A stretch of DNA of 34,569 nucleotides from a virus (taxonomy: Duplodnaviria > Caudoviricetes): IMG/VR virus record IMGVR_UViG_3300037509_000105, positions 1 through 34,569 of that record; one strand, given 5' to 3'. The stretch's first letter is position 1, and every line of letters begins with the position of its first letter. Under the pieces are notes generated by a model. It was not told where the DNA came from. It searched no databases and saw nothing but the letters and a program-made list of their open reading frames with translations. Made by a program: the position numbers and the translations under genes. Shown here one piece after another: positions 1-34,569 of the stretch.

Positions 1-388
1 ATGATCGCGGGGGTATTGGTGCTCACACAGCCGGTCTTCGGGGCTGAGTCGTGCTCGATGTGGGATCTGCGAGACTCCTTTACCGCCCTTCCGGCACGTT
101 CGGCCCTCAAACAATTTAGCGTGCCCGCGCAGTCAAAGGGCTGGGCGTGGGTGCCTGTCTTGGCCCTCATTTTCCGTCAGGACCTAGTACGCGAAGGAGT
201 CCGTGACGGTCCCGGCAGAGTGCACTAAGGGCGCCGCGCTGCCAAAAGGATCGGGCACCTAGTCCCGCTCCGCTGCGCGTCTCGGAGACGACGCCCTCTG
301 AGGAAGTTGCCGTACACCACGATCATCGCCATCGTTCCAGTCCTCTCCTACTTAGTCGCTGCCGTCCCACGCCATCGTTCGCCCCGAC

Positions 389-757
389 TCACCCGATAGA
401 GGCTGCTCGCTCAGCGAGCCCGTACCACGCGAGCGCCGAGCAGATGGCAACAAGACTTGCGGCCAAGACGAGAACGAGTAGGCGGTTTCTGAGGGAAATA
501 ACCGCGACCAACGCGGCACCCGTGCATGAGAGGGGCAGGAGTCCGTACAGGATCAACACTATCGGGAGCAACAGGAGTGCGAGTTGTCCATCTTTCGGAG
601 CAAGCTCAACCAAAACGTACAGAAGCGGGCCAAGGCCGCAAAAAACGAGTAGCACCCAAAGCAGGCAGCCGTCCTCGCCAAGTCGACGCCCGCCGGAGCT
701 TCCTCCTGAACCTCCCTCGCGGTGGTCCCTGACATCGCTAATGATGCGATTCCTCAA
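389..757 (-). CDS. Small membrane protein, unknown function
   Basis: 122-aa ORF with about 3 hydrophobic segments; co-oriented with the next two genes. Confidence 0.55.
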   Translation of the reverse strand: MRNRIISDVRDHREGGSGGSSGGRRLGEDGCLLWVLLVFCGLGPLLYVLVELAPKDGQLALLLLPIVLILYGLLPLSCTGAALVAVISLRNRLLVLVLAASLVAICSALAWYGLAERAASIG

Positions 758-808
758 ACGTTTTGGTCACGTACTGGCTCCAAATGGATCGACGGCTGAT
801 TCCTTGGC

Positions 809-1021
809 TTACCGGCTCCTATTTCTTGTAATCTTCGCGACCGAAAAGATCACGAAGAAGAGCATGGCTCCTGAGAAGGCCAGCGCTATGACACGCGCTT
901 GCAAGCCAGTTGATGGGACCGCCGCATTCCACCGACCGCTCACGAACTGGGCCACTCCCGCAACGACGCCAAGAGTCGAAAGCATGAGAGCGCACGTCCA
1001 AAAGCCTCTATCGTGGTCCAT
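809..1021 (-). CDS. Small 2-TM membrane protein
   Basis: ATG directly preceded by AGGAGTAGGAG on the minus strand; two hydrophobic helices. Confidence 0.55.
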   Translation of the reverse strand: MDHDRGFWTCALMLSTLGVVAGVAQFVSGRWNAAVPSTGLQARVIALAFSGAMLFFVIFSVAKITRNRSR

Positions 1022-1178
1022 CTCCTACTCCTTGAGCCGCCGCGGGTGACTCCTCCTGGCGCTACAGTACTTCCGAATCCTCCATGTAGTCCGGCTGCAC
1101 TGCACCCAGTCCTCGCACAGCCTTTTGCTCAGGCAGCTGCTGTCGCTCCAGGCCAATGTCCGTACAGGATGAGGTGGC

Positions 1179-1817
1179 TCATGGCAGGGCCGGCCCGTTC
1201 TCCTCTTCGTAGATCCGAACCACGTGCTTTCCGACGCGCCAACGGCTCGATAGTGTCCTTAGCTTAGGCGCGAGTTCGGGCACGCTTGAGTGGGAAACCA
1301 AGGTGCGCACGGCGGTATGCAAGAACTCCCTCAGTTCCTTGTCCGCGCCAAACCCGTTGAACCCGATAGTGGTCACAAGGTCCGCCAGTGCGACCAGCTC
1401 CCACGCCTCGAGGGGATGCTCCCCAGCCTGAAGGAGAGCCGTCAACCGACGGATTGGGCGACGCTTGTACTCGTAGAGAACGCCGCCTGAGTTGACGTGC
1501 CCACGGGCAATGGTAGCCAGTGCCCCCACCGTTCCCGGCCGGGACCGAGACGAGACCATGCCTTCTAGCTGGTCCATCCTCCTCTTGAGCGGCAGACTAA
1601 GAAAGGCGATGGGGACGCAGCCTGCCAGGAACAGCATCAGTTGACCCCGTCTCTCGGGCTCGGCCCTAACCAGCATAACAAGCCAGAACATGCCGCCCAC
1701 CCAGCACGCGAGAACGATACTGGAGAAGACTCTCTGCGCTCGGCTCAAGCGCTGCCAGAGCCCTAGCAACTCCAAGGGAGTCGCGTTCGAGGGTGGTGGG
1801 TCTAGCAGCCTAGGCAC
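1179..1817 (-). CDS. Membrane-anchored hypothetical protein
   Basis: 212 aa with two N-terminal TM segments and a soluble C-terminus. Confidence 0.6.
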   Translation of the reverse strand: MPRLLDPPPSNATPLELLGLWQRLSRAQRVFSSIVLACWVGGMFWLVMLVRAEPERRGQLMLFLAGCVPIAFLSLPLKRRMDQLEGMVSSRSRPGTVGALATIARGHVNSGGVLYEYKRRPIRRLTALLQAGEHPLEAWELVALADLVTTIGFNGFGADKELREFLHTAVRTLVSHSSVPELAPKLRTLSSRWRVGKHVVRIYEEENGPALP

Positions 1818-2159
1818 TAAGTTGGGAGACCCGAGATGAACGTCGGAGCGCTCGCCAGCCGATGGGGAACCGAAGAACTCCGAGATTCCCGGTGCGATTC
1901 TATCAGGAGACAGCAGCCCTGCGCTCGGCCGCAGCGCGGTGGCAAGGTCGTTGCGCCTACAACGGTTAGAGTGCTGTCAATCGGGACGGAAGGGGATGGC
2001 TTTGGCCGAAAAGTCATTGGCAGAGTGCGGGTTCTACCACATCGATCTACCCAAGTCGACTTAGCCAATGGAGGAGGCTTTCAGTCTCAGAGCCCCCAAA
2101 TCTCTGGTAGGTATCGGAGCATTAGACGGTTATGATCTTGAACAGGTAAAGGTCAAGTT

Positions 2160-2280
2160 CCTACGGCCAAAGGCCGTGTAGTCGCGGCTCCGCGCCGCGA
2201 GCAGCCCATCGACTACGCCTGCTCCCTAGAGGAAGGTGCGCGCAGGACGGACCTGCGACTGCACGGCCTCCGGCCGTAGG
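2160..2280. repeat. REP/REPIN-like palindromic element
   Basis: CCTACGGCCAAAGGCCGTGTAGTCGC ... GCGACTGCACGGCCTCCGGCCGTAGG form ~26-bp imperfect inverted repeats, each with an internal GGCC hairpin. Confidence 0.7.
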
Positions 2281-2336
2281 GAGAGGTAATTCCTCATCAC
2301 CCTGCTGGAAGAGGTCTTTCGTCGCAAGCTCCTCAG

Positions 2337-2542
2337 TAGAGCGTCAACCTACATTTGTCGCCTCAGGAGGGGGAGGCTCCCCTTTGTCATCTTGAGGAGC
2401 CTGCGACGAAGGATCCGCAGTGGATAAGGCTGTAGTGGAACCTACCACCGCCCCGAGCTCGCATCCTTCGCAAGCTCAGGATGACAAAGGAATGCTCCCT
2501 TCCGACGGGCAGGTGGCATGACTAATGAAGGTTGACGGTCTA
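2337..2542. mobile_element. MITE A (IS630-type ends, REP-like cargo)
   Basis: Ends TAGAGCGTCAACCTACATTTGTC / GACTAATGAAGGTTGACGGTCTA; CTCAG on both sides (2332, 2543); internal TGTCATC..GAAGGAT/ATCCTTC..GATGACA palindrome. Confidence 0.8.
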
Positions 2543-2547
2543 CTCAG

Positions 2548-3726
2548 TAGATCGTCAAGGCTCATCTTTAGGTTGTTGCTCGTCAAAGAGAGATGCGACG
2601 CATCGAAGTGAACCTGAGCCCCGAAGAAGTGGCGCTCCTTAAGAAGAAGATCGCCTCCGGAACGTCTCCCGCCCGGGAGATCCAGCACGCCCGCATCCTC
2701 CTGGGCTCGTTCGAGGGACTCGGCGACGAACAGGTCTCTCGCGAAGCGATGGTCTCCAAGCCGACGGTCTGGAGCGTGCGCCGGCTCTACGCGGAGGGCG
2801 GGCTGGACGCGGCGCTCCGTCGCAAACCCCAGCCGCCCCGCCCGGAAAAGCGGAAGGTGACGGACGACACGGAGGCGCGCCTCGTCGCGCTGGCGTGCTC
2901 GGCGGCTCCCGAAGGAAGGAACCGCTGGACGCTCCGCCTTCTTTCGGACCACGCCGTGCGTTTAGGCTACGCTCCTGCGGGGCTCTCCCACGAGAGCGTG
3001 CGCCAGGCGCTCAAAAAAACGAGCTGCGTCCTTGGAAAACCGAGCGCTGGGTGATCCCGCCGAGAGAGAGCGCCGCCTTCGTCGCCTGCATGGAGGACGT
3101 GCTGGACATCTACCTTGAGCCGCACGATCCGCAGACGCCGGTGGTGTGCCTGGACGAGATGCCGGTGGGGCTCGTCGACCATGCCCGGGAGCCGCTGCCC
3201 GCGCAGCCCGGGAAAACGAGGAAAGAAGACTACGAGTACGTGCGGGGCGGCAGCGCCACCGTCTTCGGCGCGCTGGACCTCAAAGGCGGGAGACGGCTCC
3301 TGGAGGTCTCCCCGAGAAGAGCCAAGGAGGACTTCGCCCGCTTCGTCAAGAGGGTGGTGGACGAGCTTTGCGCGGGGGCGGAGCGAGTAAGGCTGGTGCT
3401 CGACAACCTCTCCACCCACTCCAAAGCCGCTTTGTACGAGGCGTTCCCTCCCGAAGAAGCGATGCGCCTTTGCAAGAAGCTCGAGTTCCACTACACGCCC
3501 AAGCACGGCTCATGGCTGAACGCGGTGGAGCTGGAGTTCGCCGCCTGCCACAAGCAGTGCGTCGGAGGCAAGCGCCTCGGCGGTACGGAGGAGCTGTGCC
3601 AGACGATAAGAGCCTGGCAGGACGAGAGGAACGAAGCCCGCGCCACCGTCCGGTGGACCTTCGACGTCCCTGCCGCCCGGCAGAAGCTCCACCGGATCTA
3701 TCCTAAAAACGAAGCTTGACGGTCTA
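2548..3726 (+). mobile_element. IS630-family insertion sequence
   Basis: Inverted ends TAGATCGTCAAG..TTTAGG / CCTAAAAAC..CTTGACGGTCTA enclosing a two-ORF DDE transposase. Confidence 0.93.
2593..3719 (+). CDS. IS630 transposase (orfA 2593-3054 HTH plus orfB DDE, joined by a -1 frameshift)
   Basis: HTH and RWTLRLL in orfA; VVCLDE, LVLDNLSTH and SWLNAVE in orfB; A7 slippery run at 3013-3019; orfB is in the -1 frame. Confidence 0.93.
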
Positions 3727-3731
3727 CTGAG

Positions 3732-3937
3732 TGGTTCGACAAGCTCCATCTGTCGAGGAAGTTCCACCTCCCAAGCCTTGTCATCCTGACCCTGAGGCAC
3801 GAAGGGGAAGGACCTCTCCCAGCAGGGTGTGCTCTAGGAGATCCTTCGTCGCAGGCTCCTCAGGATGACATAGCCTAGGGGGTGGTTCTGACCGTCGGCA
3901 GGGAACGTCCTATCGGCAGATCAAGCTTGTCGCTCTA
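3732..3937. mobile_element. MITE B (IS630-type ends, REP-like cargo)
   Basis: Ends TGGTTCGACAAGCTCCATCTGTC / GGCAGATCAAGCTTGTCGCTCTA; CTGAG on both sides (3727, 3938); internal TGTCATCCTGA..TCAGGATGACA palindrome. Confidence 0.78.
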
Positions 3938-4031
3938 CTGAGTGAGCCAGTATTTATGCTTTGCTGCTCGTTGCGGTGTACGGCGCAAAGAAGGGCAACT
4001 CGCACCCATGCGGCGTTAAGAGGGTGTAGAG

Positions 4032-4089
4032 TTTGAATTGGGTACGGGGATAGGAGCGTCTAGCGCTTCTGTCCCCGTTTCAATTTAAA
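4032..4089 (+). other. Long RNA hairpin upstream of the late operon
   Basis: TTTGAATTG..ACGGGGATAGGAGCG pairs with CGCTTCTGTCCCCGT..CAATTTAAA; non-Watson-Crick stem pairs are G-U on the + strand. Confidence 0.55.
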
Positions 4090-4125
4090 GGGCCGCACCG
4101 TTCGAGGTGGCGGCCTTTTCGTTTT
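4088..4125 (+). terminator. Intrinsic terminator-like hairpin
   Basis: GGCCGC-ACC-GTTCGA-GGT-G-GCGGCC followed by TTTTCGTTTT. Confidence 0.65.
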
Positions 4126-4302
4126 CGGGGGAGACCTCGAGGGGTGGCACCGGCCTGTCCACCAGCGTCAACGTGCGCGCCGGACGCGAGTACGGTCACG
4201 CCCCGAATTTTCACCACTGCGCCCACGAGGCACGAACGCAGACCCCTTGCCCCGGCCCGCACCTCTCCTATCGACGGAGCCGGGGATTTTTCGAGGTTCC
4301 CC

Positions 4303-4785
4303 ATGAACAAGTACGCCCCTTGGCTTTCAGACGAAGGCTTCCACGCCTTGCCCGTCTCCGAGCGGGCGCTCCTCATCGCCGCCTACTTTTGCGACCGGCT
4401 CAGGGTCAAGGAGGCGGGGCGTAACCGGGGGCGCTGGGTGGAGGAGTTCCAGAAGTCTGCGGGGGTGGAGCCCGGGGCCGCTTGGTGCGCTTGCTTTGTG
4501 ACCTACTGCCTGAAGGCGGCGGGCTACGCGGGGAAGATCCCCGGCGGTCCGGCGGCGGTGCGCAACTGGTTCCACTTTGCCCAGGCGGCGGACCAGCCGC
4601 GGCGCGGCGACCTTTTTTGCTGGCTTAACCCGGACCGGACGGGGCACATCGGCTTCGTCACCCGGGTCGTCGGCCCGCTCATCCACACGATCGAGGGGAA
4701 CACGGACACGGACGGGACGCGCGAGGGGGACGGGGTGTACCGGAAGATCCGCACGAGGGCAGGGAAGAGGTTCCTGCGGCCATGA
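4303..4785 (+). CDS. CHAP-domain endolysin/amidase
   Basis: AWCACFV (catalytic Cys), GDLF, GHIGFV (His), TIEGNT; ATG 4303 with GAGG upstream. Confidence 0.88.
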   Translation: MNKYAPWLSDEGFHALPVSERALLIAAYFCDRLRVKEAGRNRGRWVEEFQKSAGVEPGAAWCACFVTYCLKAAGYAGKIPGGPAAVRNWFHFAQAADQPRRGDLFCWLNPDRTGHIGFVTRVVGPLIHTIEGNTDTDGTREGDGVYRKIRTRAGKRFLRP

Positions 4786-4973
4786 CCGTCTACTTGGTCG
4801 CGGCCAGCACCGGCCTCCAGCTCAAGGCGACGGTGGGCGATGCGGAGATCTACCGGCGAACGCCGCTGGGGTACGTGGGCCAGACGCGGTGCCCGAAGTG
4901 CCACGGGCGCGGCACGGCCGGCAACTCCCTCTGCGGCAACTGCGGGGGCACCGGCAGGCAGGTGCACCGTTGA
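4782..4973 (+). CDS. Small DnaJ-type zinc-finger protein
   Basis: CPKCHGRG and CGNCGGTG (two CxxCxGxG); 4-nt start/stop overlaps with both neighbours. Confidence 0.7.
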   Translation: MTVYLVAASTGLQLKATVGDAEIYRRTPLGYVGQTRCPKCHGRGTAGNSLCGNCGGTGRQVHR

Positions 4974-5218
4974 ACGACGTTCCCAACTGGCTTATGCCCA
5001 TCGCCCTTTTCCTGCTGACGCAGCTCGGCCTGGCGGTGGCGTGGGCTTCGCGCGTCGAGGCTCGGCACCAGACGAAGATCCAGCGCATCGAGAACCTGGA
5101 GCAAAAGCAACGGGACCACGCCCTGCAGCTCGACAGCATCCACAAGGTGGACGCCCGGCTCATCCGCATCGAGGCGCTGCTCGAGCACTTTTTCAAGAAC
5201 CAGGAGACCAAGCGATGA
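4970..5218 (+). CDS. Membrane-anchored coiled-coil protein (holin/lysis accessory-like)
   Basis: TTG start overlaps the upstream TGA; one TM helix then a heptad-rich tail; lysis-cassette position. Confidence 0.65.
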   Translation: MNDVPNWLMPIALFLLTQLGLAVAWASRVEARHQTKIQRIENLEQKQRDHALQLDSIHKVDARLIRIEALLEHFFKNQETKR

Positions 5219-5412
5219 ACGGAAATTTCAACTGGAAGCTGGCCGCCTCTCGGTGGGCCAAGGGGGCGGTGACCGGTTTGGTCGGGGCCCTCTCTTCGGG
5301 CATGACGGAGCCGAAGCAGATCGCGATGGCGGTGGCCATCGGGACCCTGACCGCCGTCGGAGTGGACCTTGACGCGTGGGAGAGGGCGAACCGGCCCGCG
5401 GAGGGCGCATGA
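5215..5412 (+). CDS. Putative holin
   Basis: 65 aa with two hydrophobic segments; ATGA overlaps. Confidence 0.6.
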   Translation: MNGNFNWKLAASRWAKGAVTGLVGALSSGMTEPKQIAMAVAIGTLTAVGVDLDAWERANRPAEGA

Positions 5413-5771
5413 GGCTCCGCGTGTTCGTGAGCGTCCCCATCCTCGGTAAGCGTTGCCTCTACGCGGGCGCCGCGCCCAACGAGGAGTCGCGGGCGGCGCT
5501 GGAGATCGTTTGCGGGCTGGTGCGCCAGCTCAGTAGATCGTCAAGCTCCATTTGTCCATTTGATGGACTTACGACGGTGACGGCTCTTGGCCGCCTTCGG
5601 CGGCACCCCCACCCCGCCCTCCCCCTCCCGGAGCACCCTTCGCTCCGCTCAGGGCAGGCTCTCTCCGGCAAGGGGAGGTTCCCCCGGCACCTTGGTGGGC
5701 GCAACTGCTGCGAACGCACTCGACAATTGAGCTTTGACGCTCTACTCAGTTACACGATCGTGGAGAGGTAG
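5409..5771 (+). CDS. Small phage protein (48 aa ancestral) carrying an in-frame 216-bp MITE insertion
   Basis: ATGA overlap at the start; removing the MITE plus one CTCAG restores ..VRQLSYTIVER*. Confidence 0.65.
   Translation: MRLRVFVSVPILGKRCLYAGAAPNEESRAALEIVCGLVRQLSRSSSSICPFDGLTTVTALGRLRRHPHPALPLPEHPSLRSGQALSGKGRFPRHLGGRNCCERTRQLSFDALLSYTIVER
5534..5744. mobile_element. MITE C (IS630-type ends, different hairpin cargo)
   Basis: Ends TAGATCGTCAAGCTCCATTTGTC / GACAATTGAGCTTTGACGCTCTA; CTCAG direct repeat at 5529 and 5745. Confidence 0.85.
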
Positions 5772-5774
5772 GCG

Positions 5775-6242
5775 ATGCCGGACCTTTCCCCAAAACAAAA
5801 GGCGTTTCTCGGGGCGTTTGCCGAGACGGGCAGCGTGACGGCTGCCGCACGTGCTGCGGACATCTACCGCAGCACGCACTACTACTGGCTGGAGAATCCG
5901 GAGTACGCGAAGGCGTTCGACCAAGCGCAAGAGGAAGCCACCGACCGGCTGGAGGAAGAGGCGCGGCGGCGAGCGGTCCAGGGCGTCCAGCGGCTGAAGT
6001 TCGGCGGCAACGGTGCGCCTCTGAAAGACCCGCGCACCGGCGAGGTGTACGTCGAGCACGTGTACAGCGACTCGCTCCTCGTGGCCCTGCTCAGGGCCAA
6101 CCGACCCGAGAAGTACGCCGACCGGCACAAGCACGAGATTTCGAACCTGTCCAACGATGAGCTTATCGCTAAGGCAAGAGCTGCCCTTATTGCTTCAGGA
6201 GATGGAGCGGCGGGGGTTGCTGGACAGCCTCCAACGGACTGA
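5775..6242 (+). CDS. terS: Terminase small subunit
   Basis: N-terminal HTH (KQKAFL..GSVTAAARAA), LEEEARRRAV..G, YSDSLL..RPEKY; directly upstream of terL. Confidence 0.8.
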   Translation: MPDLSPKQKAFLGAFAETGSVTAAARAADIYRSTHYYWLENPEYAKAFDQAQEEATDRLEEEARRRAVQGVQRLKFGGNGAPLKDPRTGEVYVEHVYSDSLLVALLRANRPEKYADRHKHEISNLSNDELIAKARAALIASGDGAAGVAGQPPTD

Positions 6243-7512
6243 GGCTCGGCCGCGTTGGCGAGACATCGCCCGGCCGAACCAGCTTCCTCCCCCCGGCGAC
6301 TGGCGGATCTGGCTGTTGATGGCGGGCCGGGGGTTCGGCAAGACGCGCGTGGGGGCGGAGCTTTTCCGGGAGTGGGCGGAGTCGGGCGAGAACTCCCACC
6401 TGGCGATTATCGCGCCGACGTTCGCGGACGCCCGGGACACGTGCATCGAGGGGGAGTCGGGGCTGATCGCTTGCTGCGGGGGGATCGGCGGGAAGTCCAT
6501 CCTCGAGAACTGGAACCGCTCGATGGGCGAGATCCGGTTCACGAACGGGGTGAAGGCGAAGGCGTTCGCGGCCTTGGAGCCGGAGCGGCTGCGGGGTCCG
6601 CAGCACGCGAAGATCTGGATGGACGAGTGCGGGACGCCGGAGTACAGCACGCAGACGCTGGACATGGCGCTGTTCGGGCTTCGGCTGGGCCAGAAGCCGC
6701 AGATCGTGATGACCACGACGCCGCGGCCGACGCCGCTCATCCTCAAAGTCAAGTCCATGCGCGGGACGGTGGTGACGGCGGGCGCGACGCGGGACAACGC
6801 GGCCAACCTCGCCCCGGGCGTGGTGGAGGACCTGCGGGAGCGGTACGAGGGGACGCGGCTGGGCTTGCAGGAGCTGGACGGCGTGCTGCTGGAGGACAAC
6901 CCCGACGCGCTGGTGCAGAAGGCGTGGATCGACCGCGACCGGTGCGGGTTCGACGACGTGCCGGACCTGGTGCGGGTGGTGGTCGGGCTGGACCCGGCGG
7001 GGACGCGCAACAAAAGCTCCGACAAGACTGGACTGATCGCGGTGGGGATGACGAAGGCGGAGCGGCCGCACTTCTACGTGCTGGTGGACCGCTCGGGCCG
7101 CTACCGCCCGAAGGAGTGGGCCTCGGTGGCCATTTCCACTTTCCACCGGCTGAGGGCGGCCCGCGTCGTGGGGGAGACGAACTACGGCGGGGACATGGTG
7201 AAGGCCACCCTGCACAGCGTGGAGCGGGTGCCGTTCGAGGGCGTCCACGCGTTCAAGGGCAAGGCGCTGCGGGCGGAACCGGTGGCCTCGCTTTACGAGC
7301 AGGGGCGCGTCCACCACGTGGGGGTCTTCGAGGAGCTGGAGACGCAGCTGACCACCTGGGACCCGTCGCAGGAGAGCCCGAACAACCTGGACGCTTTGGT
7401 TTACGCGGTGCTGGACCTCGACCCCAGCGTTGGACGCGAGTTGCAGACGGTGCGCAACCGGTTCGCCCAGCCTGATCCGGCCAAGAAGAGATTTAAGACC
7501 TATCCCGTGTAA
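6157..7512 (+). CDS. terL: Terminase large subunit
   Basis: Walker A AGRGFGKT, Walker B IWMDE, TTTP coupling motif, nuclease GLDPA..ETNYGG..SPNNLDA; start uncertain. Confidence 0.93.
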   Translation: MSLSLRQELPLLLQEMERRGLLDSLQRTEARPRWRDIARPNQLPPPGDWRIWLLMAGRGFGKTRVGAELFREWAESGENSHLAIIAPTFADARDTCIEGESGLIACCGGIGGKSILENWNRSMGEIRFTNGVKAKAFAALEPERLRGPQHAKIWMDECGTPEYSTQTLDMALFGLRLGQKPQIVMTTTPRPTPLILKVKSMRGTVVTAGATRDNAANLAPGVVEDLRERYEGTRLGLQELDGVLLEDNPDALVQKAWIDRDRCGFDDVPDLVRVVVGLDPAGTRNKSSDKTGLIAVGMTKAERPHFYVLVDRSGRYRPKEWASVAISTFHRLRAARVVGETNYGGDMVKATLHSVERVPFEGVHAFKGKALRAEPVASLYEQGRVHHVGVFEELETQLTTWDPSQESPNNLDALVYAVLDLDPSVGRELQTVRNRFAQPDPAKKRFKTYPV

Positions 7513-7526
7513 GGAGCGACCCAACC

Positions 7527-7697
7527 ATGCGAAGCAAGAAGGCAAACAACCATGACGCAGACCCTCAAGAGCGGACGACGGGAGAGCCCGAAGTCCTCCA
7601 AGAAGCCGAAGAAGTAGCGCCCCTGGACGGCATGACGCCGATCGAGGAGCAGCCGGGCTACGCGCCGGGATGCCGGCCGGTGTTCGGGAGGGGCTAG
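7527..7697 (+). CDS. Small acidic hypothetical protein (56 aa, below ORF-track cutoff)
   Basis: AAGGAG upstream; MRSKKANNHDADPQ..PVFGRG; its TAG overlaps the GTG of the next gene. Confidence 0.55.
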   Translation: MRSKKANNHDADPQERTTGEPEVLQEAEEVAPLDGMTPIEEQPGYAPGCRPVFGRG

Positions 7698-8392
7698 TGG
7701 AGGCCATCGTCGACGAGAGCGCGATCCAACTCACCCCCGCCGAGGCCCCGGCGGTCGAGGTGGAGCGGGCGAAGGCCCACCTGAGGCCGATGGCGAGCAT
7801 CGTGGGGGTGGAGATGCGGCCGGCTCCGGAGGAGCTTGGGGGCATCCTGCTGCCCGAAGAGGTGGCGGACCAGTTCCGGGCCGACGTGGGGACGGTGGTG
7901 GCTTCCGGCGACTCGGAAGTGGAGCCCGGCGACACCGTGATGGTGCGCTACGGCGACGGCAAGCAGATCGACGGCTTCGCGTGCGGCGGCTATCAACCTA
8001 AAGAGCAGGTCCGGCTGTACGGCATCGCCGGGGGCAACGACGACGCGAACGACGCCGAGAGGGTGCCGTGGTGGGACTCGGTGGTGGCGGTGCAGCGGGA
8101 AGCGTGGCAGCCCACGGGGGACAACGTCTTCGTTCGGCGCGACCCGGCCCCGAAGCAGGAGGGGAGCATTTGGCTTCCCGACGAGGAGCAGACCCGCCCG
8201 GACACCGGTACGGTGGTGGCGGTCGGACCCCGCCTCCAGTGGACGTTCGTGGACGGTTCGGGAGTCCGGCGGTTCTTACGGCCGGGCGACCGAGTGGTCT
8301 TCCACCGCACGGGCATTTTGCACACCGAGATGGACAGCGGCCTGGACGTGGCGATCATGCGCGACCTGTGCGTGTACGTGGTGATGGAGTGA
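7697..8392 (+). CDS. Tandem two-domain GroES/Cpn10-like co-chaperonin
   Basis: Domain 1 LRP..GGILLP..GTVVASG..VEPGDTV; domain 2 QPTGDNVFV..GSIWLP..GTVVAVGP..LRPGDRVVF. Confidence 0.8.
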   Translation: MEAIVDESAIQLTPAEAPAVEVERAKAHLRPMASIVGVEMRPAPEELGGILLPEEVADQFRADVGTVVASGDSEVEPGDTVMVRYGDGKQIDGFACGGYQPKEQVRLYGIAGGNDDANDAERVPWWDSVVAVQREAWQPTGDNVFVRRDPAPKQEGSIWLPDEEQTRPDTGTVVAVGPRLQWTFVDGSGVRRFLRPGDRVVFHRTGILHTEMDSGLDVAIMRDLCVYVVME

Positions 8393-8494
8393 CGGCGTCG
8401 GGGTCCGGGGCGTCGTCGGGTGGAGGTCCCATCGGCGTTTGAATCTGGCCCTCCTGAGCATGGCGACGACTCTTTTGCCGAGGGGCTTTGGACT

Positions 8495-8988
8495 CACCAC
8501 AGAGGACACGGAGGACACGGAGAGCGGGGGCGGGGAGCCTGTTTTTACGCCGATGGGAGGGAAGGGGACATGGGCCATGCTTTAAGGCGTTTTCGGAGAT
8601 GATGCCGCCCTTTCAGGGCTGGAGGGTTGGGTTGGGACCTCTCCCCAGGGCTGACGCCCTGGGCTATCGGATGCCGCCCCTTCGGGGCTGGGAGGGGAAG
8701 AGTTCTGGGAGCTGGACTGCTTCAAGCGACGCCTATGACCCCGCCCTCCCCCTTCCGAAGCACCCTTCGCTCCGCTCAGGGCAGGCAATTTTCGGCAAGG
8801 GGAGGTTCCCCATTCCGCACTTTGCGCCTTTGCGTGAGGTCGGGCTATCGGACAGATGAAGGCTGTCGACCAACTTCTACTGAGCGAAGCGAAGGACCTC
8901 TCCCAGCAGGGTGTGTTGGAGGAGATCCTTCGCTGCGCTCAGGATGACATGGCCGGGGAGGTGGTTTTGACCCTCGGTAAGGGACGTC
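8495..8988. repeat. Mosaic of palindromic/REP-like repeats plus a degenerate MITE end
   Basis: GAGGACACG x2 (8502-8519); GATGCCGCCC(T/C)TTC(A/G)GGGCTGG x2 (8601, 8670); 8738-8811 matches 5611-5684; 8891-8988 matches 3807-3909. Confidence 0.8.
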
Positions 8989-9152
8989 GTTTCGGCCCGG
9001 GTCGCCTTGCTCTTGGGGGAGGGCTTGAAGTCTTCGCTGTAGAAGTACGCCTCGGAGTACGCGCCCCCGTTCGGCGTGGGGCCTTCTTTGCGGATCATGG
9101 GCGGGTCGTCCGGGTTTTCGGGGGGCTCCGTCTTTTCTCCTCTTTTCGCCAC
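8989..9152 (-). pseudogene. Probably truncated small antisense gene
   Basis: Protein-like EGPTPNGGAYSEAYFY..KATRAE that then runs into repeat DNA. Confidence 0.4.
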
Positions 9153-9283
9153 TAGGAAGTTTTTCCTTTAAGGCTGGGCTAGCGCCTGCCTCGGCAGAAC
9201 ATCGCGGCCAGCAGCCTACGGCGCGCTCAACGAATCGTCTGGCTTACCGACCTCAGGGGGTCCCCGTACCTCGCGTTTCTACT

Positions 9284-11155
9284 ATGCTCAACTTGGACTT
9301 ATCCGGACTTTTCGGCCGCAAGGAAGCCTTGCCCGCGGGCTTCCGCACGCCTGCCGATCGCAAGGAGCAGGCGGAAAAGCTTTGCCAGATGATCGAGGCG
9401 GGGACGGGCCAGAAGGGCACCCTGCCCCTTCGCTGGGAGCGCAACGAGCGGATGTACCGGAACGATCCGCCCAAGCGGACGGGGAGCCCGTACGACGGGG
9501 CTTCCGACGTTCACGACCCGCTGGTGCAGCCTAAGCTGGACGCGCTGACGAGCAACGTGGTGGGCACCATCACGGCCCAGGACCCTTACATCGTCACCCG
9601 GGTGCGGGGGTCGCAGGACCGGGCCTACATCCTCGAGCAGGACCTCCAGTTCGCGTTCGAGGAGGGGCGGCTGAGCGAGCGGCTGCGGACGCTGTCGCCC
9701 ATCGTGGGCTACTGCGGCAAGGGCGTGCTCCGGGCGCACTTCGAGGAGCGCGAGGACGGCTTCGCGGGGATGACGTTCGAGGTGGTCCACCCTCGGGAGT
9801 TCATCGCTTACCCGGCGGCCGTGCGGGAGATTCCGAAGATGCGCATGGTGGGGCACCGGATGCCCCCGTTGCGGGTGCGCGAGATCAAGGAGAAGCAGAA
9901 GGCGGGCGTGTACTTGGACGACGGGCAGTCCGTGACGGGCGGCTACGATCCCGAGGGGCAGCAGACCCGCTTCCTGACGACTTCGGCCGCCGGGATCGTG
10001 GACAACGAGGACATGCTGGTGGAGTGCTACGAGGTGGTGTTCCGCCACCCGGGGCAGGACGGCAAGGAGCGCTGGCTGCTGGCGACGGTGAGCCTGAGCG
10101 ACCGGGCGCTGCTCAAGGTGGCGGAGTACCCGTACTCCCGGCCCTGGTACTTCGACTTCGCGTTCAAGCGGGAGCACGGCGGCTTTTGGTTCCAAGACTC
10201 GGTGGCCCAGGACCTCCAGGGGCTCCAGCTCGAGATCAACGGGCTGCACAACACGCTCCACGACGGACAGCAGATGGCCTCGTTCGGCGCGACGTTCATC
10301 GATGCCTCGGCGATGCCGGAGGGGGTGGAGAAGACGGCGCCCGGGCAGATCATCCCGGTGGACGACCTCAAGGGGGTGCAGGCGTACTTCCCGCCTTTCC
10401 GATCGCAGGAGATCCCGTTTTTAATGCAGTACATCCGCCAGCGGGCGGACGAGGTGGCGCGGATTCCGGCGACGGCAAGCGGGGGGCAGTTCCGCGGGAG
10501 CATCACGGCGACGGAGGCCTCGCAGATCGCGGCGGGCGGCCAGACCGGCATCAACGAGTTTATCGCCAACTTCGGTTTGGGCATGGAGGACCTGGCGCGG
10601 TTCTGCATCGAGTGCCTGAAGACCAACTTCGCCTTCTGGAAGCAGGCGCACGGGGAGGTCGTGAAGGCGGAGAGCCCGGACGACTACACGAAGATCGTGA
10701 GGATCGACCTCAACGGCAAGTCCCCGTCCAACACGCCCCAGGCGCAGTTCGGGATGGCGTCCACGCTGCTGCAGGTGGCGGGGACGCTGCCGCCCGAGGT
10801 GACGGGCCTCGACGCGTACCAGCTGATCAAGGCGCTGGTCCAGAACTCCGGCCTCCAGAACGTGGAGAAGATCCAGATGCCGGAGGAGCAGTTCGCCCAG
10901 ACGCAGCAGCGAGCGGCGATGCCCCAGCAACCGGCGATGGCCGGGGCGGCGATGGCCGCAGGAGACCCTTATGGAGCGACTGAACCAGCCCTCGGAGGAC
11001 CCGGAGGAGCTGATCCGGCAATGGAAAGCCTTCTTCAGCAGTTGGCAATGGCAGCGGCTCACGGAGGGCTGGGAGGCCCAACTGGAGAGCCAGCGCTCGG
11101 TCTTGGAGAAGCCCCGCCCGGAGGAGGATACGAACCTAACCCGGGGCAGGGTTAA
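9284..11155 (+). CDS. Portal protein (podovirus-type)
   Basis: 623 aa after terL; LQLEINGLHN, PGQIIPVDD, GSITATEASQI; Q/A/G/P-rich tail. Confidence 0.85.
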   Translation: MLNLDLSGLFGRKEALPAGFRTPADRKEQAEKLCQMIEAGTGQKGTLPLRWERNERMYRNDPPKRTGSPYDGASDVHDPLVQPKLDALTSNVVGTITAQDPYIVTRVRGSQDRAYILEQDLQFAFEEGRLSERLRTLSPIVGYCGKGVLRAHFEEREDGFAGMTFEVVHPREFIAYPAAVREIPKMRMVGHRMPPLRVREIKEKQKAGVYLDDGQSVTGGYDPEGQQTRFLTTSAAGIVDNEDMLVECYEVVFRHPGQDGKERWLLATVSLSDRALLKVAEYPYSRPWYFDFAFKREHGGFWFQDSVAQDLQGLQLEINGLHNTLHDGQQMASFGATFIDASAMPEGVEKTAPGQIIPVDDLKGVQAYFPPFRSQEIPFLMQYIRQRADEVARIPATASGGQFRGSITATEASQIAAGGQTGINEFIANFGLGMEDLARFCIECLKTNFAFWKQAHGEVVKAESPDDYTKIVRIDLNGKSPSNTPQAQFGMASTLLQVAGTLPPEVTGLDAYQLIKALVQNSGLQNVEKIQMPEEQFAQTQQRAAMPQQPAMAGAAMAAGDPYGATEPALGGPGGADPAMESLLQQLAMAAAHGGLGGPTGEPALGLGEAPPGGGYEPNPGQG

Positions 11156-11228
11156 GGCCCTTCGGGGCCTGCTGGCGACCGAGAACGACGTTTTGACCCG
11201 CATCGAGAAGACAGGAGCACAACCATGA
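10971..11228 (+). CDS. Small head-assembly-region protein overlapping the portal tail
   Basis: AGGAG upstream; helical 85 aa with RGRVKAL; ATGA overlap with the scaffold gene. Confidence 0.7.
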   Translation: MERLNQPSEDPEELIRQWKAFFSSWQWQRLTEGWEAQLESQRSVLEKPRPEEDTNLTRGRVKALRGLLATENDVLTRIEKTGAQP

Positions 11229-11899
11229 ACGAAACCGACCACGAATTGGGATTCGAGCCCGGCCACGAGGCGCGTCAGGAGGCCTCCGAGCCCCCGGCGG
11301 CCGCCCCCGTCCCCGCGCCCGAGATCGACTACGATCAGCTGGCGGCGGCCCTCGCGCCCCGTTTGCAGGCGCCGTTCGCCCCCGCGCCGCAGGACGACGG
11401 GCAGGCTTACGCGCCGGCCAACTCTGGCGCCGACTCCTACCGATCCGTCCTCGAGGCGATCGCCTACGAGCCGGACCCGATCCGTCAGGAGGAGATGCGG
11501 GTGGCCCTGGCCGAGCAGCGCCTCTCCCAGCAGTTCGGGCAGCGCTACGACGCCCCGGTGGCGCAGTACGCGGCGCAGAACGCGGCGGCGGAGATCTGCC
11601 ACGGCTTGCCGGAGAACGCCAAGGCGTACGCCCGGCGGCAGCTCGCGGCGCTCCCGCCGCAGCAGATCGCCCAGTTGTCCGGCAACCCCCAGCTTCGGGA
11701 CCAGGTCCGGATGCTGGCGGCGGGCTACGCGGCCCTGAACCCCACGGCGGCTCCGCTGACTCCGGAAGGGATCGGCGGGGGCGGCGCGCCGTTGTCCGGT
11801 GAGGAATCCGGGCTCATCAACTCCATGGCCGCCGCCTTTCCCGGCGTGAACTTTAACGACCCCCGGCTTCTGGCCGAAATGAGGAGCAGCAACAAGTGA
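11225..11899 (+). CDS. Putative capsid scaffolding protein
   Basis: Acidic/Pro-rich N-terminus, A/Q-rich helical body; lies between portal and capsid; AGGAG RBS. Confidence 0.65.
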   Translation: MNETDHELGFEPGHEARQEASEPPAAAPVPAPEIDYDQLAAALAPRLQAPFAPAPQDDGQAYAPANSGADSYRSVLEAIAYEPDPIRQEEMRVALAEQRLSQQFGQRYDAPVAQYAAQNAAAEICHGLPENAKAYARRQLAALPPQQIAQLSGNPQLRDQVRMLAAGYAALNPTAAPLTPEGIGGGGAPLSGEESGLINSMAAAFPGVNFNDPRLLAEMRSSNK

Positions 11900-12270
11900 G
11901 AACGGCTTCTGAGCAAGGCCGGCGCATCAGCGCGCTCGACGATTATCGCAAGACGCACCACGTCGTTTTGGTCGAGAAGTACGAGAACGACGTGTACGAC
12001 CCCGCCGCCATCAAGGAGGAGCAGGGGTTCGCCGTGCTTTCGGACGATCCGAAGGTGACGGGCTCTAAGCGCCGGACGCTTTACGGGATCCCGCGCGACG
12101 AGTGGAACGCCATGGAGGCCGAGAGGCTGGCCGAGGGCAACGCGTTCGGCGCGGACGAGGAGGGCCAGAAGGCCGTTGGATCGGGGGTCAAGCAGTTCAA
12201 GAGCGAGACCACGGTCGGCGGGCGCGAGTCGTTGTCCGAGACCCTCAGGGCCCTTCAGGCCAAAGAGTAA
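11896..12270 (+). CDS. Hypothetical head-region protein
   Basis: GAGGAG RBS, GTGA overlap, typical GC3 codon bias. Confidence 0.7.
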   Translation: MRTASEQGRRISALDDYRKTHHVVLVEKYENDVYDPAAIKEEQGFAVLSDDPKVTGSKRRTLYGIPRDEWNAMEAERLAEGNAFGADEEGQKAVGSGVKQFKSETTVGGRESLSETLRALQAKE

Positions 12271-12367
12271 CGCTTTCGGGAAGTCCTCGCGGCCTCCCGT
12301 TCACTAACCCCTGCGCAGACCTTTGGAGCGGGCGAAGCGCGACGACCATCAAGGAGACAGCAACCCT

Positions 12368-12859
12368 ATGCCTTCGAGCATTTCCCGCTCTCTGGTCGGC
12401 CCCCACAAGCTCGGCACGGAGCCGAGCCTCCTGGAGTTCCCAGAGGCCGCCACCCAGACTTTCATCACCGGCGATCCGCTCACCCTTTCGAGCGGGAAGG
12501 CCACGATCCTCCGCGCCTCGACGGGCGCGCTGACCACGGAAACCTTCCTCGGCTTCGCGGAGGAGGACGCCAGCGGCACCACCGACGACCCGGTCAAGGT
12601 GTGGAACGTGGGGGACGAGGACATCCTCGTGCTGCCCGTCAGCGCGGCGGGGGCTTCGCAGGTGACGGCGCAGAGCCAGGTCGGGGCCACGGGCTACGGC
12701 CTGTACTGGGACGCGACCAACCGCATCCTTTCGGTGAACATCTCCGACACCACGAACCGAAAGGTGCAGATCGTCGGCATCGTCAAGAGCTACCCCGTGG
12801 GGGAGGCCTTCGGCCAGGTGTACGCCAAGGTCCTGCCCGCGGCGCGGACCATCGTTTAA
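12368..12859 (+). CDS. Putative capsid cement/decoration protein
   Basis: AAGGAG upstream of ATG 12368; beta-rich FITGDPL..FLGFAEE; directly before the major capsid gene. Confidence 0.65.
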   Translation: MPSSISRSLVGPHKLGTEPSLLEFPEAATQTFITGDPLTLSSGKATILRASTGALTTETFLGFAEEDASGTTDDPVKVWNVGDEDILVLPVSAAGASQVTAQSQVGATGYGLYWDATNRILSVNISDTTNRKVQIVGIVKSYPVGEAFGQVYAKVLPAARTIV

Positions 12860-12883
12860 CCCCCGGGAGAACCAAGAGGAACC

Positions 12884-13795
12884 ATGTCTATCACAACCAT
12901 TTCGACGCTCCAGGCCGGACGCGTCGGCATCCGCGAGTACGTCAAGCTCCAGTCCGCCCAGATGGAGAAGCAGTATCCGATGCTCGTCAACGAGATCAAC
13001 ACGAGCCAGGAGTTCGAGCGGTTCCGGCAGTACTCCGAGTTCGGGTACGCGCAGCCGACGGACGAGGGCGGCCTCGTGGCCTTCGACCAGAAGCAGCTTC
13101 TCTACACCGCCGACTTCACGCCTATCCAGCGCACGCTGGGCTTTAGCGTGACGAAGCAGGCGAAGTTCACGGACCAGTACGGCGTCCTTTCGGGTTACTC
13201 GAAGGACATCGCGCAGGCGTTCATCGACACGAAGGAGCTGGTGGTGGCGAACCTGTTCAACAACGGGTTTTCCGCTTCTTACGCGGGCATCGACGGCGTG
13301 AGCCTGTTCAACACCGCCCACCCGCTCCGGGGGATTTCCCCGACGTGGAGCAACCGGGGGGACACCTCAGGCGCGGACGTGACGTTCGGACCGCTGGGCT
13401 TGCAGTCCATGCTGACGGCGGCGCGCAAGCAGCGCACGAGCCGCAACAAGCCGGGGCGCTTTTCCGGGAAGATGAACCTGGTGGTGCCGCCGGACCTCGA
13501 GTTCCCCGCCCGCATCATCATGGAATCGGCGGGGCAGGCGGGCACTTCGAACAACGACGCCAACGTGGTGAAGTCGCGGCTGAACCTTCAGATCGTGGAC
13601 AACCTCACGAGCACCACGGCGTTCTTCCTCATGCCGGCGGAGAAGAGCAAGCACGGCCTGTTCCTGCTGTACCGGATGCCGTTCGACACCGACGCTGACA
13701 AGGACGTGAAGACGGGCACGGAGATCTACGTGGCCTCGGAGGAGTACGTGACGGGCTGGAAGCACGCGTACAACCTTCAGGGGACCTCGGGCTAG
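12884..13795 (+). CDS. Major capsid protein (Mu gpT-like, HK97 fold)
   Basis: LGFSVT, ANLFNNGF..DGVSLFNTAHP, LVVPPDLE..NNDAN..LTSTTAFFL; 303 aa. Confidence 0.88.
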   Translation: MSITTISTLQAGRVGIREYVKLQSAQMEKQYPMLVNEINTSQEFERFRQYSEFGYAQPTDEGGLVAFDQKQLLYTADFTPIQRTLGFSVTKQAKFTDQYGVLSGYSKDIAQAFIDTKELVVANLFNNGFSASYAGIDGVSLFNTAHPLRGISPTWSNRGDTSGADVTFGPLGLQSMLTAARKQRTSRNKPGRFSGKMNLVVPPDLEFPARIIMESAGQAGTSNNDANVVKSRLNLQIVDNLTSTTAFFLMPAEKSKHGLFLLYRMPFDTDADKDVKTGTEIYVASEEYVTGWKHAYNLQGTSG

Positions 13796-13805
13796 GAGGT
13801 CCACT

Positions 13806-14270
13806 ATGGCAAGCCACGACATCTACGGCGGACGCCGCAAGCAGTACGTGACGACGGAGACCTCGGCAGGCCGGGAGCACATTCCGGTCGAGCGTTTCCA
13901 CGAGACAGTCACCCTGAGCTCGGCGGCGGCGGCGACCGCCGTCTCCATCCTGTCCGACGCCCGGGTCGGGAGCGAGCGCAAGGTCTTCGTCCAGGGCTTC
14001 GTGATGAAAGTCGACGGGGTCACGGCGTGGGCGACCACGGCCAACGTGAAGCTCCAGGACACCAACGCCAGCGCAGTTGACTTCGTGACCGCTCTGGTGG
14101 CGGCGCTCACCGGCAACGCGGTGGTGGTGCCGGGCACGGCGAACGTGACTCTGGAGGACGCCTACTCCGAGGGGAGCGGCGGCACGACCGGCAAGGGATT
14201 GCAGGTCAAGGGCAACGCGAACGGCACCGGATCGGACCTCAAGGTCACGGTCTGGGGCGTGATCAAGTAA
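13806..14270 (+). CDS. Virion structural protein (putative)
   Basis: AGGAGG RBS; A/T/G/V-rich; followed by a GGAGGG/CCCTCC hairpin. Confidence 0.7.
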   Translation: MASHDIYGGRRKQYVTTETSAGREHIPVERFHETVTLSSAAAATAVSILSDARVGSERKVFVQGFVMKVDGVTAWATTANVKLQDTNASAVDFVTALVAALTGNAVVVPGTANVTLEDAYSEGSGGTTGKGLQVKGNANGTGSDLKVTVWGVIK

Positions 14271-14310
14271 CGCAAAACCGGGAGGGTGAAAGGCCCTCCA
14301 CCCCATTTCT

Positions 14311-15510
14311 ATGCCCAGCTACCGATTCCGGTTCTCCGTGGCCGCGTCCGACAGTTCGCTCGCGGGTACGGCCTGGAGTAACCCGGCCAACGCCCTCGCG
14401 GACGATGCTGCGGTCGCGCAGGCCGCCTCGACGCCCACGCAATGGCTGAAGGCCACGAGCGTGGTCTGGATCGACAGCCCGCCCGCCTCCACGGAGATCG
14501 TGACGGGGCTCCAGTTCGCGGTGAAGTGCTGCTACCAGTTCGGCGGCGGGCCGGGTTCGGCCAAGGTCGTGAGGGGCGGCGTCATCGGCAACGCGCCGGT
14601 CACCGCCATTGTGGGATCTTGGCCGGGGGGCGGCGTTCTCGGCACCTTTACCTACGGCGGGGCCGGCGACCTTTTCGGGACCACCGACTGGGCGATCTCC
14701 GACTTTGGAACGGGCTTCGGGGTCGTGGTCAGCGGGTCGGGGGCGGGCTTTGCCCAGATCCAGTACGTCGAGGGGACCGTCTCCACCCGGGTTCCGCAGA
14801 CGGGTGAGGTCACCGTCGCCAAGACGGTGCCCCTTAACCACGGCGTCACCACCCCGCCGTTCTGGGTGGACCTCGGCATTGCGCCGAAGGCGGGCACCAC
14901 CGTTTACGTGAGCGCGGGGGGCTCGGGGACGTGGAACGGCTCCAGCGTTTGCACCCCGGCCGGTGACCCGGGGCAGCCGACCTTTCCCATCGCGGGGACT
15001 CCGCTGGCGGCGTCGAGGGTGCCGTTCTCCCTGGTGTTGGCCCAGTCGGCCACGGACCCCGGGAGCAACTACGGTTCCTCGATCCAGGGCGGCACCGCCC
15101 TTCAGAGCTTCGCCGCCAGTGGCCTTGGGCTGTGGGCGGGGATGAACGACCTGGTCGGGGCGTTCACCGACAACACGGGGTCGTACTCGCTGGCGGTTTC
15201 CTACGTGCCGTCGGCGGTGAACTTTACGGCGTCGGGCGTGCTTTTCGGGGCGGAGACCGCGAGCTTGCGGGACGGCCGCCTCGGCAACCCGGGCGCTACG
15301 GTGCCGGAGATGTACGCGGAGTTCCACGGCTTCAACCCCAACCAGAGCACGGACGAGCTGACGCCCCGATACAAGGGGATGCCGAGCGACAGCGGGGACT
15401 ACTTCCAGTGCGCCGTCTCGAAGCGCTGGTTCCCCGTCGAGATGGGGGTGCGATCGCGCCAGGGCACCGTGGGCGAGCCCTACTACCAAGAGCCTTACCC
15501 GGAGGACTGA
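14311..15510 (+). CDS. Multi-domain virion fibre/lectin-like protein
   Basis: N-terminal beta domain (WSNP..YGGAGDLFG); central PA-IL/LecA-like pattern WVDLGI..G..W..MND..FTDNTGSY. Confidence 0.6.
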   Translation: MPSYRFRFSVAASDSSLAGTAWSNPANALADDAAVAQAASTPTQWLKATSVVWIDSPPASTEIVTGLQFAVKCCYQFGGGPGSAKVVRGGVIGNAPVTAIVGSWPGGGVLGTFTYGGAGDLFGTTDWAISDFGTGFGVVVSGSGAGFAQIQYVEGTVSTRVPQTGEVTVAKTVPLNHGVTTPPFWVDLGIAPKAGTTVYVSAGGSGTWNGSSVCTPAGDPGQPTFPIAGTPLAASRVPFSLVLAQSATDPGSNYGSSIQGGTALQSFAASGLGLWAGMNDLVGAFTDNTGSYSLAVSYVPSAVNFTASGVLFGAETASLRDGRLGNPGATVPEMYAEFHGFNPNQSTDELTPRYKGMPSDSGDYFQCAVSKRWFPVEMGVRSRQGTVGEPYYQEPYPED

Positions 15511-15920
15511 TGCCGCTTTTCTACACCTTTCCTAACGCGCAGGTGGACTTCACGGGCGACACGATCAAGGTCTGTCTGCTCAAGAACACGTGGACGCCCG
15601 ACCGGACGCTTTCGCTGTACTCGCAGCTATCGGCGCACGAGACGAGCGGGGCGGGCTACACCGCCGGCGGGGCGACCCTCACCAGCAAGACGGCCGTTCG
15701 CGATGGTCGCACCTGGACCTTCGACGCAGCGGACCTGGCTTGGACTTCCGCCACCTTCGCCTGCCGGTACGCGGTGCTCTACAAGTCTTCGACGGGGGCG
15801 CTGATCGGCTACGCGGACCTTCGGGACGAGGCGCTGACCCCGCCGGAGCCGAGCGTCAGCAACGGCACGCTCAGCCTTCAGTTTTCCGTTTTCGGGCTCT
15901 ACACCAAGGAGGTCTCGTAA
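15510..15920 (+). CDS. Phage tail-associated structural protein
   Basis: TGATG coupling; DTIKVCL..E.SG.GYTAGG.TL..FDAAD..W..RYAVLY pattern. Confidence 0.75.
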   Translation: MPLFYTFPNAQVDFTGDTIKVCLLKNTWTPDRTLSLYSQLSAHETSGAGYTAGGATLTSKTAVRDGRTWTFDAADLAWTSATFACRYAVLYKSSTGALIGYADLRDEALTPPEPSVSNGTLSLQFSVFGLYTKEVS

Positions 15921-15923
15921 CCC

Positions 15924-16586
15924 ATGCCAACCCTCGCCTCAGAACTCATCGCGGACTTCCTCGCCATCTATCCCGACGCGTCCTCGGGCTCCAACGTCCG
16001 CGAGCTGCGGTACCTGAACAAGGCCCACCGGATGATCCTGCGGGAGGTGTGCCTGAAGGCCGACACGGAGGACGTGACGCTCGTCGCGGGGACCCACGAG
16101 TACAGCCTGGGGGAGACGGTGCTGGCGGTGTGGTCGGCGCGGTACGTGCGATCGGCGACGGCGGGCGACCTGAAGGCCCTCGATCCGGCTAACTGGGCCT
16201 CTTTGGAGTCGGAGGAGCCCAACTGGCGCACCCTCCCCACCGCCGAGCCCAGCCGGTACTACGTTCACGGCGACAAGCTGGGGCTGGTGGCGGCCCCGTC
16301 CACCGCGACGTCCTCGGGCTACCCGAAGGTGACGCTGGAGGTCAGCCGCGGCGAGACGCTGGCGACGGGGTCCTCGATGCCGACGGCGGCCGCTTCCTAC
16401 GAGGCTTGGATAAGCCAGATGTGCGCGCTTCACGCGCGGGCGTTCGACCCCGCCAGGCACGCCTACTGGATCGAGGTTTACCGGATGGAGCTGGACCAGC
16501 TCGACGCCCGGTACCTCTCCCGCGCCGCGCTGTCTCGGCCCCGCCTTCAGTCCGACCGCGCGAGCGGCCGGCCCTCCAAGATCTAG
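15924..16586 (+). CDS. Head-tail adaptor (tail tubular A-like)
   Basis: YLNKAH..TLVAGTHEYSL..EPSRYY; position before the nozzle gene. Confidence 0.7.
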   Translation: MPTLASELIADFLAIYPDASSGSNVRELRYLNKAHRMILREVCLKADTEDVTLVAGTHEYSLGETVLAVWSARYVRSATAGDLKALDPANWASLESEEPNWRTLPTAEPSRYYVHGDKLGLVAAPSTATSSGYPKVTLEVSRGETLATGSSMPTAAASYEAWISQMCALHARAFDPARHAYWIEVYRMELDQLDARYLSRAALSRPRLQSDRASGRPSKI

Positions 16587-16649
16587 CCGGGGCGAGGGGC
16601 ATTGCTCCAGTCCCAGACCCCGGTTAGCCTCCCGCTTTCCATTCTTTCT

Positions 16650-19223
16650 ATGGAACTAACTCCCGTTCGTGTGCTGCCGCTGGTTTCGCCGTCGATCGGC
16701 GTTCGCGGCATGGTCAGTTCGCAGGACCCGGCGGCGTTGGGCCCGGGCACGTTCCCCTTGCTGGTCAATCTCCGCTTCTACTCCCGCACCTTGCGCGTGC
16801 GCTGGGGGGCGGTGAAGCTCACTTCGGCGGTGCCGGTGGCCTCGGCCTCGTTCCGGGGCGCGTGGTCGGGAAAGATGAACGGTGCGGACCTGATCCTGGC
16901 TGCCTACCGGGTGGCCGGCGCGACCCGGGTGTACTCGCTCAACCCATCCACGTACGTGTGGACGGAGATTACAGCCAGCGCCACGCGGTTCGCCACCGAC
17001 GGGTTTATTGGCTTCGCGGCGGTGCGGGACTCGTCCGTTCTCGGGGGTGTGGACTGCCTGGTGATGGGCAATGGCGCCGACTCGCCCCGGGTGTACTGCA
17101 ACACCGTCGCCGGGTCCGGCGCAGCCGCCGGGATCGCCAAGCACGATGCCATCACCGCGCCCGACCGGGCCACCCAGACGGCCATGGCGGCTTGCTGGTT
17201 GAAGGTCAAAGACGCCACGACTACCAACTACACGGCCACGGGCGGGCTGACGATGGCCGACACCGACCCATCTTCTACCACGGCCAACCAGATCCGGGTC
17301 CAGGTGACGTCGGGGACGGCGGTCGGCGCGACGGCCGAAGCGACCTTCACCAGTGCTTCCGATTTCAACGGAGGATCGGCCTTCTACCTCTCGGGCTCGC
17401 TCTGCTTCGCCTGCCAGAACGGGAGGGTCGACGACACGAGGTCCGTGTGGGACTACGTGGGCAAGGTTGAGGTGTGGGGCGCGCTCGGCGCGAGCCCAGC
17501 GGACTGGCACGTGGTCTGGGACGCGTCGTCCTCGGCCTACGCCACTCCAGCGACCTACCCGGTCGAGGCCGGTGACGACTTCGCGGCATACGTCAAGGCG
17601 TTCGACACCTCTCCGGCCGGGTCCGTTTCGAACATCACGAAGGTTCGCCTGACCGCCTCCGGCGCGCCGAGCTCGACCTTCAACGATTACATTAACAACG
17701 TGTTCTCGAGCGGGCTGGCCCCGGGCGATTCTCTCTACGCCGTCGCCTACTACAACGCCAGTTCCCGCGCGGAGTCGGTGGCGACGGTGGCGAGCCGGAG
17801 CGGGGGTACCCGCCTTTCCGCCATCGGGGGCACCGACTACTTTCCCGCCCGCGAGCTTCCGACCGCTTCGGGTCTGCGCTGCGTGGCGCGGATCCAGTTC
17901 CCCGACTCGGGCGACACGACGGTGACCCACGCGCTGGTTTACCGCTCCGACGCGGTGACGGACCCGGGGACGGGAGAGACGACCTACGGGCCGTTCGAGT
18001 ACTTGGGCGGCAACGGGCCGTTCTCCCTTCCTGGCAATCCGCTGGCGGGCACGCTCAACTCTAAGTACGACAACGGAACCGCCAAGGACCCGACGCGGAT
18101 CGCGCGGGACGAGGCTCACTTACCCATCCCCGCAGGCTTGCAACTTTTGACGGCGAACGACCGGCTGCTCGTCGGCGGACTGTCGTCGGCTCAGGGTGAG
18201 CTGTGGATCTCCGAGGACCGCAACCCGTTCTCGTTCCGCAAGGCGCTTCGGGTCGACGACTTCGGGGAGGCGGAGGCGGCTTCGCCCGTCTACCGAACCT
18301 TTCCGGGCGAGTCGGTGACGGCTTTGGTGAGGCTATCAGGGGTGCTTTCAGGCGTGGGCGCCGTGATGGTGATGACCGACCGCGCCACCTACCGGGTCAA
18401 CGGGTTCGACGCTCAATCGCTCTCTTTGGCGTCGGTGCTGGGCAACCGGGGCACGCTGTACCCGCGCACGGTCTGCGTCTACGATAATCGGGTCTGGTTC
18501 CTCGACAACGAAGGGCAGGTCCGGGTGGTGGACGGTGGTTCGCTGTCCGAACCCGTGACGTACGGCTTGGTGGACGACCGGCTTTCGCAGGGAGTGCTCA
18601 CCAACGCCTGCGCGTACGCGGCCTTCGACCGGTTCGAGGTCTTTTACCGCGGCGTGGACCCGGCGACGTCGGCGGCCGACTCCCCCAACCGGGAGGGGCT
18701 GTTCTTCGACGGGACGTTGGGGGACTCGCAGGGGTGGTGCCTCGATCGGTTCAGCGCCTTCGACGTGGCGGGCGTGCTCACCGTCGATTCCGCCAGCGGC
18801 CGAAAGGCGTACGCGTTCACCGAAACCGGGGACGTGTGGGAGCTGGAGCGGAAGGACCAGGCGTCCGAGGGGGGCTTGGCGATCCCGTTCCGGATCCACT
18901 GCGCGGAGTTGCACGAGGGGATGTGGCGTCCTCAGTACTGGGGCCGCATGGGCATCGTGGCCGACGCGGCTACCTCAACGCTCCTCACCACCGAACTCCA
19001 CACGCCTTACGACGGGGTGACTACTCCCGGCGTGTTCGCCCTTGGAGCGGCGACGTCGGAGGCGTTCACGTGGAACCACCGGGGCGCGAGCGATTACGCT
19101 CCGGTGGGGGTTTCGGGGGTGTCGTGCCAACCCAAGGTCTACGGGGCGCTGAGCGGCGGCAAGCGCATCCGGTCCCTCGTGATCGAGACTCGCGAAGGAG
19201 GCCAGGGTGCTACGACCCTCTGA
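16650..19223 (+). CDS. Tail nozzle / tubular protein B-like (packaged-DNA stabilisation)
   Basis: ~857 aa beta-propeller-like (NDRL, LWISE, GTLYPRTV..WFLD); ATG 16650 preferred over TTG 16602. Confidence 0.7.
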   Translation: MELTPVRVLPLVSPSIGVRGMVSSQDPAALGPGTFPLLVNLRFYSRTLRVRWGAVKLTSAVPVASASFRGAWSGKMNGADLILAAYRVAGATRVYSLNPSTYVWTEITASATRFATDGFIGFAAVRDSSVLGGVDCLVMGNGADSPRVYCNTVAGSGAAAGIAKHDAITAPDRATQTAMAACWLKVKDATTTNYTATGGLTMADTDPSSTTANQIRVQVTSGTAVGATAEATFTSASDFNGGSAFYLSGSLCFACQNGRVDDTRSVWDYVGKVEVWGALGASPADWHVVWDASSSAYATPATYPVEAGDDFAAYVKAFDTSPAGSVSNITKVRLTASGAPSSTFNDYINNVFSSGLAPGDSLYAVAYYNASSRAESVATVASRSGGTRLSAIGGTDYFPARELPTASGLRCVARIQFPDSGDTTVTHALVYRSDAVTDPGTGETTYGPFEYLGGNGPFSLPGNPLAGTLNSKYDNGTAKDPTRIARDEAHLPIPAGLQLLTANDRLLVGGLSSAQGELWISEDRNPFSFRKALRVDDFGEAEAASPVYRTFPGESVTALVRLSGVLSGVGAVMVMTDRATYRVNGFDAQSLSLASVLGNRGTLYPRTVCVYDNRVWFLDNEGQVRVVDGGSLSEPVTYGLVDDRLSQGVLTNACAYAAFDRFEVFYRGVDPATSAADSPNREGLFFDGTLGDSQGWCLDRFSAFDVAGVLTVDSASGRKAYAFTETGDVWELERKDQASEGGLAIPFRIHCAELHEGMWRPQYWGRMGIVADAATSTLLTTELHTPYDGVTTPGVFALGAATSEAFTWNHRGASDYAPVGVSGVSCQPKVYGALSGGKRIRSLVIETREGGQGATTL

Positions 19224-19710
19224 CACCGACCGGATGGCGGCGCTCGAGGCGGCGGTGCGGTCCCTGCAAGAGCAGCCCCGGCCGTCTCGAAAGCAGGTCC
19301 GAAGGACCACGACGGTCACGAACAACGTCACCGAGGCCGATCCTTCTTTCGGGTTCGTGGTCATCGCGCCGGTGGTGCTTCTGACGACGGACCCGGAACC
19401 GGTCACTCCCACAACAGCGACGACCCTCGACGTTTCGGCCTACGTGCCCGAAGGAACGGCCTGGGTGCTGCTGGACGCCTACGCCCGCGATACCGGGGCG
19501 AACAACGACGACGTGGAGCTCAACGTCCGCGCCGATTCTTCCGGCCACTGGTGGCGGGTGCTCAAGTTCCGATCTGTGGCCACGGAGTACTCCGGGCAGC
19601 AGGCGAGCCAGGTGCTCTGCCCGGTTTCCGACGGCCTTACCATCGACTACCAGGTCACGCTCTCGGGGTTCGCCAACCTCGAGCTCCGGCTGATCGCCTA
19701 CCACCCGTAA
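19207..19710 (+). CDS. Putative small tail protein
   Basis: N-terminal coiled coil; LDVSAYVPEG beta domain. Confidence 0.65.
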   Translation: MLRPSDTDRMAALEAAVRSLQEQPRPSRKQVRRTTTVTNNVTEADPSFGFVVIAPVVLLTTDPEPVTPTTATTLDVSAYVPEGTAWVLLDAYARDTGANNDDVELNVRADSSGHWWRVLKFRSVATEYSGQQASQVLCPVSDGLTIDYQVTLSGFANLELRLIAYHP

Positions 19711-19722
19711 AGGAGATTCCCT

Positions 19723-20472
19723 ATGTCTTGGCTCAGTGAAGGCTTCGGCCTCAAGTCCGCGCTCGCCCCCGCCAACGGCACCCTCGCGAAGTCCCAGCAA
19801 CTGGGCTTCCGGGAGGTCGCCGACCGGAACCGCCCGCTCCTCGACCAGCAGCGGGGCCAGATGGGTAGCGAACTCGAGTTCGCGAACTCCCTCCAGCCCC
19901 AACGTCAGCAGGCGGTCCAGAGCCTGATCCACGCCCTCAGCCAGCGCCAGGATTATCAAGGGATGGCCGACCGCATGGGCGCGGGCGTGCTGGCCAACGC
20001 CAACCGTACGGCCGCGAACGCGGACCTGGTGAACCGCTCGATGGGCTTAGGCGAGGGTGCGCGGGCGGGTGCGGTGAACGGGGTGAACCAGATGGCGTCG
20101 CGCCAGATGGGCGCGGTGCAGCAGCGCTACCTCGATCCGATGATGCAGCAGCGGGAGCGCCAGCAGAGTCTCTTGCAACTCCTTCAAGTGCTCCAGGAGG
20201 CCCAGCGAGTCCCCTCGATGGACAGCTACAGCCAGCTCTACGGCATGTACATGGGTCAGCCACGAGTCCAGGTCCAGCAGAGCCCGCTTGCGGGAATCCT
20301 CGGCCGGGTCGCAGGTATGGCGGTGGCGGGCCCCATGGGCGCTCGGGCGGGCGGAGCGTTGGGCGGGGCGCTGACCCAGCAGCAGACGCAGCAGCAGATG
20401 CCTGACTTCAACAACATGGGCGATGACTTTGGGAAGATGATCGCAGGCATCAACTTCAGGTGGCCGCGCTGA
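19723..20472 (+). CDS. Putative ejection / internal virion protein
   Basis: AAGGAG RBS; Q/G/A/M-rich with a glycine-zipper GMAVAGPMGARAGGALG. Confidence 0.65.
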   Translation: MSWLSEGFGLKSALAPANGTLAKSQQLGFREVADRNRPLLDQQRGQMGSELEFANSLQPQRQQAVQSLIHALSQRQDYQGMADRMGAGVLANANRTAANADLVNRSMGLGEGARAGAVNGVNQMASRQMGAVQQRYLDPMMQQRERQQSLLQLLQVLQEAQRVPSMDSYSQLYGMYMGQPRVQVQQSPLAGILGRVAGMAVAGPMGARAGGALGGALTQQQTQQQMPDFNNMGDDFGKMIAGINFRWPR

Positions 20473-21668
20473 TGAGCCAGATCGCGCACAACCTTTTCAA
20501 TCTGTTCTCTCAGTCGCTCCGCCCTGGGGGCACGGGTGTTACCGGGCTCTCGCCGTCGGTTGGCGCTGACCGGGGCTTCCGTTCGTTCGGCGGCACGTCG
20601 TACGTGACCGAACCCTCTCCCGAGGCCACTACGGCGTTCGCGCCCCAAGACCCGGTTCTCCCGCCTCCGAACCCGCTGGAGGAGCTTATCGGGCAGCTAC
20701 AGTCATCCTCGCGGTTCGACCAACAGGCGCAGGAAGACTATCAGAAGGCGGCGGCGATGCGGCGGCAGGCGTACCAGACACCGGTGCCTCGCCCCGTCCA
20801 GCCGGCCTTCCGATCCATGGATCTATTGGGCTTGCTCGGCGCGTTCGACCCGTCGGGGCAGTTCCTCCAGGGCTTCATGGGCGCAAAGCAGGCCAAGGAC
20901 GACCAGGACACCCAGTACGGCCAGCAGGCGTTCCAGACGCGGCAGCAGGGGCTGCTGAACGAGGCGGAGCAGCACGACCGGATGGGCGCTCTGGCGAGGC
21001 AGCAGGGGCAGGACGAGCACGCCCGGGTGATGGACCGCGTCAACCTTGCGTGGAGGCGCCAGCAAGAAGCCGAGGAGAATCGGCGCTGGGACACTGGTCA
21101 GCGCAATCAGAACTTCCGCTCCATCCTGGGGGACCTCGGCAACGTCACCAGCGAATCGCAGATCGAGGGTATCAAAGCCGTCGCAAAGTCCATGGGCATC
21201 GAGAAGGACCCCGCTCAGTTGCAGTGGGCGCGGGACGGGATGAGGGACCGGAAAAACCGGGAGGCGGCCTTAAGCTTGGCTCCGCGTCTGATCAGCGCGA
21301 TCTCAAAGGACGGAGCGGCGGCGGCACGGGGCATCCAGGGCGACACGCTGTTGCGGATTCTGGAGAAGTACCCGGAAATCGTGCCCGACGCGGTTTGGCT
21401 CAGGACCCAGGTGGAGGAGCTACGCAGGAACACGCCCCAAGAGACCAAGACCCTTGGGGAGACGACGGGGGTTCCGGCGAATCCGGCCAAGACCACGGCG
21501 CCGACCGGCCGCAGCCGACCGTTGACTAAGGCCGAGCGGCCCCTTGGCACCCTTCCGGCGGCGGGGCCTAACGGCCAGAGCGTCACGGTGCGGGCTCAGC
21601 CCTCCAGGTCCGGCCGACAGGTCAAGCTCCCTAGCGGCGCGACCGTCACCATCGGGAGGCCCCGATGA
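20472..21668 (+). CDS. Putative ejection / internal virion protein
   Basis: TGATG coupling; Q-rich helical protein with FLQGFMG. Confidence 0.65.
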   Translation: MSQIAHNLFNLFSQSLRPGGTGVTGLSPSVGADRGFRSFGGTSYVTEPSPEATTAFAPQDPVLPPPNPLEELIGQLQSSSRFDQQAQEDYQKAAAMRRQAYQTPVPRPVQPAFRSMDLLGLLGAFDPSGQFLQGFMGAKQAKDDQDTQYGQQAFQTRQQGLLNEAEQHDRMGALARQQGQDEHARVMDRVNLAWRRQQEAEENRRWDTGQRNQNFRSILGDLGNVTSESQIEGIKAVAKSMGIEKDPAQLQWARDGMRDRKNREAALSLAPRLISAISKDGAAAARGIQGDTLLRILEKYPEIVPDAVWLRTQVEELRRNTPQETKTLGETTGVPANPAKTTAPTGRSRPLTKAERPLGTLPAAGPNGQSVTVRAQPSRSGRQVKLPSGATVTIGRPR

Positions 21669-24600
21669 GCCCGAAGGTGCTGACGTTCGACATCGACGGC
21701 CACAGGGTTCCCGTGCAATGGAGCGAACCGCGCGACCCTACGGCCGATGAACTGGAGGCCATCGAGCGGGAGGTGCGGGAGACCGTGCCCAAAGCGCCGA
21801 AGTCCCGAGGTCCGAAGCCGCGGGCCCTCAAGCCCGCAGCGACGCTCGACCAGCTCCGCACCCGCAAGGGGGAGCTGGAGGCGACCGTGCGCCAGATGGA
21901 GGTCGCGGGCCGAACCGCGAAGTTCCAGCGGGTGGAGCTGGCGAACGTCTACGGGCAGATGCGCGAGATGCAGCCGCCCCGGCCGAAGCCAGCGACTGCC
22001 ACGTCACCGACGTACAACGGGCGTCTCCACCGTGCGTTCACGGTCAGGCCCGGGGCCAATGTGAACCGGCTTACCGACGAGGCCAAGAGCGTGCTTTACG
22101 ACGTGGGCGAGTACGTCCACAAACTCGGCGGCCGCGCGATCATTACCAGCGGCAAGCGGAGCGGGAGTATCCCGTCCCATCACAACGACGGCAATGCGGT
22201 GGACCTGGTGCTGCACGGGCTGGACATGCAAGGGATCGCGGATCGGCTGCGGGCGATGGGCTACCGGGCGGAGTTCGAGCGCAAGGGGCAGGTCAACCCC
22301 AACGGCTCGGTTTCCACGGGCGACCACATCCACATCAGCCTGCACCGACCCTCCGGGAGGAAGCGGGGCGACGGCTCCATGCTGCGCCCGCCCGCGGACA
22401 TGCGCCACGCCAAGCCGCGGGTCCGCAACGTCAAGTACGATCCCGACCCGCTGGCACTGCTCCGGGAACTCGACACCCCCGAGTCCAGGGCCAAGGGGCA
22501 GGCGTGGGCCGACGAGTTGAGCAAGACCCTCGGATTCGGCAAGAAACCCGACGCTAAGAGACCCGTCGCCAAGGAGCCCCTGAAGAACCTTACCGGTGCG
22601 AAGTCTCCGGGGCTCCTGGCGATCGAAGCCTACTTTAGGGGCCAGCCGAAGTCTCCCGCCCCGGATGGGCCGGCACCGCTCCACCCGTACTACCGGATGC
22701 GGGAGGCGGCGAAGAGGGACGCTGGCGAGAAGCGCGAGGCCGCACTGGAGGCGGTGCGCACGATGAAGGGCCACCCTGCCTACGTCGGCAGCGACGCGGA
22801 AGCGCTCGACATGGCGACGGCCTACGGCTCGGTGAAGGCGCCCAACACCCGCAAGACCAGCTTTGAAAGCGGGGTCAATAGGGCGCTGAGGGGGGGCGAG
22901 AAGGTTTTCGGCGGCATCGCCACGTCCGCCTTCCCCGGCGGCATCACCCGGAACCTGACCCCCGACCAGCGGGAGCGGCTCGCCATGCAGACCGGCGCGG
23001 GACTGGGCATCCTTCCCCTCGGCGGCATTAGCGACGCCATGCCGTTCATCCAAGCGATCCGGACGGACGACGAGACGCCGATCTTGGACGCGATCAGGGA
23101 GACGAAGGATTCCCTGAACCTCGGGGATCCTAAGAAGACTCCCTACGAGAAGTTCGTCAGTGCCGTTTCCTTGGGCATGCTCAGTCTGGGCTTGGCGCAC
23201 GGGGCCAGGACCGCGCTGCGCCTGGGCAAGCGGATCAAGGTGGAGCCCGGAAAGGGGCTGGTCGACCTTGAGGGATACTTGGAGGACACGAAGGTGCGGG
23301 CGGCGTTGCAGGACGCGGGCGTCTCGCCCGACGAGGTGTCCGCCGCCATCAGGGGCGGATACGGCGCGAACGGGACCCAGGTTCCCGGCAGTCGCCGGGC
23401 GGCCTTTGAGAGCGCCCTCGTCCGCAAGGCGACGGAGGCGGGAATACCCAAAGCGCAGGCCGTCGCGGTCACCAAAGCGTGGCGCAGGGTGGCGCAGACG
23501 TGGGCGGCCAACACCGGCAACTCCATCGACGACGCCTACGCGAGAGTGGCGCGGATCACCTTGGACGAGGACGCGCCCAAGGGGGCGCTGTTCCAGATCA
23601 TGACGGCCCGCGAGTCCGACATGGTCAGCCCAGAGGCGATCGAGCAATGGCTATCGAAGGCGGGCAAGAAGAGCGGCGAGACGATCAAGGTTGGCGTTGC
23701 TCCGTACGACCGCACCGGAGTGGGGACCTACGAGAACGCCCGAACGGGGGCGACGGCCCCGATGCAGGGCGGCGCGGGGTTCGGCAAGCAGACCCACGAG
23801 GGTGCGGCACTCGCGTTTACCACCCAGGACAAAACGTCCGGAGCCAAGAAAGTGGTCGAGGACCACGGCACGGACGGCTACACACTTATCATTGGACAGG
23901 GTCGAAGCTCGGTCCTGACGAACACTCAGGCAAGCCGGAACGTGGTGGAGGAGATGAAAAGAGCCTCCGATGGCGTTGCGGCCCTCGAGCAGGGTTATTT
24001 GGACCGCTACAACAGCGCGTTCGACCCCAGGCACATCTCACCCGACATTCTGGAAGAGCACGCGATCAAGAACCCCCTAAAGCCACCCTCGGGGCCGGAG
24101 TTACAGAAGCTCGCGAAGGGTTGGACCCGCGACGTCGCCACCGTGCGCAAGTACGAGAAGCGGGAGACCCGTCCGGGCAAGTTCGAGTCGGTGCTTAAAG
24201 AGGAGAGGGAGGTCGTGTACCTGCGGCCCCCGATTGCCCGGTCGTGGGACGACGTTCTGCGCGACGCGCGGGACCTGACGTACCCCGTGCGCGGGGTGTT
24301 GCACGACAAACTGCTGCCGAAGGCGAAGCGCGAGCAGCTCGGGAAGAGCCCAGCCCATTACGACGAGGTGTACGACAACATGGTCGAGCCTATCTTCGAC
24401 ATTGGGGAGACGGGCGACATCATGGGACTCGTCCGCCAGGATGGGAGGTACGGAAACGACGGGCTGGCGCTCGGGGTCGCCGATGGGAACCACCAGAGCT
24501 ATCCCTGGATGGCAACGGGGGAGCACCACGGCATGATCGCCTCGAAGCCGGGGGAGGGGATCAACCTCTACGACATCGTGGTCCCTAGCCAGCGGAAAGA

Positions 24601-27600
24601 GGTCTACGACGCAGCGGTAAAGAACGCCGGGGGAAAAGTACCGACGCGCAAGCAGATCGGCGGCCAGGTGCTGCGAGTACTCGGTAGGAGTGGGTGGGCC
24701 GAGCTGCCCGTCGATGCGATCGAGAGGATCGGGTACTACCTGGAAGATGCAAAATCTAGGCGAGGATCTATCGGAGACGGACAAGGAGTGGCTGGCCAGG
24801 AACTGGGCCGCTATTCCCCTACCGATCCGCGACTTGATCGAGGACTCGCTCGGGTTCGAGACGAGGAACGAGGTGGTGTCGATGGCCCTCAACCCGCGCC
24901 TGATGGAGCCGGTTCCACCACCCTCCACCAGCGCGCCGACGGAGTAGTCAAGGCCGCCGTCACTTTGGACGAGGCGGAGCGGGCGGTCCTGCACCTCTTC
25001 ACGGGCAAGACCGACGTCTCTTCCCTGCTGCACGAGTCGTTCCACGTCTGGCGCAGGATGCTGCCGGAAGCGGACCTCGCGATCCTCGAGAAGCACTTCG
25101 GGGACGTCCGCTCCGTCAAGGCGGAGGAGGCCTTCTCGCGCGCCGGGGAGCGCTACCTGCGCGACGGCAGGGCCCCCGACCCCGAGCTCCAAAGGCTCTT
25201 CGACCAGTTCAGCGGTTGGCTCAGGGGCGTCTACGCGAAGCTGAAGGGAAGCCCGCTGGAGGCGGAGGTCCACCCCGACGTGCGGGGCGTCTTCGACCGG
25301 ATGTTCGGCGGCGAGGATGCGCCCGCAAAGGCGAAGGGGCAGAGGCCCGCGAAGTCAGTCGGGCCCGGAGAGGGCGGCGGTGCGCTCAGCCTGGCATTGC
25401 CGACAGGCCACGTCGACCCGAGGACGGGCAGGGCGCTGGACGACCTCGTGCCCGACGGGGCAGAGCCGCCGCCACCCGGCGGCGCACCCGATCCGACGGT
25501 AGGAGCCCAGGCCAAAGACCTGGGCTCTTCCATTTTGGAGCCCGATCCTCTGCCGGAGGCGGCCCCTGGGCGGGGCGGCGGCAACCGGGTCTTCACCCAG
25601 GAGTCGTACCTTGCCGCCAAAGAGCGGATCCGGCGGCGGCGGGGCCGCGCGGCGGCCGGCGTCGATCCGGAGGAACTCCGGGACTGGGCCATCGTGGCGG
25701 GTCATCACGTGGAGTCGGGTCTTCGCGAGTTCGGCGCCTGGTCGAGGGCGATGGTCGACGAGTTGGGAGAGCGGGTCCGGCCCCACCTCGACTCGCTCTG
25801 GAAGCGGGTGAGCGAAACGCTGGACGACCACCGCCGGATGGCCGAAGAGGACGCGGAGTTGGCGCGCGCTCGCGGTGCCGGTGGTTCGGGACCGGTTCGA
25901 GCCGTGCCGGACGAGGAAGGCTTCATGCCTTTCCGCGAGTTCGACGATATCCCCAAGGATGAACTGTGGCCCCACGCCCAGAGGGCGGCCGAGCGACCGA
26001 TCACCGTACGCCTCGATCATTTTCCAGAGGAGGTGGGCTACGAGGCCTACAAGGCCGCTCAGAAGGATGCTGAGAAGTATTTCAAAGCCCATTTAGACAA
26101 AGAGTGGGTTAGGGTTCCCGGATTCGGCAGGGTTCACTTCAGCTCAGCCACGTGGGAGAAGTTAGCCAGAGGAAACTTCACGACCTTCAATCTGATCCCG
26201 GAGATCCCGAGGCTCCTTCGAGCGGCCCAGTACATGTGGAAGGAGAGAGCCAAGCGGCCGGAGGGAGGTTACTGGATTGGAGCGCACCGGCTCGTCGTGC
26301 GCGTGAAAACGCCGAAGGGGGACTTCAACGTCTGGATCGTCGTGCGCGAACCCTCAGACGGGAGGTTCTACTACACGCACTTCTACACGGATGCGGATGC
26401 CCGTTGGTTTGGAAATCTCGGAGACATGCCCGAAGGGCACCCATCCCGATCGTCAACGGGCACCAATGATTCTACACGATCAGAGGATGCGGCGGGGCTC
26501 ACGGATGAGGCCGGAAGGCAACGAGGTCCCGACGACGGCCCCGAAGGTCCGGGCACCGGCGGGGGTGCGTCCTCTATCGCGCAGAAAGCCGAGGCCGACG
26601 GTGTCAAAGGCGCGGAAAGGGCGCTTTCTGCCCTTGAAGACCTCTTCCGTAGCGATGGAAATGGGCCTAGAATAGTTAAAGAAGGCGGAAGCGAGTATGA
26701 GGGACGAGAAGGAAGCTACCGGCGACGAGAAGGCACCAACCCCGAGCAAGAGCGAATCGCCCGCGGAGAACTTCTCGCTCTTCTACATCGAAGAGCTTCC
26801 GTTCTGGCCCGCGCCATTGCGCGGAGAGCCGTCGGAGAAGGAGGAGACGCCCTCCTCCACCAGCGAGTCGAGTCCCCCGAAGACGTAGCCACCCTCGCCC
26901 AGATCGTGAGGAACGCCCAGTGGGAGGTGTTCCGATACCTGTTCGTCAAGGACGGCAAGGTAGTCCACGAGTCGGCCGTTTCCGCCCGGCTTCCGGGTGC
27001 GACCCAGGTCTTCGTCAAGGACGACCTGCGTGAACTCGCCCAGTGGGTCCGTGGGCTAGTCGAGAAAACTGGCGCGGATACAATTTGGGCGCTCCACAAC
27101 CACCCGAGCGGTCGCGCGAACCCGTCCCCACAAGACATTGACGTGACTCGGAAGATCACTGCCTTGATCCCCGAGATCAAGGGCCACGTGATCATCGACT
27201 CCAACGAGTACGCAGTCATCCAACGGGATGGGACATCTGAGGTGATCGCCAAGGACTTCCACCACGGAGGCCCCGATCCACTCCACACGCCGGCGGTGCC
27301 TCACGTGGCTCTAGGGCGACAGATGCGGAGTGTGGCCGATGTCGCCGAGACCGCGGCACTCTTCAAGCACCCAGAGGGCACATCGCTGCTCATCGGGCTC
27401 GACGCGGGCAGTCTCGTCCGGAGCGTGACCACTGTTCCGTCAAGGTTCCTCGAAGGAGACACCGAGCGGTTGCCAGCGTTCTTGCGCCGGTTCGGCCGAC
27501 AGACGGGGTCCGTCGCCATTTTCATCAGCGCAGAGCCGGCACTGTTCGACAAGATCGGAACGGATCCCGCCTTGGCCGATCGACTCGCTAAAGCAATTCG

Positions 27601-28711
27601 TACGCGTCTCGTAATGGACGTTATCGCACCGGACGGAAGGCGCGCCTTGGACAACATGGGCGGCCGCCCGGTGGACCGCGAGCCGGGGGTGTACCTCGGG
27701 ACCAGAATCGACGGAGCGACCCGTTGGGTCCGCGACTCGGGGGGCGACGACGGGACCTACTCGAAGGCGAAGCCGCATCTCGACGCGGCGCTGAAGGCGT
27801 TCGTCGACTCGGGCAAGAGTGCCGAGGATTTCGCCCGCTTCGCGCGGGAGAACCTTGGTCCTGCCGCTTCGCGGCACCTTGACCGGTTCCTCCGGGACAC
27901 CCCAAGGAGTGGGTCGTCCACCGGTACAAAGAACGCCACCACGAAATCCGAGCGAGTGGAAAGGGGTCTGCCCGAGCCACCGAGGACCTCGCCGCGGAGT
28001 GGGAGGGATGGGGCTTCGGCTCTGGAAGTCCCGACGCACGAGTCGGCGGCATCCCCTTCGCCAACGGCGAGGACACGGGCAACCGTCGCGGGGGAGATCG
28101 AGTACCTCAGGCGTCGGCGGACAGGTCGCGCGTCGGGTACGGGCTCGCGAAGGCGCGGCTCGGGCGACGTCGACCCGGAGGACCTGCGCGTCGCGAAGGA
28201 CCTGGCGGTCCGTTACGTGGAGTACGGTCACCGCTCCTTCGCCGAGTTCTCCCGGGAGATGCTGACCGAGTTCGGGACGCCGATCCGCCCGCACTTGAGG
28301 CGACTCTACGGCGATGGGCACACCGGCGCGGGAGACCCCGTATCGCGGCTTATCCGGCTCGTCGACGGCGCGAGGACAGCGCGGGGAGAGGCGGGAGCGC
28401 CGGCCGGCGTTCTGGGGAGACCCGGCGGGCGCGATGGTTCCCCTCGGTCGACCGGGGCGACGAAGGGGCAGTTGCCGAGCGTGCGGTCCACGCCTCCGGA
28501 AAGAGGGCTGACGGCGGAGGAGCGGGACGACCTCTTCGTTATGGCCATGAAGACCGACGGGCTCCAGCCGTCCCAAAAGCTCAACGCCCAGCGGGCGCTC
28601 GCCACCCTGTTGGGAGGGGAGTTGCCGACCGCGGGCCAACAGGCGCTCCTGCAGCGGGTGTACGGCCCGGATCTGGTCCAGGCGATCTTGAGGAAGCGGA
28701 CGATGGGGTAG
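21665..28711 (+). CDS. Large polyvalent (ejection-type) protein: M15/LAS peptidase, unknown domain, HExxH zincin-like, LPD3-like, JAB/RadC
   Basis: ITSG.R..SHHNDGNAVD..HIH (~22140-22335); LLHESFH (25031); LPD3-like ..VVREPSDGRFYY (~26060-26390); E..HNHPSG...PS..D..GHVII (27095); repeated GVDPE..G..F..F...M...G..IRPHL helices. Confidence 0.8.
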   Translation: MSPKVLTFDIDGHRVPVQWSEPRDPTADELEAIEREVRETVPKAPKSRGPKPRALKPAATLDQLRTRKGELEATVRQMEVAGRTAKFQRVELANVYGQMREMQPPRPKPATATSPTYNGRLHRAFTVRPGANVNRLTDEAKSVLYDVGEYVHKLGGRAIITSGKRSGSIPSHHNDGNAVDLVLHGLDMQGIADRLRAMGYRAEFERKGQVNPNGSVSTGDHIHISLHRPSGRKRGDGSMLRPPADMRHAKPRVRNVKYDPDPLALLRELDTPESRAKGQAWADELSKTLGFGKKPDAKRPVAKEPLKNLTGAKSPGLLAIEAYFRGQPKSPAPDGPAPLHPYYRMREAAKRDAGEKREAALEAVRTMKGHPAYVGSDAEALDMATAYGSVKAPNTRKTSFESGVNRALRGGEKVFGGIATSAFPGGITRNLTPDQRERLAMQTGAGLGILPLGGISDAMPFIQAIRTDDETPILDAIRETKDSLNLGDPKKTPYEKFVSAVSLGMLSLGLAHGARTALRLGKRIKVEPGKGLVDLEGYLEDTKVRAALQDAGVSPDEVSAAIRGGYGANGTQVPGSRRAAFESALVRKATEAGIPKAQAVAVTKAWRRVAQTWAANTGNSIDDAYARVARITLDEDAPKGALFQIMTARESDMVSPEAIEQWLSKAGKKSGETIKVGVAPYDRTGVGTYENARTGATAPMQGGAGFGKQTHEGAALAFTTQDKTSGAKKVVEDHGTDGYTLIIGQGRSSVLTNTQASRNVVEEMKRASDGVAALEQGYLDRYNSAFDPRHISPDILEEHAIKNPLKPPSGPELQKLAKGWTRDVATVRKYEKRETRPGKFESVLKEEREVVYLRPPIARSWDDVLRDARDLTYPVRGVLHDKLLPKAKREQLGKSPAHYDEVYDNMVEPIFDIGETGDIMGLVRQDGRYGNDGLALGVADGNHQSYPWMATGEHHGMIASKPGEGINLYDIVVPSQRKEVYDAAVKNAGGKVPTRKQIGGQVLRVLGRSGWAELPVDAIERIGYYLEDAKSRRGSIGDGQGVAGQELGRYSPTDPRLDRGLARVRDEERGGVDGPQPAPDGAGSTTLHQRADGVVKAAVTLDEAERAVLHLFTGKTDVSSLLHESFHVWRRMLPEADLAILEKHFGDVRSVKAEEAFSRAGERYLRDGRAPDPELQRLFDQFSGWLRGVYAKLKGSPLEAEVHPDVRGVFDRMFGGEDAPAKAKGQRPAKSVGPGEGGGALSLALPTGHVDPRTGRALDDLVPDGAEPPPPGGAPDPTVGAQAKDLGSSILEPDPLPEAAPGRGGGNRVFTQESYLAAKERIRRRRGRAAAGVDPEELRDWAIVAGHHVESGLREFGAWSRAMVDELGERVRPHLDSLWKRVSETLDDHRRMAEEDAELARARGAGGSGPVRAVPDEEGFMPFREFDDIPKDELWPHAQRAAERPITVRLDHFPEEVGYEAYKAAQKDAEKYFKAHLDKEWVRVPGFGRVHFSSATWEKLARGNFTTFNLIPEIPRLLRAAQYMWKERAKRPEGGYWIGAHRLVVRVKTPKGDFNVWIVVREPSDGRFYYTHFYTDADARWFGNLGDMPEGHPSRSSTGTNDSTRSEDAAGLTDEAGRQRGPDDGPEGPGTGGGASSIAQKAEADGVKGAERALSALEDLFRSDGNGPRIVKEGGSEYEGREGSYRRREGTNPEQERIARGELLALLHRRASVLARAIARRAVGEGGDALLHQRVESPEDVATLAQIVRNAQWEVFRYLFVKDGKVVHESAVSARLPGATQVFVKDDLRELAQWVRGLVEKTGADTIWALHNHPSGRANPSPQDIDVTRKITALIPEIKGHVIIDSNEYAVIQRDGTSEVIAKDFHHGGPDPLHTPAVPHVALGRQMRSVADVAETAALFKHPEGTSLLIGLDAGSLVRSVTTVPSRFLEGDTERLPAFLRRFGRQTGSVAIFISAEPALFDKIGTDPALADRLAKAIRTRLVMDVIAPDGRRALDNMGGRPVDREPGVYLGTRIDGATRWVRDSGGDDGTYSKAKPHLDAALKAFVDSGKSAEDFARFARENLGPAASRHLDRFLRDTPRSGSSTGTKNATTKSERVERGLPEPPRTSPRSGRDGASALEVPTHESAASPSPTARTRATVAGEIEYLRRRRTGRASGTGSRRRGSGDVDPEDLRVAKDLAVRYVEYGHRSFAEFSREMLTEFGTPIRPHLRRLYGDGHTGAGDPVSRLIRLVDGARTARGEAGAPAGVLGRPGGRDGSPRSTGATKGQLPSVRSTPPERGLTAEERDDLFVMAMKTDGLQPSQKLNAQRALATLLGGELPTAGQQALLQRVYGPDLVQAILRKRTMG
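24747..24947 (+). CDS. Candidate nested (+1 frame) small acidic protein
   Basis: MQNLGEDLSETDKEWLARNWAAIPLPIRDLIEDSLG.. reads as a normal protein where the host frame becomes a G/R/D-rich linker. Confidence 0.5.
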   Translation: MQNLGEDLSETDKEWLARNWAAIPLPIRDLIEDSLGFETRNEVVSMALNPRLMEPVPPPSTSAPTE

Positions 28712-28831
28712 GGGGCATCCAGGAGCGGGTGATCCGTCGTTCGCGCCAGGTTTGCTTGACGCCGTCAACGAAGATGGCCTTGCCAACGGGACCGCGAAAA
28801 GCTCGCGCTTGCGGCAGGCGAACTCGCAGGA

Positions 28832-29572
28832 GTGCCAGACGACCTAGAGGGACTTGTCCTGAACTTTGCGGCCGGCGGAATGGCTGGTCTGGCCTTCAAG
28901 GGAGCAGGCTCCGTCCTGAAGACTGTCTTTAAGCACCTGAAGAAAGGCGACACCGCGGCGGAGAAAGCCATTCAAGCCCTTCCTATCCGCCCGGAAAAGA
29001 AGACGGCGGTGGTAGACGCTGTGGCGGTCGCCTCTCCGCGCAAAGAGCCTATTACCGAAGCGGTTGTGGAGACCGCGGAGAAAGCGGAGTCCAAGAGCAT
29101 TGAGCCAAGGCTCCAGGCGCCCGACTCTGATCCAGCCACGGCTTCTGGAGAACCAGAAGAAGTCGTCAGGGAGTCTAGTGAGCTCATCCCAGATCCAACC
29201 AACCGGTTGTACACGGCCACGACGGGTATGCCCGGCGTCAGCGAAAACACCCTGGGGAAGGAAGGGACGGTCGTTTGGAGGGATCCGGCACGATCCCCAC
29301 CCGCTCAGGCAACGGGCGCCACCCTTCAGCAACCCGGGAATACGCCTGCCCCTGGGTCGCCTGGGCCTGTGGTCCAACCGACTAACCCGATTATGCCACC
29401 TGACGATCTGCCGCCTTCGGGAGGGGGAAGAAGCCGCTTGAGAATCCGCCCCGTTCCCACGCTGCATTCTAAAACGACGCCAACTATGGCGCTAGGTTGC
29501 TATTCGCCCCATCGGGCCTCTCGCTCACGCCACTCCGCTTGCTCTTGGTCTCGGTCTTCCCTTATCTCTTGA
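28832..29572 (+). pseudogene. Fragment resembling the interior of a second polyvalent/ejection protein
   Basis: NFAAGGMAGLAF glycine-rich helix, then an E/P/A-rich linker; 3' end looks non-coding. Confidence 0.4.
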
Positions 29573-29649
29573 GTTTGGGAGTCAGAGGTAGGCCAACGAA
29601 AGAGACCGCCGCCAATCGAAGTCACTCGCAACGTTGGCGGGGCTGGGGT

Positions 29650-30303
29650 TGGGGGAGTGATCTAACCGGCATCGGTGGCTCATACGGCATCCATCTGGAT
29701 GCAGCCCAGCGGGCTGCGGCCGAGTTGGGCTTGGCACACGCTCGCGAGGCCCAAAGCATTCCATGGGAGGCGGTAAGGCTTCTCTTCTCGCCAGAGTTCA
29801 AGACCCCGGCGAACAAAGCGGCGATAGAAGACATCTGGAAGAACGTTGATAGTGGTGTACGCTCTGTAGATGATGCTCGACGAGCCATCCGTGACCTTGC
29901 TGGAGGCTTTGACGAACCCTCTTGGAACGGATCTGGTCCGCGCTATACACCTGACGAAATCCGATCGTATCACGAGATCGGAATGGTTGGAGATGGAGTT
30001 CCCGGACGGGGTGCCGGACCCTTGGACGGCGGAGCACGAGGCGGAACTCCCGCCGGGCCTCCGCTCGGACGGATTGGAAATCCCACCGCACTTGCCCAGG
30101 AAGGCGCACCAGGAACCTTAAAAGCGGCCGTCTCGATTCCCGAGAACGAAGCGCCTGTCGTCCACCTCTTTACCGGCGTCTCCGACTTCTCGTCGCTCGT
30201 CCACGAGTCCTTCCACGTGTGGCGCCGCTTCCTGGACGACGCAGACCTTGTTGGCAAGTCATATTCCGTAGAGGCTGAGGAAGCCTTTTCGCGGGCAGGC
30301 GAG
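29650..30303 (+). pseudogene. Orphan paralogous cassette of the polyvalent protein
   Basis: Within ORF 29497-30459: ..AQSIPWEAVRLLF..IW..AGG..PSW domain end, linker, then KAAV..HLFTG..SSLVHESFHVWRR..AEEAFSRAGE, homologous to 24948-25150. Confidence 0.7.
29870..30121 (+). CDS. Candidate nested (+1 frame) small acidic protein; start uncertain (29870/29891/29909)
   Basis: ITRSEWLEMEFPDGVPDPWTAEHEAELPPGLR is protein-like while the host frame is a G-rich linker. Confidence 0.55.
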   Translation: MMLDEPSVTLLEALTNPLGTDLVRAIHLTKSDRITRSEWLEMEFPDGVPDPWTAEHEAELPPGLRSDGLEIPPHLPRKAHQEP

Positions 30304-30355
30304 CCTGCCTCACGCCCGCATTGTACAACGGACCTTACGTTCGGCTCGCCGAAGG

Positions 30356-30775
30356 CTAGCCCTTCATTGGGTCGGATTTGGATTCTCGGATCGATTTGTA
30401 ACAGGAGATTGCAGCCACAACTCCCGGGAGCGAGGAAAGAATCCAGCCCAAGTTCCTGAAAAGCCGGTCACGACCTCGGAGCGGGACCCTGAACAAAATG
30501 CTGTCCCTCTCATCTTGGCGGGCCACGCGTTCACCAGCCCATGGCACGGTGACTGCGACAACAACGTACAGCACGCACGATAGAGTGAAGAAGAAGGATG
30601 GACTCTCTGAGGACCAGGTTGCCCAAATGGCGGCCACCTCCGCTAGGCCCGGCAGAAGGAGAGCTGCCCCGCCCGCAAGCAAACCGGCTTCGTCACAGAT
30701 GATCAGGCATGCCCACAGATGGAGGAACAGCCCAAAGCCGTACGCTAGGGCGTACGACCAAACGAACAGCGTCAG
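30356..30775 (-). CDS. Multi-pass membrane protein (start unclear)
   Basis: Hydrophobic frame extends upstream of TTG 30682 to the TGA of the next gene (LTLFVWSYALAYGFGLFLHLW..). Confidence 0.5.
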   Translation of the reverse strand: MTLFVWSYALAYGFGLFLHLWACLIICDEAGLLAGGAALLLPGLAEVAAIWATWSSESPSFFFTLSCVLYVVVAVTVPWAGERVARQDERDSILFRVPLRGRDRLFRNLGWILSSLPGVVAAISCYKSIRESKSDPMKG

Positions 30776-31090
30776 TCAGCCTTCTTCGTCCTTCGTCCTC
30801 GACCCTGTTGCTAAGGTTGCGGCCCCAGCAACCACGAGCGCCCCGACCGTCGCCCAGTTGTAGGGCACCCAGTCGCTCCGCCTCATCTTCCCGGTCAGCT
30901 CCACCCAGCCAAGGGCGAGCAACACCACGCACAGAGGCAGGAACCACTTTGAAGAGCGCCACAGCATTGCAGCGGTGACCCCACAGGCAGCGGATACGAC
31001 TAGCTTGAGGATGCTGAAGAAGGAGTACGGCGGATCGCCGAGAAGCGCGTACAAGAGCATCGCGATGGCGGCAAGATCGAGAAGAACCAT
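30776..31090 (-). CDS. DUF6804-like membrane protein
   Basis: LL.ALL..PYSFFSILKLVV..R..W pattern (recalled family motif); ATG 31090 with AAGGCGGG upstream. Confidence 0.65.
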   Translation of the reverse strand: MVLLDLAAIAMLLYALLGDPPYSFFSILKLVVSAACGVTAAMLWRSSKWFLPLCVVLLALGWVELTGKMRRSDWVPYNWATVGALVVAGAATLATGSRTKDEEG

Positions 31091-31461
31091 CCCGCCTTTC
31101 GTCGCCTTGTCCACGCAACACCCTATCATCGAGGGGCGGCGGAAGACAAGCGCCCGCACTGTAACACGGGGCTAGGTGGGGGCTTCACCGGGAAGTAGCC
31201 ACAGCGCCAGATGTACCCGTTACCGGGCCCTCCGCTTTCACGCCCTAAGCTCTCTGTGGCATGAAGGGGACTGTACTGTACGACAGACGGGAAGGTCAAA
31301 GATGACCTGGAGTGGGGCCAGAGCCCTGGTTTGAAAATTTAAACGACGTCGAATTCGACGGAGGCGTAGGAACCTCGTACAGTACGACCCGTCAACAGCC
31401 TGTATACTGCTCAACGCAGCGTGTTTTGCGCCAATATAGGCGCTTTTACACTTGGGTCTGA

Positions 31462-31761
31462 GTGAGGGGCACCGTGGAAGACGAGAACACCAAACCTGTC
31501 GAGGTAACCGTAAAAATGCAACCCGAAGCGTTCGTTCGCGCACCTCGCGTGTACGGGCAATCCGCGATTGTGTCCGTCAACCACGAAGAAGCGCAGATGC
31601 TTTTCGGGCAAACGGTGACGCTTGGAGGGGAGCAGACGTTCATGCTCGATTCCGTGGTGTACATGAACCTTGGACACTTTCGAAGGTTCGCCAAGTCCGT
31701 TCAGGCTCAGCTAGAAATGTTCGACAGAATGGCGGGAGGGTCCGACGAAGATGGCGATTGA
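31462..31761 (+). CDS. DUF3467-like protein (start 31462 or 31474)
   Basis: P.VYGQ...V....E..M.FGQ.....VYMN..HFRRF...V..QL..F pattern. Confidence 0.65.
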   Translation: MRGTVEDENTKPVEVTVKMQPEAFVRAPRVYGQSAIVSVNHEEAQMLFGQTVTLGGEQTFMLDSVVYMNLGHFRRFAKSVQAQLEMFDRMAGGSDEDGD

Positions 31762-32308
31762 AGTCGCATTCGTGGCGGGCGCGGCCATTCTGGCATCGTC
31801 CCAGAGGATCAGAGTCGCGGAGCCTAGCGATCGCGTTTCTTTCACTGGATGGTCTACCGCTCGGGCTTCTCGAAAGGAGGAGTGGGCTCACAAGCACCTT
31901 CCTGAGATTGGCCGGATCGCGGCAGGGCTACCTGAGTCCGACATGGAAACCTTTCTGGACGATCTCCACAAGGCCTACATGGCGGAGGACGAACTAGCCT
32001 TTCTCGCTGCGCTCTCAGACTGGGAAGCCACTGCAAACGTGTACGCAACTCCGGGCCTGGGGAATCGCTTAAGGCAGGGCCGACTTGAGCCTAAGGCGCT
32101 GGTGCGCTATTCAGGCACGAGGTTAAGTGTGACCACCCAAGAAACCGACGAGGATCGCGAAGGCTATAGCGAGAGGCAGTTCAAGGCCGCTCTTGTGGCT
32201 GCAAGCCCTGTCATAGCAGAGCGGGCAGAAGCCGCCAAAGCGCGGGGCAGGATCGGCAAAGAAGAGGCGCTTAGACGGATGCGCGAAGCGCTGGATGCTC
32301 ACTCCTGA
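31751..32308 (+). CDS. Putative long antitoxin
   Basis: Overlaps both neighbours; LP....FLDDL..LSDWEATANVYATP core; C-terminal GRIGKEEAL helix upstream of the toxin. Confidence 0.55.
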   Translation: MAIEVAFVAGAAILASSQRIRVAEPSDRVSFTGWSTARASRKEEWAHKHLPEIGRIAAGLPESDMETFLDDLHKAYMAEDELAFLAALSDWEATANVYATPGLGNRLRQGRLEPKALVRYSGTRLSVTTQETDEDREGYSERQFKAALVAASPVIAERAEAAKARGRIGKEEALRRMREALDAHS

Positions 32309-32570
32309 CCTTACTGAGGACGCATCGGAGTTTCTAGACTCGCTTCCCACCAAGACTGCCAATCAGATTTGGAAGAAGATCGCCATGCTTTGCCAGAACC
32401 CGAACGCGGGTGATGTTAAGCAATTGGTCGGATATCCGTTCTTGAGATGCCGCTGCGGTGACTATCGCATCATCTACGAGATAGAGGACCAGACGACCCT
32501 TTTGGTGGTCCTTGTGGGATACCGAGGTGACGACGAAGTTTACAAAGAACTGAAGCGCCTGTACGGCTAA
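32295..32570 (+). CDS. relE: RelE/ParE-family toxin
   Basis: A.EFLDSL..KI..L.QNP..VKQLVG..RCRCGDYRIIYEI..VVLVGYR..VY. Confidence 0.88.
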   Translation: MLTPDLTEDASEFLDSLPTKTANQIWKKIAMLCQNPNAGDVKQLVGYPFLRCRCGDYRIIYEIEDQTTLLVVLVGYRGDDEVYKELKRLYG

Positions 32571-32598
32571 CCCGTTTCTCGCTCCACCCCATCCCCAA

Positions 32599-32631
32599 GG
32601 CCCCACTCCACAGGAGTGGGGTCTTTTCTTT
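32599..32631 (+). terminator. Intrinsic terminator
   Basis: CCCCACTCC-ACA-GGAGTGGGG followed by TCTTTTCTTT. Confidence 0.8.
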
Positions 32632-32707
32632 GACCAACCGACCCATCCGAGGCCCGGCCTTCCATTCTGGAGGTCGGGCCTCCGCGTTTCCAGGAGGAAC
32701 CCACGTC

Positions 32708-33037
32708 ATGTTCATCGTTCAACGAGCCGATAGCGTCGGTCAGTCCAGTGACGGCACCGCGCCCATTTCGGGCGGCACTCCCGTCTTGTCGCTGGGGGCG
32801 CTCACCCCTAGCCGCGTCCGCAGCGGACTGCAGATCAAGAACCACAGCTCGAGCTACGCGCTTCGGGTCTTTCTCAGCCAGTCGGAGACTCCGCCGACCA
32901 TCACGAGCACTTCGCACCATCTGACCATCGACGCCGGTAAGGACCGGTTCCTCGCGATCGGGGGAGCGGTCCGGGTCTGGCTCGTCTCCGCGGACGCGGC
33001 CAACACCGTCGCGTTCACGGCCCTGGAGCTGGTGTAA
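32708..33037 (+). CDS. Small beta-sandwich virion-type protein
   Basis: AGGAGG RBS before ATG 32708; R.GLQIKNHS..LRV pattern. Confidence 0.7.
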   Translation: MFIVQRADSVGQSSDGTAPISGGTPVLSLGALTPSRVRSGLQIKNHSSSYALRVFLSQSETPPTITSTSHHLTIDAGKDRFLAIGGAVRVWLVSADAANTVAFTALELV

Positions 33038-34327
33038 ATGACCGGGGTGCCGCACATCCTGGCCCCTCCCGGCTATTCCTTGGGGGGAAGGCCCCTGTTG
33101 GGGCTGGGTCCCGATCTCGACCCTTTGGTCTCGGACTGGCAGGCCCGCGTCGTCGCCAACGGGGGCAGCGTGTCGAGTAGCACGCTGAACGCGGTCGGCG
33201 ACTTTGTGCGGGGATGTCAGGCCGACGGCCTTTGGTCGAGGCTTCAGCGCGTCAACCTGATGGCGGGCGACCAGTTGGCCGCGGCCCAGGTGCCGCTGAT
33301 CCTGGGCCCGGGCTCGACGCTCGTATCGTCTACGCTCAACAACGGCGGCTTCGAGACGGCGGGCGCGGGTGGGGCGGACGCTTTTGCCTTGTGGTCCGAG
33401 TCCGTGGCGGGCACCAGCACGGTGAACAGGGACACCAGCGACTTCGACACGGGGAGCGCGAGCTGCCGTTTCGACATCGACGCCAGCGCCTCCAGCGCCT
33501 CCGTCATGAACTCGACTCTCCTCACCGTAGGCGTCACCTACTCCTACACGATAAGGGCGAAGGCTTCGATTGCGGGCACGACGGTGCGCGTGGGCGATGG
33601 AGTCGCGGCGAACTCGAACAACCATCCGCTGACCACATCGTGGGCTACCTACACGGGCTCCTTCACCGCCACTACGACCACCTTCTCCCTGGCTCGGCAC
33701 AGCGCGAGTCTTGGCAGTCGGTCGATCTGGGTCGACTCGGCCACGCTCACCAACGCCGCGTTCCCGACCGACGTAAGCTTCAACTTCGTCGGCGGCGACT
33801 ACACGCCGGCCACTGGCCTCACGGGCAACGGGAACTCGAAATACCTGAGCACGGGGCTGGTGCCGAACCTGGAGACGGGCCACATGAGCGCCTACCTGCG
33901 CACGGCCATCGCCTCTGGCGCTACAGTCGTCTACATGGGTTGCCGCATCAGCGACTCCTCGCAAGTGTACCGGCTCGGCCAGACCGCCTCTGGCTCCCAC
34001 GTCGCATGGGGCGCAGCTTCGACCGCGAACATCGCGGGCGGAACCCCTGCGGGTCTGAGCACGGGATCGCGAACCACCACCAGCAGCAACGGCCTGACCC
34101 TCTACCGCAATGGCGCGGTGGCCGCTACCAGCAGCAACGCGGTCACTCCGCTCGGCAGTGGCCTACCCGCCTTCGTTTTCGCGCAGAACGCGGCAGGTTC
34201 GCCGACGACCTACTACGGCGGCTCGATGGGTGGCTACTCCATCGGTGACGCGCTCAACGCCACGGAGCAGCTCGCCCTGTACAACCGCATGCAGGCGTTC
34301 AACGCCGCCCTCGGGAGGTCTGTCTGA
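33038..34327 (+). CDS. Tail fibre / receptor-binding-like protein with a CBM-like insert
   Basis: W.ARV.ANGG..FV...ADGLW N-domain; NGGFE..YSYTIRAK..SWATY CBM4/9-like segment; LamG-like LYRNG..SIG..L C-domain. Confidence 0.65.
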   Translation: MTGVPHILAPPGYSLGGRPLLGLGPDLDPLVSDWQARVVANGGSVSSSTLNAVGDFVRGCQADGLWSRLQRVNLMAGDQLAAAQVPLILGPGSTLVSSTLNNGGFETAGAGGADAFALWSESVAGTSTVNRDTSDFDTGSASCRFDIDASASSASVMNSTLLTVGVTYSYTIRAKASIAGTTVRVGDGVAANSNNHPLTTSWATYTGSFTATTTTFSLARHSASLGSRSIWVDSATLTNAAFPTDVSFNFVGGDYTPATGLTGNGNSKYLSTGLVPNLETGHMSAYLRTAIASGATVVYMGCRISDSSQVYRLGQTASGSHVAWGAASTANIAGGTPAGLSTGSRTTTSSNGLTLYRNGAVAATSSNAVTPLGSGLPAFVFAQNAAGSPTTYYGGSMGGYSIGDALNATEQLALYNRMQAFNAALGRSV

Positions 34328-34569
34328 TGACTTACCAAGAAGCCCAGGACAAGCGCCTGCTGACCACGCAGGAACAGATCGATGCGATCAACGCGCTGCT
34401 CCCTGCCGCCACCCAGGTAGCTGGCTGGCACGAAAGCGGCCAGCTCGTGATCGGAGCCGACCTTCTCACCGATTGCGGGGAGGATTGCACCTACGCGGCG
34501 GCCTGCGCCTTGCTCGAGTCGCTGCCGGTGATCGACGCATCCACCCCCGATCTGCCGGTCGAGCTCTGA
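34327..34569 (+). CDS. Small protein downstream of the fibre gene
   Basis: TGATG coupling; 80 aa ending at the window edge. Confidence 0.6.
   Translation: MTYQEAQDKRLLTTQEQIDAINALLPAATQVAGWHESGQLVIGADLLTDCGEDCTYAAACALLESLPVIDASTPDLPVEL

Follow-up and report, generated by a model that had tools for sequence, protein, structure and literature searches.

The giant gene of a podovirus-like phage contig raises the question of whether a second, small gene can be read within it in another frame and, if so, what connects the product of that gene to the protein that surrounds it. The window analysed here is the entire phage contig, 34,569 nt in length. Its giant gene (21665..28711, + strand) encodes a polyvalent protein of 2348 aa downstream of virion genes, and a frame of 66 codons (24747..24947, + strand) lies nested in it, +1 relative to ORF 21665-28711. 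An initial annotation had described this frame as a gene overprinted on a linker, and had proposed that it encodes an antidote that moves together with the preceding effector domain as one in-frame cassette.

The genes upstream of the giant gene on the + strand include terminase, SU10-type portal, capsid and adaptor genes, according to Pfam and PHROG matches. A DDE_3 transposase-like gene (2895-3719), a CHAP-domain gene (4144-4785) and a Cpn10/GroES-domain gene (7670-8392) were also observed on this strand. The giant protein itself carries an LPD3 domain (aa 1462-1570, E 3e-11), a RadC-like RadC/JAB domain (aa 1737-1849, E 2e-7), a DarB-like PHROG match and a zincin-like HExxH domain of the MPTase type (24950..25315, + strand). 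Residues H1123, E1124 and H1127 of the latter, together with a glutamate in a later helix (E1155), are invariant in 12 of 12 aligned sequences, and the domain matched 45 GenBank phage records, including a relationship to Bbp10 of Bordetella phage BPP-1. Nearer the N-terminus (aa ~172-226; window 22180-22345, + strand) lie His/Asp motifs (HHNDGNAVD...DHIHIS) with no Pfam hit, which presumably resemble those of M15-type zinc peptidases. With MPTase, LPD and RadC domains in one polypeptide encoded among late and virion genes, the giant gene fits, by its predicted domains, the polyvalent protein class of phages. Homology to BPP-1 Bbp10-type genes, together with what the available passages of PMC5512222 say of this class, suggests that virions would carry the giant protein and deliver it on infection.

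The nested frame closes a large insert in the giant protein. A conserved helical segment (aa 580-627; 23402..23545, + strand), matched by a profile from relatives at E 2e-5 and 10.8 bits against this one protein, forms the left side of the insertion site and is followed by an LFQ motif at 23588-23596. In 'empty' relatives (e.g. L130 and L135) the helical segment runs almost straight into the HExxH domain. The insert of the window spans about 445 aa between LFQ (aa 642-644) and an LHQ motif (aa 1087-1089; 24923-24931) and consists of a cargo domain and then the small gene, ahead of the HExxH domain. The cargo domain (aa 641-1027; 23585..24745, + strand) is an orphan with normal host-frame codon usage, and the single-sequence model of its aa 801-1031 reached a pLDDT of 41, an unusable fold. 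Downstream of it the host frame passes into a linker rich in G, R, D and P (aa 1028-1094; 24746..24946, + strand), which is the -1 reading of the small gene. The small frame had been noted to begin where the host sequence turns into such a linker, and the composition bears this out, with G+R+D+P at 0.52 in the linker versus 0.29 in each flanking domain.

Both ends of the nested frame coincide with boundaries of the host protein. Its ATG at 24747 falls at host codons 1027/1028, at the last codon of the cargo domain, and its TAG (24945-24947) overlaps the two Val codons immediately preceding host K1096-A-A-V, beside the anchor where the initial annotation had placed it; this host motif matches, by eye, the 'KGAV/RG.I.F' with which the HExxH domain of relatives begins. 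Two alternative in-frame starts lie upstream of 24747 (ATG 24714 and GTG 24690), both outside the codon signal described below. The predicted 66-mer is indeed acidic (D+E 0.18, net -7), with R+P+S at 0.26 and hydrophobic residues at 0.30. The 16 shadow +1 ORFs of at least 60 aa average 0.48 for R+P+S, 0.02 for D+E and 0.13 for hydrophobic residues, with extremes of 0.40, 0.08 and 0.23, and the described difference from R/P/S-rich shadow ORFs thus holds. The length of the ORF is ordinary, 1126 of 5827 67-codon +1 windows being open. AlphaFold, run on the single sequence, returned a model with two predicted helices (residues 10-19 and 25-47; mean pLDDT 71, and 79-84 over residues 11-40) and a Pro/Ser/Thr tail that overlaps the beginning of the host domain that follows; Foldseek searches of BFVD and PDB with this model had no hit at E<=0.001. 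Contigs of four runs (X1, X3, X4 and X6, the first three of which may be the source of this DNA) span the ORF identically and with no indel, which makes an assembly error unlikely, and no strain variants were found in 8 runs. Exactly this 66-aa protein had been called by a gene caller on a 1052-nt JGI/IMG contig, which is codon evidence of the same kind as ours and not evidence of expression.

For the codon model, 14 other genes of this phage (4947 codons) served as the training set. Over the ORF, this model gave +0.91 bits/codon for the +1 frame and -0.80 for the host frame; shadow windows (4009 in +1, from the 14 other genes) averaged -1.05±0.30 bits/codon. The sole comparable shadow peak (0.89) was the tail of the portal gene where it overlaps ORF 10971-11228. 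Host GC3 over the ORF was 0.45, the minimum of 5844 other windows being 0.66 (three overlap regions left out). When synonymous codons were resampled with the host protein held fixed, none of 20000 trials reached the observed score with each of the three codon models derived from this phage. Summed along the sequence, the +1 signal has its turning point at 24741-24747 and fades out near 24912, shortly upstream of the LHQ motif; over its final ten residues the 66-mer runs out across constrained host sequence. We therefore consider a coding origin of the 66-codon frame very probable. A stop-free +1 frame is itself expected in 44-79% of resamples, so the intactness of the ORF says little about present selection.

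The same signature bears on which of the two frames came first. Since genome-like codon usage sits in the small frame, the small gene is likely the older one, and the linker a newer -1 reading through it. The term 'overprinted' in the initial annotation thus probably inverts the order of events: codon usage favours an older small gene that was captured by read-through. The -1 reading of ordinary genes of this phage is open in 3742 of 5827 windows (64%), and one such case is already present among the virion genes, where an 85-aa ORF with a good Shine-Dalgarno (SD) site (10971-11228, + strand), likely a real gene, starts inside the portal ORF and the portal frame reads 61 codons through it in -1. 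This pair shares its geometry with the nested ORF, here as a terminal overlap.

A second nested +1 ORF, acidic and of 63 aa (26697..26888, + strand), occupies the linker before the JAB domain and ends just past an LHQ motif. It has a codon score of +0.71 at a host GC3 of 0.53, a score reached in 0 of 20000 resamples under each local model; an SD-like AAGGCGGA stands at a spacing of 7, and its start is the weakest-structured of 26 +1 ATGs. No relative of it was found among the loci fetched for comparison. Two further +1 frames of the giant gene were noted: a 94-codon ORF after LPD3 (window 26391-26675, + strand) covers a stretch with a mildly positive +1 codon score but is R/P-rich, and ORF 28314-28511 was dismissed as a nested gene, with no coding signature (-0.08).

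To place the arrangement in a wider context, an alignment of 12 HExxH domains was used to fetch related loci (the best 80 of 517 viral and the best 80 of 138 prokaryotic confirmed ones, and likewise 12 of the 45 GenBank matches), giving a non-redundant set of 149 host frames, each 800 aa or longer, that of the window included. Nested +1 ORFs scoring above 12 bits numbered 23, of which 7 near the start of the host frame were dropped as tails of upstream genes. The remaining 16, out of 1567 internal +1 candidates in the 149 giant genes, comprise 14 in 14 other loci and the 2 of the window. None of 458 candidates in the +2 frame exceeded 12 bits, or even 8; this is an imperfect control, as +2 yields fewer candidates (458 versus 1567). 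The ORFs of L083, L084 and L115 have their stop 12-20 codons ahead of this HExxH domain, as does the ORF of the window; together they make up 4 of 21 candidates with an end at that place. Among 15 upstream domains scanned, five were GGDEF, two DUF7178 and one GNAT, the rest giving weak or no hits. The five nested ORFs behind GGDEF-type domains of giant virion genes lie at L064:9024-9272, L080:6738-6956, L084:9750-9941, L106:3258-3449 and L115:9702-9899, and three others (L036:12321-12593, L013 at ~324-608 and L010:1877-2083) follow one common unnamed domain. Several nested ORFs of relatives have clear SD-like motifs, judged by eye, before their own ATG.

Two observations from these loci indicate what the codon score detects. 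PHROG 2423, an ordinary family of small phage proteins without assigned function, was matched by 2 of 15 nested peptides: the ORF at L020:10458-10592, behind the HExxH domain, is a near full-length member (E 8e-20), and that of L064, behind its GGDEF domain, is a weak one. In the homologous pair L064/L080, identity is 37 of 69 residues in the +1 frame and 20 of 69 when the host frame is compared, and the nucleotide differences divide 26/19/31 over the +1 codon positions; this suggests that the +1 frame can be the conserved one in such analogues. Family membership in L020 and +1 conservation in L064/L080 together argue that the method finds real genes, and the nested arrangement is a recurring one.

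Searches with the products of the insert returned little beyond the insert itself. The 66-mer found only itself in a metagenome protein search (lengths 36-116), no relative in IMG/VR, the ESM Atlas, Pfam/PHROGs or the fetched loci, and none among GenBank phages, where the best E was 6. The cargo domain likewise found only itself among 1.84 billion representatives, a single identical contig (L002) in JGI metagenomes, no further relative elsewhere, the fetched loci included, and no Pfam or PHROG family. Its Atlas hits, at 0.84 or lower and with DarT/ART clusters at 0.82, count as no more than leads. A motif of other giant phage proteins matched the window alone.

Several explanations other than a working partner gene must be weighed. 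That the frame is a chance shadow ORF, or results from a compensating pair of indels (in assembly or in evolution) that shifts part of the giant protein out of frame, is improbable: the region was picked by eye, and 7.6% of resamples under a no-bias codon model reach the observed score, but none of 20000 did so under the three phage-derived models, host GC3 is far below that of all 5844 other windows, four assemblies agree, and the layout recurs with ATG and stop in 14 other loci. Even less credit is due to a programmed +1 frameshift at the end of the domain, which would yield a product of ~1093 aa ending in the 66 residues. The switch of frame does coincide with the domain end, with AGG and CGA codons next in the host frame; against this, the codon signal begins at an ATG, and analogues have SD-like motifs before their own ATG, one of them being a full-length member of a free-standing family. 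An unlikely though more serious alternative is a fossil, that is, a once-separate gene that was fused through and now persists only as untranslated linker DNA, not yet drifted to host-frame codon usage. The absence of stops is uninformative here, no relatives are at hand to show selection, and the translation signals at 24747 are weak, with no Shine-Dalgarno at normal spacing before this ATG and 11 of 26 +1 ATGs of the giant gene scoring equal or better. However, SD sites are also absent from 3 of 11 ordinary genes of this phage (terminase, portal and 14311), analogous nested ORFs are conserved in the +1 frame between diverged phages, and the +1 signal matches in strength that of the gene at 10971, which is likely real. 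The start region of the 66-aa ORF is AT-rich and within the weakest-structured 10% of 680 positions. A promoter-like match at 24396-24423 is not evidence, one match having been found where 0.3±0.6 were expected.

If the 66-mer is made, it may be a partner of the adjoining domain or an expressed passenger, namely an ordinary small phage gene captured as spacer DNA, with a product whose job is unrelated to that domain. We regard the passenger as somewhat unlikely. It would agree with the nesting of PHROG 2423 members behind both GGDEF and HExxH domains and with the ease of -1 read-through, exemplified by the portal gene. Against it speak the ATG placed exactly at the last codon of the upstream domain, as seen in the window and in L010, L013, L036 and L083, and the pair L036 and L013, which keep related +1 peptides behind the same upstream domain (z 8.8 among 171 pairs), the downstream domain apparently being shared too. 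No relationship to the 66-mer of the window was seen for peptides that have just the downstream HExxH domain in common with it (z <= 0.7). None of 36 short inserts holds a nested ORF, versus 6 of 56 inserts of at least 200 aa; the other 50 large inserts have none, and a DUF7178-like domain in L008 (by eye) also stands without one. The apparent co-occurrence with GGDEF in '6 of 6' cases was discarded as evidence for partnership, being mostly circular: five are the seeds, and the sixth scores only 1.8 bits. The proposal of an in-frame effector and antidote cassette therefore stands in part. A coding-type gene lies in the linker and ends the inserted cassette, and the layout recurs in related giant genes; position alone is no proof of a cognate antidote, as PHROG 2423 behind different domains illustrates.

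The explanation we tentatively prefer is that of a real small gene that arrived with the orphan domain and encodes a small, acidic, helical partner, likely binding this domain and restraining or chaperoning it while the giant protein is synthesised. The domain gene and a small downstream gene would have entered as a pair at the insertion site before the HExxH domain. Loss of the stop of the domain would then have let the giant frame run on through the small gene in -1, a read-through made easy by the open -1 frames of this genome and yielding a G/R/D/P-rich spacer. The small gene would have kept its own ATG, its TAG now being supplied by the opening codons of the HExxH domain. Its product would be made from late mRNA by internal initiation without a strong Shine-Dalgarno site and would keep the domain folded or inactive in the cell that makes the phage, whereas the giant protein, once packaged, would enter the next host on ejection without this partner, and the domain would be active there. 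A possible but doubtful generalisation is that polyvalent virion proteins swap internal effectors as in-frame 'effector + antidote' cassettes, in which the antidote gene doubles as linker, protects the producer cell and stays behind at ejection; aa 641-1027 would then represent a new effector family with a 66-aa inhibitor.

Annotation treats each giant phage virion gene as a single CDS, and a small linker gene is apparently hidden, and thereby missed, in 14 of 148 other relatives (about 1 in 10). If the nested products are cognate partners, they would explain how toxic injected enzymes can be made in the current host and shuffled without breaking the giant frame, and would supply an inhibitor candidate for each effector; the codon flip would then serve as a general means of locating effector ends and inhibitors. 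Even as passengers, they would illustrate how simply nested genes can arise in GC-rich genomes, via read-through of a neighbour's usually open -1 frame.

Among known systems, polymorphic toxin-immunity cassettes, such as the MuF toxins of temperate phages, combine a variable domain with a small variable gene that follows it; the toxin is C-terminal and the immunity gene separate. The 66-mer is likewise encoded directly downstream of a variable domain, but this domain (aa 641-1027 of 2348) lies in the interior of its protein, and the small gene is nested. Polyvalent proteins, as characterised in the available passages of Iyer et al. (2017, PMC5512222), are encoded by giant multi-domain genes next to those for the virion and combine zincin-like MPTase, LPD3 and RadC/JAB domains, and small neighbouring ORFs are likened there to the recombining cassettes of polymorphic toxins. 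The combination of MPTase, LPD3 and RadC/JAB is the same in our giant protein, the cargo domain of which matches no Pfam or PHROG family. The word 'overlap' has 0 occurrences in the main text of PMC5512222, and its available passages contain no linker-nested gene or cognate immunity protein. No report of genes nested in polyvalent-protein linkers was found in open-access PMC and bioRxiv, and the arrangement is apparently unpublished. The closest geometrical parallel is offered by embedded two-component spanins, in which Rz1 of lambda lies in the +1 frame of Rz (passages of PMC6139136; on the same topic, PMC5295617). According to the passages available from PMC6139136, embedded spanins are proposed to have arisen from separate genes, one route being stop loss followed by read-through. 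Our locus resembles Rz/Rz1 in that a small gene with a coding signature is contained wholly inside a larger gene on the same strand in +1, and a read-through origin is likewise the one we infer. The 66-mer differs from a spanin in having no Cys for a lipobox and no visible membrane anchor. It also differs from Rz/Rz1 in its setting, the host stretch here being a linker inside a protein of 2348 aa, and in that no fixed pair is formed, the nested genes changing from cassette to cassette.

What the first reader, a model, noticed from the sequence alone, without database searches (positions are those of the whole stretch)
29650..30303. Orphan cassette repeats the architecture: different domain + nested +1 ORF + same HESFH anchor
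Seen: an unrelated domain end (AQSIPWEAVRLLF..IW..AGG..PSW), a G-rich linker overprinted by a different small acidic +1 ORF whose TAA lies one codon before KAAV, then a diverged copy of KAAV..HLFTG..HESFHVWRR..AEEAFSRAGE. Two independent instances share frame offset and stop position. Established analogy: orphan toxin/immunity modules of CDI, Rhs and MuF, though those are C-terminal with separate immunity genes. Inference: a polymorphic system with internal, swappable effector/nested-partner cassettes in a phage-injected protein. Best candidate here for an undescribed system.
Basis: partly seen in the sequence, partly recalled or inferred. Interest (0 to 1): 0.88.

Follow-up and report, generated by a model that had tools for sequence, protein, structure and literature searches.

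The report
Nested partner gene of phage glycosylase
Many phages keep a small acidic gene written one base out of frame at the end of a predicted DNA-glycosylase domain in their giant virion proteins, where it likely acts as the enzyme's built-in inhibitor; this phage carries a broken leftover of such a module in which only the small gene is still whole.

Summary
29653-30303 is a leftover of a phage polyvalent-protein gene. It has the last ~92 residues of a ~400-residue DUF7178 domain, a linker overprinted by an 83-codon +1 gene, and half of a HExxH metallopeptidase 61% identical to the one in the main 2348-aa gene.

The +1 gene is real. Its family follows DUF7178 in 126 of 148 related loci (81 fully nested), shows selection in its own frame, has a ribosome-binding site in 83 of 110 loci, and never appeared without the domain (59 of 59). 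DUF7178 models as a helix-hairpin-helix DNA glycosylase with invariant Lys and Asp. The best reading is an injected DNA-damaging effector with an acidic cognate inhibitor; binding and toxicity are untested.

The leftover lacks the predicted catalytic residues, its homology lies on the wrong side for CDI-style swapping, and the small gene tracks the upstream domain, not the HESFH anchor. Two further acidic +1 genes in the main gene pass a codon test, but no relatives were found. I found neither DUF7178 nor this pairing in print.

The parts
29653..29931 (+). C-terminal remnant (~92 aa) of a DUF7178 (PF23802) helix-hairpin-helix glycosylase-fold domain; predicted catalytic Lys and Asp missing
   Evidence: 1208 relatives at E<=0.001; 18 of 18 full-length relatives hit PF23802; covers profile positions 338-429 of 431
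29870..30121 (+). Intact nested +1 partner gene, 83 aa, pI 4.65, member of an unnamed conserved three-helix family
   Evidence: E 1.4e-10 to a profile built without it; starts at Q+39 like many relatives; codon test; family fold
29932..30120 (+). G/R/P-rich main-frame linker that is the by-product of the nested gene
   Evidence: Main frame less conserved than +1 frame in relatives, 0.256 vs 0.416 identity; main-frame third-position GC 0.45-0.46 vs 0.89 in ordinary genes
30121..30303 (+). N-terminal half of a zincin-like HExxH metallopeptidase ('anchor'), broken off after AEEAFSRAGE
   Evidence: 61% identical to main-gene residues 1091-1162; next best in my set 38% over 42 aa
28760..29572 (+). 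Open frame upstream of the leftover, possibly another stray piece of a polyvalent gene
   Evidence: Codon score favours this frame at 28810-29260; no family hit or relative; identity inferred only
21665..28711 (+). Main 2348-aa polyvalent virion-protein gene
   Evidence: LPD3, RadC/JAB and DarB-like PHROG hits; lies after terminase, portal, capsid and adaptor genes
23627..24799 (+). Unidentified domain in the slot that DUF7178 fills in the leftover (limits approximate)
   Evidence: No relative found
24747..24947 (+). Nested +1 ORF of the main gene, 66 aa, pI 4.28; probable gene, unrelated to the DUF7178 partner
   Evidence: +1 frame out-codes main frame by 0.48; not related to partner family; conservation untestable
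24950..25354 (+). Complete HESFH metallopeptidase of the main gene
   Evidence: family described in PMC5512222 section 8
26048..26374 (+). LPD3 domain
   Evidence: PF18798, E 2.9e-11
26697..26888 (+). Third acidic nested +1 ORF, 63 aa, pI 4.41, between LPD3 and the JAB domain; probable gene
   Evidence: no relative in my loci
26873..27211 (+). RadC-like JAB domain
   Evidence: PF04002, E 1.9e-7

Best explanation
The stretch is a broken leftover of a module common in phage giant virion proteins: a predicted helix-hairpin-helix DNA glycosylase domain (DUF7178) plus a small acidic partner gene written in the +1 frame across the domain's end, which likely binds and blocks the enzyme. Shown: the pairing, the selection on the +1 frame, the ribosome-binding site, and the loss of the predicted active site in this copy. 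Inferred mechanism: both proteins are made from one late message, so the inhibitor would be present whenever the effector is made and packaged. The effector would enter the next cell with the phage DNA and excise bases from host or rival-phage DNA. Because the partner starts inside the domain's last helices, it travels with the domain wherever the domain is shuffled. When more domains are fused behind the domain, the partner becomes fully nested and the main frame over it becomes a junk linker. This phage has another domain with another nested gene in the same slot. It picked up the DUF7178 piece from a close relative's gene and kept only the partner whole, which may serve as orphan immunity or be debris.
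For: Partner found at the domain end in 126 of 148 loci, 121 of them in +1. +1 frame open there in 136 of 148 loci vs +2 in 17 of 148, and vs 177 of 868 control windows. In nested loci identity is 0.416 in +1 vs 0.256 in the main frame, with third positions most variable (43 representatives). Shine-Dalgarno in 83 of 110 loci vs 53 of 944 control ATGs; pI below 5.5 in 105 of 122, against 4 of 132 other nested ORFs. Partner-first search: domain within 3 kb in 59 of 59. Linkage survives loss of the overlap: partner on the opposite strand in L154, L169 and L269, behind a 600-nt insert in L052, and in other frames in 5 loci. Domain model pLDDT 92; 20 of the top 22 structural matches are HhH-type DNA glycosylases, best Z 9.6, rmsd 3.8, 186 aligned; K203, D225 and H227 invariant in 51 sequences. 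Partner frame stays open beside a dead domain in the window, L194 and L186.
Against: Nine of 148 loci have a full domain that keeps the Lys but no partner nearby, as do two of three GenBank phage records, including cultured Roseobacter phage CRP-738; a strictly lethal toxin should not be left unguarded. Foldseek gave no PDB match at E<=0.001, and Z 9.6 is modest for a helical domain. The catalytic assignment rests on motif and helix position, from recalled knowledge of the family. The partner profile was seeded from the same loci it counted. Loci were the best 80+80+35 of roughly 2000 pattern matches. The partner-first set is biased toward overlapped copies and shares contigs with the first set. 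The window's own partner has no clear Shine-Dalgarno. No expression, toxicity or substrate data exist.
Confidence: 0.6

Rival explanations
1. The pair is real, but the small protein is a cofactor, chaperone or timing regulator of a non-toxic repair or counter-defence glycosylase that removes host-imposed marks or damage from incoming phage DNA.
For: Partnerless domains that keep the Lys exist. Short stand-alone relatives in mycobacteriophages are annotated 'glycosylase' and the one examined has no partner hit. Polyvalent proteins often protect injected DNA (PMC5512222, abstract). All co-occurrence data fit this equally well.
Against: The partner is small, strongly acidic and directly downstream, the usual look of immunity proteins (PMC5576092 passages) and of glycosylase-blocking DNA mimics (PMC3711442, PMC2018632, abstract starts; acidity of mimics recalled). 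It persists next to dead domains in three cases.
Confidence: 0.25
2. One reading: the stretch is a reserve cassette that recombines through the shared HESFH anchor into the main gene, swapping effector and partner.
For: The anchor is far closer to the main gene's than to any other seen (61% vs at most 38%). Intact DUF7178-linker-metallopeptidase proteins exist (4 of 142 proteins; L186). Cassette-like small ORFs near polyvalent genes were proposed for Verrucomicrobium (PMC5512222, section 10).
Against: Only about 92 of 431 profile positions remain and the predicted active site is gone. Homology is on the 3' side only, so a crossover would delete the piece or install a dead fragment (inference). 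Anchor DNA is 75 of 111 identical, low for recombination. No credible joint in four runs. Nested genes follow the domain, not the anchor.
Confidence: 0.1
3. The small gene has nothing to do with the domain and only hitchhikes because its start lies inside the domain's coding sequence.
For: An overlap forces co-inheritance, and the partner is absent from some full domains.
Against: It stays adjacent when inverted, shifted in frame or separated by an insert, and was never found away from the domain (59 of 59).
Confidence: 0.05

Closest known systems
Phage polyvalent proteins with MPTase hub domains (Iyer et al. 2017, PMC5512222)
   Same: Giant multidomain gene next to virion genes, with HExxH metallopeptidase, LPD3 and RadC; the paper also notes cassette-like small ORFs near one such locus (sections 8, 10, 32).
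   Different: The main text has no occurrence of 'overlap' or 'glycosylase'; no nested genes or cognate partners appeared in the passages and sections I read. Its online files were not seen.
Orphan cdiA-CT/cdiI and rhs-CT/rhsI modules (Poole et al. 2011, PMC3150448)
   Same: A start-less effector fragment with its small partner gene lies downstream of a full-length gene that carries a different variable part.
   Different: CDI orphans keep a working toxin, are C-terminal, have a separate immunity gene and share homology upstream of the variable part. Here the effector is cut through, internal, overlapped by its partner, and shares homology downstream.
MuF polymorphic toxins of temperate phages (Jamet et al. 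2017, PMC5576092)
   Same: Phage virion-region effector followed by a small putative immunity ORF; matches the 45 terminal-type loci.
   Different: No MuF domain hit here; the partner begins inside the domain and is wholly nested in 81 loci.
Ugi, p56 and SAUGI, small DNA-mimic inhibitors of uracil-DNA glycosylase (PMC3711442, PMC2018632, PMC3902945; search listing and abstract starts only)
   Same: Small virus- or element-encoded proteins proposed here as the mechanistic model for blocking a glycosylase.
   Different: The phage examples block the host's UDG-family enzyme. This one would block the phage's own HhH-type enzyme and has an all-helical predicted fold with no PDB match.
Lambda Rz/Rz1 embedded spanin genes (PMC5295617, listing only; the +1 nesting is recalled)
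   Same: A small gene embedded out of frame in the gene of its partner.
   Different: Lysis membrane proteins, one fixed pair; here a mobile domain-plus-partner unit inside kilobase-long shuffled genes.
HhH-GPD DNA glycosylases (Tm1821/OGG2, AGOG, endonuclease III, MutY)
   Same: Predicted fold and a conserved Lys...Asp-x-His pattern.
   Different: About 10% identity, a large insert, virion-protein context and a dedicated partner; substrate unknown.

Membership tests
Polyvalent proteins (main gene) | Several disparate conflict domains in one large polypeptide | tested here: met
   LPD3, RadC/JAB, HExxH peptidase, DarB-like PHROG segment
Polyvalent proteins (main gene) | Encoded among virion genes | tested here: met
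   Terminase, SU10-type portal, capsid and adaptor upstream on the same strand
Polyvalent proteins (main gene) | Packaged and injected with the DNA | not testable with these tools
   Inferred from context and PMC5512222
DUF7178 (PF23802) | Profile match above the curated cut-off | tested here: met
   18 of 18 full-length relatives; the window's remnant alone does not hit Pfam but matches a profile of those relatives at E 4.7e-37
HhH-GPD glycosylase superfamily (intact DUF7178) | Helix-hairpin-helix glycosylase fold | tested here: met
   20 of top 22 rows, best Z 9.6, rmsd 3.8, 186 aligned; Foldseek only E 0.57 to AGOG
HhH-GPD glycosylase superfamily (intact DUF7178) | Catalytic Lys in the hairpin motif and catalytic Asp after it | tested here: inconclusive
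   K203 and D225 invariant in 51 sequences and placed at helix starts; no residue-level superposition was available
HhH-GPD glycosylase superfamily (intact DUF7178) | Base-excision activity | not testable with these tools
   Needs an assay
CDI/Rhs-type orphan toxin-immunity module (window leftover) | Complete toxin domain retained | tested here: not met
   Profile positions 338-429 of 431 only; nothing more in the window
CDI/Rhs-type orphan toxin-immunity module (window leftover) | Homology to the main gene upstream of the variable part | tested here: not met
   Only convincing match to the main protein is the downstream anchor
CDI/Rhs-type orphan toxin-immunity module (window leftover) | Small cognate gene linked to the effector | tested here: met
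Toxin-immunity pair (DUF7178 and partner) | Toxicity, binding and cognate rescue | not tested
   Needs experiments
MuF polymorphic toxins | N-terminal MuF domain | tested here: not met
   No MuF hit in the main protein or 18 relatives
Embedded (Rz1-type) gene | Own start signal and selection in the shifted frame while the host frame stays open | tested here: met
   81 nested loci, 20 with the host frame running on over 100 codons or to the locus end; selection and Shine-Dalgarno

The most novel reading that the evidence does not exclude
Phage polyvalent proteins carry a hidden layer of cognate immunity: each toxic internal domain brings its own inhibitor gene overprinted on the linker behind it, so effector and antidote shuffle as one unit anywhere in the protein. 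DUF7178 would be a virion-delivered DNA-glycosylase toxin with the first inhibitor of a helix-hairpin-helix glycosylase, and phages would hoard orphan inhibitors, as here, against rival phages.
Probability: 0.35. Interest if true: 0.9.

Novelty: new variant of a known kind. Interest (0 to 1): 0.7.

Why it matters
It gives a function hypothesis for an unstudied domain with over a thousand 50%-identity clusters, and it exposes a conserved gene family that gene callers miss when it is nested. If the partner is an inhibitor, phages use toxin-immunity logic inside polyvalent proteins. That would explain how toxic domains can sit internally and be shuffled, and why these proteins have G/R-rich 'linkers'. 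It would also supply a protein inhibitor for a glycosylase superfamily that includes OGG1, NTHL1 and MUTYH. A two-plasmid test in laboratory E. coli can decide it.

Tried and rejected

Searches for relatives of the main gene's domain found nothing: word-index searches, viral contigs, GenBank phages, Atlas (best 0.77), Pfam, PHROGs and NCBIfam. The same held for the JAB, LPD3 and C-terminal parts in phage records and for a DNA pattern of the anchor (0 matches).

The single-sequence locus search with the remnant gave one false hit (L001). The single-sequence search with the partner found only itself.

The partner has no family: PHROGs 0 of 52, Pfam two stray single hits. It has no PDB fold match (Z at most 2.2) and one 77-aa viral model at E 0.024. 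DUF7178 has no PDB sequence match.

A survey of 406,249 codons of long ORFs found no second conserved acidic nested family; three small basic families look like by-products of close kinship.

No RNA holder was listed. Joints had 20-21-base sides or came from 80%-likeness contigs, including one from 25154 to 30217, and were not counted. Runs holding only part of the region were not examined.

I rejected an assembly artefact and a frameshift-split intact gene (no other piece of the domain in any frame).

Literature: 'DUF7178' gave 0 papers; nested gene + immunity + phage + polymorphic toxin gave 0; searches listed nothing on this pairing by title or abstract start. The library lacks most subscription journals.

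Full report
Context. The window is one 34.6-kb phage contig with terminase, an SU10-type portal, capsid and adaptor genes, then a 2348-aa gene at 21665-28711 bearing LPD3, RadC/JAB and a HExxH peptidase. This fits the polyvalent proteins of Iyer et al. (PMC5512222; I read the abstract, sections 8, 10 and 32, and keyword passages, not its online files). The finding lies 1 kb downstream, in a lower-GC stretch.

Observation. Every motif is present. The anchor at 30121-30303 is 61% identical to the main gene's peptidase over 72 residues and breaks off after AEEAFSRAGE. The +1 ORF is 29870-30121. Its stop and that of the main gene's +1 ORF (24747-24947) differ by one codon relative to the anchor. 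Twenty runs from 17 studies hold the region or part of it. Contigs of runs not marked as a possible source span both ends of the leftover without differences (X8 and X9 look like one data set).

The upstream domain. The 93-aa piece has 1208 relatives at E<=0.001 among 50%-identity representatives, many in large proteins. All 18 full-length relatives scanned carry DUF7178. A profile of 114 relatives is 431 positions long, and the window holds only positions 338-429 in any frame. A model of one relative is confident (pLDDT 92). Twenty of the 22 best structural matches are helix-hairpin-helix DNA glycosylases and two are queuine-salvage hydrolases (best Tm1821, Z 9.6, rmsd 3.8, 186 aligned). Foldseek alone gave nothing at E<=0.001. 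K203, D225 and H227 are invariant in 51 sequences. That they are the catalytic Lys and Asp of a bifunctional glycosylase is my inference from recalled family motifs. Both lie upstream of the remnant, so the window's copy is predicted dead.

The nested gene: frequency. I fetched 195 loci (best 80 viral, best 80 metagenomic, all 35 genomic). I removed duplicates, leaving 158, and 10 with too little downstream DNA, leaving 148. A profile from 92 of their +1 ORFs finds the partner at the domain end in 126 of 148: 81 nested inside a continuing main frame (20 of them by over 100 codons or to the locus end) and 45 as a downstream gene, mostly overlapping the domain's end. Of the 126, 121 are in +1. 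That count is partly circular, so independent checks matter.

The nested gene: independent checks. The window ORF was not in the seed and scores E 1.4e-10. The +1 frame is open over the linker in 136 of 148 loci, against 17 for +2 and 177 of 868 in-domain control windows. In 43 nested representatives the +1 protein is more conserved than the main frame (0.416 vs 0.256), and third positions vary most (0.56, 0.63, 0.38). A Shine-Dalgarno precedes an ATG in 83 of 110 loci, against 53 of 944 control ATGs. The pI is below 5.5 in 105 of 122 (all), whereas 4 of 132 other nested ORFs are that acidic. Searching by the partner instead (best 80 of 141), all 59 non-duplicate loci have the domain within 3 kb, 57 directly adjacent. 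That set is biased toward overlapped copies and shares contigs with the first. The partner models as three short helices (pLDDT 74) and has no known family.

Linkage without overlap, and exceptions. The partner stays next to the domain when it is on the opposite strand (L154, L169, L269), behind an insert (L052) or in another frame (5 loci), which argues against mere hitchhiking. On an unrooted-quality tree of 83 domains (midpoint root, support not tested) the states nested, terminal, displaced and absent change 18 times (shuffled mean 32), so nesting has switched repeatedly. Against strict immunity, the 22 misses break down as follows: 7 have a diverged small +1 ORF at the same place (judged by eye), 3 have the partner displaced, 3 are fragments, and 9 are full domains keeping the Lys with no partner nearby. 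Two of three GenBank phage records also lack it, including cultured Roseobacter phage CRP-738.

The main gene. A codon model from 11 window genes shows the +1 frame clearly beating the main frame in just two stretches of the big gene, 24653-25004 and 26507-26939. These are exactly the two acidic nested ORFs; the other 15 nested ORFs listed in the window, apart from the orphan's, have pI above 11. In ordinary genes the only such signal is a normal gene overlap at the portal's end. So the main gene probably has two nested genes. Their pairing with upstream domains could not be tested, as no relatives were found, and no second conserved family appeared in my loci.

Cassette or relic. The leftover's anchor is far closer to the main gene's than to any other seen (next best 38% over 42 aa), and intact DUF7178-linker-peptidase proteins exist (4 of 142). 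A close relative therefore likely had DUF7178 in the slot where this phage has another domain. But four of five informative outside anchors have no acidic +1 ORF before them, so the partner follows the domain, not the anchor. In CDI, orphans keep functional toxins and share sequence upstream of the variable part (PMC3150448, abstract and section 6). Here the effector is cut and the homology is downstream, so recombination could not install a working module (inference). Similar relics with an open partner frame occur in L194 (an Acidobacteriota genome contig) and L186. Orphan immunity and simple decay both fit three cases.

Mechanism and comparison. I put 0.6 on effector plus inhibitor, 0.25 on cofactor or regulator of a protective enzyme, 0.1 on an active swap cassette and 0.05 on hitchhiking. 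It works like a MuF or CDI toxin-immunity pair (PMC5576092 and PMC3482391, keyword passages only) and like a DNA-mimic glycosylase inhibitor (listing and abstract starts), but it is not a member of those families. My searches found no paper on DUF7178 or on nested partners in polyvalent proteins. Earlier unchecked notes of this scan describe similar nested genes in other phages, one after a glycosylase-like domain; they are leads, not support.

Verdict. A real, conserved and apparently unpublished domain-plus-nested-gene unit, seen here as a broken leftover. New variant of a known kind, interest 0.7.

Noticed in passing
window 26697-26888 (+): Third acidic +1 ORF (63 aa) nested between LPD3 and the JAB domain; passes the codon test like the other two. 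Candidate partner of LPD3 or JAB.
   Followed up: partly
window 29636-29659: A run of G-tracts lies exactly at the 5' break of the DUF7178 remnant.
   Followed up: no
window 28711-29572: The main gene stops just before a 270-codon open frame with coding-like codon use and no relatives; the main gene may be shortened at its 3' end.
   Followed up: partly
window 31462-32625: Low-GC island: DUF3467 gene, a 185-aa ORF and a ParE-family toxin gene (possible toxin-antitoxin pair), closed by a strong terminator-like hairpin at 32597-32625.
   Followed up: no
window 7670-8392: GroES-like co-chaperonin domain in a 240-aa gene between terminase and portal.
   Followed up: no
window 2895-3719: DDE_3 transposase-like gene.
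   Followed up: no
window ~22100-22380 (main protein residues ~150-235): Motifs resembling an M15-type zinc peptidase (recalled; no profile hit).
   Followed up: no
L194:6020-6430: Frameshifted ~70-aa DUF7178 remnant with an open partner ORF in a 248-kb Acidobacteriota contig: a second orphan-partner case, possibly host-side.
   Followed up: partly
L172, L176, L187, L200 and 11 proteins: A subgroup fuses DUF7178 almost directly to another unnamed domain (FEVAP motif); the four DNA loci have no partner behind DUF7178.
   Followed up: partly
L185:7633-7830: A different acidic nested +1 ORF with a Shine-Dalgarno, about 1.4 kb behind a partnerless DUF7178 and after another domain.
   Followed up: no
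L197 (Roseobacter phage CRP-738 gp40): Cultured phage with DUF7178 at the C-terminus of an 835-aa protein two genes after the portal and no partner: a ready experimental contrast.
   Followed up: partly
L154, L169, L269: Partner gene placed tail-to-tail with the domain on the opposite strand.
   Followed up: yes
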